A DNA stretch of 64,000 nt from Thermoproteota archaeon (lineage in GTDB: Archaea > Korarchaeota > Korarchaeia > Korarchaeales > JAOZGB01). Under the pieces are notes generated by a model. That model had not been told where the DNA came from, made no database searches, and saw nothing but the letters and a program-made list of their open reading frames with translations. Of the stretch, positions 1-64,000 are shown piece after piece (within the stretch, counting starts at the first letter, position 1; each line of letters opens with the position of its first letter). The position numbers and the translations under genes were made by a program. The stretch covers positions 64,001-128,000 of the forward strand of contig JAVCBU010000012.1 in assembly GCA_037917685.1 (NCBI GenBank), in the 5' to 3' direction.

Positions 1-134
1 CCGGCAAGTGTGAGGAGAAGCCTTGATGCGCTGAACACCCCTTGATGGAAAGCTATCGATGAACCGTAGGCTACTAGGACTACTGACAGAAGCAAGAATT
101 TAGGCCTTGTCTCCTTGACTATGTTAAGGCTCAT
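1..134 (-). CDS. UbiA/MenA-family prenyltransferase, 5' part only (runs off the window; not in the ORF track)
   Basis: Manual minus-strand translation from ATG at 134 gives MSLNIVKETRPKFLLLSVVLVAYGSSIAFHQGVFSASRLLLTLA. The 'TRP.FL' motif followed by a TM helix is typical of UbiA/MenA N-termini. Divergent from a polyprenyl synthase. Confidence 0.7.
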   Translation of the reverse strand, partial: MSLNIVKETRPKFLLLSVVLVAYGSSIAFHQGVFSASRLLLTLA

Positions 135-193
135 TGCAACACCAGGATTTCCAAAGTAATTTTTTAATGTTTTTAACAGCATCGGTATTAAAG

Positions 194-1000
194 ATGCTAC
201 CAGTTAAGCACTACATAGACAGAGCTGAGAACGCCGTAAAGTGGCTTATAAACCTTTACCCCGATAGCGTATTTTCAGAGTCGTTAAAATATGCTATTGA
301 AGGAGGTAAAAGAGTTAGGCCGATCCTTCTTTATTTAGCTCACGAAGCACTCGGAGGCGGCGGAGATCCAGACCCAGCAGCCGCAGCAATAGAGCTTATG
401 CATACAGCTTCCCTCATACATGACGATCTTATCGACGGTGACGTTAACAGAAGAGGGAAGAAATCCTTCCACGTGAAATATGGGGAAACATCTGCTATTC
501 TAATAGCAGACTACATTTTATCTCTTGCATTGAGAGTTGGCTCCATGTATAGTGACAGGAGAATACTATACGAGCTTTCAGAGGCTGCCAGGAGAATGAG
601 TGAGGGTGAAATGTTGGAGTATAGGCTTCTCAGCTCGTCAGATCAGATAGGGTTTGGGTCTTACATTAAGGTAATAGAGTTGAAAACAGCATCCATCTTC
701 AGGGCAGCAGGGAGAATTGGAGCATTAATAGCTGGGGGAGAAGCCAGTGTTGTAGATGCGCTCGGGGAATATGGCAGGATGATTGGACTGGCATACCAAC
801 TTAAAGACGATCTTCTAGACTGGTTCTCCAAGGGGGAAATTTCAACTCTATTAAAACTTGAAAATCCCGGGAAAACTATCGGAAAGATGGCTGTGGAAAT
901 GATATTAACAGCTAAGAGAAAGCTAGACGTCCTCCCGGAGAGCAGGGCTAAAGATATAATGATATACCTTGCTGATTATGCTATCTCAAGAAATGAGTAA
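194..1000 (+). CDS. Polyprenyl diphosphate synthase, probably medium/long-chain
   Basis: GGKRVRP, first Asp-rich motif HTASLIHDDLID..RRG, KT motif, second motif YQLKDDLLD. Ala five residues before the first Asp-rich motif indicates a product longer than C20. ATG at 194 is preferred over the track's TTG at 134, which collides with the divergent gene. Confidence 0.9.
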   Translation: MLPVKHYIDRAENAVKWLINLYPDSVFSESLKYAIEGGKRVRPILLYLAHEALGGGGDPDPAAAAIELMHTASLIHDDLIDGDVNRRGKKSFHVKYGETSAILIADYILSLALRVGSMYSDRRILYELSEAARRMSEGEMLEYRLLSSSDQIGFGSYIKVIELKTASIFRAAGRIGALIAGGEASVVDALGEYGRMIGLAYQLKDDLLDWFSKGEISTLLKLENPGKTIGKMAVEMILTAKRKLDVLPESRAKDIMIYLADYAISRNE

Positions 1001-1386
1001 TGGTTTAAGCAAGGAGGCGTGGATTCAACTTCTTTGATGTAGTAGTCTATTCAATTTCATTTAGGGACGTATTAAGTAGATCCGACACTCTAAGCGAGGC
1101 CCGAAGAATACTAAAGAAAGGTGGTAGAATTGGAATTGTCGAACTGGTGAGACCTGACAGCCGCTTTAAGGCTGCTGTATTGGATTTCTATATAGACCGT
1201 GTGGTACCAATTTTAAGCATCGGCTTTTACGGATCTTTAAACACTCCATGGAGACATCTCTCCCAAACATTGAAATTGATGGATACAGCGAGTGAGATCG
1301 TGAGAAGAATTTCGAAGATGTTTGAAATTGAAGATTATCGTATCTTTTTCGGCTGTCTTTGCTGCCTAGCAGCAAGGAAGGTTTAA
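993..1386 (+). pseudogene. UbiE/MenG-like C-methyltransferase with an internal deletion
   Basis: ATG 993 gives MSNGLSKEAWIQLL* (stop 1035-1037). Another frame, open 1009-1386, gives FDVVVYSISFRDV...LSEARRILKKGGRIGIVELVRP...FYIDRVVP...WRHLSQT, which is the C-terminal half of UbiE/MenG. SAM-binding motif I is absent. Confidence 0.7.
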
Positions 1387-1409
1387 AATTTTAACCTTAT
1401 AGCCTTTCT

Positions 1410-3113
1410 ATGATGACATACGACATCGTCCTCATTCACCCCCCAAGCCTGTTTGACTTTAGGATGCACCCCTCGTATGGTGGCCCTATAAGCGAGGTTA
1501 TCCCATCCCTCTACGTATTTGATATGTACCCATATGGGTTTCTATCACTGGCCTCTCACTTGGAGGACAAAGGATTCAAAGTTGGAATCTTTAATATTGC
1601 ATCTAAAATGCTGTCCAGTAAGCGTTTCGACCCTGTAAGATTCCTAGAAAAACTTGATGCAAAGGTTTACGGTGTCGACCTTCATTGGCTTGTACACTCG
1701 CAGGGGGCACTTAAAACAGCTGAGATAATAAAGAAAAGCCATCCTAATAGTTTGACGTTGCTTGGAGGCTTAACAGCAACATATTACTGGAGAGAAATAC
1801 TTGAAAACTACGACTACGTAGACGCCGTAATGTTGGGTGACACCACCGAACAACCATTAGAACGGTTTCTAGAAATTTTAGACTCTAACGGAAATCTGAA
1901 CAACTGTCCTAACCTGGCTTGGAGGAGTGATAAGGGGATCGTCTTTAACGGTATTCAACACGTCCCATCAGAGTTTAAATATAGAACTGACCCCTCATTG
2001 CTCGTAAGAAACGCTTTAAGAAACAGGGATATTTTCCTCACCGTACCATACTACGGCTTCGTAGAGAAGCCCATCGTTGCTGTACTAACCGTTAAGGGAT
2101 GCATTTATAATTGTATAGGATGCGGAGGGTCCTGCTACACCTATAAGAAGTACTATGGTAGAAGTAGCCCTGCCTTCAAAAATCCTGAGATGATTAGGGA
2201 GGAAGTTGAAGTCTTGGCTGACCTCATTGAAGCCCCAATATTTATAGTTGGAGACCCAACTATCGGCGGTGTTAATTATGCTTCAAAGGTGCTTGAGGCT
2301 ATTATAGATGCAAATGTCCAAAATGAAGTTTTTTTCGAGGTTTTCAAGCCTGTAAATGAGAGTATTCTAAAGTTAATGAGGAAAACATCCGACAGAGTTT
2401 ATATTCAAATATCCCCTGAGAGCCCCTACGAGGATGTTAGGTTCTTGTATGGAAGGAAATACGACAACACAGCCCTTGAGAAGATGATTTCGGAAACTAT
2501 TAAATTAGGGTTTGAGAGGCTTGATCTCTACTTTATGACAGGCCTCCCTGAACAGACCTATGAGAAGGCGCTAGGAGTAGCCAGCTATTATGAGTATCTC
2601 CAAAATAAACTCAAGTGTGGGCGTAAAGTAGATGTCTTCCTTGCACCTTTAGCACCATTTGTCGACCCTGGGAGTATAGTCTACGACAACCCTGAAAAGT
2701 ATGGATATACGATCTTCTGGAGAAGACTCGAAGATTATAGAGTGGCCATCGAACAGCCCTATTGGGGTTTAATGATCAACTATGAAACTAGATGGATGAA
2801 CCGGCCTACCATGGTAAAAGCAACTATCAACGCCTCCCTTCAGCTTGCTAGAACAAAGTACAGGTATAATCTAATCAGTGGGAGGCAATATTACGCGGCA
2901 GTTGAAAGGTTGGAATATGATCTTAAAATATCATCTGAGGCTTTTAGAGGAAGATTTGAAGGGGTTCAAGATTGGTATAGATACGTAACAAAAGAATATG
3001 AGGCTACAGAAGACTTGTACCGTGCTAGAAGCCTTGTTGAGTGCCTGAAGGTTCCACCTCATTTGAAGATTGCTCTAAGGCTGCTGCTTCTTTACTCGAA
3101 GCTCCACGGTTAG
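1410..3113 (+). CDS. B12-binding domain radical SAM protein (TIGR04190/Ta0216-like)
   Basis: N-terminus HPPSLFDFR..GPISEVIPS..FDMYPYGF; DLHWLVH; GGLTAT; CxxxCxxC motif (CIYNCIGC). Confidence 0.85.
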   Translation: MMTYDIVLIHPPSLFDFRMHPSYGGPISEVIPSLYVFDMYPYGFLSLASHLEDKGFKVGIFNIASKMLSSKRFDPVRFLEKLDAKVYGVDLHWLVHSQGALKTAEIIKKSHPNSLTLLGGLTATYYWREILENYDYVDAVMLGDTTEQPLERFLEILDSNGNLNNCPNLAWRSDKGIVFNGIQHVPSEFKYRTDPSLLVRNALRNRDIFLTVPYYGFVEKPIVAVLTVKGCIYNCIGCGGSCYTYKKYYGRSSPAFKNPEMIREEVEVLADLIEAPIFIVGDPTIGGVNYASKVLEAIIDANVQNEVFFEVFKPVNESILKLMRKTSDRVYIQISPESPYEDVRFLYGRKYDNTALEKMISETIKLGFERLDLYFMTGLPEQTYEKALGVASYYEYLQNKLKCGRKVDVFLAPLAPFVDPGSIVYDNPEKYGYTIFWRRLEDYRVAIEQPYWGLMINYETRWMNRPTMVKATINASLQLARTKYRYNLISGRQYYAAVERLEYDLKISSEAFRGRFEGVQDWYRYVTKEYEATEDLYRARSLVECLKVPPHLKIALRLLLLYSKLHG

Positions 3114-5794
3114 TTATGGGGTGTAAGACTAAGTCTCTCTGCAACAAGCTCCACTATATCTTTAGCCTTTGCCTTCACGTTTATCTCGCTTAGTCCTTCA
3201 TTCAATGTTTTAATACATGACGGGCAAGCTGTTATAACTGTCCCAACACCGGTCTCCACTATTTGCTTCGCTCTTTCCTTAGCTATTTTTACAGCTATAT
3301 CATCTCTTACAACCCTCTGGAGGCCGCCTCCACCGCAGCACATCGACTTCTCGTAACTTTGGCCTATCTCCACGAGTTTTAAACCCAGCTCTCTTATTAT
3401 GGTTCTAGGTTCAGAATATATGCCCATATGCCTGCCTAAATCACATGGATCATGGTATGTAACCTCTTTTTCAGCTGTATCTACTGTTTTTATAGCTCCT
3501 TCCCTGATATAGCTTGCTAGTAGCTGGGTTGAATGGAGAACTTCAAAGTTTAATTTTATCCCTAGAAGCCCGGGTATTTCCTTCTTGAAGGTCTTATAGC
3601 ATCCAGCACAGGTGAAGACAACACATTCTGCCCCCCTCTTCTCTATCTCAGCAATATTATGCTCTGCAAACCTTCTGAATCCCTCAACGTCTCCTATGAG
3701 AAGAAGGGGGTATCCGCAGCACCACTCGCCTCCACCTAGTATTGTGAAATCTTCGCCTACGTATTTGAGGATTCTAACCATGGAGTCTGCTATGCCAGCT
3801 AGGCTTCTGAACATAGATGCCTGGCACCCTATGAAATAGACTGTTCTAGCTTTATCTTTCATGACGTCAGCCCGCGATAGTTCGAAGTATTTTATACTTT
3901 TCGCTTTCTCCCCTAGCCTCTTAAGCATTCTAAGGTTGTACCTTGACCTGAACTCTACCCATTTCTCCCTCTCCTTGTTGTTTTTACCAAGAATGTTGTG
4001 GCTATCTTTCAATATTGAGGCGAAATCAAGCATGGTTTTTGGTGTTACCCCGTCATTGAACAGGATACTTCTCAGGTATATCCAGTTCTCTGTTATTGGA
4101 AGGTCTAGGGGACATGATACTTCGCATCTTCCACAGAGGGTGCATATTAGCCTTTGAACGGTTAAGGGGTCCATTTTACCCATGTATTGTGGTGATTTTC
4201 TAACAATGTACCATTTACCTCTTGGACTGTAGGATTCCCAGCCTGTGGCGGTGTAGTGAGGGCAATCGGTAACGCAGGATCCGCACTGTGCACAGGCTAT
4301 GGAAAACCACCGTATGCTTTCCTCTGCGGCTTTAGGCTCCCCGGCTATTTCAAACCCTGTATGTTTAGCTATCAAGCTTGGGACTGACACAAACTTTTCA
4401 GCTAGTTTTATCATTTTGGAAAGCTTGTTCTCCTCTATTACTTTCCCGGGGTTAAATATTCCCTTGGGGTCAACTTTAGACTTGTATTTCTTAAGTCTCC
4501 TAACTCTTTCCCTGCCCAGTACTGTGTCACTATAATGAACAAAGTATACACCTGTTGAGTACGGCGTTCCTCCATGTTTTAAAGCTATCCTGAGAACTTT
4601 TAGCAGCGTCGTGTAGTTCAGGGTATAGCTTAGCTTCCTCTCATCATGCAAAATATAGCCTACTATTACCGCTTTCCTATCCTTTGTTAGGATGCCCTCT
4701 ATGTAGACTGGTTTCCCAACGGCCTCCTCAACTTCTTCTAGGAATAGGTGAAGATTGTCAACTGGGACTGTGGCCTCCACCGGGATGATGGAGGGACCCA
4801 GCCTTTTCGCCTTTAGAACGTTGAATCTCTCATTCCACTCGTGCCTTGCGATTACGTCGGATAGTGGACTTCCCCCCTCCTCATTAACGATTTCCAATAG
4901 TTTATGCTTTACATCTTCCCTACTATTGTCTGAGAGAATGAATAGACATGTGTACCTTTCGGGAATGGATAATGCCTCCGTTCCGTGTTGTAGTAGATTT
5001 TTCAGCTTATTACCGCCAGGGTTAATGAAACTTGCAGACCATACAGGCAGTTTTTCACGGTATACATGGAGGAGGGTATCTCTCAGGCTCTTAGCTGTGT
5101 CAAATGAGAATATGAGGGGGGTATCCTCAGTTTTTCTTCTAACTTTGAATTTCACCCTTGTAATGATTCCCGTTATCCCTTCTGCGTCGCTTACTAGTTC
5201 CAAGTCTTCTCCTGCGAACTCTTTTATCTCCGCCTGTGGGGTGACTACTCTAGCTGATATAACATTCTCCCTAAACCACCCGTACTCGAAGCTTCCTATC
5301 CCAGCTCCCCCCTGAGCTAGCCAGCCAGCAACCGTGGAGGATAATGCGCTTGTAGGGTAAAGCCTCAGGGATAAGCCTTCCATATTGAGGGCTTCCTCAA
5401 TCTTCCACCATATAGCTCCAGCTTCAGCTTCAACTAACAGATTCGCTTTATCGATCATCGTGATTTTAGCCATTCTACTTAGGTCTACGATTATACCCCC
5501 TTTCAGGGGGAAGACGCCCCCGTATCCGGATGTTGCCCTACCCCTCGGCACGAGTGGGATGCCTTTTTCAACAGCTAACTTTACAATGGATACTATTTCA
5601 TCCTCGCTTGTAGGCTGTACAACCGCTGAAGCCTTGAAATCCCCTGTGAATCTCCTAATAACCCCTGGAAGGGCACCTATATCATGGCTGTAAACCTCTG
5701 CCTCCAGCTTTTCAAAGCTAACCCTATCATCGAACAGATTACTCAGCTCACCTACCACTTCACTATCCAGTTCAGCCAATATCCCTCCCATCAC
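3110..5794 (-). CDS. FAD-binding (GlcD/D-lactate dehydrogenase-like) oxidoreductase fused to 2x[4Fe-4S] and CCG (GlcF/HdrD-like) domains
   Basis: VVQP..E, VPRGRATSGYGG, STVAGW, EGITGIIT, DPKGIFNPGK; CAQCGSCVTDCP and CTLCGRCEVSCP; two CCG motifs; YHDPCDLGR. Confidence 0.9.
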   Translation of the reverse strand: MMGGILAELDSEVVGELSNLFDDRVSFEKLEAEVYSHDIGALPGVIRRFTGDFKASAVVQPTSEDEIVSIVKLAVEKGIPLVPRGRATSGYGGVFPLKGGIIVDLSRMAKITMIDKANLLVEAEAGAIWWKIEEALNMEGLSLRLYPTSALSSTVAGWLAQGGAGIGSFEYGWFRENVISARVVTPQAEIKEFAGEDLELVSDAEGITGIITRVKFKVRRKTEDTPLIFSFDTAKSLRDTLLHVYREKLPVWSASFINPGGNKLKNLLQHGTEALSIPERYTCLFILSDNSREDVKHKLLEIVNEEGGSPLSDVIARHEWNERFNVLKAKRLGPSIIPVEATVPVDNLHLFLEEVEEAVGKPVYIEGILTKDRKAVIVGYILHDERKLSYTLNYTTLLKVLRIALKHGGTPYSTGVYFVHYSDTVLGRERVRRLKKYKSKVDPKGIFNPGKVIEENKLSKMIKLAEKFVSVPSLIAKHTGFEIAGEPKAAEESIRWFSIACAQCGSCVTDCPHYTATGWESYSPRGKWYIVRKSPQYMGKMDPLTVQRLICTLCGRCEVSCPLDLPITENWIYLRSILFNDGVTPKTMLDFASILKDSHNILGKNNKEREKWVEFRSRYNLRMLKRLGEKAKSIKYFELSRADVMKDKARTVYFIGCQASMFRSLAGIADSMVRILKYVGEDFTILGGGEWCCGYPLLLIGDVEGFRRFAEHNIAEIEKRGAECVVFTCAGCYKTFKKEIPGLLGIKLNFEVLHSTQLLASYIREGAIKTVDTAEKEVTYHDPCDLGRHMGIYSEPRTIIRELGLKLVEIGQSYEKSMCCGGGGLQRVVRDDIAVKIAKERAKQIVETGVGTVITACPSCIKTLNEGLSEINVKAKAKDIVELVAERLSLTPHN

Positions 5795-5879
5795 TCCTAT
5801 TAGTCAGAAAAAGAAAAAGTTATAGCTGTCAAGGTTTCAGTGATGCATGAATCACATCGAATCTCTATATAACGTGGAA

Positions 5880-7247
5880 TTAAAGCAGACCCATCTTTAA
5901 GATGATTGAATGAAGCCTTGAAACCATGCCTTCTACATTGTTAATTATCACGTCCTCGTTTATATTCTGCATTCTACCTTCAAGTAGTACAGGTGCCCCG
6001 TTAACTATCACACCATCAACATCTGAGGAACACACATGATAAAGGATGAGACTGTAAATATCATATCTAGGCATAAGGTGGGGTTTCCTAAGGTTTATAA
6101 GAACTATATCTGCCTTCTTCCCAGGTTCTATAGTCCCGATTTTATCGCTTAAGCCTAAAGCTCTAGCGCCTGCTATAGTTCCCATTCTTAAAGCATCCAT
6201 GGGGGTTAGTGCCTGTGGATCTCTATAATATGCTTTCTGAACCAGCACGGAATGTCTAAGCGCCTCGATGAACCCCCAGCAGGCCCCTGTACCAAACCCT
6301 ACATTCACTCCGCTGTCTATGAGCTCCCTTATTCTTGCTATGCCACAAGCGTGGAAGCCGTCATCGAAAGCTGTATGCACCAGGGACGCGCCAGTTTCGG
6401 CAAGAAGCGGGTACTCTTCACGGTTAACATGCAAACAGTGAACTAGGTTAGTCTTGCTGCTAAGCATGCCTCTCTCCTTCAAATACTGGATGTATCGGCC
6501 GGCGGTTTTCACCCTTGAAATCTCATACTCTTGCTTTGCAGCGGGAAGGTGGACATGCAACCTTGTACCATGTTTAGAAACAAGCTCCCTAACTTTCTCC
6601 CATCCTTCCACCGATAGAAAGGCTGGTAGAAGAAGAGATACCCATACATCTGTCAGATCTCTCCTAGACCACAGTTTTATGGATTCTTCTATTATTTTAA
6701 TTCTGTCCTCGAATCCTTCGAAAAGCCATTCAGGGTAGCCTATGTCTTCGTCTACATTCTGATCCCCTGCTATTCCCAGCGCAGTAATACACCTTAGACC
6801 GGTAAGTTCTATGTTTTCAATGACTTCTTCAACCTCGTCGAGGCCGAGATATATGTCATAGCAGTTCACAAGGGTTGTAACGCCGGAATGGGCTAGTTCA
6901 ACCGTTGACAGAGCCGTAAGCTTTGATATATCTTGAAATGTAAGCTCTCCAGCTATCGGATATTTAATTCTGCTGATCCATTGATTGTAGTCCAAATTTG
7001 AGCCAAGGGTTCTCATAGCGTTCCTATAGACATTACACTCAAGGTTTATAAGGCCAGGAATAACCACGTGCCCGCGTGCTTTGACAACGAGCTCGGCCTT
7101 CCCGATTATACTTCTGCCTACATGCACTATTTTGTCTCCTTCTATGTAAATGTCTCCTCTGAAAGGCTTATAGCCTTCCCCAAAACCAGGGATTATTTTT
7201 CCACCTTTGATAAGAATAGATTCGTAGGGGCTTTCTACCCTAGCCAC
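5880..7247 (-). CDS. Amidohydrolase-superfamily protein (MTA/SAH deaminase-like) with degenerate metal ligands
   Basis: Fold markers VIPGLIN, GVTT, HCLH and GTIEPGKKADIV are present. HxH is replaced by ECN and GTD by GTG. Confidence 0.8.
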   Translation of the reverse strand: MARVESPYESILIKGGKIIPGFGEGYKPFRGDIYIEGDKIVHVGRSIIGKAELVVKARGHVVIPGLINLECNVYRNAMRTLGSNLDYNQWISRIKYPIAGELTFQDISKLTALSTVELAHSGVTTLVNCYDIYLGLDEVEEVIENIELTGLRCITALGIAGDQNVDEDIGYPEWLFEGFEDRIKIIEESIKLWSRRDLTDVWVSLLLPAFLSVEGWEKVRELVSKHGTRLHVHLPAAKQEYEISRVKTAGRYIQYLKERGMLSSKTNLVHCLHVNREEYPLLAETGASLVHTAFDDGFHACGIARIRELIDSGVNVGFGTGACWGFIEALRHSVLVQKAYYRDPQALTPMDALRMGTIAGARALGLSDKIGTIEPGKKADIVLINLRKPHLMPRYDIYSLILYHVCSSDVDGVIVNGAPVLLEGRMQNINEDVIINNVEGMVSRLHSIILKMGLL

Positions 7248-7361
7248 AATGCATCAATCATCATAACGACATCTTACACTTAATGGTTTCAATGCGTGTT
7301 TTTCAACAGGTGACATCGAATTTAGAATATTTATAAACCATAAGGCAGTATTCAATCAGAG

Positions 7362-7796
7362 ATGGCTACCGTAAAAATTGATGATGTAGACATGAAGATC
7401 ATCGAGATGCTGTCTAAAGACAGTAGGCTTCCCTATAGGAGGATGGCTGAAGAGCTTGGTATGAGCCCCATGGCTGTGGTAAAAAGAGTTAGGAGGCTTA
7501 AAAAGCTTGGAATAATTAAAGCGTTTACCATAGCGTTGGATTTTGACAAGCTGGGAGAGTGCATGTTACATTTAATGGTTAAAGTGAATGCCAAGTATGA
7601 CCCTGAGGAGGTTGCTTTGAAGCTTAGCCACATGCAGAACGTTCTTTGTGCTTATTATTTAATGGGCCAGTATGATATTAGCCTAATCGTTAAGTGTGCT
7701 GGAAGGACAAGCATACCCCTAGCCATGAAAAAACTTAAGGATGTGGAGGGGATCGATTATATAACGGCATCTCTAGTTCTAAAGCAGTTGAAATAG
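7362..7796 (+). CDS. Lrp/AsnC family transcriptional regulator
   Basis: IDDVDMKIIEMLSKDSRLPYRRMAEELGMS..V..RVRRLKKLGII HTH; C-terminal GQYD RAM domain. Confidence 0.92.
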   Translation: MATVKIDDVDMKIIEMLSKDSRLPYRRMAEELGMSPMAVVKRVRRLKKLGIIKAFTIALDFDKLGECMLHLMVKVNAKYDPEEVALKLSHMQNVLCAYYLMGQYDISLIVKCAGRTSIPLAMKKLKDVEGIDYITASLVLKQLK

Positions 7797-9011
7797 CTAT
7801 AGCAAACCTGTAAACATAAGGCTAGCGAATATCAACATGGTAGAAAGAACATCTGACACCGAAGTTACAACCGGGATAACAAAGTGATCGGGATCCCAGC
7901 CTCTCCTGAATGTGCCGAAGGCCACTACCAGGGCTAGAGCTGAGATAGCTATAAAACCAATCACGTTGTTAAACAATGATATCGCCAGTAGCAGTCTAAA
8001 ATCTGCCGGGATACCTGTCATCTTACAAAATGTAGAGCCGAGAAAGGCGTACAGGCTGTAAACCGGGATGGCTGAAGCCTCTATCAAGGCAAAATTTTTA
8101 AACATTGATTTAACATAGCTTATCCCAGATCCTGCAATTCCAAGGGCAATCTGAGTTGTAGCCACCGAGCCAAGGATTGAACCTAGCGCTCCTAGGCTAC
8201 TCATAAGAGCCGGATAAATCACCAGCACCTCAGACCTAGCCTCCAGGACGTCTCGAACCCTTGCAAGTGCAACACCACTAAAAGTGGCAAGAAAGCTGGA
8301 AAAAAGGACTGACGGGGCTCCCTGCTTCACGCATGTTATGAACGTTTCCTCGCCACGTCTTGTATACAGGTAGTATAAAACAAGCAGAGTGCTGAATGTG
8401 AAGATTAACAATAAGATTTCCATGTAACCATTTAAGGCTAGGGAGGCAATAGTCGTATACAGAGCTGAAACGGTTATATCGTTTACAGTAGCCATAGCTG
8501 GATAAACCAGATAATCCGGATCTAAGCCAAGCCTAAACGTGCCTGAAGCCATCAACGTTGTAAGGGGGTTTGTTATGGACACCGTTAGAATGCATGTTAC
8601 CGCTGGAATTATACCGTAGAAGACGAGGTCTCCCAGGGAGGCTTGCCCGACCATTAGATTGAAAGCGTAGGATATCAAGCTTATCCCCACTGAATCTACA
8701 ATGGTTAATACTATTACAGCTCTAACAAGGTTGTAGTATTCCCCAGTATTCCCCCTCAAGGAAGGCCTTGCTGTCCCTATATGCAGCATCGTAGTGATCC
8801 TTCCAGAGAATATTCCACTTATGTCTCCCCTAACCGTAAGGATAGGCGGTAACAGAGCGATAAACCACGGATAAGAGACAAGTGGAGACTTAGAGGACAC
8901 GATAAATCTTCCAGCTAGCAGCCCGCCCAGGTTGAACAGCAAAGCAACCATGGTATGTAACATCGTGCTTGCTACTCTCCTTAACATTCTCCCATCTATC
9001 ATTGGAGACAC
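7797..9011 (-). CDS. mgtE: MgtE-type divalent cation transporter (duplicated membrane domain)
   Basis: Two repeats of the P.....G..S / G.DPD...P...TV.D motifs (GLDPDYLVYPAMATVND; GWDPDHFVIPVVTSVSD); about 10 TM helices. Confidence 0.85.
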   Translation of the reverse strand: MSPMIDGRMLRRVASTMLHTMVALLFNLGGLLAGRFIVSSKSPLVSYPWFIALLPPILTVRGDISGIFSGRITTMLHIGTARPSLRGNTGEYYNLVRAVIVLTIVDSVGISLISYAFNLMVGQASLGDLVFYGIIPAVTCILTVSITNPLTTLMASGTFRLGLDPDYLVYPAMATVNDITVSALYTTIASLALNGYMEILLLIFTFSTLLVLYYLYTRRGEETFITCVKQGAPSVLFSSFLATFSGVALARVRDVLEARSEVLVIYPALMSSLGALGSILGSVATTQIALGIAGSGISYVKSMFKNFALIEASAIPVYSLYAFLGSTFCKMTGIPADFRLLLAISLFNNVIGFIAISALALVVAFGTFRRGWDPDHFVIPVVTSVSDVLSTMLIFASLMFTGLL

Positions 9012-9263
9012 CCTGGGCAGGCATTAAACTACTCATAACGGATAGAGTAGGGACTTGAATGTTTTTAAAGGTAACTTCAAATAAAAAGAGACTTTACAGG
9101 TATGGATGGGAGACTGAGCTTGTACTTACGGAGGATCCCACATCAACCAGCTATCTTTTCGGATACCATAGTAGCCCGCCTACGGGAGCTAGCAACATTC
9201 TACACCCTCCTATATTTTAAGCTTGCGGGTTTGCTGGGTTAGGTCTTCGAAGCCAAGGTAAGG

Positions 9264-9533
9264 ATGCCTGTCTGGTGGATGGTTAACGTTATAGATATGC
9301 CTATAAAGGTTGTAGAGTGGGCTGGTGTCGAGCAGATAGTCTCCGAGGACAGGGAGATTTTTGAAAGTGCTCTTATGGAGCTGGAGAAGGCTGGCGAGGA
9401 GTATGCTAATGCTCCGGTGCTCTACAGGCTGGTTGCCTTTGCGGTCTACAACTATAGGACTGGGGAGGCTAGGCTATACCATCTAACCTACGAGAGGAGA
9501 TCATACACGGCTAAGGCGCGTGCTTTTCCCTAG
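9264..9533 (+). CDS. Small hypothetical protein
   Basis: Protein-like composition, not overlapping another gene; no family recognised. Confidence 0.5.
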   Translation: MPVWWMVNVIDMPIKVVEWAGVEQIVSEDREIFESALMELEKAGEEYANAPVLYRLVAFAVYNYRTGEARLYHLTYERRSYTAKARAFP

Positions 9534-9607
9534 ACCTATTTTCTAGGCATGCTGATAGGGTTAGAAGGTAGGGATCATGGTGCTACGGTGGGCTTCGTGG
9601 ACGAAAA

Positions 9608-10177
9608 CTATGGGGTCTCAAGTTCCTTTAGCCTTTTATTAATCCTGTTTAGTTCTTCCTCCAACTCTTTCTTTAAGATGTCTCTGACATCCTGTTGCAT
9701 AGCGCCTGGGACACCTATGCTTCTTAGTCTCCTAAGTATTTGCAGCTTTCTCTTTTTGAGAGCTATCTGGTCATGGTTTTCAAGGTAGTACTTCATCGCT
9801 TCGTTTATGAGCTGGCCGACGGGGACTCCTTTTTTCGCCGCAAGCTTGCGCATACGCATGTAGAGGTTTCTGTTAAGATTCCTTATTGGGATGGGGTGAG
9901 TGAAGCGTCTTATTAGTATTCTCTTACCCTCAGGGGCAATCATATATTCTTCAATGTTTCTCTCTATTCTCCTGCCCAGCCTCCTCTCTATGAGGTTTTC
10001 TATCTTTTCCTCTATAATCCTTTCCAACATTTCATCGATCTTGCCGGCGACGGCTTCCTCTATTTCTTTCTCTACGAGTTCCTTCCTTTCCTCTTCTTCT
10101 CCTTCTCCACTCTTGTCTTTATCCCTGTTTTTCCCAGGTTCTTCCCTCTCCAGCCCCATGCACATCCTGTTATACAT
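9608..10177 (-). CDS. Coiled-coil protein with a ribbon-helix-helix DNA-binding domain
   Basis: Charged E/K/R-rich N-terminus, then IPIRNLNRNLYMRMRKLAAKKGVPVGQLINEAMKYYLE, matching the RHH/CopG pattern. Confidence 0.65.
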   Translation of the reverse strand: MYNRMCMGLEREEPGKNRDKDKSGEGEEEERKELVEKEIEEAVAGKIDEMLERIIEEKIENLIERRLGRRIERNIEEYMIAPEGKRILIRRFTHPIPIRNLNRNLYMRMRKLAAKKGVPVGQLINEAMKYYLENHDQIALKKRKLQILRRLRSIGVPGAMQQDVRDILKKELEEELNRINKRLKELETP

Positions 10178-10190
10178 ATACGTTATACAT

Positions 10191-11777
10191 TTATAAAATT
10201 TTCGTTAGTTTTGCCGTCGCAATCCTGAACGAAGCCAAACCCATAAGCATTGTTAGGGCTACCATCAGCAAAGACGTTAGAGAGGCCATTAGATCAAGTT
10301 TGAACAGCCATGAAACCAATGTAAGGATGGTTGATACGATCCATGCCGGAGCTATCCTACACATCTTCATTCTTAATAGGAAAGCTAAAGGCCAGAGGTA
10401 TGCCATACCTATGGCTAAGGACGCTATAAGGCCTATGGTTAGAACTGAGAATTCGCTCGGGCTTATCTTATCGTATGCGGTGGAAGATAATTTCAGTATC
10501 CCGATGAGGGGTTTCAGCCCTATCCTAACCCATGCTCTCAGCAACTCATGCTTCGATATGAATTCCGCAAGTTGGGGGCTGAATGCATAGTATAGCTTTT
10601 CGAATATCCATAGAAAACGTCCCCCGAGATAGGACCTCCTAATGACTCTGTCTCTGAAATCCTTAAGGAACACCACGTCAGGCATAAGTTCTGATCCGTA
10701 GGAGGCGGTCACTATAATACATCTTGACTCTTCGACAGTTATGCTGGTGGACTTCTCGTCTAGCCGGCTGCCTCCGCTTGAAAGCTCGATAGCCACCAGT
10801 TTTTCGCCGGGCTCTTGAAATGCCACCGTAAACGTCTGGTTCGCTGTGTCCCCGGGGCCTAAAACTTTGCTTTCCCTCTTTTCTTCGAGCCCTGACCTGA
10901 ATGTTATGGTGTACGTTGCTTCGATCGATCCTGTATTCTTGAATCTAACCTCTACGTTGAACGGTTCTCCAACTTTAACTTTTTCCGGGATGTTTATCTC
11001 TAATATTTTACCCTTGACGACTCCTGAGAAGACTACGACGCGGAAGCCATCTTTAACCCCCTGTCCTGCGGAGCTGTAGGTTAGTTCTACCTCTACAGGG
11101 ATTGGTCCCTCAACCGAAGGCCTGACTTCGAACGTGGCGGTCCATTCTTCCCCGGGTTCAAGCCTGTCTACGGCTGCTATGCCGCTTACGACTTTAACCT
11201 GAGATGTTTCCAGCAATTTGGCTTTAACATTTGCAGCTGCTCTCCCACCGCAGTTTATAATTGTAATCTTGAGCTCGGAGTCTACTCCTTTAGCTATTAG
11301 GATTGGTGAGTAGCTTTTACATCTGAGCCTTGGCTTGTACGGGTCTGGAGTCGCAGGTTTTATGTCTATGATGGTCTCAGCTGAGGCTGTATTTCCATAA
11401 TTGTCGGAGGCTATAAACTTTAGGGTGACATAGCCGCTTCTCCCTCCGGACATATAGGATTCTGTGGAAAACCTATGTAGGTAGAGGCCGGCCTGAGGAA
11501 GGCTGTATATTCCACGGCTTTCGCTTCTCCAGCCTTCACCCTCCTCCACTATCGTTACTTCTACCCTCCGATTAACATATACGTATATGAACCCTGCATA
11601 GGGTACTCTAAAGTCTCTAAAGTTCTCTTCCCCCCAGTAATAATAGTCTCTATCCGACCATACCGATATCTCAAGGGGGCTGGACTCGGGGGCATCTGGG
11701 ACTCCTACCATTAAGACAGGCTCGTATATTTGGAATGCAAGGATAAGTATGGGAATTACCAATACTGTCCTGTCCAC
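10191..11777 (-). CDS. Cell-surface protein with CARDB/Ig-like domains and a CFI-box-CTERM domain
   Basis: Signal peptide; NxGxxxA and LxPGE Ig-like repeats; C-terminal RCIIVTASYGSEL...LKDFRD...YY.FSPQLA followed by TM helices. Confidence 0.8.
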   Translation of the reverse strand: MDRTVLVIPILILAFQIYEPVLMVGVPDAPESSPLEISVWSDRDYYYWGEENFRDFRVPYAGFIYVYVNRRVEVTIVEEGEGWRSESRGIYSLPQAGLYLHRFSTESYMSGGRSGYVTLKFIASDNYGNTASAETIIDIKPATPDPYKPRLRCKSYSPILIAKGVDSELKITIINCGGRAAANVKAKLLETSQVKVVSGIAAVDRLEPGEEWTATFEVRPSVEGPIPVEVELTYSSAGQGVKDGFRVVVFSGVVKGKILEINIPEKVKVGEPFNVEVRFKNTGSIEATYTITFRSGLEEKRESKVLGPGDTANQTFTVAFQEPGEKLVAIELSSGGSRLDEKSTSITVEESRCIIVTASYGSELMPDVVFLKDFRDRVIRRSYLGGRFLWIFEKLYYAFSPQLAEFISKHELLRAWVRIGLKPLIGILKLSSTAYDKISPSEFSVLTIGLIASLAIGMAYLWPLAFLLRMKMCRIAPAWIVSTILTLVSWLFKLDLMASLTSLLMVALTMLMGLASFRIATAKLTKIL

Positions 11778-12057
11778 GTCTAAAATAGCGTTCTACCTAG
11801 ATTATTAAGGTGACGGTGCAGAAGTATTATGGGAAAGGGAAAAACACTCTCCTATAGGGATAAAGGATGTAGTTATCCCCCGATTTAGGTTAAAGGCACC
11901 CTGAGGCTTTATCCCTCCCAATACATATTCAGCTTATCATTTATCTAATTGTTAGACAAACTTTAATCTAGCTTGAAATTATCCCATTAATGGTTTTCCA
12001 CGGTTTCTCTGGATAGAAGCCTTTATGATTCATGGATGTTGAAAAAATGTGAGGGGT

Positions 12058-12957
12058 TTAAGAGTATTCTACTAACTCTGCTACAGTAACTACCTCCCCG
12101 GCCTGAGATTCCCATTTCACGGGCACTGGAACCCCTGGCGCTATCCAGTATGTAACGGTTTCGCCCGCAACCGTTGCAGTCCACTTATCACACGTGAATG
12201 TACCAGCCGGCACTGTAACTGTCTCTTTACCCTTGTAGGTGTATGTTATGCTGGGAGCTTCACCGGTACCAGGGGTTACGCCGGGTTGGGTGGCCTGGCC
12301 GCATGGGACTTCCATCTCCTGCCCGTTCATTATCATTACTGCATGTAGGCATTCCCCTGTAGCCTTGCTGGTCCAGACCTTGTATTGGAATGTTCCAAGG
12401 TCGGATTCCATTGTTACCTCCATTATCCAGCATTCCTGCCCGGACCAGCTTCCAGATGAGATTCTGTAGCTTACATATTGGGTTATAGACTGGCCTGCAG
12501 CTGTTGTGGTAATCTTATATTTAAAGTATGATAGTGCTTGGAAGTTGAATATGGTCGGTTGACCTGGGGTCTGCGTTCCAGGCGGGGTGCTCTGTGGAGG
12601 CGAAGACGGGGGAGGCGAGGTCGATGGAGGCGGGGTTGTCGGAGATGGCTTTGGTGGTTTAGGCGGTTTCTCTGTTTTTGGGGGTTTTGAGGTCTCTGGC
12701 GGGGGTGACGGCGTAGAAGTCGGTATAGGCTCTTCTTTACCTGATGTATACAGATAGTAGGCTATTCCCCCAGCTATGACGGCTATAAGGACAAGGGCAA
12801 GCACGGTTTTAACAGGGACTCCTGCACCAGTGCTTTTAACTCCTACGGATCCGCCGTACTTTGCAAGGATACTCCTGTATGTTTCTTCGCTGATTTCCCC
12901 CTTTCTATACGCTTCTTCAGCCCTCCTCAAAATTTCCTCCGGTGACTTCTCTGACAT
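12058..12957 (-). CDS. Membrane-anchored protein: SHOCT-like N-terminus, TM helix, Pro/Thr linker, beta-rich ectodomain
   Basis: EEAYRKGEISEETYRSILAKY; one TM helix; PPPET/PPKP linker; KETVTVPAGTFTC motif. Confidence 0.7.
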   Translation of the reverse strand: MSEKSPEEILRRAEEAYRKGEISEETYRSILAKYGGSVGVKSTGAGVPVKTVLALVLIAVIAGGIAYYLYTSGKEEPIPTSTPSPPPETSKPPKTEKPPKPPKPSPTTPPPSTSPPPSSPPQSTPPGTQTPGQPTIFNFQALSYFKYKITTTAAGQSITQYVSYRISSGSWSGQECWIMEVTMESDLGTFQYKVWTSKATGECLHAVMIMNGQEMEVPCGQATQPGVTPGTGEAPSITYTYKGKETVTVPAGTFTCDKWTATVAGETVTYWIAPGVPVPVKWESQAGEVVTVAELVEYS

Positions 12958-13117
12958 TTCGATCCATGTATATGATTATCCCCTAGCTTATAATAGTATT
13001 CTGAATGATTAATCTATACTTCCCCTCAGTATCAAGATTTAAGACTTTCAAATTAGGGCAGGAGATTCTTGTAGCATCATCGTATGGTTAATAACATTCC
13101 CTATAAATAGTTGAAAT

Positions 13118-14167
13118 ATGATGTTAGAAAATCTCGAGGTTAGGGTTGAAGTTTTCCTCGAACATAAGGGAAGTATAGTGATGGACGCAGCACTTGCAAG
13201 AGTTTTAATTGAGGTTGAAAGGAAGGGTTCTCTTCTAGCTGCATGTAGACAGCTAGGCCTAACCTATAGTAGGATATGGGATAGGATAGCCAGGGTTGAA
13301 AAACTAACTGGAACCAAGCTTCTCCAGTTAGTAAGAGGGGGTCGAGGAGGTGGTGGAGCAATATTAACAAGGGAAGCTAAAAAGCTGTTAGACTACTATT
13401 TGAAAGTCGCAAAGTTGAGAATGAAAGAGGGAGGAACATTTAGACCTCCTGACTTGATGGTTTCCGGAAGCCATGACCCTTTGCTCGAGGTAATGGTGGG
13501 CTCTCTTAGAAGGTTACGTCCTGAAGCTGAGATCCTGGTAAGCTGGGTTGGATCCGCTGGGGGGCTCGCCTCTCTCATGCTTGGAGACGCAGACGTGGTT
13601 GGGTCGCATCTACTTCATGGAGAGACAGGTGAGTATAATATACCCTTCCTCGACAGGTTTTGGCTTAGAGGTAAAGTATATGTGATTAGGGGATATAAGA
13701 GAGAGGTTGGATTTGTCTTTAGACCGGATACCATATTCAGCAGTGAAGCAGATATTTTAAATGGAAAGTTGAAAATTGTAAACCGGAATGTTGGCTCGGG
13801 GACGAGAATCATCATAGATAGCTTGCTACAGCAGGCAGCTTCGAAACTCGGTATAGATGAGCCTATCGAGAAAATAGTTAGGGGGTACAGGCACCAGGTG
13901 AAGACTCACATTGACGTGGCACGCTCTGTGGCCCAGGGCAAGGCTGACATTGGTGTTGCCCTGAGATATGTGGCTGAAATGTATGGTTTAGAGTTTAAAA
14001 CCATATGCTGGGAGTGGTATGACCTGGTAGTCCTTAAGGAAAGATATGACAAAAGACTGGTTAAAGCTCTGATAGATCTCCTCAGAAGCGATGAAATAAG
14101 AAGGAAAGAGTACAGGATGAAGGGGTACAGGTTTACAGAGGAATCTGGAACTGTAATATATCAATAG
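13118..14167 (+). CDS. ModE-type HTH fused to a PBP-like molybdate/tungstate-binding domain
   Basis: GSLLAACRQLGLTYSRIW...RGGRGGGGAILT; GSHD, GSAGGL, NRNVGSGTR, GKADIG. Confidence 0.88.
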   Translation: MMLENLEVRVEVFLEHKGSIVMDAALARVLIEVERKGSLLAACRQLGLTYSRIWDRIARVEKLTGTKLLQLVRGGRGGGGAILTREAKKLLDYYLKVAKLRMKEGGTFRPPDLMVSGSHDPLLEVMVGSLRRLRPEAEILVSWVGSAGGLASLMLGDADVVGSHLLHGETGEYNIPFLDRFWLRGKVYVIRGYKREVGFVFRPDTIFSSEADILNGKLKIVNRNVGSGTRIIIDSLLQQAASKLGIDEPIEKIVRGYRHQVKTHIDVARSVAQGKADIGVALRYVAEMYGLEFKTICWEWYDLVVLKERYDKRLVKALIDLLRSDEIRRKEYRMKGYRFTEESGTVIYQ

Positions 14168-14184
14168 CCTTTTCAGCTGTGAAT

Positions 14185-15156
14185 CTAGTCATTTAGTATC
14201 GGGATAGGCTCTGATTTCAGCTTTTTAACTATCCAGTTTCCTGGGTTGTCAACTCCTGGGGGTAGCCTTCCCCCGGCTAGGTGTGTATGGCCTCCACCAT
14301 TAAACCTCATTGCAAGCCTGTTACAGTCAACATTCACATCACGATCTCTAATACTTATTATCTCCCCGTTATCATAGTATCCAATGGCAAGATCCGAATC
14401 TGAATGTTTGAGAAGCCTCCAGGCCCCTAGGACTGGTGGTATGCATGTATCAAATCTTGATATGGTGAAAACATAGCCGGACACTCTAACCTTAAAATGA
14501 TTTTTAAGCGCTTCATCGTAGGCTTTCCTTATAATAGGAGTTTGTTTGTCCATGCAGGCTTGCATTTCAGCGTCCCACAGTATGCCCTTGGACAATTTAG
14601 AAATCAGGTGGAGTAAGGCGGGAGATTCGATATGTATGTCAGCATAGTGGTAGTAATTTATTAGGTGAGATAAGAGCCATGCGACTTTTCTTTTGACTGG
14701 GGGATAATCGCCTTCGTGAGCTAGGCTAGCCAGCATATCAGCTATAAGGTCTCCACCGTAGTACTGGGAGACTATTTCCGCGGCTGATACTCCTATCTGC
14801 ATCTCTAAGTCTATTCCCATACGCTCTACCATGCTTAGAGATTCCTTTGGCCAAATGTGATGGTCAAACCATAGAATCTTGAATCCTCTTTCTAAAGCCA
14901 TCCTAAGTACTGGAGATACCACTGATAGGAGACTATTCGGCAGTCCTAGATCAGATATGAATATTTTGCATGGTTCTAGCTTTGACAGTATCTTTTCTAC
15001 CGCTTTAAAGTATTCCAACCCGTAGTCTAATAGGTAGATTTTGGAGACCTGCTCGAATCTCACTATGATGGATGCAGAGGCTATTCCGTCGATGTCTCTC
15101 CTATGGCTGAACACTACAGCTTTTTGAATCCTGTTCACCCCTGATATATTTTCCAT
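14185..15156 (-). CDS. DHH/DHHA1 phosphoesterase
   Basis: H..DIDG, SDLG, DHH and GGGH..AGG motifs. Confidence 0.85.
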   Translation of the reverse strand: MENISGVNRIQKAVVFSHRRDIDGIASASIIVRFEQVSKIYLLDYGLEYFKAVEKILSKLEPCKIFISDLGLPNSLLSVVSPVLRMALERGFKILWFDHHIWPKESLSMVERMGIDLEMQIGVSAAEIVSQYYGGDLIADMLASLAHEGDYPPVKRKVAWLLSHLINYYHYADIHIESPALLHLISKLSKGILWDAEMQACMDKQTPIIRKAYDEALKNHFKVRVSGYVFTISRFDTCIPPVLGAWRLLKHSDSDLAIGYYDNGEIISIRDRDVNVDCNRLAMRFNGGGHTHLAGGRLPPGVDNPGNWIVKKLKSEPIPILND

Positions 15157-16574
15157 GTTACTCTTTGGATTTCATCTTTTATCTTAGTATAAAGAGTTTT
15201 TAGGTGTGGGTTAGGATTGTATGAGTCTGCGGGCTTTATAGCTTTTGAGGCAGCTTCTTCGAGGGGAACCTTGGCTGCGGCTGAGGCAGCAAGCATGGCT
15301 GACCCGAGCGCCGGCTCACCTTCAAGGATCCTTTCAACCTTTAATCCAGTGGCGTCTGCTATTATTTGGTTTTGAAGCTTACATTTTGACCCTCCACCGC
15401 AAATCTTCAGGGTAGTAGGTTTAGTGCCTGTTACTTCCTCGATGATTCCTAGGATTACAAGTAGAATAGCTGCGTTTCCCTCAAGGAACGACCTATATAT
15501 CCAGCCCGGCTTAAAATTCTCCTCTGAAATACCGGTTAGAAATCCTCTAACGGAAGGGTTCGGCCTGGGAACCCTGGTTCCCACCCATTCAGGTTGCCCC
15601 CTCAAACCACCACAGCCCGGGGGAACCTGTGATGCTAAACTCTCAAGTTCGTCATGGGAAAGCCCGAAGGCTTTTGAGACTGAGTCAAGCGGAATGGTTC
15701 CAGCATTCGTAGCCCCGCCTGTGAGATATGAGTTGTTAATGTAGCACTTATAGTATATTCTCCCCTCGATATCAGGCTCAGGCTTACTGACGACAGCATG
15801 AACCACAAGAGTTGTCCCAAGGTTAACGTTAACATGGCCAGGTGCAAGGCAGCCAGTAGCAATATCTCCTGCTGACGAGTCGGTAACAGAGTTGATCACA
15901 GGTGTGTCCTCAGGTAAACCCGTAAGCCTTGACACCTCACTACTAACGTATCCTACAACCTCGCCTATAGGCTTTACAGGAGGCATGAGATCCACGTCAA
16001 GCTCAACGTCCCTATAAGCCTCCTCCAGATAGTCCCAGCTCTTAACATCGATATGGCTCTTCCCAGCAGTATTGGGCGAAGTAGCAATACTTCCGGAAAG
16101 CTTCGCGACAAAATAGTCGCTCTCATGGAGTATTTTGTAGATCTTCTCGAAGTCTCGGAAGTTCCTCTTAAGCCATAAAACTTTTGGAATAGTAAGGTAA
16201 GGAGCTATAGGCAGGTAAGCCTCATATTCTCTAGCAGCCTGGCTTTTATCCCTTAGATACTCGGCTTCCCTGAGGGCCCTCTGATCACTGTACAACATTA
16301 TAGGATAAAGTGGGTTTAAGTTACGGTCAACAGGAACGATACTGCCGCTTGTACCGTCAACACACACAGCCTGCACGTCGCCGACATGATTTAGACCCTT
16401 AAACATTTCCACCATTCTTTCCCAAAGCGCATTCGCGTCACGCTCGACCCATCCTTCCCCTCTGCGGACAAGTAAATCTGAAATATCCACCCACTTACTC
16501 TCCACCACTGTGAAGTCTCCGTTAAGAACAACCATTTTAAGCCTTTTACTTCCTACATCAACCCCAAGATACAT
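15135..16574 (-). CDS. FGGY-family carbohydrate kinase
   Basis: LGVDVGS, DGTSGS, MLYSDQRA, PKVLWL, CGGGSK, LGSAMLAA. Confidence 0.9.
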   Translation of the reverse strand: MYLGVDVGSKRLKMVVLNGDFTVVESKWVDISDLLVRRGEGWVERDANALWERMVEMFKGLNHVGDVQAVCVDGTSGSIVPVDRNLNPLYPIMLYSDQRALREAEYLRDKSQAAREYEAYLPIAPYLTIPKVLWLKRNFRDFEKIYKILHESDYFVAKLSGSIATSPNTAGKSHIDVKSWDYLEEAYRDVELDVDLMPPVKPIGEVVGYVSSEVSRLTGLPEDTPVINSVTDSSAGDIATGCLAPGHVNVNLGTTLVVHAVVSKPEPDIEGRIYYKCYINNSYLTGGATNAGTIPLDSVSKAFGLSHDELESLASQVPPGCGGLRGQPEWVGTRVPRPNPSVRGFLTGISEENFKPGWIYRSFLEGNAAILLVILGIIEEVTGTKPTTLKICGGGSKCKLQNQIIADATGLKVERILEGEPALGSAMLAASAAAKVPLEEAASKAIKPADSYNPNPHLKTLYTKIKDEIQRVTWKIYQG

Positions 16575-16816
16575 GTCTAACCCGGATGAACTATGGTTTC
16601 TTTCAAGCTATAATGGTAACGTATCATGACGTAGGTGAAACTGTTATTTCTACATTTCTTAAAACCTATCGAGGATTGCCTAACCACTTCAAGTATCTGT
16701 TAGGTGCTATCGCATCTAATACTCTTCACAACAATCTCGTAGTATCTCCTAGGACAGCTTAATGGGGACTATTAAACTAACCGCTAAGGGTTCAAAATGG
16801 AACCTTGAGCCCACAG

Positions 16817-17179
16817 CTATTTAAAAGATACCAGCACTTGCTTTGCGTTCAACGACTTTTTGAACCTAGCAAGCTCAATTCTAGCAGCTTTATAGATGGA
16901 AGAGATTCCAACAAGCCATGAAACGTCATAGAAAAGCTCTATATTACATCCTTCCTTTGAACGCTGAAAGGTAACGGTTAGGGTCCTTAAGGCCCTACTC
17001 CAACGCCATGTACCGAATGCGTAGGTTAGCAGCTTGCTTCCAGCCTTGAATGTAAGTTTTAAGCCTTTTTCCTCGCTTACAAGTTTGTACCCGGAATCGA
17101 TGAAGAATTTCCTAACTTTGGGATATAGTTCATTACACTTACCACCTGTCAGGAATAGGACTCTAAGTTTACGCCCCAA
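16817..17179 (-). CDS. Hypothetical protein
   Basis: Co-oriented immediately downstream of the IIC gene; no family recognised. Confidence 0.55.
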   Translation of the reverse strand: MGRKLRVLFLTGGKCNELYPKVRKFFIDSGYKLVSEEKGLKLTFKAGSKLLTYAFGTWRWSRALRTLTVTFQRSKEGCNIELFYDVSWLVGISSIYKAARIELARFKKSLNAKQVLVSFK

Positions 17180-17213
17180 GATCAGTTATACCTCAAAAAG
17201 ATAGGGGAGATTA

Positions 17214-18614
17214 TTAACTCTCCTCCAGCTCTTTCGCAACAACCTTAGGCATGTCCTTGGCCCACCACCAGCAGCCGAAGTACAAGATGGCAGCTATGAT
17301 CCCCATCAGTAACCCCTTGAGGTTAAACTTCACGGCATTGATAAATATAGTCATTATGATCCATGGGAAGATGTGAGCACCAGCGTCGAGGCTTGACACC
17401 ACCTGGGCTCCAGGTGGAAGCTCATAGTTTATAGCCTTAGCAGCATCAGTTAAGGGACCTGCAAAGCTGTTAGTAAATGCCATAACCAGCAGTGAAACTA
17501 TGAAACCGTTTATCAATCCCTTGATCAGGTTGCCGCCACTGGACGCCAACGACCACATTATGAGCACAGGTATGATGGCTAGGTCAGCAAGCGGTAGAAT
17601 CCTGTTGCCTGGCAGGAAAGTCATAGCAACATACACAGGGATCAGTATCAGTCCTGCAGCCACTGCAGATGGGCTTGCCAGACCTACCGGCCCAGCGTCG
17701 ATACCAATGTAAATCTCACGACCCTTAAACCTCTCGGACTTCGAGAAGAACTCGCTAATACCATCCGCAATAGGCATTAGACCCTCCATCAAGATTCCAA
17801 TCATCCTACCTTCTAGAAGCAACAGTGCACCAGTATAGATGGCAAGCTCGTACACCTTGCTAAGCTGCAGGCCATATGCGAGGAAGCCGAGGAACAGGCC
17901 AACATAGACTCCAAGCATCATAGGTTCTCCGAAGAAGCCAAGCTTCTCTCTTATAGATTCAGGGTCAGCCTTTATATCCTGAATACCAGGAATCTTCCTT
18001 ATAATCTTGTCCAAGGCAAAGGTTACAGGAGCCCAGTTAGTGGTCTCGGTATGAGGAAGCGAAGTACCAGGAATATCGAAGAACGGCTGACTAGTAGGAA
18101 CAATCCAGTCAGCCAGGAGCAATATGACAATCTCAGTAATAATAGCTGCGATAATACCAAGGATAGCGCTGCCGGTTGCAAACTGCACCATAACAGCCGT
18201 AAACGCCCAATGCCAGTAATTCCAAAGGTCAGCATCGAAAGTTTTCGTCCAATTGAACAGTAGCATAATTACGTTTACTATGAAGCCTATGGGTATTATT
18301 AAGGGGGCTATTTTGGATGCCCATGTAATTGCTGATGTTAGGGGCCAACCTATGTCCAAACCTGCCAGTTGAATACCCGTCCGGTTAACCATTTGCTGGA
18401 CTGCCGGGCCTAGGACTCCGAATACTGCGCCTAGAACTGCAAAGATTCCCACGAATGCTACTCCCACCGTGACTGCCGATCTCAGGGATTTTCCTATCGG
18501 CTGCCTAAAGATTATTGAGAGTAGGAACAGTATTATTGGCATCATTAAGGCTGGTCCGAAGCCTAGGATTGTCTGAATAAGCTGGGTTAGCCATTCTACT
18601 TGAAACGGGAGCAT
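17214..18614 (-). CDS. gatC: PTS galactitol-family IIC component
   Basis: LDIGWP..SAITWAS, TFDADLWNYWHWAF, GFFGEP, EGLMPI, YIGID, LPGNRILPLADL. ATG at 18614 is in frame and preferred to 18665. Confidence 0.92.
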   Translation of the reverse strand: MLPFQVEWLTQLIQTILGFGPALMMPIILFLLSIIFRQPIGKSLRSAVTVGVAFVGIFAVLGAVFGVLGPAVQQMVNRTGIQLAGLDIGWPLTSAITWASKIAPLIIPIGFIVNVIMLLFNWTKTFDADLWNYWHWAFTAVMVQFATGSAILGIIAAIITEIVILLLADWIVPTSQPFFDIPGTSLPHTETTNWAPVTFALDKIIRKIPGIQDIKADPESIREKLGFFGEPMMLGVYVGLFLGFLAYGLQLSKVYELAIYTGALLLLEGRMIGILMEGLMPIADGISEFFSKSERFKGREIYIGIDAGPVGLASPSAVAAGLILIPVYVAMTFLPGNRILPLADLAIIPVLIMWSLASSGGNLIKGLINGFIVSLLVMAFTNSFAGPLTDAAKAINYELPPGAQVVSSLDAGAHIFPWIIMTIFINAVKFNLKGLLMGIIAAILYFGCWWWAKDMPKVVAKELEES

Positions 18615-19005
18615 TCTTTCGACACCTGACAGACGCAAGCACGTTAGTAATATAAATGTTTTCATCCCAAGGACTGTGGATGCTATTTTCTGGTTGACAT
18701 GCTCATATCATCCAATATATTTATATATACATTTATTTGGAAGAGTTTTAGATTTTTATGCAATTTTTATGTTAATCAAAGTATACATCAAAATCGGGTA
18801 GTTTAAAAATCTACGCCATTTAAAAGGCGGTTGTCCACCATATTAAGTCGTAAGAAAGCTCCTAGTAAACTTTAGCAATTGTAGGGTATTATTTGTGGGT
18901 TGTTGAGACTTATCCTATTTTCGTTGATTATTTGAACCTGTTAGAACTAACATTTATAAGTTATTTTTGATGGTGTGTTTGTTAGAGTTTAAGGGGTGAA
19001 GATTA

Positions 19006-19320
19006 ATGGCTAAGTATATAATATATATTGCCTGTGGTTCTGCCGCTGCCTCCGCCAATGTCGTTAGAAGTAGGCTTGATCAAATGCTTAGAAACAAGGG
19101 TTTAAGGAACTTTGAGCTCAGAATTGCGAGGGTTGCAGAGCTCCCTAGTATTACACAGAGGGTTCATCCAGATCTAGTGATTATAACCGCTGGTAGCTAT
19201 TCTAGGACTGGTATTCCAGAGGACATTCCTGTGATCAGCGGGGTTCCTCTGATGACTATGGTTGGTGTTGATAAATTCGTGAATGAGGTAATTGAAACTC
19301 TAAAGAAGAAATCTAAGTAG
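19006..19320 (+). CDS. gatB: PTS galactitol-family IIB component
   Basis: IYIACGSAAASA P-loop with the phosphorylatable Cys; SD-like GGGGTGA upstream. Confidence 0.85.
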   Translation: MAKYIIYIACGSAAASANVVRSRLDQMLRNKGLRNFELRIARVAELPSITQRVHPDLVIITAGSYSRTGIPEDIPVISGVPLMTMVGVDKFVNEVIETLKKKSK

Positions 19321-19347
19321 TATAAGCCATGACAGTGGGTTTCCGTA

Positions 19348-19797
19348 TTGGAAGATATAATCATTGACACTAGGAAAGTGCTGAGTGATGACTGGGAAGG
19401 TGCTTTAAAGGAGCTTGCGGAGTATGCATTAAGTAAGGGCTATGTTAAGCCCAGCTATGTGAAGGCTCTGCTCGATAGGGAGGAGAAATATCCTACTGGA
19501 ATCTCGATTCCAAATGCGGTTAACGTTGCCATTCCACATGCTGAGGTAGAACATGTTTATAGGCAGGCTCTGATAATTGGCTATGGAGAGAAGCCGGTTA
19601 GGTTTGGAAATATTGAGGATCCAGATAGCACTGTTGATGTTGATGTTATTCTCCTTTTGATAATTAGCAACCCGGACGGGTATGTCCAGTTTCTCTCTAA
19701 GTTGACGCTTCTCTTTCAGGATAAGGACTTCATAGAGCTTGCTAGGTCTCGCAGGTATAGGGAGCTTGGGAAGCTTGTCGCGAAGAGATGCCTGTAG
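19348..19797 (+). CDS. gatA: PTS IIA component (Gat/Fru-type)
   Basis: GYVKPSYVKALLDREEKYPTG...VAIPHA with the phosphorylatable His. Confidence 0.88.
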   Translation: MEDIIIDTRKVLSDDWEGALKELAEYALSKGYVKPSYVKALLDREEKYPTGISIPNAVNVAIPHAEVEHVYRQALIIGYGEKPVRFGNIEDPDSTVDVDVILLLIISNPDGYVQFLSKLTLLFQDKDFIELARSRRYRELGKLVAKRCL

Positions 19798-19806
19798 GGG
19801 ACTTGA

Positions 19807-20079
19807 ATGGTTGAGGCTACTGTTAAATTGCTTAATAAGGTCGGCCTCCATGCTAGACCTGCAAGCCTCTTTGTTCAGACTGCAAGGAAGTTTAAGTCAG
19901 CCATTAAGGTTAGGAAAGCCGGTGTAGACAGGGTTGTCGATGCTAAGAGTATTCTGGGTGTTCTCTCGCTTGGGGCTGAGATGGGTGATGTAATAACTAT
20001 TACAGCTGAGGGTGATGATGCTGAGTTAGCTGTGAAGACCCTTGTTGATCTCGTTAACAGTAAGTTTGGAGAGGAGTAG
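19807..20079 (+). CDS. ptsH: Phosphocarrier protein HPr
   Basis: GLHARPA (His15) and DAKSILGVLSLG (Ser46 site). Confidence 0.97.
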   Translation: MVEATVKLLNKVGLHARPASLFVQTARKFKSAIKVRKAGVDRVVDAKSILGVLSLGAEMGDVITITAEGDDAELAVKTLVDLVNSKFGEE

Positions 20080-20082
20080 TCT

Positions 20083-21801
20083 TTGAGAAGGTTTAAAGGG
20101 GTACCTGCGTCTCGAGGTATATCGCTTGGCACGGCATACGTATACTGCAAGGAGGAACTCCGTGTAAAGGCTGAAAGAGTTGACGATCCAACCAGGGAGG
20201 TGGAACGCTTTAGGGAGACTTTGACTAGGGTTAAGTCCTACCTGTCAAGGCTTGGAGACAAAGTTAGAGCTGAGGTTGGAGAGGAGGAAGCCGCTATATA
20301 CGATGCTTTACTTTTGATACTTGAGGATGAATCCTCCTTCGTTAACCCTACGATTGATCTTATAACCGGGCAGGGTATTTGCGCGGAGTACGCAGTACAT
20401 AAGGTTTTGGAGGATGTGGCATGTACTCTTGAAGGATTAGAGAGCGAGTATATGAGGCAAAGGGCTCTTGACGTTAGAGATGTGAAAGAGCTTATAATTA
20501 GAAATCTGAGGGAGGAGGCTGAACCGTTGGCGAGGAGGCTCCCTGAGAATGCTATTGTCATCGCTGCTGAGCTTGGGCCTTCCGATATAGCCGGGCTGGA
20601 CAAGCGGATGATTGCAGGCTTTGTTACGGAGAAGGGTGGTGTTACGAGCCACCCTGCCATTATCGCTAGATCCATGGGCATCCCTGCGGTGATGGGTGTA
20701 AAAGGGGTACTACAGGCTATAAAGCCTGGTGTGAGGGTTATCGTTGATGGTGTCAGTGGGGAGGTTATCATAGATCCGCCTCCAGATATGGTAAAAAGAT
20801 ATCTTAAGAAAGCCATGGAGGAAAAAAGGGAATATGATCTCCTCATGAAGTATGCCAAGCTGCCTGCAGTGACAAGAGACGGCTTCAAGGTAGGCGTATA
20901 TGCTAATGTAGGTAGTAGGGATGACGTTAATCTTGCTGTGAAGTATGGCGCTGAAGGCATAGGCTTGCTTAGAACAGAGTTCATGTTCGCAGAAAGAGAC
21001 AGGCCGCCAGGCGAGGATGAACTTTTAAGAGAGCTTGTGTATATAGCGGACAAATTCAAGGGGAAGCCGATAATCGTTAGAACCCTTGATGTAGGCTGTG
21101 ATAAGCCGCTGCCCTACGTTAGAATCCCACGTGAGGATAATCCTTTCCTGGGAGTTAGAGGAATCCGGGTTACGTTACGGCACAGAGACGTATTTAAGCT
21201 CCAGCTTAGGGCGATACTTAGAGCAACGGTTAGGGGAGACTTTAGGATAATGTTCCCTATGATTACGGTTCCGGAGGAGTTTAAACAGGCGAGGGCGCTG
21301 CTTGAGGAGTGTATGGATGAGCTTTCCGACCAGGGTGTCAGCTACAGCGAGGACGTGAAAGTTGGGATCATGGTTGAAACTCCCTCAGCGGCTTTGCTTA
21401 TGGACTTGTTTGCCGACATGGCAGACTTCTTCAGCATCGGTACTAACGACTTAACACAGTATGTTCTAGCAGCTGACAGAGGGAACGCTGAACTCTCAGC
21501 TCTGTACAACCCTTTCCAGCCGGCAGTCTTAAAACTGATAGCCATAACCGTAGAGGAGGCGCATATGAGGGGGAAAGAGGTTGGGGTATGCGGGGAAATG
21601 GCCTCTGATCCCAGGGCTATCCCACTTCTTGTAGGCCTAGGAGTAGACGAGCTTAGCATGAATCCAATAGAGATCCCCAGGGCAAAGAAGACAATTAGAG
21701 AGGTGAGTAAGGATTCAGCTGAGAAAATAGCGGCTAAGGCTTTAAAGGCTAAAAGTGTAAGCGAAGTGTTAAAGATATTAGAGGGGTCAGGGGAGGGTTG
21801 A
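20083..21801 (+). CDS. ptsI: PTS enzyme I (PEP-protein phosphotransferase)
   Basis: GGVTSHPAIIARSMGIP, GIGLLRTEF, EDNPFLGVRG, DFFSIGTNDLTQY, GVCGEMA. Confidence 0.97.
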   Translation: MRRFKGVPASRGISLGTAYVYCKEELRVKAERVDDPTREVERFRETLTRVKSYLSRLGDKVRAEVGEEEAAIYDALLLILEDESSFVNPTIDLITGQGICAEYAVHKVLEDVACTLEGLESEYMRQRALDVRDVKELIIRNLREEAEPLARRLPENAIVIAAELGPSDIAGLDKRMIAGFVTEKGGVTSHPAIIARSMGIPAVMGVKGVLQAIKPGVRVIVDGVSGEVIIDPPPDMVKRYLKKAMEEKREYDLLMKYAKLPAVTRDGFKVGVYANVGSRDDVNLAVKYGAEGIGLLRTEFMFAERDRPPGEDELLRELVYIADKFKGKPIIVRTLDVGCDKPLPYVRIPREDNPFLGVRGIRVTLRHRDVFKLQLRAILRATVRGDFRIMFPMITVPEEFKQARALLEECMDELSDQGVSYSEDVKVGIMVETPSAALLMDLFADMADFFSIGTNDLTQYVLAADRGNAELSALYNPFQPAVLKLIAITVEEAHMRGKEVGVCGEMASDPRAIPLLVGLGVDELSMNPIEIPRAKKTIREVSKDSAEKIAAKALKAKSVSEVLKILEGSGEG

Positions 21802-21804
21802 TTC

Positions 21805-22080
21805 TTAAATAGTCTTCCGTCCTACCAGTAGAAAGTGCTCACTTGCACCTATTATGGATGATTCGAGGTTTCTATTACTATTTTAACCCACTTCTCCCAT
21901 TTTCAGGGTCTTCGGCGATCCTGTTAGTTTCCTCCCGGTGATGGGAAGATAAGCCTTCCAGGGCGGCCATCTCCAGGACCTTTACGCCTTTCTTCTCAAA
22001 AATGTCTCTCAACTCTTCGGGCATGAACCAGTGGGGAGCTGTGAAGCCTTTCGACTCTTTCCTAGGTAGCTTGCCAGGTC
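21805..22080 (-). pseudogene. C-terminal remnant of a class I SAM-dependent methyltransferase with two frameshifts
   Basis: Minus-strand pieces in three segments: KGFTAPHWFMPEELRDIFEKKGVKVLEMAALEGLSSHHREETNRIAEDPE / KWEKWVKIVIETSNHP / SIIGASEHFLLVGRKTI*. No N-terminal half is visible. Confidence 0.6.
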
Positions 22081-22239
22081 CTCGATTGCAGCAGCCAATT
22101 ATACCTTCACATTAAAACCTGCTATAGGCCTTTTTAAAAAATGAAGAACAGCTATGTTGCGGATAGTAGAGGCATGATGATTAGGAAACGATTATAGTTG
22201 TTTGTTATTTGGGTGTGTTTGTTTATGGTTGAATCGTGG

Positions 22240-23142
22240 TTATTCTTTTATGTATGGTTTTCCTGCTTCTGCGGGCCCTCTCACTTTAACTCCGAATATT
22301 GCAATTACTATTACTGTTACTATGTAGGGTATCATTTTGGGTATTTGGGTTGGTATTCCTGTCTGTAGTGATGTTGAGACCCAAAACTGTATTTCGTCGA
22401 AGAATCCGAAGAATATTGAGCCTGCTATTGCAAACAGGGGATTCCATCTTACAAATATTACAAGGGCTAGAGCTATCCATCCTCTTCCTCCTGTTATCAT
22501 TCTTATGAAGATGTTGTTCCAGTCTATGGAGAGGTATACGCCTGCGAGGGCAAAGTAGATGGAGCCTAGGGTTGTGGCTAGGATTCTGTATTTGTAAACG
22601 TTTATCCCTGCTGCGTCGGCCGCGAAGGCGGATTCGCCGCAGGCTCTGAGTCTTAGGCCGTACTTCGTCTTGTAGAGAAGGAACCATGCTAATATTGCCA
22701 TTATCAGGGAGACTGGCAGGAAGTATGATATTCTTTCACCTGTCGCCAGGGTGTATAGGGCTGGAAGCCTCTCCACTGCTCTGCCGTAGCCAAATGTTTT
22801 CCATACTATTATTGTCAGAGTCTCTGTTAGTCCCATGGCAAGTGTTAGAAGTCCTAGTCCTAGTACGACTTGTATCGCCCTAGCCTTGACGCTTAGATAC
22901 CCGTATATTAGTCCAAGAATTATACCTGTTATAAGGCCTAAGAGTAAACCGTAGTATGGACTTCCAGTCTTCCAAGACCCGTAGGCAGCGTTGAATGCTG
23001 ATAGAAGCATTATCCCCTCGATTCCAATGTTTATTATGCCGGCTCTCTCGGTTATTATCTCGCCTACAGCCCCAAACAAGAGTGGAATCATACATCTGAT
23101 CGTCCCGAGTGCGAGGGATAGTATTATTCCAAGGTCTAGCAT
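22240..23142 (-). CDS. Nucleoside/sugar ABC transporter permease (BPD_transp_2)
   Basis: ERAGIINIGIEG, GLRLRACGE...AADAAGINV, GRGWIALA. Confidence 0.92.
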   Translation of the reverse strand: MLDLGIILSLALGTIRCMIPLLFGAVGEIITERAGIINIGIEGIMLLSAFNAAYGSWKTGSPYYGLLLGLITGIILGLIYGYLSVKARAIQVVLGLGLLTLAMGLTETLTIIVWKTFGYGRAVERLPALYTLATGERISYFLPVSLIMAILAWFLLYKTKYGLRLRACGESAFAADAAGINVYKYRILATTLGSIYFALAGVYLSIDWNNIFIRMITGGRGWIALALVIFVRWNPLFAIAGSIFFGFFDEIQFWVSTSLQTGIPTQIPKMIPYIVTVIVIAIFGVKVRGPAEAGKPYIKE

Positions 23143-24303
23143 CTATTTCACCTCCTCCTTTTCCTCCACTCTTCTCCTCCTGATGTATGCCCTTATCATG
23201 TCGAAGAGTCCTGGAAGAGCAGCAAACATGACTATCATACCTTCTATCGCGAGTGAAACTTCCTTAGGCATCCCGGTAGCTGGCTGTAGGCTTCTTGCCC
23301 CCACGTGGAGGGCTGCTATGAAGAAGCTTGCAAGAAGTATACCGATGGGGTTGAGTCTTCCAATTAGAGCTATCGGTATACCAGTAAAACCGTATCCTGG
23401 ACTGAATGCCTGGTTAAACCTGTACTCTGTGAAAACGACATCTAGGACGCCAACCAGTCCTCCTATAACCCCACTAAGTACCATTAAAATAACTGTCACC
23501 CTTTCCACGTCTATTCCACCGTACTCAGCTGCCTTTGGGTTTGACCCTATACACTTTATCATGTAGCCGAGAGTTGTTCCCTTCATAAGGTAGTATACAG
23601 CTCCAAATATTAGAAGGGAAATTATGACCCCTGAGGTTACCTCCTTCCCTCCAGCAAATGGAAGCGGTGGAACCATAGCGGTGTCCCGGATGGGGGGAGT
23701 TAGAATCCCTCCTGGGACTATTCCGGTCTTAGGCAAGAATGCTGTAACAACCAGCATTTCGGTGGTAAAGGTAGCTATGTAGTTAAGCATTATAGTTGTG
23801 ACAACCTCGTGGGCGCCCCTCTTGACTTTTAGAATAGCGGGGATGAATAGCCATGCTCCACCAACGACGGCGCCAATGAACATGCATAGCAGGGGATGCA
23901 GGATCCTTCCGATGAGCCCGCTGGGCATGGGTAAGAGGTATCCGATGACAAAGGATGAGAAAGCGCCTAGATACAAGGCTCCTTCTACTCCTATATTAAA
24001 TATTCCACCAAGGAAGCATATCCCAAGAGCTAATCCTGATGGTAGGAGGAACATGAACTCTCTAAGAGTTGTAGACCAGCCTAGAGGTCCGCCGAATGCT
24101 CCTTGCATGCCATACCTCTCATTGCCTATGAACATCGACTTATAAGCATTGGCTGGGTCGTATCCCCATAGATACATTAGAATTCCTCCTCCAAGGAACC
24201 CTATCAAGATAACTGTTAAAGACTGTAATACCTGGAGTAAGCTTTCTCCATACTTATCCCAGAATGATAGTTCAACTTTTTCTAAGCTCATCTTCAGGTA
24301 CAC
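23143..24303 (-). CDS. Nucleoside/sugar ABC transporter permease
   Basis: FNIGVEG, HEVVTTIMLNYIA, GYGFTGIPIALIGRLNP. Confidence 0.92.
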   Translation of the reverse strand: MYLKMSLEKVELSFWDKYGESLLQVLQSLTVILIGFLGGGILMYLWGYDPANAYKSMFIGNERYGMQGAFGGPLGWSTTLREFMFLLPSGLALGICFLGGIFNIGVEGALYLGAFSSFVIGYLLPMPSGLIGRILHPLLCMFIGAVVGGAWLFIPAILKVKRGAHEVVTTIMLNYIATFTTEMLVVTAFLPKTGIVPGGILTPPIRDTAMVPPLPFAGGKEVTSGVIISLLIFGAVYYLMKGTTLGYMIKCIGSNPKAAEYGGIDVERVTVILMVLSGVIGGLVGVLDVVFTEYRFNQAFSPGYGFTGIPIALIGRLNPIGILLASFFIAALHVGARSLQPATGMPKEVSLAIEGMIVMFAALPGLFDMIRAYIRRRRVEEKEEVK

Positions 24304-25798
24304 CTCCCATCATCATACCTATCTCCTCGATGCTGTAGTCGCTGGGACGTCCTACCCCCATAAATCTACCCTCGTATATAACTGCAATCCTATCAGATAG
24401 GCTTAATACCTCGTCAAGGTCGGACGATATGAGTAGAACGGCTTTACCCTCATCTCTCATCTTCAAAAGAGACGATCTGACAAACTCAGTAGCTGCAACG
24501 TCAAGGCCCATTGTGGGCTCGGCTGCGATTATAAGCTTAGGGCTTCGACTCAGCTCTCTAGCAATTATCACTCTTTGCTGGTTCCCCCCTGAGAGATATT
24601 TAACCATGACCTTCTCGCTAGGCGTCATAATGTTAAACTTCTCTATTAAGTCCAAAGCGTAGCTCCTTATAACCTGGCTGTTCAGCCTTAACCCATCTGA
24701 GAACGGGCTATCATAGAACCTGTTTAAGATAAGGTTTTCCATGACTGAAAGTTCACCTATGAGACCCCTCTCAACCCTGTTTTCTGGAATATAGCTCACA
24801 CCAGCCTGATAGATATGTTTGGGAGGGACGTTGGTCACATCTTTACCGTCGATTATGACTTTGCCCTTTACAACCTCTCTTAAACCAACAAGAGCCTCAG
24901 CGAGTTCAGACTGTCCGTTACCTTGTACTCCTGCAATTCCGAATATTTCTCCGCCTTTAACGGTGAACGATAGGCCATTGACAGCCGGAAGCCCCATATC
25001 ATTAAGAACATGTAAGTCTAAAACTTTCAAGATCTCCTTTCCTACCTGGACGGGTTTCTTCTCGAATTTCAGAAATACTTCTCTGCCAACCATCATTTTA
25101 GCAAGGTCGGGTATATCAACCTCTGAAGCATTAACCGTTGAGACCCGAATTCCGCCTCTAAGAACCGTGATCCTATCACAGATGGCTTTAGCCTCTTTAA
25201 GCTTGTGAGTGACGAAAACGATACTTCTCCCCTGAGATCTGAGTTTATCAAGTGTTTTAAACAGGTCTCTAACCTCAAGGGGTGTTAAGACTGAGGTAGG
25301 CTCGTCTAAGATCAAAACGTTTACATTCCTATATAGTAATTTTAGAATCTCAACCCTTTGTCTAGCTCCAACCGGGAGATCCCTAATGGGTACATCCAGA
25401 TTGACATGTAGGCCGGTTTCCTCCATTAGACTTAAGACATGGTCTCTTGCAGCCTCGAGGTCTATGAGACCTTTATCGCCGGGTTCCGTACCGAGAGTTA
25501 TATTTTCTAACGCCGTAAACTCTGGTACAAGTGTAAAATGTTGAAAAACCATGCCAATACCATGATTTAACGCATCACGGGGGCTTCCGAAGCTGACAGT
25601 CTTACCTCCAACAAGTATTTCACCAGATGTAGGCTGGATTTGGCCGTAAAGTATTCTCATAAGAGTAGACTTACCAGCACCGTTCTCGCCTAGCAAACCA
25701 TGTATTTCTTGCTTCCTGAGATCGAAATTCACTCCTCTGAGAGCATAAACTCCATCAGGATATATCTTCCTAATACCTTTCATTACAACTTGAAGCAT
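24272..25798 (-). CDS. ABC transporter ATP-binding protein (two NBDs, CUT2/NupA type)
   Basis: GENGAGKST, LILDEPT, LSGGNQQ, ISSDLDE. Confidence 0.95.
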   Translation of the reverse strand: MLQVVMKGIRKIYPDGVYALRGVNFDLRKQEIHGLLGENGAGKSTLMRILYGQIQPTSGEILVGGKTVSFGSPRDALNHGIGMVFQHFTLVPEFTALENITLGTEPGDKGLIDLEAARDHVLSLMEETGLHVNLDVPIRDLPVGARQRVEILKLLYRNVNVLILDEPTSVLTPLEVRDLFKTLDKLRSQGRSIVFVTHKLKEAKAICDRITVLRGGIRVSTVNASEVDIPDLAKMMVGREVFLKFEKKPVQVGKEILKVLDLHVLNDMGLPAVNGLSFTVKGGEIFGIAGVQGNGQSELAEALVGLREVVKGKVIIDGKDVTNVPPKHIYQAGVSYIPENRVERGLIGELSVMENLILNRFYDSPFSDGLRLNSQVIRSYALDLIEKFNIMTPSEKVMVKYLSGGNQQRVIIARELSRSPKLIIAAEPTMGLDVAATEFVRSSLLKMRDEGKAVLLISSDLDEVLSLSDRIAVIYEGRFMGVGRPSDYSIEEIGMMMGGVPEDELRKS

Positions 25799-25814
25799 CC
25801 TAATCAGCCCTTAT

Positions 25815-25839
25815 AAACCCCAAAAAAAGATGGGGATTT
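25815..25839 (-). terminator. Intra-operon hairpin/oligo-T element after the binding-protein gene
   Basis: Minus strand AAATCCCCATCTTTTTTTGGGGTTT: CCCCA/TGGGG stem with a T7 tract, about 15 nt after the BMP stop codon. Confidence 0.45.
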
Positions 25840-25854
25840 AGGTGAGGTTTACTC

Positions 25855-27186
25855 TTACTTCTTTCTCATCATTAGTGCGGCTATGGCTATTATAATCACT
25901 ATTACTACCACTACAGCTATTATCAGCCCTGTCTTCGGCTTCTCCTCGGGTGGAGGAGTAGTCGGGGCAGGAGTCGTAGTCGGAGGAGCTGTAGTAGTCG
26001 GGGCAGGAGTCGTAGTCGGAGGAGCGAAGGTAAACTTACCCATGTATTCAGCTCTAAGGTCTTGAATTGTGTCTGGAGACGGTACCGGAACCTCTATCTC
26101 ACCATTGATTATTTTGTTCTTAAGCTCGTCGATTTTGCTCTGGTACTGGGCGAGGTAGGTATTGTACATATTGGTAACTTTAGCCTTAATGTCGTTGATC
26201 TCTTCATCGCTATATCCAGCATTCTTTAGGAAGTCAGCCCAAATCTCCATGTCCTCTGGAGTTGTAATCCCGACGCCCCCCTCCTTAAGCCCTAGTGAGA
26301 GGATTCCAGGCTCAAACTCTCCCTTTACAGCCTTCATCACGGCAAGTTCTACGCCGTAGTCCACCTTCTTCCTCATGGAGCATAGTACGTAGCCGGGATG
26401 AATATAGTCCTGGTCTGCGTCGACACCAATGCTGAATATAGGCTTCCCGGTTGCAATGGCACGGTCGTAGCATGCATCAAGTACGCCAAGCCCAGTTGCA
26501 CCAGCAGCGGCATATATAACATCAAACCCCTGGTCCAAAAACGTGGTAGCGGCCTCTCTACCCTTGCTCGGGTCTCCAAAAGTACCAGTGTAGACATATG
26601 CTATTTCAATGTCCTTTCCAAGCTCCTTAGCCATCCATTTAGCACCAAAGGCATATCCTATTTCAAACTTCCAAAGTATCGGGATTTCCATACCAAGAAC
26701 GACAGCTACCTTACCCGTTGATGTAACGGCTGCGGCAGCCGCTCCTACTAGAGCTGAACCCTCATTCTCCCTGAAAACTATTGACATAACGTTGGGCTGG
26801 TCAACAACAGCGTCTATAATCATGTAGTGTTGATCAGGATACTTAGGTGCCGTCTTATTCAACGCATCAGTCCAAAGGAAGCCAATGCAGCATAGAATGT
26901 CGTATCTGCCACTTTCAGAGAAAGTGGCCAGTTGAGTCTCATACTCAGCTGATGAAGCAGGAGTGAACTCTGTCACGTGTACCGTGTACCCTTCCTGTTC
27001 AAGCTTGTTCTTTGCAACCTCTGCACCGTAGGCAGCCATATCGTTAAAGCTTAGGTCCCCTCTCCCGCCGATGTCGAAGAGTACTGCTACGAGATGCTCT
27101 TCCTGGCCTACAGTAAGGGTTGAGGGAATTATTGAAAGAATAGCTACAGCTAGCAGAAGCCCGGTTAACTCATATTTCACTTTCAT
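25855..27186 (-). CDS. BMP/PnrA-family nucleoside-binding protein with a Pro/Thr linker and C-terminal TM anchor
   Basis: GGRGDLSFND, FRENEGS, AAAGATGLG, IGVDADQ, SMRKKVD; signal peptide and C-terminal hydrophobic helix ending RKK. Confidence 0.92.
   Translation of the reverse strand: MKVKYELTGLLLAVAILSIIPSTLTVGQEEHLVAVLFDIGGRGDLSFNDMAAYGAEVAKNKLEQEGYTVHVTEFTPASSAEYETQLATFSESGRYDILCCIGFLWTDALNKTAPKYPDQHYMIIDAVVDQPNVMSIVFRENEGSALVGAAAAAVTSTGKVAVVLGMEIPILWKFEIGYAFGAKWMAKELGKDIEIAYVYTGTFGDPSKGREAATTFLDQGFDVIYAAAGATGLGVLDACYDRAIATGKPIFSIGVDADQDYIHPGYVLCSMRKKVDYGVELAVMKAVKGEFEPGILSLGLKEGGVGITTPEDMEIWADFLKNAGYSDEEINDIKAKVTNMYNTYLAQYQSKIDELKNKIINGEIEVPVPSPDTIQDLRAEYMGKFTFAPPTTTPAPTTTAPPTTTPAPTTPPPEEKPKTGLIIAVVVVIVIIIAIAALMMRKK
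25958..26025. repeat. Tandem 32-bp direct repeat (period 36) encoding the Pro/Thr linker
   Basis: GTAGTCGGGGCAGGAGTCGTAGTCGGAGGAGC at 25958 and 25994. Confidence 0.85.
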
Positions 27187-27339
27187 CCCCCAGGTTCTTT
27201 ATGACGTTAGGGATTGTGAAATTTAAATTTTTTTGCAACGCATCGTTTAACGATTCGGCTAATGTTTAATCTTAATCTTCAGTTTATAACATGTAACCAG
27301 GCTTGCTAGGATTAACCTTGATCTCCTATCTCTTAGATA

Positions 27340-27711
27340 CTACCTGTTTTTTATGAGCAGCCAGTTTTCGTCTTTTCCAGATATTCGTGCTCTTACGAGC
27401 GTGTACCTTCCATTCAGTTTAGACCCGTGAAAGACGATGGATATTTTATCACTGCTTAACTCTTTAATCTCGTAGGTTCCCTTATCCCATATCAAAACCT
27501 TACCTGCACCATATTGGCCAGGAGGTATCTCCCCTTCAAAATTCAAGTATTCTAGCATATGATCCTCAACCTGTACAGCCAGCCTTCTAGTCCCAGGGGT
27601 GAGTGGAGGACCCTTAGGCAGGGCCCAAGACCTGAGCACACCCTTCATCTCAAGCCTTAAATCCCAGTGAAGCTTCCGAGCATGATGCTCATGGACGACA
27701 AATCTCGGCAT
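27340..27711 (-). CDS. Stand-alone LigD-type 3'-phosphoesterase (PE domain)
   Basis: RFVVHEHHARKLHWDLRLE..GVLRSWALPKGP, RLAVQVEDH..Y..FEG.IP.GQYGAG.V.IWD.GTY. Confidence 0.92.
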   Translation of the reverse strand: MPRFVVHEHHARKLHWDLRLEMKGVLRSWALPKGPPLTPGTRRLAVQVEDHMLEYLNFEGEIPPGQYGAGKVLIWDKGTYEIKELSSDKISIVFHGSKLNGRYTLVRARISGKDENWLLIKNR

Positions 27712-27838
27712 AACCCTTTTAAGATTAATCCTGGCACCATTTAAATATAAACTCCATAAAGAAGAGAAATAGAAGGAGAGCAGAGTATTATTCTATAGTT
27801 GCTCCTTAATCTTATAGGTTTGCGGTGGTTATTGAAGG

Positions 27839-28864
27839 ATGGAGGGAAGAAGTATTACTTTTAGGCGGCCTAGGCCTTGTGGGTTAACCGTTCACCCTTC
27901 GATCGGTTGTCCCTATAAATGTTTCTATTGCTATCTTCCGGAGCTTGGCGTCGGCTGGACGCCGAGGGTTTCAGAATTATCTGGCGAAGGGCTTGTAGAG
28001 ATGGTTCTGGCTAACAGGTATTTTGTCAAGGGGAGGAATGGTACTTTCCTTGCTTTCGGTAGCCTCGGAGAACCCTTTCTACCCGGCCAGGTTGCTGATA
28101 AGACCCTTGAGCTTATCTCTGCTGTTAAGACAGGGCTTGGCAATCCGATTCAGGTGTCCACTAAGGCTGTAGTGCCTAAGAGTAGTGTTCTATCCGGCAT
28201 TAGTATACTCATTACAGTAGTAACGTTGAAACGTTGGGAGGAGATTGAACCCTATTCTACGCCTCCGGAGGTTAGATTGGAGAATTTTGGGAGAGTTTAC
28301 TCCATCGGTGGGGTACCGGCCTTGTTTGTCAGGCCTATCATTCCAGGGATCACTGATGTTGAGATTTACGATATTTTAAGGGCTGCAGCGAGACACGGTT
28401 GTAGATATGCAGTATTCGGCGGGTTTAGGGTTACAAAGGGAATTGTTGACAGGCTTGCCGCGGCGGGGGTTGATGTCAGCCCTATCAAGGATAGGCTTCG
28501 AAGCAGGCTTGATGATACGCAGAGATATATCTACGGATGGGACCTTAAAGTTGAAGCTATGAGAGCCGCCGAGGAGACAGGTATTATTCCGCTTGGCTCG
28601 GCGTGCTGCGCTACTGCGGTAACATATGGCGTGGCGTGCACAGACCCTGTCTGGGTTTGGAGGAAGTGCACAGGATGCCCAAACAATTGTAGGGATAAGG
28701 TTCCTGATGAGGACTCTGTTATGGAGTTTCTAGCGTCGTTGAGAGTTCACGGAAGGGTTCTTGAGGATAAAATTATAGTGGAAAAGACGGATTATCGCCG
28801 GCTCAGGCTCTGGGAAAAGGTTAGAATTCAAACTTTCTCGAGAAGGTTTGTGGTGGCAGAGTAA
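27839..28864 (+). CDS. Radical SAM protein (SPL-like archaeal family)
   Basis: GCPYKCFYCY; GSLGEPF; QVSTK; RPIIPG; Cys-rich C-terminus. Confidence 0.85.
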   Translation: MEGRSITFRRPRPCGLTVHPSIGCPYKCFYCYLPELGVGWTPRVSELSGEGLVEMVLANRYFVKGRNGTFLAFGSLGEPFLPGQVADKTLELISAVKTGLGNPIQVSTKAVVPKSSVLSGISILITVVTLKRWEEIEPYSTPPEVRLENFGRVYSIGGVPALFVRPIIPGITDVEIYDILRAAARHGCRYAVFGGFRVTKGIVDRLAAAGVDVSPIKDRLRSRLDDTQRYIYGWDLKVEAMRAAEETGIIPLGSACCATAVTYGVACTDPVWVWRKCTGCPNNCRDKVPDEDSVMEFLASLRVHGRVLEDKIIVEKTDYRRLRLWEKVRIQTFSRRFVVAE

Positions 28865-28898
28865 CTATTTAAACTTGCATAGTGTACTCAGGCAATAG

Positions 28899-29264
28899 AT
28901 GGGTATAGAAGAAATTAAAAAGGTAATCAGCAACCTTATGGCGTTTGATAGCCATATTAAAGCTGTTGTTCTAGCAACGGCTGATGGCCTCGAATATCTA
29001 ACTGTTGGGAATGTAGATGGAGAAAGTCTTTCGGCTATTTCAGCTGTTATATTTGCTGCAACCCAGACTGCTGGCAAAAGGAGCGGTATGGGTGTTCCCT
29101 CGCAGGTTATCGTTAGGTTTGAAAGTGGATACTTCCTCATCAGGAAGATTAGTGAGGAGCTTGTCCTATGCGTTGTCTCTGATTCTGAAAGGCCTCCAAG
29201 CCATGTGTTTCTTGCTGAAATTGAGATGCTTGAGGGAAATGTTAAGAGGATTTTAGGCGGATAA
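28899..29264 (+). CDS. Roadblock/LC7 (MglB-like) protein
   Basis: IKAVVLATADGL, LSAISAVIFAA, QVIVRFESGYFLI pattern; 121 aa. Confidence 0.85.
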   Translation: MGIEEIKKVISNLMAFDSHIKAVVLATADGLEYLTVGNVDGESLSAISAVIFAATQTAGKRSGMGVPSQVIVRFESGYFLIRKISEELVLCVVSDSERPPSHVFLAEIEMLEGNVKRILGG

Positions 29265-29267
29265 AAA

Positions 29268-29972
29268 CTACACAAGAGGTGGAGCAACCTCTAGAAGTTT
29301 TGACGCCAGGGATACTGCTACTGGTATGCTTAGATTGTCCTCTACACCGTATAGTTCTACTATTGACGATATTAAGGCGAGTATGCAAGCTTTAGGGAGG
29401 CTTGTAAGAAATACTAAAATTGAAAGGTATGATACGTAGCCGGCTAGGAGGCCTTCTAGCGAGCCGTTTGAGTATGGTATTTTATGTCTCCCATATATGC
29501 TTCCTATCAGGGAGGAGTATACATCTGTGGTTGCCATTGCGACCACGCCGTAGAAAACGTGTGAATTCACTAGTAGGTAGGCAACTGCAACTCCTATGGT
29601 CCCGTTTACAAGGCCAAAGTATCCTGCTTTCCACTCGTATTCCCTCATCATTAGATGTATTGTTTTTTCAACTGAATCCATGATTTCTTCTATTCTTTTA
29701 CCGATTGGCAGCTCCCTAGCTTTACGCCTGATCTCTCTAAGCCTACTCTCGGGAATTGGGCTTTTAACCCTGAAAGCATTTAATATCGCAGCCCAGAACA
29801 AGATCTGAGCGTAGATTATACCAGGTGATAGCATATAGTAGATTGGCCATGGGAGGCTTACAGGAAACAGTAAATCTGCAATATCCCTTAAGTATAATGG
29901 AAGGGATAGCAAAAGTGCAAGTAGCATGTGAATAAATTTCCTAAGAATCAGTCCTTTGATATTGCCCTCCAT
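29268..29972 (-). CDS. Dolichol/phytol kinase-like membrane protein
   Basis: RKFIHM, D..SSLIG..YGRHKI...GSLEG, EDNLSIP. Confidence 0.8.
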   Translation of the reverse strand: MEGNIKGLILRKFIHMLLALLLSLPLYLRDIADLLFPVSLPWPIYYMLSPGIIYAQILFWAAILNAFRVKSPIPESRLREIRRKARELPIGKRIEEIMDSVEKTIHLMMREYEWKAGYFGLVNGTIGVAVAYLLVNSHVFYGVVAMATTDVYSSLIGSIYGRHKIPYSNGSLEGLLAGYVSYLSILVFLTSLPKACILALISSIVELYGVEDNLSIPVAVSLASKLLEVAPPLV

Positions 29973-30007
29973 AACATTTATTTTCAGCCCTTGGAAGATT
30001 ATTAAGT

Positions 30008-30436
30008 TTGAGGAGGCACGATAGGATGGAAGACGAAAAAGCTTTTCTCGCCGCGACTATGGTTATAATATCATTAATGGCAGTGAAGTACACTTTTTTT
30101 GAAGAGCATACAGGCTATTACGTATTGTATATAGTCGGAAAGGACGGCACTCTTGAAAGTCTTAGAAGGGACGCTAAAGTTGGAGAGCCTTACTTTTTCA
30201 AAGTCTTTCTCAGGAACGAACTTGGCTATAAGGAAGAGTTTAATATTGAAGTATTTGTTCACGAGGAACCCATAATCTCCGCCCGTAGAATGATCGATGA
30301 TGGGGATTACGAGATTATATATTTCGCAATACAGTTTAGGGAAGCTGGACCATGCTGGTTCCATGTTGTATGCACTCCAGCTTCAAATCCCAGTTTGAAG
30401 AAGACGCTGTCGGTGAAAATCAATGTTGAAGGTTAA
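30008..30436 (+). CDS. DUF1616-like membrane-anchored Ig-fold protein
   Basis: N-terminal TM helix, then LYIVGKDG...KVGEP...LRNELG; first gene of a co-oriented four-gene run. Confidence 0.55.
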   Translation: MRRHDRMEDEKAFLAATMVIISLMAVKYTFFEEHTGYYVLYIVGKDGTLESLRRDAKVGEPYFFKVFLRNELGYKEEFNIEVFVHEEPIISARRMIDDGDYEIIYFAIQFREAGPCWFHVVCTPASNPSLKKTLSVKINVEG

Positions 30437-31799
30437 GAGGATGCTGGGCCCCTTCTTATGGTATATTGGAATATTCTACCTAGGCTTCATGGCAAGGCTT
30501 ATACCGGAGGTAGCACATGGGTACTTTCCTGTTGGCTGGGACGCAGCTGCATATGTAGAGACTATTGAAAACTGGAACTGGAAAACTGTTCGAAAGTGGT
30601 TTCCAACCCTACTTCCCTTATACTTGATGAAGGCCTTGAAAAGGTTAACAGGGATTTCTGCTATCGATGCCGTTAAACTTTTCCCACCAATGATTCAGGG
30701 TTTAACCTGTGTAGGGGTTTACATGGTGGGATGTAGAATATCGGATAGGAAATCCGCCGTGTACGGCGTAATCTTTGCAGCTTTATCTCCATTCAGCCTT
30801 GAAATCTCTAATGGATACCTTAGAAACATGTTTGGATGTATGATATTACTATTCTCCCTCTATATCATCTCACATAGGGGATGGTATAGAGGGATTTCTG
30901 TCCCAGTACTGTCTCTAGCAACCTTCCTATCCCACCAGCTAGCCGCTGTCTATTTTGGATTATTTGCCTTATCGTTTTATGTGATAATGCTGTTTAAGAG
31001 GAGAATTGAAAAAGTAGAGATCTTAACTTTGGTCCTAGCGACTTTCCTTGTAGGGGTAGGGGGGTACATTTTTTATCCCCATATAGCATGGTATATTAAA
31101 GCCTATAATGAGGCAGCCCTCCTCAGAATTAAAACAAGTGTCCCGGAGTGGTCGATACAGTTAATAGATATTCCAGAATACACCACCAGGTATTTGCCTG
31201 TTATCGCTCCCTTATCAATCCTTTCGTTAAAAAGGTTGAAGTATGAAAAAGCCTTACCGCTGTATATTTTTATAGCGGTTGGGTTCCTACTCTCATTGAC
31301 ATCAGAGTATGGCATACACCTTATCTCAGTAAGGTTTCTCTTCATGCTCAGCTATGGACTTGCGATGATGGCCGGTGTAGGGCTGTCATGGGTGGAAGAC
31401 GCTTTTTCAAGATTTGACAGGTTTAAAATTTTCAATTTAACGGTTATACTATTAACCTTTACACTCTACTATAGCTATCTACCTAGGATTAGGCCTGTAG
31501 TCAGTCAAACGGAGATTGAAGCCGTAAGGTATGTTGGGATGCATTGTAAACAAAATACTACTGTAGCTATATCACCATGGCTTATAGCAGTAACCTACTA
31601 TTATAGACATGAGACGAAGCTCTACGTGTGGACAGATAAACCTGAAAATATAGACTTAGTCTCGGAGTTAAGATGGCCCTCATGTATAATATTGGATTCT
31701 AGGCTAAAGTATCTCGTTAGTACTGGGGCATTGAAGCTTCCTAAGGGGTATTCGACTGTTTTCATAGCGGGTAAAACGAGTGTGGTGGTGGGAGGTTGA
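30423..31799 (+). CDS. Multi-pass membrane protein, GT-C glycosyltransferase-like
   Basis: First TM helix followed by the PVGWDAAAY loop, about 11 TM helices, LSHQL, RF motif and a soluble C-terminal domain. Confidence 0.6.
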   Translation: MLKVKRMLGPFLWYIGIFYLGFMARLIPEVAHGYFPVGWDAAAYVETIENWNWKTVRKWFPTLLPLYLMKALKRLTGISAIDAVKLFPPMIQGLTCVGVYMVGCRISDRKSAVYGVIFAALSPFSLEISNGYLRNMFGCMILLFSLYIISHRGWYRGISVPVLSLATFLSHQLAAVYFGLFALSFYVIMLFKRRIEKVEILTLVLATFLVGVGGYIFYPHIAWYIKAYNEAALLRIKTSVPEWSIQLIDIPEYTTRYLPVIAPLSILSLKRLKYEKALPLYIFIAVGFLLSLTSEYGIHLISVRFLFMLSYGLAMMAGVGLSWVEDAFSRFDRFKIFNLTVILLTFTLYYSYLPRIRPVVSQTEIEAVRYVGMHCKQNTTVAISPWLIAVTYYYRHETKLYVWTDKPENIDLVSELRWPSCIILDSRLKYLVSTGALKLPKGYSTVFIAGKTSVVVGG

Positions 31800-32476
31800 A
31801 CAAAATAAAAGGAGACATCTGGTTTCTAGTCCTCCTTCTAGGACTCTATCTTATTCTATCCCTGCTTACACTTTCCTCGACGGAAGTTCTCCCGTTTATG
31901 AAGATTGGGAACTTGGCATACCTTTCCCCCTCAAAGGGGAGCATTTTCTACGTACTGTTAGCTATAGCAATCTACTATCTGACAGGAAGCCGTCTAAACG
32001 CATCAAAAATCTTAGCAAGATATGTAATGGTAATTGTAGCCTATTTTACCGTTAATGTGCTTCTAGACTATATGTATCCCATAGAATTTGAAGCTTTCGC
32101 TTTTAGGGGCTTCCCTGCCATAAATTTCAAGTACCTACCGGCAGTGACGCTCTCATATACGATATACGCTGTATCAGCTGAGAGAATTCCAAAGCCTGCT
32201 ACATTTACAGCTGCTTTACTATGTATAATAGCTGGGGTGGCTGGGTGGTTTAGGTATGTTGCAGCACTTATCAAAGCAATGTTAACGGTAATACCTTCTC
32301 TCGTATTGTCTCTGATTTCAGGCTTTAGGGGGTACGAGGCTATAATCTCCATATTTGTAGGTATACCACTAACCATCTTGTTCCTATACGGAGCCAGTAT
32401 CCTGTTAGAGAAACTTTTAGAAAACCTGAAACAGTATATAAGACACAGAAATAATTATATTCCGAATAAGACTTGA
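31796..32476 (+). CDS. Hypothetical membrane protein
   Basis: About 6 TM helices; start overlaps the upstream stop codon. Confidence 0.6.
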   Translation: MNKIKGDIWFLVLLLGLYLILSLLTLSSTEVLPFMKIGNLAYLSPSKGSIFYVLLAIAIYYLTGSRLNASKILARYVMVIVAYFTVNVLLDYMYPIEFEAFAFRGFPAINFKYLPAVTLSYTIYAVSAERIPKPATFTAALLCIIAGVAGWFRYVAALIKAMLTVIPSLVLSLISGFRGYEAIISIFVGIPLTILFLYGASILLEKLLENLKQYIRHRNNYIPNKT

Positions 32477-32485
32477 GTATAACTG

Positions 32486-33262
32486 ATGAAGGTTCATATC
32501 TTAATGATCCTACTATGGATGCAACTTCTTCTTACACCTTTTACTGACCAGGAATACATTAGGATTGAGGTTCACGTAGTAGTAGATAAGCCTGCCGATC
32601 CTTTTGCCTATGAGCCGTTAAACGGTACCCCAACTAACATTACTGTTTTCAGGTATCGCCTCATACAGCCCCTTATCCCAGGGTCAGGTGTTTTCGAACC
32701 TGTTGATAGTATTCCGCTTGAGAAAGCCGGGGAAGACATTTATGTCGGTGAAAAATATGTTAGGAAGTTTCAGGGGGTTATGTGTTTAGGATTCCAGCCG
32801 ACGAATTTTATAGATGGACAAGCTGTGGTCTATGTTAACCAGTCACTAGACACTGTTAAGGTTACTGTTCATTATTGGAAAGTAACGATCGGCATTCTTG
32901 GTAGGCCACCAGTAGCTGTTCTCTCAAACAGTATAGATTGGGAGCTTTGTGGCCGCCTGCTTTCCTCGTACTTTGAAAGGAATAATGTGGAAATGCTGAG
33001 GTTCACAGTTGATAACGCATCTGAAATGCTTGGAATGGGGTTTATAGTTATCCTGGGAGGGCCTGACGCATACGAGGGGGTAGGCGGCTTTTCTGCCAGG
33101 GCGTTACCTTCGGACATTGAAATGATGCTTAGATCTAACCATTCTTCATACGGGGTATTCGAATACTTCGATGTTTGGAGGCCAGGGCAGCATGTAATTG
33201 TAATAGCCGGACATGATAGATACCTAACCCTTAAGGCTGTCCGGGAGATCACCGGAGGATAA
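32486..33262 (+). CDS. Secreted protein with an S-layer/cell-wall-binding-like C-terminal domain
   Basis: Signal peptide; VLSNSID, IVILGGPDAYEGVG, VIVIAGHDR..T. Confidence 0.65.
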   Translation: MKVHILMILLWMQLLLTPFTDQEYIRIEVHVVVDKPADPFAYEPLNGTPTNITVFRYRLIQPLIPGSGVFEPVDSIPLEKAGEDIYVGEKYVRKFQGVMCLGFQPTNFIDGQAVVYVNQSLDTVKVTVHYWKVTIGILGRPPVAVLSNSIDWELCGRLLSSYFERNNVEMLRFTVDNASEMLGMGFIVILGGPDAYEGVGGFSARALPSDIEMMLRSNHSSYGVFEYFDVWRPGQHVIVIAGHDRYLTLKAVREITGG

Positions 33263-33691
33263 CAGTAGAGAAACTTTGGATAGGTATCTTGATATTTTAA
33301 CAGCGATACTTGGAATTTCCTTTATTTTGCCTTTTACCACGACGAAATGTCTTAGTCTACAGTTGGAGCGTGTTATCTTGAGGGCTTCCTCTGCTACGTG
33401 GTGAAGCTGTAGACAGTGGGGACTACCGTCCACAGTTAGTATTCCCAGCTCATCAAGTTCGATTCTTGCAAGTATAGATGCGATTTTTAAGGCTACAACG
33501 TTGAAAATGCTCTCCTCCATGCAAACCTTTAGTGGATAGTACCCTTTGAACTGTTTAACTATTTCAGGACGCTCCGTTTCCAAACATGAAGCGTAAACTA
33601 GAATCTTCCCCGCATTCCTAATATGTTTGGAAGACGAATTAGTAGATAGAAGCTCCCCCAGTTTCAGCCCCTCCCTACTCTTTAGACACAA
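33224..33691 (-). CDS. Cys-containing putative Fe-S protein
   Basis: VYASCL, VCMEE, TVDGSPHCLQLH. Confidence 0.6.
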   Translation of the reverse strand: MCLKSREGLKLGELLSTNSSSKHIRNAGKILVYASCLETERPEIVKQFKGYYPLKVCMEESIFNVVALKIASILARIELDELGILTVDGSPHCLQLHHVAEEALKITRSNCRLRHFVVVKGKIKEIPSIAVKISRYLSKVSLLLSSGDLPDSLKG

Positions 33692-34616
33692 TTACCGCGG
33701 TTCTTACTATGCCGGGTGTCTCGCTTCTCCACATCACAGGGGCTGGATATTTGTCCGACACCCAGAATGTCATGTTCGTTGAACCAATAACTATATTGTA
33801 GACTCTACATTTGAACGTGCCTAACGGTGTTGTTATAAGTTCCTCTCCTGCATAATTAACGGTTTCATTCCAAAGGCCTATTCCAGTCTGTTGGAGAAGC
33901 GTGAGGGCTGTTACATTTACTAAGGGGCCTGCAGCTGATTTTATGCTTGAAACCAGTATCTCGTTGTTATCCTTTGCTATAATGGCCTTGTAAGCCGCCA
34001 CAAACTGGCCCTTAGAAGTAGCGTTTACCCACACAAGCCAGCAGGCTCTCCCAGCTACGGCTGTGGAATCAACAGTCAAAGTGTAGTTCAACGTTCTATT
34101 CTGTACTTTACTCATTAATTCTACATGGTAAACTATTCTTTGAAACTCGTCAAAGCTGTACAGCTCCTTACCTGTAATGTTTCCTTGTTTTCCTAGTTTT
34201 CCGTGTTTAAGGCTGATTCCATGGATGTATCCCCCTCTGTAGAGATAGTAGACACCTGATACAGCTATTATTGCCAGGATGATGGGTGCTATCATTGAGA
34301 TGTGGGGTATTTGAGGTCTCAGCTTCGGCTTGGAAATCTTAGGAGCAGCGGGTTTGAATCTTGGCTTAGATGGCTTTACCACCGGTTTAACCTCTTTGAC
34401 TTTTTCCACGCGTTCTTCGAGTGGGGGCCTGAGCTGGCCGGGTTCCTCGATCGATTCCTTCTCTGCTTCAAGGATTGGTTTAGGTTTTTCGGGTTCAAAA
34501 CCGTATTTCTTGAGTATCTCCTCGTAGAATTCTCTGCTTATCAGTCCCTGTTCAAACGCCTCCATTGCCCTTTTGACTATCTTCTCAGGCTTAACTTTTC
34601 TCCTTTTCCTAACCAT
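33675..34616 (-). CDS. Membrane-anchored protein, paralog of 12058..12957
   Basis: EAFEQGLISREFYEEILKKYG; Pro/Lys linker; TM helix; EELITTPLGTFKC...FWVSDKYPAPV. Confidence 0.7.
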   Translation of the reverse strand: MVRKRRKVKPEKIVKRAMEAFEQGLISREFYEEILKKYGFEPEKPKPILEAEKESIEEPGQLRPPLEERVEKVKEVKPVVKPSKPRFKPAAPKISKPKLRPQIPHISMIAPIILAIIAVSGVYYLYRGGYIHGISLKHGKLGKQGNITGKELYSFDEFQRIVYHVELMSKVQNRTLNYTLTVDSTAVAGRACWLVWVNATSKGQFVAAYKAIIAKDNNEILVSSIKSAAGPLVNVTALTLLQQTGIGLWNETVNYAGEELITTPLGTFKCRVYNIVIGSTNMTFWVSDKYPAPVMWRSETPGIVRTAVIVSKE

Positions 34617-35623
34617 CAGCCTTCACCTTTTATCATGGAAGGCTTTGAATGGCTATAGCTCTCTACTATTTTAAGGATTGCCTGCTGTGTTTCATGCGGC
34701 GTGGCGGCTGTGTTTACAGCATAGTTTTCTGTTGTCTCAAGTAGTTTAAGGAAGAACTCGCTTCTAAGCTTCTTTTTCCGTTCATCTTTTACTAGGAGGT
34801 GTGGATTATAGTATCCATTTTGCGCAAGCATTGAGAGGGCTTCTTCGGGCTCAACCCCCCAATAAACCCTATTATCAGACTTTTCCCTAACCAGTATTAG
34901 AAATATTCTTAGGGTTGTCATTGGTATTATTCTCCCCTTGCCTATAACCCATCTAAGGTTAACTATCGCCCTCCCCTTTTTGTCCGCTAGAGCTTTCTTA
35001 ACTAACCCGCTGAATTCAGGCCAGACTTGCGCAAGGTCAGCTCTAATATAGAAGTTCTTTTCCGAGCTGAAAGCTAGAAAGCCGGTTTCAAGGGGTCTAA
35101 CAAAAAACCAGTCATCCGATATAACCCTTATCCTACTATTTCTCAAAAGCCCATATGCATTCGTTGTCTTACCCATCCCTGCAAGCCCAACGATGGAAAA
35201 CCCTATGCCATTATAGTCTAGGCAGGCTCCATGAATTGAAAATATCCCATGGTGGTCTTCAAGTATGTCTCCGGCGATACTTAAAGCTACAGATTTAACC
35301 CATCCATAGTAGTCCATGTTTAGAAGGAAGGCTGTTTTGGAAAGCGGATCGTACAGAACTATGAGATCGTATCTGTCATCCTTGGTTACTATTAGCCTGC
35401 CGTGACTTCTAACATTCCAGTACATGTTGTAAAAGTTTTCAGTCCATCTATCTCTTATCCAGCCATCATCGGTTAATAGCTTAATACAACACCCATATAT
35501 ATCTGCCTTTTCTTCGTAAAGAAGCTTAGACGCGAGTTCTTCCATCAGCTTTTCTCTTGTATTAATATCTATCAGTCTAATATTATAAGACTCGTTCACA
35601 CCTAAAGAAAACCAGGCCACCAT
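34616..35623 (-). CDS. HPr kinase/PEPCK-like P-loop protein
   Basis: IHGACL..NGIG...GLAGMGKTT...ISDDW. Confidence 0.75.
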   Translation of the reverse strand: MVAWFSLGVNESYNIRLIDINTREKLMEELASKLLYEEKADIYGCCIKLLTDDGWIRDRWTENFYNMYWNVRSHGRLIVTKDDRYDLIVLYDPLSKTAFLLNMDYYGWVKSVALSIAGDILEDHHGIFSIHGACLDYNGIGFSIVGLAGMGKTTNAYGLLRNSRIRVISDDWFFVRPLETGFLAFSSEKNFYIRADLAQVWPEFSGLVKKALADKKGRAIVNLRWVIGKGRIIPMTTLRIFLILVREKSDNRVYWGVEPEEALSMLAQNGYYNPHLLVKDERKKKLRSEFFLKLLETTENYAVNTAATPHETQQAILKIVESYSHSKPSMIKGEG

Positions 35624-35643
35624 TAATAATTATACTCCTAAAG

Positions 35644-36213
35644 CTATATCTCTGTAAAGAACTTCCTAAGTTTAAGACTTACCGTGTCCTTCTCAGCGTG
35701 GAACATTTTGAGGCTTGAATTCTTCTTAATCTCCAATAGTGTTATCTTTCCCTTAATGCTTCTTAGGATACTAATTTCGTCGAACTCCTCTTCTGTTTTC
35801 TTGGACGCCATGTCTACTAATAGATGTGCTGACCCGTTTGAGTAGAAGATCATTTTATCCTCAGATATAAGTACTCCCTGAAAATTTCTATTTAATGTTA
35901 TTTTCTGGAGTGTTCTAAAGTTAAGCAGCTCGATATTTAGCTCTGGAATCACCTCTGATGAGTGTTCCCTGATTAAATCTATAATGCTGCTAACCGGAAG
36001 TCTATAAACATCAACACTCCCCCTAAAGTTGTTAAGCGATTCTAACGCCTTCTCAGGTGTAAACAACACTGGTTTGCCAAGGACAAAATATATTTTGTTC
36101 TCTACATCACCATCTTGAAATAATATGTAACCTGTAAGCTTTATGTTCTCTAACATGGTTAGCAGGCTACTTATGTCTACTACTTCAAGGGACACACTAA
36201 GTATTTTAGACAT
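35644..36213 (-). CDS. Hypothetical protein, PATAN/DUF2226-like duplicated domain
   Basis: LL..LE..KLTGYI......KIYFVLGKPV and a second repeat NFQGVL....IFYSNGS. Confidence 0.5.
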   Translation of the reverse strand: MSKILSVSLEVVDISSLLTMLENIKLTGYILFQDGDVENKIYFVLGKPVLFTPEKALESLNNFRGSVDVYRLPVSSIIDLIREHSSEVIPELNIELLNFRTLQKITLNRNFQGVLISEDKMIFYSNGSAHLLVDMASKKTEEEFDEISILRSIKGKITLLEIKKNSSLKMFHAEKDTVSLKLRKFFTEI

Positions 36214-36238
36214 CAGAAGTTACTACCATACAATTTTA

Positions 36239-37705
36239 TTAATCATTTCCATGGGGGTTCTGCATCCATCTGTCCATGGCGGTCAGGCCTGTAGATGAAG
36301 GGTGTTTTTCAGCTACTATGTCCACAATGATCGGCCTTGGGAGGGGGGCGGCAGTAGCTTTAACAATGGATCTTCCGGCTGGGAAGAGTTTAAGTGTCTC
36401 CGCTATGCCGCCGATCATCTCTTTCACCCTTTCTAGGTCAATGTCTTCAACTCTGTGACATATAAGGTTCTGCCCAAGCTGGGTTGTAATCGTCTTGTCT
36501 ATTAGGGCTGGCCTTTGGGTGGCAATGAACGGTACTACGCCATTCCTCGGGCCTGTGGTGGATATGAGTTTAAGTGTCTTTCTAAGGTTGGATGTTGGCT
36601 TTTCCTCGGCAAGGGATACACCCCCCTTTTCTGGGGCGAACAGGTGGGCCTCATCGATTAAGATGAATATTCCATAGCTTCTATCCTCTAGGGCTTGTTT
36701 ATACGCTGATTCAAGGATTCCCCCAATTTTAAAGTAGGTTTCATCCCAGTCTTCAACGGTGGAAAGGTCGAGTACTACAATGTTATCTCTTGCAAGCTTA
36801 ACTATATATTCAGATGTTCCGCCTTCCTCCTTAGCGGAAGGATATTTCTCTGCAAGCAGTCTAAACTGTGATGTGGACTCATCGTCGAATCCACACTCAC
36901 GTGTAAGATCCATAATGAGTTCTTTAGTTATCGGAGTTTTAGAGCCGCCTACAGCGTTGGTAATAGCGTTTTTCAGTTTTAATGCTTGTTTAGAGGAGGG
37001 GTGTATTCCAAGTGCAGATCTTATATGGCTATATATTTCTCCAGCCTCCAATGGAGGCATCGCACTTGCGCTCCTTATATCCACCCGTATAGCATTAAAA
37101 GCCTCTTCTAGGGCGGGTCCGTACTCGTAGTCCTTGTCTATTATTATACCACCAGGCTTTCCGATACTGCTAATAGTGGAGACTAACCTGTAAACAATTG
37201 AGAGCAACGTAGTAGTTTTTCCGCTTCCAATGCCGCCGAAAACAACAAGTCCTCTCCTTGTGAGGTCCCATATTCTAAGCCATATCTCCATTCCTCCAGG
37301 GTATAACTTCCCAAGTTTGATGGATAAATCCTCAGTCGGCGCAAGCAGGCTTCTCAGGTCTTCCTCATCCACCCTGTAAACTTCCTGGTGGGGTGTTATT
37401 ATGCCAAGGTAAGGCTCTATCCTCCCATTCCTTAACATTCCAACCTGTTCCGCTTCAACCCTAGGGAAATTCCTTTCCTCATCCATCACCATCGGCCCTT
37501 TCTTCAGTATAACCTCCTCATACGATGCAGGCTGCCTCTTAACGTATAGTCCAATCGCCTGATAGTAAACCTTTCCCTCAGATGTCATAATCCACAGAAA
37601 CTCTCCAGGCTTAATGTCTACTCCTTCCCTAAGGATTATAGAGAATCTATCGGGATAATAGTATCCATAATCCGAATATACGCTACCTATTGGTTCCAGC
37701 ATCAC
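36239..37705 (-). CDS. herA: HerA-family ATPase/helicase
   Basis: N-terminal HAS-barrel-like region, GGIGSGKTT, IIDKDYEY, ILIDEAHLFAP, ATQRP. Confidence 0.85.
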   Translation of the reverse strand: MMLEPIGSVYSDYGYYYPDRFSIILREGVDIKPGEFLWIMTSEGKVYYQAIGLYVKRQPASYEEVILKKGPMVMDEERNFPRVEAEQVGMLRNGRIEPYLGIITPHQEVYRVDEEDLRSLLAPTEDLSIKLGKLYPGGMEIWLRIWDLTRRGLVVFGGIGSGKTTTLLSIVYRLVSTISSIGKPGGIIIDKDYEYGPALEEAFNAIRVDIRSASAMPPLEAGEIYSHIRSALGIHPSSKQALKLKNAITNAVGGSKTPITKELIMDLTRECGFDDESTSQFRLLAEKYPSAKEEGGTSEYIVKLARDNIVVLDLSTVEDWDETYFKIGGILESAYKQALEDRSYGIFILIDEAHLFAPEKGGVSLAEEKPTSNLRKTLKLISTTGPRNGVVPFIATQRPALIDKTITTQLGQNLICHRVEDIDLERVKEMIGGIAETLKLFPAGRSIVKATAAPLPRPIIVDIVAEKHPSSTGLTAMDRWMQNPHGND

Positions 37706-38805
37706 GTCTCACCATGCATCCAACCTAGAAGCTCCAGCAGAAGTTTAAGCTTATCCTCTTCACCGGCGTACATGGAAACAACATGGTTAATCGTAGATCT
37801 ATAGGTATCCCGTGCGAACCTCTTAGTTATTTTCACCGTCTCGTCAGCCTTCACAACCGGGAAAGGTATCCCGTCAAGATCTGAAAGGCTTAGAATGTAA
37901 GAGAGAACCTGCTTTACACCTGTAAATGGTGGGAAGACCCTTGAAATGTCAACGCGGTATGGAGCTTTACCTCTCGATGTCTTGAGAAATGTAAAGCTCA
38001 GCCTCCCAGGCACTATGGATTTTCTCGCTGTATCATCGTGTATGATTGAGGAGAGCTCTACACCCCCTAGTTCTATTGGAGGCCAGGGATAAGATTCCCC
38101 CCATCCTAAGCCTGCAAGGGTTGAGAGTGCAACGTCAGGGTAAGATTTAAGGCCGTATATCTGTGAGATGTAGTGTGATTTAGGTCTTTTAACGAATCCT
38201 ACAACTGTGACGCCTATTTTCTCCGCATAGTCAAGCATTCGCCTCCTGTACTCGAGGTATAGCCTGACAGGATCACCAATCCTCTCCCTCCTCTTTTTCA
38301 GCCATATCCTTGCCGGTGGGATAAGTGGGCCGTCGACTATTAAAATGTCGGGTTTAACACTGTCGATTCCATCTTTAAGCATCTTTAATGCGGACATTAC
38401 TACAAGAGCTTCTCTTAGGGGAGCCAGCATGGCTTCGACGTCTTCCCTAGTTATGTTAAAGGAGGATAGGGGGTCCTCAGGAATTTTTGAAACAAGAGCC
38501 TCTGACCTATGAATTTTATTATCCCTGTCTACTAGAATACTACAGGACACGCATACACCGAAACAGGAGGATCTAAGGTTAAAAATGGCGCTACCACCGT
38601 CGGATGATCCTGGAACTACACTGTTGGGTAGGTCCGTAACGTCAAGTTTTATTTTTGTGAATGCTTCCTTAACTTTGTATAGAGGCCTCTCACATACTAT
38701 TCCATCTATAATCTTAAGTATATATTTTTGGATCTCCTCTTTAACTGATAAGGCTACTTCTGAAGCTATGAAGGGTTCTATTTCCGAGGGTTTAGGTTTT
38801 TCCAT
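37702..38805 (-). CDS. nurA: NurA-family nuclease
   Basis: SDGGS, LIVDGPL, VGFVKRP, GIPFPVVKADE.VK; overlaps the herA start. Confidence 0.8.
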   Translation of the reverse strand: MEKPKPSEIEPFIASEVALSVKEEIQKYILKIIDGIVCERPLYKVKEAFTKIKLDVTDLPNSVVPGSSDGGSAIFNLRSSCFGVCVSCSILVDRDNKIHRSEALVSKIPEDPLSSFNITREDVEAMLAPLREALVVMSALKMLKDGIDSVKPDILIVDGPLIPPARIWLKKRRERIGDPVRLYLEYRRRMLDYAEKIGVTVVGFVKRPKSHYISQIYGLKSYPDVALSTLAGLGWGESYPWPPIELGGVELSSIIHDDTARKSIVPGRLSFTFLKTSRGKAPYRVDISRVFPPFTGVKQVLSYILSLSDLDGIPFPVVKADETVKITKRFARDTYRSTINHVVSMYAGEEDKLKLLLELLGWMHGET

Positions 38806-38878
38806 CAGCTCTACAATTCTATGTACAGTAGTTAGAACTTAAATGTTGCCCGGGATCAATGATTAACCGTAGCCAAGG

Positions 38879-39655
38879 GTGGTGATAATGCAGCCTCACA
38901 TTATGTGTAAGAGTGGAGATGTCGGGGAATATGTTTTACTGCCTGGGGATCCTAAGAGGACAAGGATGATAGCAGAGCTCATGGAGGAACCTAGGATTGT
39001 AGCTGACTATCGCCAGTTCATAACTTATACTGGCTGGTATAAGGGTGTTAGGGTGTCTACAACTAGCACCGGAATAGGGTGTCCAGCTGCAGCGATAACT
39101 GTTGAGGAGCTTTCCAGGGTTGGAGCTAAATGCTTCATAAGGGTTGGAACAACCGGGTCCATACAGCCGTACATTGATACCGGTGACATTGTAGTGGCGA
39201 CTGGGGCTGTAAGAGATGAAGGAACTACTGTAAACTACGCGCCACGTTCATACCCTGCTCTCGCGTCTCTGAGAGTTGTAGATGCCTTACTAGAAGCTTC
39301 TAAAAAGGTAGGAGTGGACTGCTACTCCGGTATTGTATGGACAAGTGATGCATTCTACTCTGAAGATATGGAGAAAGTTGAACTTTATAGAAAAATAGGC
39401 GTGCTTTCAGTGGAGATGGAGTGTTCTGCCATCTTTACACTTGCCTCGATCAAAGGCTTACTTTCCGGAGCGATTCTCGCTGTTGACGGGAACCTTATAA
39501 AGGGAACTAAGAAGTCGGAGTTTAAACCCCATGAAAAGAAAGGCGAGTTTGATCCTATAGTTAGGAATGCTGTTTTAAAGGAGGTCAAAATAGCCCTAGA
39601 GGCCATCAGGATACTCCATGAAGAGGGCTTGCCGGACAGTCCTGCACAAGCGTAA
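38879..39655 (+). CDS. udp: Uridine/purine nucleoside phosphorylase
   Basis: LLPGDPKR, STGIGCP, IRVGTTG, VRDEGT, SDAFY, VEME. Confidence 0.88.
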   Translation: MVIMQPHIMCKSGDVGEYVLLPGDPKRTRMIAELMEEPRIVADYRQFITYTGWYKGVRVSTTSTGIGCPAAAITVEELSRVGAKCFIRVGTTGSIQPYIDTGDIVVATGAVRDEGTTVNYAPRSYPALASLRVVDALLEASKKVGVDCYSGIVWTSDAFYSEDMEKVELYRKIGVLSVEMECSAIFTLASIKGLLSGAILAVDGNLIKGTKKSEFKPHEKKGEFDPIVRNAVLKEVKIALEAIRILHEEGLPDSPAQA

Positions 39656-39694
39656 AACGTTATTAAATTTCAAGTATGCTATAACAGGGTCGAA

Positions 39695-39991
39695 ATGGAA
39701 GTTAGGAATGCTCAAGCAATCATAAAGGAAACCTATGAAAGAAGAGATAGGAGTAGAGGGGTCTACTTAACCTTTATGCACCTGGTTGAGGAGGTTGGAG
39801 AATTCGCGCGGGCGATAAGAAGGAATAACAAGGATGAAATAGCCGGAGAGATGGCTGATGTCTTCGCGTGGCTCCTCAGCATAGCTTACCTTCTAGAGGT
39901 TGACTTGGAAAGCGAGTTTGAAAAGAGGTACGGCAGTGGCTGTCCTAAATGCGGTAGTAAACCATGTACTTGTCCTCCACTTGAAGGATAG
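39695..39991 (+). CDS. MazG-like NTP pyrophosphohydrolase
   Basis: LVEEVGEFA...EMADVFAWL; C-terminal CPKC...CTC. Confidence 0.88.
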   Translation: MEVRNAQAIIKETYERRDRSRGVYLTFMHLVEEVGEFARAIRRNNKDEIAGEMADVFAWLLSIAYLLEVDLESEFEKRYGSGCPKCGSKPCTCPPLEG

Positions 39992-40023
39992 TTCTCTAAT
40001 TTTATATTGAAAATTTTAAATGA

Positions 40024-41181
40024 ATGCTTAGAGTTGAATTCTGTGTGAAGCTTAGCCGAGCTATAATTCTACTCTTAATTCCGATCGCAGTAGGTATCAT
40101 GCAGGAAAGCTATACCTTTAAGATCTACGGCTCCATGGGATGCCCCAGCTGTAAGAGGACTTATGACTACCTTGTCGAAATTTACGGTGCCAACTCTGTT
40201 ATAATGTATGATACCGCAAATTCTACAAGTTACATGGTAAGAGAAATAGAGCTTAGCCTCCTACTCTACAATAATTCAAGGGTTACGCCGATAGTTGGTG
40301 TGTTTAGAGATGGCGAGTTAATAGCCGTGTCCGGGGGGAAAACAGTTAAGGAGTTTTGGGCTAACATAGGAGATAAAACCCTAGGAGATGGCGTCGAGAT
40401 ATTCCTTAACGGTGAGCTTTACAATATTATTACTCAGAAGACCGTTGAAAAAGTGGAGGAAATATTCGGGTCAACCGAGGAGCCGCCTAGTAGAGGGAAG
40501 AGCTACAGTTTTAGAGCGTTATCGGTTATCCTAGTCTCAGCTGTTGCTGACTCAGTAAATCCGTGTACATTCAGCATATTTACAGCCCTACTAATACTTT
40601 CAGCCTCGAGTAGGGGATTTGGCCATGCTGGAAAGCTCGGATTATCCTTTATAGCTGCTATTTTCACATGTTACTATCTTATGGGTTTAGGCCTCACAGC
40701 TATAGTGTTAAAAATGCTCTGGTTAAGGCCTATACTTGCCTGCATTGCCGTAGCTCTAGGTGCATACGAGGTATGGAACTCTGTTGGAGAATACTATAGA
40801 TCTGTGATGCCTAAACCCCTCCGAAAGATCGTATCGCCCAGGATAGAAGAGGCGGCTTCGAAGGCTGGACCAGTGGGGACGTTTCTCCTCGGAGTTATCA
40901 TCAGCTTTACACTCCTCCCATGTTCAGGCGGGCCGTACCTTATAGCTGCAAGCGTCCTCGCCGAGTTCAACATGTATTCAAAGCTGGGTCTTTTATTGCT
41001 GTATAATCTGGTGTTTATTGCGCCCTTGCTTCTAATTCTTGTGGGAGTCCTTTATCTTGGGTTAAAGCTTAGGAAGCTTAAGTACTGGAGGGGGACGAAG
41101 CTTCAGCTTATGGGTATGGTATCTGGTTTTCTGCTTATCGGGATAGGGTTATATATGTTCCATCTTATCGGCATGATTTAA
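40024..41181 (+). CDS. Glutaredoxin-like domain fused to a CcdA/DsbD-type membrane domain
   Basis: CPSC; DSVNPCTF; LPCSGGPY; LYNLVFIAPL. Confidence 0.85.
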   Translation: MLRVEFCVKLSRAIILLLIPIAVGIMQESYTFKIYGSMGCPSCKRTYDYLVEIYGANSVIMYDTANSTSYMVREIELSLLLYNNSRVTPIVGVFRDGELIAVSGGKTVKEFWANIGDKTLGDGVEIFLNGELYNIITQKTVEKVEEIFGSTEEPPSRGKSYSFRALSVILVSAVADSVNPCTFSIFTALLILSASSRGFGHAGKLGLSFIAAIFTCYYLMGLGLTAIVLKMLWLRPILACIAVALGAYEVWNSVGEYYRSVMPKPLRKIVSPRIEEAASKAGPVGTFLLGVIISFTLLPCSGGPYLIAASVLAEFNMYSKLGLLLLYNLVFIAPLLLILVGVLYLGLKLRKLKYWRGTKLQLMGMVSGFLLIGIGLYMFHLIGMI

Positions 41182-41182
41182 C

Positions 41183-41908
41183 TTAGACTTGAACCTCTAT
41201 CCTAATTTTAGAGCCGGGTCTGTACCCTCTAAGCTTGGAAACCATCGCCTTAACCGTAGCTCCTACAAGGTCTGATACGAAGCGGTTTAAATCTAGCCGA
41301 GAGTCGTCGACTATTATTTGCACAGATCGACGGGATAGCACCTTGCAGTCCGATATGCTTCTTTTCCCATGGAGAATCATGGCTGCTATTTCGCTACAGG
41401 TATACCCGCACTCTCTGCAATTCAGATTTGGAAGTTTGAAGGCTTTCTCGTAGGCCATCTTACTAATCTCCTCTATGTCTCGCTTTGGATGGTAAACTGG
41501 AATTTCCATGTCTATCTTTTTTGTGGAAACAGCGAAAATTTCCAGGCCTGTTTTGAGCCTTTCATAATCCTCTTTAGATTCGATAACAACTATCTTTGGA
41601 AAGGTGAGGTTTTGCTTAAAGCCTTCGACTATCACGATATCATAGGCGTTGAGCATAACACTTAGATCCTCTAACCTGAAATTTCCCTTTTGAACAGCTA
41701 TTACTTGGTTTTCAGCAACACCCACAGTTAAATCAGTAATTCTTGAAAGTCTCCACGTATCCTTACCTTTCAAGTCGAACTCGTCGTACTTGGTATGTTT
41801 GACAACGGCAACATTTAGTCCTTGACTTTTATATGATAGTATCATTCCCTCTATCAGGCTTGTTTTCCCCACGTTATGGTAGCCCACTATTCCGATATAG
41901 CGTGCCAT
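41183..41908 (-). CDS. mobB: Molybdopterin-guanine dinucleotide biosynthesis protein MobB with an Fe-S domain
   Basis: IGIVGYHNVGKT, VAVVKH, GKDT, IVEGFK, LPNLNCRECGYTC. ATG at 41908 preferred. Confidence 0.88.
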   Translation of the reverse strand: MARYIGIVGYHNVGKTSLIEGMILSYKSQGLNVAVVKHTKYDEFDLKGKDTWRLSRITDLTVGVAENQVIAVQKGNFRLEDLSVMLNAYDIVIVEGFKQNLTFPKIVVIESKEDYERLKTGLEIFAVSTKKIDMEIPVYHPKRDIEEISKMAYEKAFKLPNLNCRECGYTCSEIAAMILHGKRSISDCKVLSRRSVQIIVDDSRLDLNRFVSDLVGATVKAMVSKLRGYRPGSKIRIEVQV

Positions 41909-41966
41909 CCCTTTAGTATTAGAGGCTAAAATCCTTAAAGTTTCGTAAAATTCGATGATACTTGGT

Positions 41967-42842
41967 TTACATTGATTCTTCAAGGAGCCCAGAAATATCA
42001 ACGTTTTCTATCTCATGGTGAACCAAGGGTGTATCCTTGATTTGGGAAAGCATCTCTGTGTACGGCTTTTTCTGGCCATCTCTATAGAATATTCCTATAG
42101 GTATCCTGTCACTGTTCCCAGGCCATTCTAAAGCCCTTTCTACGGCATCTCTCCAGCTATTTGGGTCGTGCCCGGAGTCTTCTAGTTTGTAGACCTTTTT
42201 TGAAAATTCATGGTAGGTGTTGTAAAAGGTTACACAAGGTTGTAGTACATCTATGTGGGCAAACCCCCTATGCCTGATCGCTTCTTTTATGATCATTGTT
42301 AAATGTTGAACATCTCCGGAAAAAGCTCTTGCAACGAATGAAGAGCCAGACGCCAGCGAAAGCAAAATTGGGTTCAATGGTTCTTCAAGCGAGCCGTAGG
42401 GAGTGGATCTAGACTTGAAGTTCCGCGGGCTTGTAGGCGTGTATTGGCCTGTTGTCAGGCCGAAAACCATGTTATTATGCACAATATATACTATGTCATC
42501 GTTTCTCCTCGCAGCGTGAGTTAAGTGACCCCACCCTATCGAGTAAGCGTCTCCATCTCCGGCAAATCCTATGGCTATAAGATTGTGATTAGCCATCTTG
42601 GCCCCTGCAAGGAAGGGAATTACCCGGCCGTGAATCGTGTGAAAGGCATTTACGTTTATATAATCGGAGATCTTTCCGTGACAGCCTATCCCGGAAGCTA
42701 TAAGCACATTTTCTGGTTTAAGGTTTAGCTCCACTATTGCCCGTTTTACTGCTGCTAGGATTGCGAAGTTTCCACATCCTGGACACCACGTTATTTTCTT
42801 GGGGGTAGACAGCTCTTTAACCGTTAAGGGCTTAGATTTCAT
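41967..42842 (-). CDS. 2-oxoacid:ferredoxin oxidoreductase beta subunit
   Basis: TWCPGCGNF, SGIGC, HGR, GDGD, NN..FGLTTGQ, QPCVTF. Confidence 0.95.
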   Translation of the reverse strand: MKSKPLTVKELSTPKKITWCPGCGNFAILAAVKRAIVELNLKPENVLIASGIGCHGKISDYINVNAFHTIHGRVIPFLAGAKMANHNLIAIGFAGDGDAYSIGWGHLTHAARRNDDIVYIVHNNMVFGLTTGQYTPTSPRNFKSRSTPYGSLEEPLNPILLSLASGSSFVARAFSGDVQHLTMIIKEAIRHRGFAHIDVLQPCVTFYNTYHEFSKKVYKLEDSGHDPNSWRDAVERALEWPGNSDRIPIGIFYRDGQKKPYTEMLSQIKDTPLVHHEIENVDISGLLEESM

Positions 42843-44553
42843 CCTTCAACACCTCTTTGATCCTGGCAGCTAACATTCCAGGTGAAAAGGGCCTCCCATC
42901 ATATCTTAGGATTTTCTCCCCTATCTCGATCCCTGTTTTCTCCCTTATCAATCCCGCTAATTGCCCCGTTTTATTACCTTCAACGTCAACTATTATTTTA
43001 TGTTTCTCAATCATCTGCCGGACAATGCTTGAAGGGAAGGGTTCGAGATAGCATATCTGCATGAACCTAACTTTGACCTGGTCTTCCTCTAATATTTTCA
43101 TAGCTTCTAAGAGGGGTCCTTTAGTGGAGCCCCACGCGATGATTAAGGTTTCAGCGTCTTCATAGCCGTATGTTTTCACTGGTTCGAGTTTCTCGATGTA
43201 TTTTTCTATGTGAGGTAGCTTTCTAAACCTTTTTTCAACCATTTTTGTTCTGACTGTTGCGTTGGGGGTTGCAAATCCTTCTTCTGTATGCTCACTACTC
43301 TGCCCTCTCACAATAACATTTGGGGTTGATGGTAATACCCTAGGGGATACCCCATCATTCACCAGCCTATATCTTTTATAGTTCCCGTTTTGAGCTGTAA
43401 TTTTCCCCCGTTCAATCTTTATTTCTTGCTTGAAGGGTTCTGTTGACATGTGGCTTTCTCCAAGATATTTATCTATAAGAACTATCACTGGGAGCTGGAA
43501 TACCTCGGAGATGTTAAACGCTTCTTGAATCCTCTGATAGCATTCATCCACATCTCCCGGCGCTACGACAACCCTTGGAAATTCGCTTTGCGACGCATGA
43601 AGTACTGTCCTAAGGTCTTCCTGGCCGGTGTAGGTTGCTATCCCCGTGCTTGGGCCAGGCCTTTGCGCTACTACTATTACTATAGGGGTTTCCGTCATGG
43701 CCGCCAGCCCAACCGTCTCACACATTAGCGAAAACCCACCTCCAGATGTTGCCGTCATTGCTCTTACCCCTGCAAATGACGCACCTAACACCATGTTTAC
43801 AGCTGAAATTTCAGATTCTGGCTGTATGACCACGATGTTATAATCATGCTGTTTTGCTGCAAGATAGTGGAGAATGGGAGAGGCTGGGGTCATAGGGTAT
43901 GCAGAGTAGAACTTGAGACCTGCCTTCAATGCTCCAATGGCTATCGCCTCGTTACCGGTTAGGATTATCTTTTTGTTCGAGGAGGGTTTTTCAAGGGTAA
44001 ATCTTATATTATATTTTTTAATGGTGTAGTTATAGCTTTCCCTGGCTATTAGGATGTTTAGTTTAGACTTTTCAGTGCCGAACACTCCGGCTATGACCCC
44101 TGTTAGAGTTTCAACTCTCAATCCTGCTATGGCTGTCATTGCTGCTACTGCGGCCATATTTCTCATTATTTTCCTCCCACCTGCCTTTAGGGTTATCTCT
44201 TCGAATGGAACTTCAACTCTTGAGCCATCAAAATCCTCTGGTGGCTTTGACTTTGAAGGGTCATATATGATGATGCCTTTACCGTGGAGTCTCCAGATAT
44301 GCTTGTCTATGGTTGCCTGGTTTAAAGCTGCTAGAATGTCTACGTGTTCTTTGTGACTGTATATTTTTCTCGACGAAGCCCTACCAAGGTAGAAGTTATG
44401 TCCCCCTCTTATAAGAGAAGGATAATCAAAGTATCCGAAGACGTAGTATCCACTCCTCAGCAGTGTTTTTGCAAAGATGTATCCTGATCTCTGTATACCA
44501 TCACCAGCCTCCCCACCTATTAGAAATGAAAGCTCATGACCCATTAAGACCAC
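42832..44553 (-). CDS. 2-oxoacid:ferredoxin oxidoreductase alpha subunit (gamma-alpha fusion)
   Basis: GGEAGDGI, YPSLIRGGHN, YPMTPAS, ATSGGGFSLM, QRPGPSTG. Confidence 0.95.
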   Translation of the reverse strand: MVLMGHELSFLIGGEAGDGIQRSGYIFAKTLLRSGYYVFGYFDYPSLIRGGHNFYLGRASSRKIYSHKEHVDILAALNQATIDKHIWRLHGKGIIIYDPSKSKPPEDFDGSRVEVPFEEITLKAGGRKIMRNMAAVAAMTAIAGLRVETLTGVIAGVFGTEKSKLNILIARESYNYTIKKYNIRFTLEKPSSNKKIILTGNEAIAIGALKAGLKFYSAYPMTPASPILHYLAAKQHDYNIVVIQPESEISAVNMVLGASFAGVRAMTATSGGGFSLMCETVGLAAMTETPIVIVVAQRPGPSTGIATYTGQEDLRTVLHASQSEFPRVVVAPGDVDECYQRIQEAFNISEVFQLPVIVLIDKYLGESHMSTEPFKQEIKIERGKITAQNGNYKRYRLVNDGVSPRVLPSTPNVIVRGQSSEHTEEGFATPNATVRTKMVEKRFRKLPHIEKYIEKLEPVKTYGYEDAETLIIAWGSTKGPLLEAMKILEEDQVKVRFMQICYLEPFPSSIVRQMIEKHKIIVDVEGNKTGQLAGLIREKTGIEIGEKILRYDGRPFSPGMLAARIKEVLKDEI

Positions 44554-44639
44554 TGTAAGCCTTTGCTGATTCTCCCTACCTGTAAAATATTAAAAAAATT
44601 AACTTGAAGCTGGACGTGATGGAGCCACCTACAACTCTC

Positions 44640-45019
44640 TAGACTTGAGTTCCTTCTCGTACAATTTCCGAGCTCTGAAGGTTTAATGTGATGGTTTCAC
44701 CGTACGAGAAAAGGGTTGCTGTACAGTTAAAAATGGCACATTTATTTTTATGGTCTAGGTATCCCTTTTTGACTGAGCTGGGTTTGGTAGGTACATGTTA
44801 CAAGCTGCGTTGCTATTTCTCTGAGCATGGGTTCTTTACTCCTAAATATGCCTGTAAATACGTCCCACGAGTAGGCTACTGGGTAAAATTTAACTTGAAC
44901 CTTCAGGGTGTCACCTCCATCGAATATGTATACTATTTCTAGTAGTAGTTTGCAAATTGTAGATAGGCACTATTTAGAATTAGTAGGCTTATAGTTAGGA
45001 GTATGCTTGCTCTCATCAT
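44640..45019 (-). pseudogene. Possible decayed secreted-protein gene
   Basis: ATG 45019 gives signal-peptide-like MMRASILLTISLLILNSAYLQFA, which stops early. Protein-like sequence continues in another frame (LLEIVYIFDGGDTLKVQVKFYPVAYSWDVF...). Confidence 0.3.
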
Positions 45020-45060
45020 TGTTAGGGGAAGCCTTTTTGAAGATTTAAACCTTTATATTA

Positions 45061-47307
45061 ATGGGTTTTAAGGCTATGGAAGTTCTAGAGAGAGTGTACA
45101 GGGAAGCCTTGGATAGTGGTGAGAGGCGTCTTTTAACGGTAGCTGCTGATGACAGCCTCGAGTTTATTGTTAAGTCTCTAGCCGATGTGTTAGGCCGGGC
45201 TTCCGGCGTCAGCCTCCTTTACTGTTCTGACTCATTAGATGGATTTGTCAGAGGAGAACAGGTTGTACGGGGGATACTTGAAGATATGGTAGATCTCACG
45301 GTGTTAGATTTCGATATGAGCGAGGTGGCTATGGGGGGGACATGGGATATTTTGATTGCTGATTTTTCCCATCAGATGAGGGCAAACGATATTGGGAGGC
45401 TTGTTGAAACTGTTAGGGGTGGCGGGCTAGTGTTGTTCGCCATCCCCCGGCTTTCGGAATGGTTAAACTCCTATCTGAAGTTTCAGTATAAGCTTGCATC
45501 TCCACCATACAAGATAGAGGATGTTAGGCAACTGTTTAAAGATAGGTTTATAAAGAGCCATAATAGGAGCGGTATAAACCTTTACGCCCCTCAGGAGGAT
45601 TTTGTTATAGAGAACCCTAGGAGAGTGGATTATAGAACTCCCCAGTTTATCCGGGTAGAGTGGGGTGATAAAAGCATTAGGGTTACCGGAGACCAAGCTG
45701 AAGCTGTTGAAACAATGGTTGAGACAGTAAGGGAGAAAGGTAAATCGTGTATGGTTCTCGTTGCAAACAGGGGGAGGGGTAAGTCTGCAGCTCTCGGTCT
45801 AGCTCTATCACATCTTGTTAGGGAGAAATCCATAAGGGATGTTGTTTTAACGGCGCCGGGTCTTGAGGGTATATCTATAGTGTTCCGTTTCCTTATGCTA
45901 GGATTAGATTCTTATGGAATACCCTACAGGAAGATTTATAGGAACGGTGAGCTAGTCGCGGTTAAGTCTAGGGGTATCACGGTTTTCTATCTTACTCCAA
46001 CAAGCGCTTCAGAGGTGAATGTAAAGTATAAGATTGTAGACGAGGCTGCGAGTATACCTATAAACCTTCTCTTCAAAATACTTGGTACTTCAAAGAAAAC
46101 TGTTTACTCGACTACCATTCATGGATATGAAGGTGCTGGCAGGGGTTTCTCCATCAGATTTCTTTGGAGGCTGAAGGAGTATAGTGATCTACAGGTTAGA
46201 ATGGTGAGAATGGAAACGCCTATTAGGTATCCACCTGGCGACCCGGTTGAAAACTGGCTATATGACTTTCTGCTTTTAAACGCGGAGCCGCCGGAGGTAG
46301 ACGAGAATTTAAAGCCTGAGGTAGCCGTATACAGGGCCGTAGATGTCTCCAACGTTGATGAAGAGCGGCTTAGGCGGTGGTATGGGATCTACGTTCTGGC
46401 TCACTATAGGAATAGGCCTAACGACATGGAGTATTTACTTGATTCACCTCATCACATGGCTAGATCTCTTGAATACGATGGCAAGCCGATTGTTAGCCTG
46501 CACATCGCTGAGGAGGGAAGAATTCCCTCGAAGGTTATAGTGGAGATGATGTCGGGGAGAGAGCCTCCAGGTCATATGATACCTCATAGAATGGCCATAC
46601 ATTATGGCTATAAGTCGTTTGCAAAGCTTTACGGCTGGAGAATAGTTAGAATAGCAGTCCATCCTGAGCTTCAGGGTAGAGGGTTCGGAAGCAAGGCTTT
46701 AGCTATGGTTGAGGCTGAGGCCAGGGAAAGAGGTGCTGACTGGGTTGGAGCTGGGTTCGGAGCTTCACCTTCCCTGTTAAGGTTTTGGCTAAAGAATGGG
46801 TATATCCCTGTGCATGCAAGCCCTAGGAGAAATGAGACTAGTGGTGAATTCAGTGTTTTCGTTGTCAAACCACTCAACAGGAATGTGGAGAAGCTTGTCA
46901 TAGGCGTAGCTAGGGAGTTTAAGACCAGGCTTATAGACAGTCTACACGACGTCTACTTCGGTATGAGCCCTACAATTTGCAGGCAGCTTTTATCAAAGGC
47001 CCAGATACCTTCAAAGCTTAGCCTGACAAGGTCGCAGCGTAGAAGGCTTCAGGGCTACCTTACTGGTAGACATACTTATGAAATGGCGTCTGACGCTCTT
47101 TACAGGATTGTTAAGAACTACTTCCTAAGATATCCCGGTAAGAGCCCCTTAACCGTTGAGATGGAGGATTTACTCTTAGCAAAGTGTCTGCAGGGTAAAA
47201 ACTGGCAACTAATAGCTTCAAACTTTAAGTTAAAAAAGCCTATAGAGGTGTTTAGGGAGGCCGCCATAAGGCTTGTAGAGTTCTACAGGATGGAGGGGAA
47301 GATATGA
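45061..47307 (+). CDS. tmcA: tRNA/rRNA cytidine acetyltransferase TmcA/Nat10
   Basis: ETVRGGG, ANRGRGKSAALG, VDEAA, STTIHGYEGAGRGF, AHYRNRPND, RIVRIAVHPELQGRGFGS. Confidence 0.95.
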   Translation: MGFKAMEVLERVYREALDSGERRLLTVAADDSLEFIVKSLADVLGRASGVSLLYCSDSLDGFVRGEQVVRGILEDMVDLTVLDFDMSEVAMGGTWDILIADFSHQMRANDIGRLVETVRGGGLVLFAIPRLSEWLNSYLKFQYKLASPPYKIEDVRQLFKDRFIKSHNRSGINLYAPQEDFVIENPRRVDYRTPQFIRVEWGDKSIRVTGDQAEAVETMVETVREKGKSCMVLVANRGRGKSAALGLALSHLVREKSIRDVVLTAPGLEGISIVFRFLMLGLDSYGIPYRKIYRNGELVAVKSRGITVFYLTPTSASEVNVKYKIVDEAASIPINLLFKILGTSKKTVYSTTIHGYEGAGRGFSIRFLWRLKEYSDLQVRMVRMETPIRYPPGDPVENWLYDFLLLNAEPPEVDENLKPEVAVYRAVDVSNVDEERLRRWYGIYVLAHYRNRPNDMEYLLDSPHHMARSLEYDGKPIVSLHIAEEGRIPSKVIVEMMSGREPPGHMIPHRMAIHYGYKSFAKLYGWRIVRIAVHPELQGRGFGSKALAMVEAEARERGADWVGAGFGASPSLLRFWLKNGYIPVHASPRRNETSGEFSVFVVKPLNRNVEKLVIGVAREFKTRLIDSLHDVYFGMSPTICRQLLSKAQIPSKLSLTRSQRRRLQGYLTGRHTYEMASDALYRIVKNYFLRYPGKSPLTVEMEDLLLAKCLQGKNWQLIASNFKLKKPIEVFREAAIRLVEFYRMEGKI

Positions 47308-47639
47308 AGTGGAAAGTTCTAAAATTTAGGAGGAAGTACAAGGATAAAATAGTCTCAGGCGAGAAGACGTCCACCATAAGACTCGAGACAAGGCTCAAAC
47401 CCGGGGACACGGTACTTGTTATAGCGGGAAGCGAAACTATCGGAACAGCAAAGATCCTAGGGGTTACTGATAGGAAGTTTAAGGACCTAACCGAGGAGGA
47501 CGCCGGCCTAGATGGGTTTAGAAGCCTCCAAGAGCTGAGAGCTGAGCTAAAAGATATATATGGACCTCTTAATGAAGAGACAACCTTGAAACTTGTCAGA
47601 TTTAAATTTAAACCTAAGCCGCTAAATGAAAATATGTAA
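47304..47639 (+). CDS. ASCH domain protein (YqfB-like)
   Basis: IVSGEKTSTIR (GxKxxTxR), KPGD, LTEEDA..DGF; ATGA overlap with the tmcA stop. Confidence 0.9.
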   Translation: MKWKVLKFRRKYKDKIVSGEKTSTIRLETRLKPGDTVLVIAGSETIGTAKILGVTDRKFKDLTEEDAGLDGFRSLQELRAELKDIYGPLNEETTLKLVRFKFKPKPLNENM

Positions 47640-47654
47640 AATTAAATTTTCCTA

Positions 47655-47735
47655 GGCTATCAGCAGGTTTAAGGTCATTCTTGTCGATTATCATCATTGG
47701 TTAGTAGCCTCAGAGCCGGAAGTATATTTCATCCC
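47655..47735 (-). ncRNA. Candidate box C/D-like small RNA
   Basis: Minus strand: GGGATGA (47735-47729), CTGA (47713-47710), ATGATGA (47697-47691), CTGA (47663-47660), with a GGCTA/TAGCC complementary pair. Box spacing is not fully canonical. Confidence 0.35.
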
Positions 47736-47807
47736 ATTCTGTACCGGTACTTGTTGGCTTTAAAATTGTCTACATTTTTAATTTACTCTCCAGATGATAA
47801 GAGATAG

Positions 47808-48218
47808 ATGAATAAGAGGATTGTGAGATTCGGCGTAAGCATTCCTGGAGATCTCCTCGAACGCTTCGACAGGTTTATCGAGGACGCCGGCTATGCTAAT
47901 AGGTCTGAAGCCATCAGGTTCGCGATGAAGACTGTCATGTGGCAGTTTAACATGGAGAGAAGCGGTGGGGAAGCGATAGGTGTGATAGCTGTTCTGTTCG
48001 ACCACGATGTCAAAGGATGCCAGGAGGAGATCACTTCTGTCCAACATAAGTTTAAAGGAACTGTTCTAGGATCAAGCCATATACATCTTGGCAAGCTTTG
48101 TCTTGAAACAATCGTATGCAGAGGAACCATTACGTCTCTTACTAGGCTTTACAAGTGGATTGGGTCTATACGTGGCGTAGAGGCTACAAAGCTCATAATC
48201 CTCCCGAAGGGAGACTAG
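47808..48218 (+). CDS. nikR: Nickel-responsive regulator NikR
   Basis: RFGVSIP..LL..FD..I...GYANRSEAIR RHH; QH, HIHL, CLE nickel ligands. Confidence 0.92.
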   Translation: MNKRIVRFGVSIPGDLLERFDRFIEDAGYANRSEAIRFAMKTVMWQFNMERSGGEAIGVIAVLFDHDVKGCQEEITSVQHKFKGTVLGSSHIHLGKLCLETIVCRGTITSLTRLYKWIGSIRGVEATKLIILPKGD

Positions 48219-50020
48219 AGAAGTAGGGTGGCGACAATTATAGCTATAGCTGCAATAAATACCGTAGGAGCAGCGACCTTTGAAAGGGCGGCTGTTGACC
48301 TTACGAGTGTTAGAAAACCTGGCATTGATGATCCAAAGATCTTAACTTTTACCCATGAGATTTTCCCGCTTACTACGGCAGGTTTAAAGTCTTGTATCGC
48401 TTCCCTCCCTAGATTGCAGGCCCATTCAGATATTATTTCAGGATCTATTTTAAGTCCAAGTTGGTTAAGGCCGAGGGTAATCTTATTTACTGAATGGGTA
48501 TCCGTGGATAAGACTTCAGCGTAGTCGTATCCTAGCTTACGTAGCTCCTCAACACATTTTAGCCTAACCTCTGGGAGCATGTTGTTGCAGTCGATTACAA
48601 GGTACGCTGTTTTTGTATCTCCAGTCTCTACAGCTAAAAGCTTCAGGCCTGCAGGTCCTATCCCTTTAGTCTCGTCAACTTGAGGTTTAAACTCTGAATA
48701 TCCTATTTTCAGCTGGTGTACAGCTGTATTCAGGGAAAGTTTGGATGCAGCTTTTATGGCTAGCCTTCTATAGTTAAAACCTGCTTCTGATGTAATAGTT
48801 ACGAGGAATCCCTCTTCCCTCAGGGAATTATGTGCATCCACAGGTATGACTAGGTTAAACCCGCAGCACGCTTTGACAGCATCCATCAGTGTTATTCCAA
48901 GGGCGAGATCTATGTCTTCTGTGTCATTGGGCGCGCGTGAAAGTATGAGTAGAAGGTTATCGCCGAACTGCTGGGCCATTACCCACTCCGAATTAGACTT
49001 TAAAATGATCGGATTACTACCCATGTTCGAGAGGGCCCTATATTCGCCTTTCGATACTTCTTGAACTATTAGGTCTACGTAGTCGGAGGATACAAGGTTA
49101 TACTCATGGCCTACAGTTCCATGTAGAACTATAACTTTGTCGAATGCGTTATTCTCTTTTAGTTTTTCTTCTATGAGGTATGGTAGATTGCTACTGCCGA
49201 GATGCATGAAGGGGCCTGGATGGACGTATGGTACTATGATCCCTATCGCCTCACCATTCCTTTCGATTTTAAGCGATATTACTGGTAGCACCGCTGCCTC
49301 CCCTATGGACTCAAAGAACGACTCTAGAGGGCCTGGTGAACCTCCTAGGATCTCCATTAACGCTATGTTTAATAGTTCCAGGGCCCCGGCGCCGTATCTA
49401 TCTTTAAGAGGTGCATCAACGAGGGTTATAAATGACCAGGAGGCTATAAGCATTACTATCATAGCCAGTAAGCCTTGTATCAGGGGGCTGCTAAAACCCA
49501 TCCTAATAGCTTGAAATGTTAGAAGCTGGTAGGCAGCTATAGAGAGGACGGGCTGTAATGCTGACAGAAAGAAGACTGGGATAAGGTTGTATCCCGATAC
49601 TGCTGTTATCGCAATGAATCTGAGTGCGAAAACAAGGGCATTAGACACTACAAACATACTAGTTGAAAACTCAATGTTGGAAATGTTTTCTATCAAAATA
49701 GAAGTGAAGAACAATGTTATTATAAGAAGTTCACCTGCAAGGGATAGAAAAGCCGACCTTCTAAGATCTAGAAGGTCCTCCCTTTTCCAGAATGATGTAA
49801 GACTGGCGGATACAAAGGAGGGGATGGAGAAAACAGTAAAACCGTAAATTGTTCCTTGAAATAGGCTTGACAGATTAAGCTTAAAGCTGCCTAGGATAAC
49901 TGTAACCAGTATCCCTGAGAATACGCCTATTAAAACGGTGAGAGGAATGGTAACACTTAACCTAGGAATTGAGAAAAAGTATTTTCCGAGTTTCGAGACA
50001 GCTAGCTCCATTTTCTTCAT
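48215..50020 (-). CDS. DUF2070 family membrane protein
   Basis: N-terminal TM helices; VHPGPF..LGSSNLP, HG...HEYN, DAHN, DCNN, TDTH. Confidence 0.85.
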   Translation of the reverse strand: MKKMELAVSKLGKYFFSIPRLSVTIPLTVLIGVFSGILVTVILGSFKLNLSSLFQGTIYGFTVFSIPSFVSASLTSFWKREDLLDLRRSAFLSLAGELLIITLFFTSILIENISNIEFSTSMFVVSNALVFALRFIAITAVSGYNLIPVFFLSALQPVLSIAAYQLLTFQAIRMGFSSPLIQGLLAMIVMLIASWSFITLVDAPLKDRYGAGALELLNIALMEILGGSPGPLESFFESIGEAAVLPVISLKIERNGEAIGIIVPYVHPGPFMHLGSSNLPYLIEEKLKENNAFDKVIVLHGTVGHEYNLVSSDYVDLIVQEVSKGEYRALSNMGSNPIILKSNSEWVMAQQFGDNLLLILSRAPNDTEDIDLALGITLMDAVKACCGFNLVIPVDAHNSLREEGFLVTITSEAGFNYRRLAIKAASKLSLNTAVHQLKIGYSEFKPQVDETKGIGPAGLKLLAVETGDTKTAYLVIDCNNMLPEVRLKCVEELRKLGYDYAEVLSTDTHSVNKITLGLNQLGLKIDPEIISEWACNLGREAIQDFKPAVVSGKISWVKVKIFGSSMPGFLTLVRSTAALSKVAAPTVFIAAIAIIVATLLL

Positions 50021-50097
50021 GAAACCCTACTTATCTCTCCGGTACGTTGTAGTTTAATTATTTTAATGGTTTCCATGGTAACATTTAGGGGGCTAAT

Positions 50098-51414
50098 ATG
50101 ATTATCAGGGGGAGGTGGATTGCAACTTTCGACGAGGAAAACAGGATAATAAAGGAAGGGGGGATTCTCGTAGAGAACGGTATTATCAGCGAGGTTGGGA
50201 GCTTCGAGGAGGTTAAAAAGAGCAATCCATCTGAGGAGGTTGAAGATTTCGGCTTTCTAGTTATGCCAGGCCTTATATGTGCTCATTGCCATGCCTATGG
50301 GGCTTTCGCCAGGGGTATGCCGTTAAAGGGGGCTCCGCCTACGAATTTCGTTGAGATACTGGAGAGGATATGGTGGCACCTGGACAAGAAGCTTACTTTA
50401 GACGATACATATTATAGCGGACTGGTCACTGCGATTGAATCTTTAAAACATGGAACTACATCTATATTTGACCATCACGCCAGCCCGTACGCTATTACTG
50501 GAAGCTTAGACAGGTTGAAAGAGGCGTATTTAAAAGTCGGTTTGAGAGCTAACATCGCATATGAAGTCTCTGACAGAGATGGGTTGGAGAAGGCTGAAGA
50601 GGGCATCAAGGAGAACGTCAGATTTATAAGGATGAACAAGGGGAATGATTTTATAAGCGGAAGCTTTGGTCTTCACGCTTCCCTTACACTCTCAGATCAG
50701 ACGCTTGTGAAATGTGTTGAGGAAGCTAAAGAGCTGGGGGTTGGATTCCATATACATGTAGCTGAGGATATCGCCGACGTTAAAGACAGCCTGAAGAAGT
50801 CTGGCTTCAGAGTTGTCGAGAGGCTTTGGAACCATTCAATTCTGGGAGATAGGAGTATAGCCGCTCACTGTGTGAATATAAGTAGTAGGGAGATAAGGAT
50901 TTTAAAAGAAACCGGGGCGTGGGTTGTCCACAATCCAGAGTCTAATATGAACAACGCTGTGGGAGTTGCACCCGTCAAGAACATGATGGATGCAGGTGTA
51001 AAAGTCTGCCTCGGAACCGATGGATTCACTATGGATATGTTTAGAGAGTCAAAGGTTGCATTCATACTCCACAAGCTTTACACGGCTGATCCGAGAACTA
51101 TGCCTGCTGAAAGGGTGGTAGAAATGTTCAGGTGGAATTCCATGCTTTTCAAAAGCTACTTCCCAAGACCAGCAGGAGTAATTGAGAGGGGTGCATACGC
51201 AGATCTCGTCGGACTGGACTACAATCCATATACCCCCATGAATTCCGGAAACTTCCCGTGGCATTTCATATTTGGAATCGACGCCTCCAACATTAATGTA
51301 GTCATGGTTGGTGGGAAAATAGTGTTTAAGAATGGTAGAATTTTAACTGTAAACGAAGAAGATGTTTACAAGAGAGCATTCAAGCTTGCTGAAAAGCTGT
51401 GGAAGAGGCTATAA
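50098..51414 (+). CDS. ssnA: Putative aminohydrolase SsnA
   Basis: PGLICAHCHAYGAFARG, DHHASP, YEVSDRDG, GLHAS.TLSD, HIHVAE, HNPESNMNNAVG, GTDG. Confidence 0.88.
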   Translation: MIIRGRWIATFDEENRIIKEGGILVENGIISEVGSFEEVKKSNPSEEVEDFGFLVMPGLICAHCHAYGAFARGMPLKGAPPTNFVEILERIWWHLDKKLTLDDTYYSGLVTAIESLKHGTTSIFDHHASPYAITGSLDRLKEAYLKVGLRANIAYEVSDRDGLEKAEEGIKENVRFIRMNKGNDFISGSFGLHASLTLSDQTLVKCVEEAKELGVGFHIHVAEDIADVKDSLKKSGFRVVERLWNHSILGDRSIAAHCVNISSREIRILKETGAWVVHNPESNMNNAVGVAPVKNMMDAGVKVCLGTDGFTMDMFRESKVAFILHKLYTADPRTMPAERVVEMFRWNSMLFKSYFPRPAGVIERGAYADLVGLDYNPYTPMNSGNFPWHFIFGIDASNINVVMVGGKIVFKNGRILTVNEEDVYKRAFKLAEKLWKRL

Positions 51415-51492
51415 GTTCTTATCGCTTGCAAACTAATCATTATACTAGAGATTTAGTAAGTACTAGTAGGCCTTATTAACAGAAATTAAAAA

Positions 51493-52656
51493 TTGGAGGA
51501 TAAGGATATAAATGAAAACAGGTTCAGGTCCGGTGTTCTAATGATATTCTTATTATTATCGATTGGGGTTCCTATTACCCTTCTTTATCTTATCTACACT
51601 TCATACGGGTACAAAAAGTATAGAATTGGATTACTGACGATGATTCTCTTTATTTCAGCATTTATATCCTCATTGTCGGAAACTTTAAGGTTTCTATTTC
51701 TCGATCAGCAATTATCACTTCTGTGCGCTGTAGTCTCGATGATTACCATGTCACTATGCCTTAGTATCTACACTCATCTATCAGCTGAGCTTTACACGGG
51801 GTTCGTAGTACTGGAGACACCCGCATTTCTTATATCTAACTATTTTCTACCAGTATCAACAATTTTACTTGGTTTTTCCGGAGTACTTACATCCAAAGGA
51901 GTGCTATACTACAACCAATTTTGGAATACAAAATTATATATAGGTCTCCCAGGGCCATTTTTCACCTCGTGGGTAATTGTCCATGGATACTTGATTCTAT
52001 CGGCTCTTATATACGTATTTTTAGTATATAAGCGTGCTACAGGAAAAGTAAAAAGGTTTTACCTAAGTATGGCTATATCACTAATCACACCCGCAACTAT
52101 CTATGCGATAGCCGGGATTATAGATCCTGTCCTAAGCATATATAAGGTTGGAAATCATAGCATTGTGGCTTTACCATTTGCTTTAATTACCTGGGTCAGC
52201 CTGAAGAAGTATGGTATACCCTCTTTCACATATGAGCCTCCTGGGGAAGTTCCGGGGGAGATAAGGTTTTTTAAGAATTTCGAGGATGCTTTAAGCCTTT
52301 TTGAAGGCTACCGTATGTCTGGCTATAGATGTCTCATCGTTAGTAGGAGAAGATTTCGTGGAGTATCATTGTGGATAAGCAAGGTTAACGCTTATAATGC
52401 CGTGTCTCCGCAACATTTATCAAGAATAAAGACTATATTGGGGGATTTCGTTTCTGAGGGGGGTAAAGTAATTCTCATAGACTGTCTTGAATTACTCATA
52501 TTATATAATGGGATACATGAAGTGTTAAAGTTTCTTGGTTATCTACGAGATGAGGCTTCACTGAACAAGGCTTTAGTGCTGATACCCTTTGAACAAGACG
52601 CGTTTGAACCTAAGACTGTAAGCGCAATTATGAGAGTCTCTGGTGGGAGGGCTTGA
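51493..52656 (+). CDS. Multi-TM sensor fused to a DUF835 (inactive KaiC-like) domain
   Basis: About 7 TM helices, then LIVSR...LWISK...VSP..L...VILIDCLELLILYNG..EVLKFL..LRD. Confidence 0.8.
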   Translation: MEDKDINENRFRSGVLMIFLLLSIGVPITLLYLIYTSYGYKKYRIGLLTMILFISAFISSLSETLRFLFLDQQLSLLCAVVSMITMSLCLSIYTHLSAELYTGFVVLETPAFLISNYFLPVSTILLGFSGVLTSKGVLYYNQFWNTKLYIGLPGPFFTSWVIVHGYLILSALIYVFLVYKRATGKVKRFYLSMAISLITPATIYAIAGIIDPVLSIYKVGNHSIVALPFALITWVSLKKYGIPSFTYEPPGEVPGEIRFFKNFEDALSLFEGYRMSGYRCLIVSRRRFRGVSLWISKVNAYNAVSPQHLSRIKTILGDFVSEGGKVILIDCLELLILYNGIHEVLKFLGYLRDEASLNKALVLIPFEQDAFEPKTVSAIMRVSGGRA

Positions 52657-53783
52657 TACTTCAAATCCTGCAACTTCCAGTGATAGCCTACCTGTTCTAC
52701 TTGGTTGCCACGAATCGGAAGTGGATTAGGTACCAAGGTGTTTACAGGCTACTATATTTCTGGTTGTTGTCAGGATTAGTGTACGCTATATTAGAGTTTG
52801 CGTCAGTTATAGCGGGGGAATTCTCGGTAGTTACATTTAAAATGATGATGGTGGTATCTGTTCTTTCGCTATCGTTCTTTCTACAGCTTACTTCGGCATT
52901 TAAGTGGAAGGAGGCTTATATAGCGGCGTTGAGACCTGTATTCTATGTTCCATGGGTTCTTTCGTTCCTCCTTGCCTACAGTTCCAATGTAAGTATCAGC
53001 ATTAGAAGTTTGTTCGGTCTAAACGTTGCCGTGGTCAATGCAGATATATTAATTGCGATACTACTCTTCCTATGTGGGCTAATGCTCGCCGGTGGGGCGC
53101 TTACGCTTGCTTACCATCTCTTTACTATTTACCCGATTGAGAGAAAGATATTTATATTATCAGCAGCCGGAATATGGATATCAATATGTTCAGACTTCCT
53201 CCTATGGGTATTTCCACTATTGCATGGAAATATGATCCTAGGGTTCCACATGTTTGTCCTTATACCTGCAATTGCCGGTATGACGCTAACTGCCAGAGTA
53301 TACTCGCTTGCTTTTACACCTAGAAAGGGAAAGCCAGCCGCCACGAAAAAGGCTGGACGGGGTGAAATCATTATTTTCATTCACAAAAGGTCTCTCCACG
53401 CGAGAAACATATTCATGAACTACCTTAAGGAGGGGTTTACAGGATTATTCGTCTCTCCGGATCCATATGAAGCTGAGATAAGAGCTAACATGACATTAAA
53501 GCTTGACGTTAGCGAGATGGAGGGTTGCGTCCATCCTGCGCATGTTAACAGGCTTGAACATTTAGTATGGGATTTTTGCGTAAGGACAATGAATCCTGTG
53601 GTTCTCATTGAGGGGTTGGAGGAGATTATGGCTCAGGTAGGTTGGATTGAGTCTCTAAAGTTTGTTGATTCCCTTATAGATGTTGCGGAGACCACAGGAG
53701 CGGTAATATTATTCTGGGTTGACCCTGAAATATTCGATCCCAAGAGATTTATGCTACTTTCGAGGCATGTCAAAATAATGTAA
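52653..53783 (+). CDS. Multi-TM sensor fused to a DUF835-like domain
   Basis: About 7 TM helices, then GLFVS..P...VHP...VVLIEGLEEI...GW...LKFV..L.D...VDPE.F. Confidence 0.75.
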   Translation: MILQILQLPVIAYLFYLVATNRKWIRYQGVYRLLYFWLLSGLVYAILEFASVIAGEFSVVTFKMMMVVSVLSLSFFLQLTSAFKWKEAYIAALRPVFYVPWVLSFLLAYSSNVSISIRSLFGLNVAVVNADILIAILLFLCGLMLAGGALTLAYHLFTIYPIERKIFILSAAGIWISICSDFLLWVFPLLHGNMILGFHMFVLIPAIAGMTLTARVYSLAFTPRKGKPAATKKAGRGEIIIFIHKRSLHARNIFMNYLKEGFTGLFVSPDPYEAEIRANMTLKLDVSEMEGCVHPAHVNRLEHLVWDFCVRTMNPVVLIEGLEEIMAQVGWIESLKFVDSLIDVAETTGAVILFWVDPEIFDPKRFMLLSRHVKIM

Positions 53784-53813
53784 AATTTTATCTAAAGAAT
53801 TCTTACCATATCT

Positions 53814-54269
53814 ATGGTTCTCACCCTAACATGGGAAGACTTTGAAAGAGCATGTAGGAGGATAGCATCTCAGATCAGTCGTTCATACCAGCCTGAATGT
53901 ATATTAGCAATAGCGAGAGGCGGCCTTATAGTTTCAGTAAGGCTCTCACACATGCTTAATGTAAGGTGTTTCGCATTTTCATCCGTAGAGTACTATAGAG
54001 AACCCGGGGTTAAGGCAGGTAGGCCTAAACTCGAGATTCCACCCGTCGGAGAATATATGGGGAAAAGGGTGCTTTTAGTTGACGATATAATTGACACGGG
54101 TGATACTGTAAAACTGATAGTTGACTTGTTGAAGGGAAAGATTAGAGATTTACGTATTGCTGCATTAACATTTAAGCCGTGGACGTCGGTAAAGCCAGAC
54201 TACTATGGGTTTGGCCCTGTAAAGGAGTGGGTGGTTTTCCCATGGGAAATAAAGTGGGATGAGAAATAA
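53814..54269 (+). CDS. Purine phosphoribosyltransferase (xanthine/hypoxanthine-guanine type)
   Basis: LTWEDF, AIARGGL, VLLVDDIIDTGDT, KPDYY, WVVFPWE. Confidence 0.9.
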   Translation: MVLTLTWEDFERACRRIASQISRSYQPECILAIARGGLIVSVRLSHMLNVRCFAFSSVEYYREPGVKAGRPKLEIPPVGEYMGKRVLLVDDIIDTGDTVKLIVDLLKGKIRDLRIAALTFKPWTSVKPDYYGFGPVKEWVVFPWEIKWDEK

Positions 54270-54280
54270 AGTAGGAGGGG

Positions 54281-56140
54281 TTACTCTTCCAGCTTTACCC
54301 CTCTACCTTTCAGCTCTTTGATTACGTATTCAAGCCCTAGATCTTTAAGGGTTGAAGCTTTAGGAATGCCATTGCTGTCCCATCCTCTTGCCTCGTAATA
54401 CCACGTTAACAGCCGATCATAGTCTGAGGACTTCAAAGTCCACCCTTTCAAGGGGCCTTTTGATAGCGGCTGCTTGAACCATTTTTCGGGTGGGTAGTCC
54501 ATTTCTCTACTCCAGCTCGGGTATTCTCTTATCCAGTAGGACCTTATTAAGCTGTATATCCTGTCAGAGATCCTCCATAGATCTTCCAGGGTGAAATCTA
54601 AGCCTGTAGCAGCTTTAAGATACTTAGGATACCATTCAAGGCTGAAGTTCAGCTCTATCCATGGAAGTCTACATGTTACTGCTGACTCGAATAAGCCTCC
54701 ACGGATTCTTTGCATCCTGATGACTCCCTCAACCTTCTCTCTGCTGATCACTTCCCTCCCAAGTTTAAGTTCCCAAGCTATATACCATGCGTCCTTGTGG
54801 TGTGCGCCTATGGGGGAGGTCCCATATGCTAGTGCCATTCCAGGTGCTGCATGGCAGTCATAAGCTGATATTTCTAGGCCTTTAACGTGCATCGCGTAGG
54901 CCATGCTTCCACGCCCGAGGCCAAGTGCTACTCTTCTAACCCCCTCGGCGAGCACGTCTCCGTATCCATCCCTGTTGCATATCATTTCTGCAAGCCTATA
55001 ATATGCTTCTCCGCTGCCCCATTCAGGCTTTACACCAATCTTATCCTCTGACACTAGACCCTTCATGTAAGCCTCTGTTATGAATGCCATTACGCTCCCC
55101 AGCGATATGGTGTCGGCTCCCATCTCATCTGCAAGCAGGTTTAACGAGAGAACCCAGTTCATATCTCCAACCCCGATGTTTGACCCCAGCATTCCAGCGT
55201 TCTCATAGTCAAGCTCTGTCCTGCTGCCTTTCAGGGGGCCTTGTTTAATCTCGCAGACGTTTCCACACTGCATGTTACAGTTGGGACAGCCCTTCCTCAA
55301 AACTTTAAACTGCTCCTCCATTGTTTTGCCGGATATTCCATCAGCCTGGTCGAACACACCTTCTGTAAAGTTCCATGTCGGTAGCACACTGTTACCCTGC
55401 GCCCATTCAACAGTCATCATTGTTCCCTGACGGATCCAGAAATCGTATCCTTTAGCGTTTCTAACCTCCTCATACCCTTGCCTCCCCATATCGGTTATTT
55501 CCTCATCTGCAACAGCTATCTCACCCAAGCCCTTAAATACTATAGCTTTGACGTTTTTAGACCCCATGACAGCGCCTAAGCCTGGTCTGCCTCCGGCTCT
55601 ACCGTAATCCGACACTATAACAGCAAACCTAACTAGTTTCTCACCCGAAGGACCTATAAGGAGTATGCCTGCATCCTTCCCATACTCATCCTCAAGTACT
55701 TCCTGTGCATGATATGTTTTTGAACCCCAGAGATCCCCTGCATCTTTGAAGCTAACACTTTCATCCTCAACCACCAGGACCGTTGGCTTCCCCGCCCTAC
55801 CTTTTAGGATTAGCATGTCGTATCCTGCTTTCCTCAGCTGAACAGCTGCTTTCGTGCCGATGTTGCCGTCTCCATACCCCCCTGTTAACGGAGATTTCGC
55901 CGCTACCACAAGTTTACCACTGCTAGGTAGAGGAAGGCCTGTCAACGGCCCCGCCGCAACTATGAAAAGATTGTCTCCATCGTAGGGTCCCACCTGCGGG
56001 CTTACCTCATCCCATAATATCTTTGCAGCGAACCCTCTCCCTCCAAGGTAGTCTCTTGCGAGTTTTTCATCGAGAGTTTGAGTAACGTGTTTGCTTCTGG
56101 TCAGATCCACCCTTAAAACCTTCCCGCACCATCCCTTCAT
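54281..56140 (-). CDS. Aldehyde:ferredoxin oxidoreductase family (tungsten/molybdopterin)
   Basis: YLGGRG, KSPLTG, GRAGGRPGLGAVMGSKN, GCPNCNMQC, DYE, DTIS, YYEARGWD..GIP. Confidence 0.93.
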   Translation of the reverse strand: MKGWCGKVLRVDLTRSKHVTQTLDEKLARDYLGGRGFAAKILWDEVSPQVGPYDGDNLFIVAAGPLTGLPLPSSGKLVVAAKSPLTGGYGDGNIGTKAAVQLRKAGYDMLILKGRAGKPTVLVVEDESVSFKDAGDLWGSKTYHAQEVLEDEYGKDAGILLIGPSGEKLVRFAVIVSDYGRAGGRPGLGAVMGSKNVKAIVFKGLGEIAVADEEITDMGRQGYEEVRNAKGYDFWIRQGTMMTVEWAQGNSVLPTWNFTEGVFDQADGISGKTMEEQFKVLRKGCPNCNMQCGNVCEIKQGPLKGSRTELDYENAGMLGSNIGVGDMNWVLSLNLLADEMGADTISLGSVMAFITEAYMKGLVSEDKIGVKPEWGSGEAYYRLAEMICNRDGYGDVLAEGVRRVALGLGRGSMAYAMHVKGLEISAYDCHAAPGMALAYGTSPIGAHHKDAWYIAWELKLGREVISREKVEGVIRMQRIRGGLFESAVTCRLPWIELNFSLEWYPKYLKAATGLDFTLEDLWRISDRIYSLIRSYWIREYPSWSREMDYPPEKWFKQPLSKGPLKGWTLKSSDYDRLLTWYYEARGWDSNGIPKASTLKDLGLEYVIKELKGRGVKLEE

Positions 56141-56242
56141 GGTTTAACCCCCTACCAAACCCTTGAAACAGGACAATTAAAAAAGTGTCCCCTACCGTGA
56201 TTCAGAGCTACTATTTTATTTAGGTATGCCTAGCTCATAAGT

Positions 56243-56662
56243 TTGGGTGTATGGTTGCCGAGAGGTAGGCATCTCGATGATTGGAAGAGGGCTTTCCTCA
56301 CTGTTTGGCACGCTGCCAGAGGTATACTTGTTAGGAGTCAGAGCAGCAAGGTCTTCCACCTTGCTAAGGCCGCGTACCATGGGTACAGGTTACTAGAGAA
56401 GCAGACAAGGGATGCATATGAAAAATACGGTATCTCAAAGAAGCAGTATGGCCTACTTCTCCTGCTTGCCGCGGGGGAGAGCTTTACAGTTAGGGATGCT
56501 GCGGAAAAACTTAAAGCAAGCCAGGGAACCGTAAGGAAATATTTAAACCTTTTCGTAAAGGCTGGAATAGCTGATAAGGATACCTCGACAAGGCCTTATC
56601 TTTACAGGATGAAGGATAAGTATTTAAAAGCAATTAGGAAGAGTTTAAAGGAGAATGACTAA
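56243..56662 (+). CDS. Winged-helix transcriptional regulator (MarR/TrmB-like)
   Basis: GISKKQYGLLLLL....FTVRDAAEKLKASQGTVRKYLNLFVKAGI....TRPYLY. Confidence 0.75.
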   Translation: MGVWLPRGRHLDDWKRAFLTVWHAARGILVRSQSSKVFHLAKAAYHGYRLLEKQTRDAYEKYGISKKQYGLLLLLAAGESFTVRDAAEKLKASQGTVRKYLNLFVKAGIADKDTSTRPYLYRMKDKYLKAIRKSLKEND

Positions 56663-56891
56663 GGATGAGCTACCCCTAGAAAACCTTAGCATGAAGGTTT
56701 TCCAGATCACATTACTCACAAAGGCTTTAAAGAGAATGATAGGCAAGCTTGAAAAGCAGGAGCTTGATAGGCAGTTCCTAAGCGACGCGGTTCTTGTTAT
56801 AGGATTCTTGTTCATCCTATTAGGGATAAGTAAGCCTGACCTACTTGATGACCTAAAGTCAATGTTAAAGAAGGCCCTTGGAGAAGAATAA
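56655..56891 (+). CDS. Small hypothetical protein with one hydrophobic helix
   Basis: Overlaps the wHTH gene end; GGAG upstream of the ATG; segment AVLVIGFLFILLGI. Confidence 0.6.
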   Translation: MTKDELPLENLSMKVFQITLLTKALKRMIGKLEKQELDRQFLSDAVLVIGFLFILLGISKPDLLDDLKSMLKKALGEE

Positions 56892-56973
56892 ACCGCGGAG
56901 ATAAGTGCACGTACAATATTATACGGTATAGGGTACAGGGTTACTAGCCTGCCTAACACTTAGCATACTCGTT

Positions 56974-58443
56974 TTATCCTATATAGATTGTTTCGGTGGG
57001 TTTCTTTGGGCGTTTTCCTACTAGGCTTAGAACATCTTCTGTTCTTATGGTTTTTCTCCCTTCGTTTAAAGCCTTAATCATCGCCCTCCTCACTAATTCT
57101 TTTGTCTGCGTTAGATCGTACCCTCTGAGTGCCTTAGAAAGCTTTTCGTAGTCCACCTCCAGGTTCATCTTAAACTCATTTGTTGACTCTTCAAAAACAG
57201 ATTTAATTATGTGGGGAGGCAGACTCACATCAATAAGAACCTTTATGTCGGCCATACTTTCAAACTTTCCATTAAGGTACTCCGGCTTTCCAACACCGGC
57301 AACGATTGGTATACCCTCCTGTGTTACATCTGTAATCCAAACTATCAGGGAGGACATCAACATAATCATGAATTCTCTCTGAGAGTCGTCGGCCATCTCC
57401 ACCAGCCCCTCCTCAGGAAATACATATTCAGCTTCATCTATCAGAATTAGAGATTTAGATTCTTTGGCTAGATTAAGTACTTCCTCAAGGATCTTAGGGC
57501 CATATTTTAGTAGGCCGAGACTCAGAACATACAATTTTGCGCCAGCTTCCTTTGCAATAGCCTTGATGAACCCAATCCTTAGCTTTTCATCTCTACATTT
57601 AACTATTGTGATCTTTGGAATAGGGTATTGCTGGGGGGACTTAAGATAGTTTATGAGAAGCGAAACTTTAAACCATGGCTCTTTAAACTTCTTGAACTCC
57701 TCAACGTTAACATCAAGTTCGGCTGGGAGTATTTCGGGTATGGTTTCTTCCATCTTAAACTCGAAAAGACTCTTCAGATCCTCCTCGGAGAAGATTGGTT
57801 TTAAAAGATCAAGGTAGGCTTTGAGTCGTCCTCTAACATAGTCAGGTAAATCTGTCCTAAGCAAGCTATCTATGACATCTCGTGTGTGCTTCATTGCTTC
57901 AAGATCGAACTTCGGATAAAAGAATGAAGAAAGGGTCATAGCCTTAACAATGTCTAGGATACTCTCATAGTTCTTTTCCCTGCTAGCTATTAGAGTAAGC
58001 CTCTCAGGATCGAGCCTGGAACGGACGATTATCGAAATGGACTGTTCATCATTTTTAGTAAGCGATAACAAACCATAGAGGTAAAACGGCCCTATCTTAA
58101 AGTTATAATCCCTTTTAACCCCGAAATATTCCTTTATTTCCACTATTTTGAATTCTCCACCTCTAGACTTTGAGGAGAGGATCAAAGGCTCATAAAACTG
58201 AGATGAGAATACACCGGTGACGGAGACGAGATCCCCGGGAAGTACAACTTCCCTTGGAACAGGGGAAACGAGTACAAGAATGCTCCCGGATCCATCGGTT
58301 ATTCTAAGCCTTGAAAAAACCCTTGAAAGTGACTGTAGAGCATAGCCAGCTAGAACTTCCTTCACAACGCCCTTTACAGCCACCCTTTCACCTTCATATT
58401 TACCCGGAGAACTAAGGATCTCCCCTATTGATACAGTATCCAT
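56974..58443 (-). CDS. OB-fold protein fused to a degenerate classical AAA+ module
   Basis: N-terminal OB-fold (GERVAVKGVV...ITDGSGSILV). C-terminal KAIAKEAG, LILIDEAE and lid VDYEKLSKALRGY...LVRRA..AL.EGR..I..ED. No GxxGxGKT. Confidence 0.75.
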   Translation of the reverse strand: MDTVSIGEILSSPGKYEGERVAVKGVVKEVLAGYALQSLSRVFSRLRITDGSGSILVLVSPVPREVVLPGDLVSVTGVFSSQFYEPLILSSKSRGGEFKIVEIKEYFGVKRDYNFKIGPFYLYGLLSLTKNDEQSISIIVRSRLDPERLTLIASREKNYESILDIVKAMTLSSFFYPKFDLEAMKHTRDVIDSLLRTDLPDYVRGRLKAYLDLLKPIFSEEDLKSLFEFKMEETIPEILPAELDVNVEEFKKFKEPWFKVSLLINYLKSPQQYPIPKITIVKCRDEKLRIGFIKAIAKEAGAKLYVLSLGLLKYGPKILEEVLNLAKESKSLILIDEAEYVFPEEGLVEMADDSQREFMIMLMSSLIVWITDVTQEGIPIVAGVGKPEYLNGKFESMADIKVLIDVSLPPHIIKSVFEESTNEFKMNLEVDYEKLSKALRGYDLTQTKELVRRAMIKALNEGRKTIRTEDVLSLVGKRPKKPTETIYIG

Positions 58444-58619
58444 CCTCTATTCCCGTAGGCCTAGCAGAGATCAACACTTAAAAAATTAACCAGTAACATG
58501 TTCAAGCCCGTATAGAAGAAAGCTTATGCAAACGGTTACCATCCTGATCCCAATGGTGAGCCTCATCAGGGCAGGAGAGAAATTAAAAAGGTAACAATTA
58601 CTTATAGTAGCGGCAAAAG

Positions 58620-59180
58620 ATGTTGGAAATAGAGTTGCTAACAATAATATCGATAATAGTTGGAATACTGGTCGCATATAGGATTATTGTCGCCATAATA
58701 TTTACAGGAGTAGCTACGAGGCTACGCGGAAGGGTTTCTAGAAGCGAAGCTCTGAGAATATTTATTGGAAGCCTCCTAGACACGGTTTTGGGTGCTGTCC
58801 TAATAGCAGCCTCGGCGATTACACGTGAAGAAGACAAGGAAAAAGCCCATCGAATTATAGAAAGAATAGCAACGGATATTAGCCATATTAAGACCACACT
58901 ACAAGAAGAAGAGTCTCCACAAGTGAAAAACATGCTCAGAGACATATCCCTTGTCGAAGAGAAAATACAACAACTAAAAGAACACCCAAAAATAGGTCTC
59001 TACGAGATTATAGAAATCCTTGAAAAGATTGAGGAAAACATCTTTTATCTAAGGGACAAATCGGATGATTTATCGCTTGCCAAGGACTTGAAGCAGAAGA
59101 AAATAATAGGTTCTGCATGTGAGAGGAAGATATCAGAACTTAAAGATTACATACAAGAAATTCTAAGAAAAATAGAATAA
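58620..59180 (+). CDS. Hypothetical membrane-anchored coiled-coil protein
   Basis: Hydrophobic N-terminal helices followed by heptad-rich charged helices. Confidence 0.7.
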   Translation: MLEIELLTIISIIVGILVAYRIIVAIIFTGVATRLRGRVSRSEALRIFIGSLLDTVLGAVLIAASAITREEDKEKAHRIIERIATDISHIKTTLQEEESPQVKNMLRDISLVEEKIQQLKEHPKIGLYEIIEILEKIEENIFYLRDKSDDLSLAKDLKQKKIIGSACERKISELKDYIQEILRKIE

Positions 59181-59275
59181 ACTACCATGGTTAAGGGAGA
59201 GCTACCGCCATTTAGAACTTGCTGAACTAAAAAATAAAATTTATTAGTCTAAAAGGGGTGTTAATAGCGAGAAAA

Positions 59276-59647
59276 ATGGATGAGGAAGAGAAACCGGTTG
59301 AAAAGACAAAGGAAGAGGAAACAAAAGAGAAAGCAGCCAAAACACTCCTAAAAATTCTAGGAACCTCGGCAGTCACATACGCCATCATGGCAACAATCCT
59401 AGAAAGGAAGGAGATAATGGAAATCCTCGCAAGAGAAGACCTAACCATGAAGGAGAAAGCAAAACTCATCGCAAAAGAATACCTACCAGAGAAGAAGAAG
59501 GAAGACCTACTAGAACTCGGAGTAGCAGCCTTAACAGCCCTAGTCCTAGCGGGAAAAGAAAAAGCACATAAAGAAGAAAAGAAGGAAGAAGACGCATTAA
59601 AAGAGCTTATAGAAGCACTACAGAAAGCAGAAGAGAAAGAGGAATAA
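59276..59647 (+). CDS. Hypothetical Glu/Lys-rich protein with two hydrophobic helices
   Basis: ATG at 59276 is in frame with the track ORF; strongly purine-biased coding strand; has a neighbouring paralog. Confidence 0.75.
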   Translation: MDEEEKPVEKTKEEETKEKAAKTLLKILGTSAVTYAIMATILERKEIMEILAREDLTMKEKAKLIAKEYLPEKKKEDLLELGVAALTALVLAGKEKAHKEEKKEEDALKELIEALQKAEEKEE

Positions 59648-59651
59648 GCTA

Positions 59652-59689
59652 TTTCAGCTACGCACTAGCTACGCGCTTTCAGCTACGCA
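59652..59689. repeat. Short direct-repeat cluster
   Basis: AGCTACGC at 59656, 59667 and 59681; the 13-mer TTTCAGCTACGCA at 59652 and 59677. Confidence 0.75.
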
Positions 59690-59732
59690 ACAAATAACTT
59701 GAACATAAATGTTCCTCCTCTATTATTTTTAA

Positions 59733-60041
59733 TCATTCAAATAGTAACAGTTTTAGCAGACTGTTAATGCTTCTACTTTCAGATTTCGAATCACTTTCCT
59801 TTAAGTACAAGGCTATTGCCGTCAACACTGTCGTCCCGATTTCTAAAAGGTCTTCTATGGTTTCTTCCGGAAGATATTCCTTTACCATAAGGCTAAGTTT
59901 CTCTCTCTTAAAGTTAGATCCTCTCTAGCAAGTATGTCTACGAGTTCTTTTTTCTCAAGAATGGTTGTTAATATTAGATATGAAGCTGTAGAAGCCCCGA
60001 GGATTTCGAAAAAGTTCTTAGAAATTTCTCTTAGGGTCCAT
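59733..60041 (-). pseudogene. Frameshifted convergent paralog of 59276..59647 (not in the ORF track)
   Basis: Reconstruction: MD/LREISKNFFEILGASTASYLILTTILEKKELVDILAREDLTLRE/KLSLMVKEYLPEETIEDLLEIGTTVLTAIALYLKE...LLFE*. Requires removing one base near 60036 and one extra dinucleotide in the (CT)n run at 59901-59908. Confidence 0.8.
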
Positions 60042-60226
60042 TTAACTTCAACAGTATTGAATCATATACTCCAGTTTTAAAACTAATTCATCACTGATAG
60101 TTAGTTCGACCACTTTAAGCAGGGGTAAAGATCGGTAATATATTTAATCCCTTGCACTTTACATTAAATCGTAAGCTTGCGAGGAGACAGGATGACATTA
60201 TGATAGGTATGCTGGTTTTCGTATAG

Positions 60227-61804
60227 GTGTCTTGTTTGAAGTTTCTAATAGTAGATGCAACTGCCTCTGGAGAAGGCATTAAGCGTTCTGCCGTCGACGT
60301 GATTGGCGCAGGGTGCAGGGCGGTAGCTGGAGTCTTAGAGTCTTTCCAATGTGATTTTAGCATCGCACGTGTTGAGGATGTCTTAAGCCGTTCTTCTGCT
60401 TTCAAAGATTTTGATGTTGTTATGGTTAGCGCAATGTCTATGGATGAAGAGGCTGTCCGAAGAGTTGCCAGAATTTTTGGTGATAAGATTAAGATTTTAG
60501 GCGGGCCCATAACCTGCGATTCTGCAACTGTTAGAAAGCTCGGGTTTAACGTGGGTGTTTGGGGAGAGGGCGAGCATGTTGTATCAGGCATGCTTTCCTC
60601 CGGATTTTTCAACGAAGGAGACATAAATCTTCTACGGGGTGTTCCTAACATTGTTTTCCCAGATGGTAGTGTAAGTCGACGTGTTAGGCTTACACTTGAA
60701 GAATACAATAAGTATAGACCCTCTGTATTGGCGGTTAAGGGGTATTCCAAACTTCCAAATTATCGTGTGGCAAGGGTTTATGTTGAGGTTGAGCGTGGCT
60801 GCTCCAACTTTAACCGTGCTAGGATTCTTGCTGACGGTTCTGTTTGTCGTAGGTGTATGCGGTGTGATGGTTTGAGTTTTAGGGATAGGCTTGGGTGTCC
60901 TCAGGCTGTCCCACCGGGGTGTGGGTATTGTTCTATTCCGGCTGTTTATGGCTATCCGAAGTCTAAGAGTGAGGATATAATTTGTTATGAGGTTGAGGGT
61001 TTGATTAGGGCTGGCGTCAGACGTATCGTCTTGTCTGGGGCTGACTTCTTGGACTATGGACGGGAGGATGTTATAGATCCTCCTACCCATCCTTCCGCTG
61101 GTGGAGCTAACATTAGGAGGATAGAAAACCTTCTTAAGAGAGTTACGTCTATCCCGGAGGTTAGGAGTGGCCGTGTATACTTGTCAGTGGAGAATGTTAA
61201 GCCTTCTCTTTTGACGGAGGATGTTGCTGAATTGTTGGCTCGCTACCTGCCTAACAGTGTTATCCATGTGGGGATCGAAACAGGGGATGACGAGCATTCG
61301 GTTCTCCTCGGGAGGCCGTGTAAGGCGTCGGAAGCTGCGAAATCTGTTGAAAACGCGGTTAAGTATGGTCTTAGGGTGTACACGTATTTTATTCATGGCT
61401 TGCCGGGTCAGAGTATGAGGACTGCGAGGAAAACTGTTGGCATGATAGAAGCGTTTTATAGGCTTGGTGTGGAAAAGGTTACCATCTACCGTTTCAAACC
61501 CTTACCCGGCTCCGCCTTTCAAGATTTCAAACCTGCACCATCGGCCAAGCGTAATAAGGCATCGTCACTGATATGGTCAGCTGCCTACAGGTTTAACCTG
61601 GAGAGGAAGAGGCAGCTCGTTGGCAGGAGGCTTGTTGTTCTCTATGCCGGTAGAAGGGGGAAGTATGCGGTTGCCTATCCGCTTAGGGAGGGGCCAACCG
61701 TCTATGTCAAGGGAGTCCCAAGGCTCAAGGTTGGGGAAGAGTTCCAGGTCAGGGTTGCAGGTGTTATTTCTGACAGGCTGGTGATGGGTGTTTACGTTCC
61801 ATAG
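60227..61804 (+). CDS. Radical SAM protein with a B12-binding-like N-terminus, split Cys motif and TRAM-like C-terminus
   Basis: DVIGAG.R, VSAMSMD, LGGP, GEGE; EVERGCSNF...CRRCMRC...CP..PPGCGYC; GIETGD; YFIHGLPGQ. Confidence 0.82.
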   Translation: MSCLKFLIVDATASGEGIKRSAVDVIGAGCRAVAGVLESFQCDFSIARVEDVLSRSSAFKDFDVVMVSAMSMDEEAVRRVARIFGDKIKILGGPITCDSATVRKLGFNVGVWGEGEHVVSGMLSSGFFNEGDINLLRGVPNIVFPDGSVSRRVRLTLEEYNKYRPSVLAVKGYSKLPNYRVARVYVEVERGCSNFNRARILADGSVCRRCMRCDGLSFRDRLGCPQAVPPGCGYCSIPAVYGYPKSKSEDIICYEVEGLIRAGVRRIVLSGADFLDYGREDVIDPPTHPSAGGANIRRIENLLKRVTSIPEVRSGRVYLSVENVKPSLLTEDVAELLARYLPNSVIHVGIETGDDEHSVLLGRPCKASEAAKSVENAVKYGLRVYTYFIHGLPGQSMRTARKTVGMIEAFYRLGVEKVTIYRFKPLPGSAFQDFKPAPSAKRNKASSLIWSAAYRFNLERKRQLVGRRLVVLYAGRRGKYAVAYPLREGPTVYVKGVPRLKVGEEFQVRVAGVISDRLVMGVYVP

Positions 61805-62125
61805 CTATGGGTTTACGTGTTCGGATTCCTCTCTTTCGATTTTCATTCGGAAAATGTCCCCCACTGAGGGTCTCCCTAGCTTTACGAACTCGTCGTAGGT
61901 CAGGTTAACCACTATGTCTGGGATCTCGATTCTCCCGGACTGGACAGGGAGACCTATCGCGGAGAAAGCTCTCACTGTTGCGTCGACAATCGCATCGGTC
62001 ATTTCATCTGTGTATTCTGGATATGGAGGCTCAGGTTCTACCCTGGATATTTCCTTAAGGGCTATTGAAATTTTTTCTCCCATCGATCTAACGTTTACGA
62101 CCCTAAAGACTTTCTCAATCGCCAT
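61805..62125 (-). CDS. Arcadin-1-like protein
   Basis: From ATG 62125: beta strands, a central helix, then GRIEIPDIVVNLTYDEFVKLGRPSVGDIFRMKIE, resembling the arcadin-1 C-terminal pattern as I recall it. Confidence 0.55.
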   Translation of the reverse strand: MAIEKVFRVVNVRSMGEKISIALKEISRVEPEPPYPEYTDEMTDAIVDATVRAFSAIGLPVQSGRIEIPDIVVNLTYDEFVKLGRPSVGDIFRMKIEREESEHVNP

Positions 62126-62159
62126 GCTATATCCACTGGATAGATGGTTGTTAAGTGTT

Positions 62160-62486
62160 TTAAATTTTCTCAATTGGGGTGGCAAGGGCGGTTTCCGTTG
62201 AGAAGGCCTGCTGTAAGCTTAGAACCGCCCTTGAAGCAACCACTTCGTCCGTGGCTTCAAAAACGAAAAGAGCGTCGTACTTACCCATTAATAACAGCAT
62301 ATGATGAACCTTGACGTTTTCCGACCGCTTAAATTTTTCCATCGCATCCTTCAGCTCCTCTATACTATTTGTTCTAACTTTTGCAAGTGTAACAAACAGC
62401 ACCGCTTGACACCTTCCACTAAGCTGGAAAATATAAAATAAAAAGGTAATATTTAAAGATCCACCGATCATGCTTGGAGTTATCAT
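62160..62486 (-). CDS. GYD-domain protein (true start probably near 62410)
   Basis: LFVTLAK...VKV....LMGKYDALFVFEA.D...A......STET..A. Confidence 0.7.
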   Translation of the reverse strand: MITPSMIGGSLNITFLFYIFQLSGRCQAVLFVTLAKVRTNSIEELKDAMEKFKRSENVKVHHMLLLMGKYDALFVFEATDEVVASRAVLSLQQAFSTETALATPIEKI

Positions 62487-62641
62487 CCGGCATAAGTTTG
62501 TTACAAGACAGATGGGAATGGAAGAAATATAGAATTTTAGACTCCAGGGTTGTCTGGTCGGTTGGTTAGACCAGGCGATATTGGATGTCTACCATTCTGT
62601 TTTTAATTTTATCATGGGTGTTAAGGTTTATCTGGTGATTA

Positions 62642-63877
62642 ATGATGAACAGGGATGATGTTCATTTGGGGGTTTGTAAATTACACATAGGTTCTATTTC
62701 CTCCCATGCAGGTGATCTTTCGGAGTTAGAAGTGCATCTAGAGACTATCTATGCTCTCTCATCCTATTATGGAGAGGTTCGCTTTCCTAGGATTAGCTAT
62801 AGGCAAGTTTTTTATGATAATTTTATAGATGTGCTCATGAGGGATGATGACGGGTTCCTGGCAGCTGCTAGGCCCATCTCGGCTCCTGCAATGGGGGATA
62901 TAGGGGTAGGCCTTGGCCTCTCTGCTCTGGCTATCCATGTGGGGGGGTTTGACCCTATATGGGATGTTGCAACCCTACCTGACACCCCGATAGCTAAGAC
63001 ACCTGACCTCCTTATATATCCTCGAGAAGAGGATGGAAGTTTTGTAGTGGAGTCTAAGGCCACCACCCACTTCGAAAATCTACGGGCAATGTTTGACAGA
63101 GCATGGTTGCAACTTAGAGGCCCGTATGCAAGATGCGCCAGCCAGCTTTACTCAACGGTCTCCTATATTCGCATCGCCGATAAGCCCGGCCCAAAAACAG
63201 TGGTGAACATAGACAGTTCAGGGTATACTCGTTCCCGGAAATGCACCGTAGACCTTGCAAGGTCCCAGTTGATAAACCTTTCCGACTGGATTAACCCCTC
63301 AGACTCTCTTATGCTTGTAAGACAGTATGTATGGTCGTTGAAGGGTGTTAAGAAGCCCGATATTACTCTTAATATGTCAGGTTCCTCCTTGACTCTTAAC
63401 TTTTTAAACATCTACGCTGGACCTTCCGATCTGAAATGTAACGTTAAGGTGAGTTTCCAAAGGGAGGGGTTCGCAACGGTTAAGGTGGCACCTGACGTAC
63501 ACTACTACCTTGAAGAGGCGCTTGAGGAGTCGCCTGGAAGCGAACCGAAAATAATTGTTTCTGCAAGAGACGCCATACGTGAAGCAGCAAAACCTGCACA
63601 GGAGTTATATGCTGAGTACGTGTCTATATTCGACTGTGAAACCGTTAAGTTAGCGGTAGGTGATAGGTCGATAGGAGCATTCTTTAAAAACAAGCTACAC
63701 GGGTTTGCCCTTAGCAACGGAGTCATGAGGATGCGTATGCCTTGCAGGGAAGCTTTATCACTTGATGACTGGGCCTGGGCTGCATCTGTTATAAAGGAGA
63801 ACCTTCCCAATAGTCAAGAGATTTCTTTTAAAGATTTCTTAATGCTTCTAAAGGATCTTATAGGATCCATTTGCTAA
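62642..63877 (+). CDS. Putative PD-(D/E)XK nuclease-fold protein
   Basis: GDIGVGLGLSAL...KTPDLLI......FVVESKAT...A..QL. Confidence 0.55.
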   Translation: MMNRDDVHLGVCKLHIGSISSHAGDLSELEVHLETIYALSSYYGEVRFPRISYRQVFYDNFIDVLMRDDDGFLAAARPISAPAMGDIGVGLGLSALAIHVGGFDPIWDVATLPDTPIAKTPDLLIYPREEDGSFVVESKATTHFENLRAMFDRAWLQLRGPYARCASQLYSTVSYIRIADKPGPKTVVNIDSSGYTRSRKCTVDLARSQLINLSDWINPSDSLMLVRQYVWSLKGVKKPDITLNMSGSSLTLNFLNIYAGPSDLKCNVKVSFQREGFATVKVAPDVHYYLEEALEESPGSEPKIIVSARDAIREAAKPAQELYAEYVSIFDCETVKLAVGDRSIGAFFKNKLHGFALSNGVMRMRMPCREALSLDDWAWAASVIKENLPNSQEISFKDFLMLLKDLIGSIC

Positions 63878-63947
63878 CATTTGATGTGTAACTGCATAGA
63901 ATAAATTTAAATGGTGACGGGAATCTGAAGCGGTGAGGTGTACAGCC

Positions 63948-64000
63948 ATGGCTGAAGAGATAAAAGAAGTTGAGAAGATACTGAGGCCGCCCGAAAAGGT
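63948..64000 (+). CDS. 5' end of a gene that runs off the window
   Basis: GGTGAGGTG ribosome-binding-like site, then ATG giving MAEEIKEVEKILRPPEK. Too short to assign a product. Confidence 0.55.
   Translation, partial: MAEEIKEVEKILRPPEK

Follow-up and report, generated by a model that had tools for sequence, protein, structure and literature searches.

The locus described here raises the question of whether a run of hypothetical open reading frames, of the kind that makes up most of the unannotated lineage-specific gene content of the uncultured Korarchaeota, constitutes one functional system and what such a system may do. It lies in a window of 64,000 nucleotides (the whole stretch of DNA that was analyzed), between genes for an aldehyde:ferredoxin oxidoreductase and a radical-SAM enzyme. 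An earlier note on this DNA had placed six ORFs there, which the ORF coordinates reproduce (Table 1), and had proposed that they form a single unit scaffolded by an inactive AAA protein. Comparison with related genomes leads to a different unit: four genes, A, B, D and E, are conserved as a Korarchaeota-specific module, and the AAA protein, C, is not a core component of it.

Table 1. Features of the locus, with positions counted from the first letter of the window.
Feature	Position	Strand	Basis or remark
A, winged-helix regulator, 135 aa	56255..56662 (longer frame from 56243)	+	ORF list; Pfam, NCBIfam and PDB profile matches
B, single-TM protein, 78 aa	56655..56891	+	start overlaps A stop by 8 nt
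C, OB + pseudo-AAA protein, 489 aa	56974..58443	-	Pfam, PDB profile, fold match of predicted model
D, membrane anchor + four-helix bundle, 186 aa	58620..59180	+	alignment, predicted model
E, Glu/Lys-rich helical protein, 123 aa	59276..59647 (alternative start 59258)	+	alignment
Two exact copies of TTTCAGCTACGCA, 25 nt apart	59652..59689	+	E/F spacer; not conserved
F, broken paralogue of E	59733..60041	-	two 2-nt indels relative to intact gene of L022

Conservation and distribution of the locus

The main comparison was made with a collinear relative (L022) that shares 79.6% nucleotide identity over 15.5 kb. Against this relative, dN/dS amounts to 0.028 for A, 0.019 for B, 0.078 for C, 0.054 for D and 0.028 for E; these low values identify all five as real genes, and they are under strong purifying selection (dN/dS 0.02-0.08 at about 80% identity). 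No tRNA was detected in a scan of the window, nor any Rfam family at E <= 1 in positions 55900-60400, and integrase and transposase genes are absent nearby, as had been noted earlier.

The module occurs in three of the 10 genera of the phylum, always as one copy per genome, and in none of the 21 genomes of the largest genus. Of the 43 genomes of the phylum, nine, all from genera g1, g4 or g6, contain B, and D and E are found in the same eight of 41 related genomes, adjacent in every case. Co-occurrence in other genomes had been named beforehand as the test of a common system, and its outcome divides the six genes: A-B-D and a convergent E are adjacent in six of the seven loci fetched from g4 and g6, the seventh being cut 127 nt upstream of D, whereas all seven are devoid of a C-type gene. 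In these genera A, B and D form one operon, with B-D gaps of 21 and 80 nt in loci L039 and L036, respectively. The genes on either side change from genus to genus, so that the module has kept together in differing surroundings. A HepT/MNT pair is located between A and B in one genome (G011), which indicates that the module tolerates insertions and provides a parallel to the position of C in the window.

C lies between B and D, on the opposite strand, in this genus only, and the C-family genes of g4 and g6 genomes are found on other contigs with other neighbors. Several features would favor the six-gene system proposed earlier, in which the inactive OB-AAA protein serves as scaffold for the small helical proteins, for example in a nucleic-acid-sensing assembly: C occupies the same place in L022, a 14,025-nt contig of a third relative carries C-, D-, E- and F-type proteins, the 176-nt spacer from which C and D diverge has conserved promoter-like boxes, purifying selection acts on C, and the OB domain of its predicted model resembles the nucleic-acid-binding OB folds of RPA and PolC. 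Set against the missing C-type gene in all seven loci of g4 and g6, the opposite strand of C and the contiguity of A-B-D elsewhere, this system is very improbable. Nucleic-acid sensing, membrane remodeling and inclusion coating, the roles suggested earlier, are guesses. With only two families of genomes to compare, parsimony does not distinguish between an ancestral A-B-C-D order that later lost C and an insertion of C here.

Twelve proteins were scanned against PHROGs 4 and PADLOC 2.0. No B-, C-, D- or E-type protein matched PHROGs, and none reached E < 0.002 in PADLOC, where marginal matches were AbiGi for E of the window (E 0.0095), PDC-M64B for D of L036 and Cas8b and PDC-S05 for E of L036; A matched PADLOC only through its generic wHTH (SoFic, Csa3, CasR). 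These results bear on the reading of the locus as a mobile element or a conflict system (of toxin-antitoxin or abortive-infection type, or left over from a virus), with A as DNA-binding antitoxin or repressor and B or D as a membrane-damaging effector. The different genomic context in each genus, the patchy spread over the phylum, the coupling of a small hydrophobic protein to a DNA-binding protein, the HepT/MNT pair inside the module in G011 and the likeness of the D bundle to the executioner bundles of MLKL and CC-NLRs (Z ~10) are compatible with such an element. Nevertheless, it is improbable: B, C and D of the window match nothing in PADLOC or PHROGs at E <= 0.01, integrase, transposase and tRNA genes are all lacking in the vicinity, the viral fold library gave no match for the D model at E <= 0.001, purifying selection is very strong on a gene set kept in one copy per genome, and identity between genera follows taxonomy (D of g1 is 35-39% identical to D of g4 and g6).

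A keyword search of the literature, which is no proof of absence, returned no description of the module or of the OB + pseudo-AAA family in the portions of the sources available; that the system is undescribed is plausible.

Protein C and the pseudo-AAA family

The description of C as a fusion of an OB fold with a dead AAA+ domain proved accurate. The protein consists of an RPA-like OB fold (residues 2-105), a helical domain (122-268) and a classical-clade AAA domain with its lid (278-472). In the predicted model, the OB domain superimposes on RPA (3e0e; Z 12.3, rmsd 1.9, 90 of 91 residues) and on PolC (3f2b; Z 11.8), and the AAA domain on FtsH (4ww0; Z 18.1) as well as Rix7, Cdc48 and Msp1 (Foldseek E 1e-9 to 1e-8). 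Assignment of the latter domain to the classical clade is also supported by PF00004, which scores 26.6 bits over residues 293-401 against a gathering score of 21.2. The Walker A P-loop, GxxGxGK[ST], is absent: the loop is deleted in the alignment of C with PAN and missing in all 12 rows of the family. As read from alignments, and not from a nucleotide-bound structure, the DE of Walker B (LILIDEAE) is kept only in the window and L022, and the sensor-1 Asn and the Arg fingers are replaced. A pseudo-ATPase family extends across the order, and C is a divergent paralogue of its members.

The closest known relatives in architecture are the proteasomal ATPases PAN, Rpt and Mpa, in which an OB fold at the N-terminus likewise precedes an AAA domain of the classical clade with its lid. 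PAN is the best sequence match of C in the PDB (3whk, E 6e-5), and Mpa (7px9) aligns to residues 20-478 with a Z of 16.6. In contrast to these enzymes, C has no coiled coil, carries a 150-residue helical domain between OB and AAA, and is devoid of the P-loop and, as the alignments read, of the sensor-1 Asn and Arg fingers. Its C-terminus (...IYIG) has a Tyr at position -3, as do 10 of the 12 family rows, whereas the HbYX motif of PAN requires a penultimate Tyr or Phe; PAN is reported missing from Korarchaeota (PMC3493965 for both statements). With this Tyr at -3 instead of the penultimate position and 27.7 bits against the PAN model TIGR01242 (cut-off 500 bits), C falls outside the PAN family. 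The occurrence of an OB + pseudo-AAA family throughout the order bears on the decay and repurposing of proteasome-associated AAA proteins.

Regulator A and the small proteins B, D and E

A contains a MarR/Lrs14-like wHTH at about residues 58-130 and belongs to the MarR/ArsR/TrmB superfamily. Thirteen HTH families of Pfam match residues 61-125 (E 3e-6 to 0.08), all below their gathering scores, and the A profile detects MarR (E 1.3e-4), 2d1h (5.4e-4), the Lrs14-like 6cmv (5.8e-3) and structures of AdcR and ArsR in the PDB. Its C-terminal ~75 residues align with the small Lrs14/Sta1/MarR-type regulators of Thermoproteota (NCBIfam Sta1 E 4.7e-6, Lrs14 E 2e-5); however, A stands outside these families, with scores of 24.6 and 26.6 bits far under the cut-offs of 90 and 80 bits (NF040939, NF053606), with an invariant N-terminal extension of ~45 residues that matches nothing, and with its constant coupling to the membrane protein B. 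The extension includes a family-specific stretch, W..H..RG.LVRS.SSK..H..KAAYH, that is invariant across genera, and full-length relatives of A are confined to module-bearing genomes. The TTG at 56255 is the most likely start, since the longer frame is interrupted in L022 by a stop at its fourth codon.

The coupling of the wHTH gene to a 78-aa hydrophobic protein, recognized earlier, holds: according to the ORF coordinates, the two genes share 8 nt here and 4 nt in L039, and are separated by 3 nt in L036. A predicted A + B complex (score 0.02, mark 0.32) carries no weight for or against contact between the proteins. B comprises an amphipathic N-terminal helix, an invariant DRxFLSDAV motif and one TM helix (apparent dG +0.6 to +3.6), and D44 is an invariant charged residue in or beside a hydrophobic helix. 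Homology of B and E was rejected (hhalign probability 0.2%). A paralogue of B, B', has glnA on one side and the gene of an MscS-type mechanosensitive channel (PF00924) on the other in all four g6 genomes that carry it. This association is a contextual hint for the sensing role proposed below; coming from related genomes of one genus, it may be plain synteny.

The small proteins had been said to belong to no recognized family, and indeed B, D and E have no Pfam, PHROGs or PADLOC family and form tiny orphan families. Pfam matched none of nine D-family and 10 E-family members, and the ESM Atlas gave no usable match for D or E. The D family comprises eight clusters among 1.84 billion representatives, and the E family 15 clusters in 5.8 billion, one of which is a hypothetical protein of Candidatus Korarchaeota archaeon. 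A word-based homologue search found three clusters each for C and D, missing relatives of 35-40% identity that were recovered by genome search; a match to a Spirochaetota MAG in the contig search for related loci was spurious, driven by coiled coils.

D, previously described as a TM coiled-coil protein, has a TM anchor; in place of the long coiled coil the predicted model contains a confident four-helix bundle (residues 73-185) that carries an RDK[AS]DD[IL]S motif. TM1 is strongly hydrophobic (apparent dG -3.1 to +0.1) with an invariant Y20-R21, the loop that follows is positively charged (4-5 K/R in all nine sequences), and the second helix is marginal, with an invariant D54; R21 and D54 are thus charged residues in or beside hydrophobic helices. 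The fold searches that the earlier note had called for recovered OB and AAA folds for C and generic four-helix bundles for D, with neither PspA/Vipp1/ESCRT-III nor phasin folds among the best 50 rows; the PDB profile search with the D family returned designed helical repeats and noise. The best natural match of the D model is IncA (6e6a; Foldseek E 0.03; VIA Z 11.1, rmsd 3.1, 122 aligned), followed by CC domains of plant NLRs, MLKL, CAMP factor and apolipophorin. Unrelated helical bundles also reach a Z of 10-12 with this tool, and the natural matches of D are exceeded by designed proteins (Z 13.7). Chlamydial IncA combines a bilobed hydrophobic hairpin with a SNARE-like four-helix bundle, and D has its parts in the same order; yet with sequence identity of 8-14%, Z at the noise level of helical bundles and unrelated organisms, this is a resemblance only.

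E is indeed Glu/Lys-rich with two hydrophobic helices. These Ala-rich helices, joined by a conserved KE[YL]LPE motif, are too polar for clear TM segments (apparent dG +2.4 to +10), and E is probably a soluble or peripheral K/E-rich helical protein, with a TATA-like promoter of its own. The decayed paralogue seen in the window, F, has an unbroken 101-aa frame both in L022 and in a second relative. Its two frameshifts are judged recent from a dN/dS of 0.136 over 99 aligned codons, and short-read contigs, which may come from the source sample, contain no variants of the indels at 190-330x depth.

Two other features of the earlier description lost their weight. The KEKAH pentapeptide that had been taken to link D with E occurs twice in the long open frames of the genome, both times in the module (0.17 expected), but E of L022 and of other genera does not keep its His, and profile comparison led to rejection of D-E homology (hhalign probability 0.4%). 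The supposed repeat cluster amounts to two copies of the 13-mer TTTCAGCTACGCA, a trivial local duplication that is no more than chance would give (29 of 100 shuffles attain two copies) and is mostly absent from L022.

Possible function and comparison with envelope-stress systems

Because B, D and E match no family, function can be argued only from architecture and gene order. On these grounds our best guess, a tentative one, is a membrane-anchored sensing module that controls regulator A. B and D would form a membrane-embedded sensor, and the condition of the membrane or envelope may decide whether this sensor binds A or releases it; A would then control its own operon and E, and E would act as a cytoplasmic or membrane-peripheral effector or adaptor. 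Inspection of the A and E promoters by eye revealed TATA-like boxes and no shared operator. The topology of D is ambiguous: if its second helix spans the membrane, the positive-inside rule puts the four-helix bundle outside the cell, out of reach of A.

It is possible, though rather unlikely, that B, D and E together make up a structural assembly at the membrane (a scaffold, a remodeling or fusion device, or a lipid-binding coat) for which A is merely a local regulator, the hairpin and bundle of D acting like IncA/SNARE-type or apolipoprotein-type bundles. The succession of a membrane anchor and a confident bundle in D, its fold matches, and the abundant-looking, highly charged and helical E, which has a strong TATA box of its own and is duplicated here, agree with this idea; the noise-level Z values of D, surpassed by designed proteins, the lack of any ESCRT-III/PspA or phasin family match in Pfam, and the tight translational link between A and B, which is more usual for a regulator and its partner, argue against it. 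A more elaborate version, which we regard as a long shot, would make A, B, D and E a new archaeal membrane device in which the IncA/MLKL/CC-NLR-shaped D opens to remodel, fuse or permeabilize membranes, with E as soluble partner and B and A as a control line from membrane to DNA; C, with its OB fold, dead AAA domain and conserved C-terminal Tyr tail, would be a relic of the lost PAN unfoldase recruited in this genus as a nucleic-acid- or protein-binding adaptor.

For the sensing module, the nearest analogy is provided by the Psp, Lia and PadR-DUF1700 envelope-stress operons. In operons of this type the gene of a regulator shares a transcript with those of small membrane proteins, single- or double-pass, which have helical domains on the cytoplasmic side. 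The likeness lies in the logic of gene order and is an analogy; no sequence or fold relationship was found, and the PspA/ESCRT-III, PspB/C and PadR families are not matched. What were hypothetical ORFs now make a defined four-gene module, whose conserved order, invariant residues and clear phyletic pattern render it amenable to reconstitution. If it senses the state of the membrane, the module would play in archaea the part that envelope-stress circuits play in bacteria, with components unrelated to theirs.

Gene content and selection at the locus

The six ORFs described in the earlier note were found at the positions it gave, flanked by an aldehyde:ferredoxin oxidoreductase (AOR) gene and a radical-SAM gene. 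A metagenome contig of a relative (L022) is collinear with positions 48565-64000 of the window at a nucleotide identity of 79.6%, and codon-wise comparison of the two provided the dN/dS ratios listed in the table. The ratios of ORFs A to E are low, and the control frames on the opposite strand are interrupted by stops in L022 or yield higher values (0.11-0.25); therefore, the five intact ORFs are genuine protein genes. The start of A is most likely the TTG at 56255, since codon 4 of its longest frame is a stop in L022. A and B are translationally coupled, with an 8-nt overlap between the ATG of B and the stop of A.

Location and selection of the genes and loci discussed
Feature	Location	Strand	Description	dN/dS, window vs L022
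A	window 56255..56662	+	135-aa wHTH regulator	0.028
B	window 56655..56891	+	78-aa TM protein	0.019
C	window 56974-58443	-	489-aa OB plus P-loop-less AAA protein	0.078
D	window 58620..59180	+	186-aa TM plus four-helix bundle protein	0.054
E	window 59276..59647	+	123-aa K/E-rich helical protein	0.028
F	window 59733..60041	-	broken E paralogue	
AOR flank	one side		PF01314 E 5e-119, PF02730 E 4e-74	0.037
Radical-SAM flank	other side			0.121
DUF835 gene	window 52653-53783	+	multi-TM protein, DUF835 at C-terminus	
DUF835 locus of L022	L022 2977-5219		same gene and a second, distant copy	
Arcadin_1-like ORF	window 61805-62486	-	126 aa	
411-aa ORF	window 62642-63877	+	no Pfam match	
C family, related genomes	L012-L020			
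C-family set, g4	L012 4282-8093; L013, L014			
Second C-family gene, window's genome (G000)	L021 7423-8666, contig C4			
HepT/MNT pair, G011	L038 6710-7835	opposite to module		
B paralogue, g6	L042 5643-8117; L043, L044, L045		83 aa	

F had been read as a decayed paralogue, which is borne out: it is a broken copy of E. An intact minus-strand F, encoding a 101-aa paralogue of E, occurs in L022 and also in a second relative (P0027), and compared with L022 the window copy has lost 2 nt close to its start and gained 2 nt within an (AG)n run, which splits its frame. These breaks are genuine and, because dN/dS is 0.136 across 99 aligned codons, recent. Contigs from two short-read runs, which may come from the source sample and are not independent, show zero differences over the F region at 190-330x depth, thus excluding a long-read indel artefact.

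The KEKAH motif shared by D and E is indeed rare in the genome (the long open frames, 738,771 residues in total, contain two copies, both in the module; 0.17 expected) but it is not conserved in relatives, where E carries KEKAK (L022) and, in other genera, KEKA[KE] or RERAE, and D carries PKKAK or ASAKR in other genera. Comparisons with hhalign detected no relationship of D or B with E (probability 0.4% and 0.2%, respectively), and homology within these pairs is rejected. The repeat cluster also listed in the earlier note amounts to two exact 13-mers 25 nt apart, a count not above chance, in a stretch mostly absent in L022, and is trivial.

Elsewhere in the window, the Arcadin_1-like ORF (a sub-threshold match, 23.6 bits vs 25) runs into the end of a GYD-domain ORF, and both are kept in L022, as is the 411-aa ORF (phmmer E 4e-245). 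In L022, a second, distant copy of the DUF835 gene lies immediately upstream.

Distribution of the module

A word-based search retrieved just 3 clusters for C and 3 for D, and six-frame searches of related genomes recovered more. D and E share one set of carriers, 8 of 41 genomes, and are adjacent every time; with a profile, D was again recovered in 8 of the 40 genomes of the class. Full-length A (E <= 1e-57) is present in 8 of 40 genomes, and B in 9 of 43 across the phylum. Matches to A in a further 17 genomes consist of generic wHTH only, inside 230-280-aa open frames. Carriers belong to three genera only, that of the window (g1), g4 and g6, and B, D and E are all missing from the 21 genomes of g2 (21/21). 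In seven fetched g4/g6 loci, A, B and D share a strand and E is convergent; all four genes are visible in six of them, and in the seventh 127 nt of sequence precede D. A, B and D are closely spaced and co-oriented, E is adjacent in every case, and the genes flanking the module vary from genus to genus. A, B, D and E are co-distributed and strongly constrained. One E-family cluster bears the source label of a hypothetical protein from a Candidatus Korarchaeota archaeon, and the taxon was taken from this label.

C lies within the module in g1 only (the window and L022), and therefore is not a core component. The earlier proposal of a six-gene system scaffolded by the AAA protein could draw on the 14-kb contig of a third relative, which encodes C-, D-, E- and F-type proteins together; it retains very little probability, given that a C-type gene occurs in 0/7 of the g4/g6 module loci and the conserved set is A, B, D and E. 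Insertion of C in g1 and loss elsewhere are equally parsimonious for the two genome families compared.

In genome G011, a toxin-antitoxin pair (HepT-like RNase and MNT nucleotidyltransferase) is located between A and B on the opposite strand; therefore, opposite-strand insertions into the module do occur. A gap of similar size is found at this position in G009.

C and its pseudo-AAA family

The interpretation of C as an OB-fold protein with a dead AAA+ domain was sustained by a PF00004 match above cut-off, the deleted P-loop and an OB barrel in the model. In alignments, sensor-1 and the Arg fingers are also replaced, the Walker B DE is retained and there is a lid domain. The model (pLDDT 76.6) comprises a beta barrel, a helical domain and an AAA domain. 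The modeled barrel (residues 2-105) superposes on the OB folds of RPA (Z 12.3) and PolC (Z 11.8) with an rmsd of 1.9 Å, the modeled AAA domain is nearest to FtsH, Rix7, Cdc48 and Msp1 (Z 16-18), and an alignment of the model with Mpa covers residues 20-478. The best PDB sequence match is PAN (6e-5).

C shows 20-25% identity to a family of 415-460-aa proteins with OB, helical and P-loop-less AAA domains, distributed order-wide (27 of 41 related genomes); in two others, C matches Cdc48-like AAA domains only. The P-loop is missing in all members, and those other than C also lack the lid and DE. A Tyr occupies position -3 from the C-terminus in 10/12 aligned members; under the definition in PMC3493965 this tail is not an HbYX motif. 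The window's genome encodes three Cdc48-like proteins and no PAN above the family cut-off, in agreement with the statement in that article that Korarchaeota lack PAN (PMC3493965). The C family may represent a PAN-derived pseudo-ATPase or adaptor.

The neighbours of C-family genes vary. In g4 the next gene encodes a conserved 232-aa protein without Pfam match, and the C-family gene faces an SMC_N-type ATPase (582 aa) and two more conserved genes without Pfam match, a set that is possibly condensin-like. A DUF3786 gene adjoins the C-family gene in g6 and, likewise, the second C-family gene of the window's genome, located outside the window. The latter is seemingly frameshifted within the OB domain, as homology runs on in another frame upstream of its 327-aa ORF.

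Proteins of the module and possible functions

The wHTH of A matches MarR, Lrs14-like and ArsR-type structures, below all curated family cut-offs, and its N-terminal stretch is invariant and matchless. B combines a conserved amphipathic helix and one hydrophobic helix with an invariant DRxFLSDAV motif. E is K/E-rich, with a conserved KE[YL]LPE motif between two Ala-rich helices; the apparent energies of membrane insertion of these helices (+2.4 to +10) give no TM indication.

The model of D (mean pLDDT 82) has two predicted helices at the N-terminus, 2-36 and 41-67, at pLDDT 50-78, and continues with a four-helix bundle over residues 73-185, at about 87-96. TM1 is strongly hydrophobic and includes the invariant Y20-R21, and helix 2 is of marginal hydrophobicity with an invariant D54. 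The loop between them carries 4-5 K/R in 9/9 sequences; judging from sequence, the N-terminus probably faces outward and the loop inward. For the bundle to be inside as well, helix 2 must not cross the membrane, and the topology is ambiguous.

Tentatively, B and D may constitute a membrane sensor that would act on regulator A, with E as a possible effector or adaptor. A weak contextual hint comes from a B paralogue with glnA (glutamine synthetase) on one side and the gene of an MscS-type mechanosensitive channel on the other, as seen in the 4/4 g6 genomes carrying it; in G023 the paralogue is cut down to a 51-aa frame. Mechanosensitive channels were reported in just one marine Korarchaeota clade (PMC12787533). 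A membrane complex of structural or remodelling type, in which A would be a plain regulator, is rather unlikely. The fold search with the predicted D model retrieved generic bundles only, topped by designed proteins (Z 13.7); Rx-CC (Z 11.6), IncA (Z 11.1), CAMP factor (Z 10.8), NRG1 (Z 10.4) and MLKL (Z 10.2) all fall below the Z of about 13 under which, by the tool's own warning, scores for helical bundles are not informative.

No family had been recognised for the small proteins in the earlier note, and Pfam, PHROGs and PADLOC gave no convincing match to B, D or E. Among 1.84 billion representatives, the D profile retrieved 8 clusters, each at E <= 1e-37, and no remote relatives. A conflict or mobile element has little probability; a viral fold library gave zero matches to D at E <= 0.001.

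Keyword searches of the literature found neither the module nor the OB plus pseudo-AAA family described. The module is real, conserved and lineage-restricted, and it is open to experimental testing. Its parts are orphan families, and the logic inferred for them, a regulator with small membrane partners, is of an already known kind.
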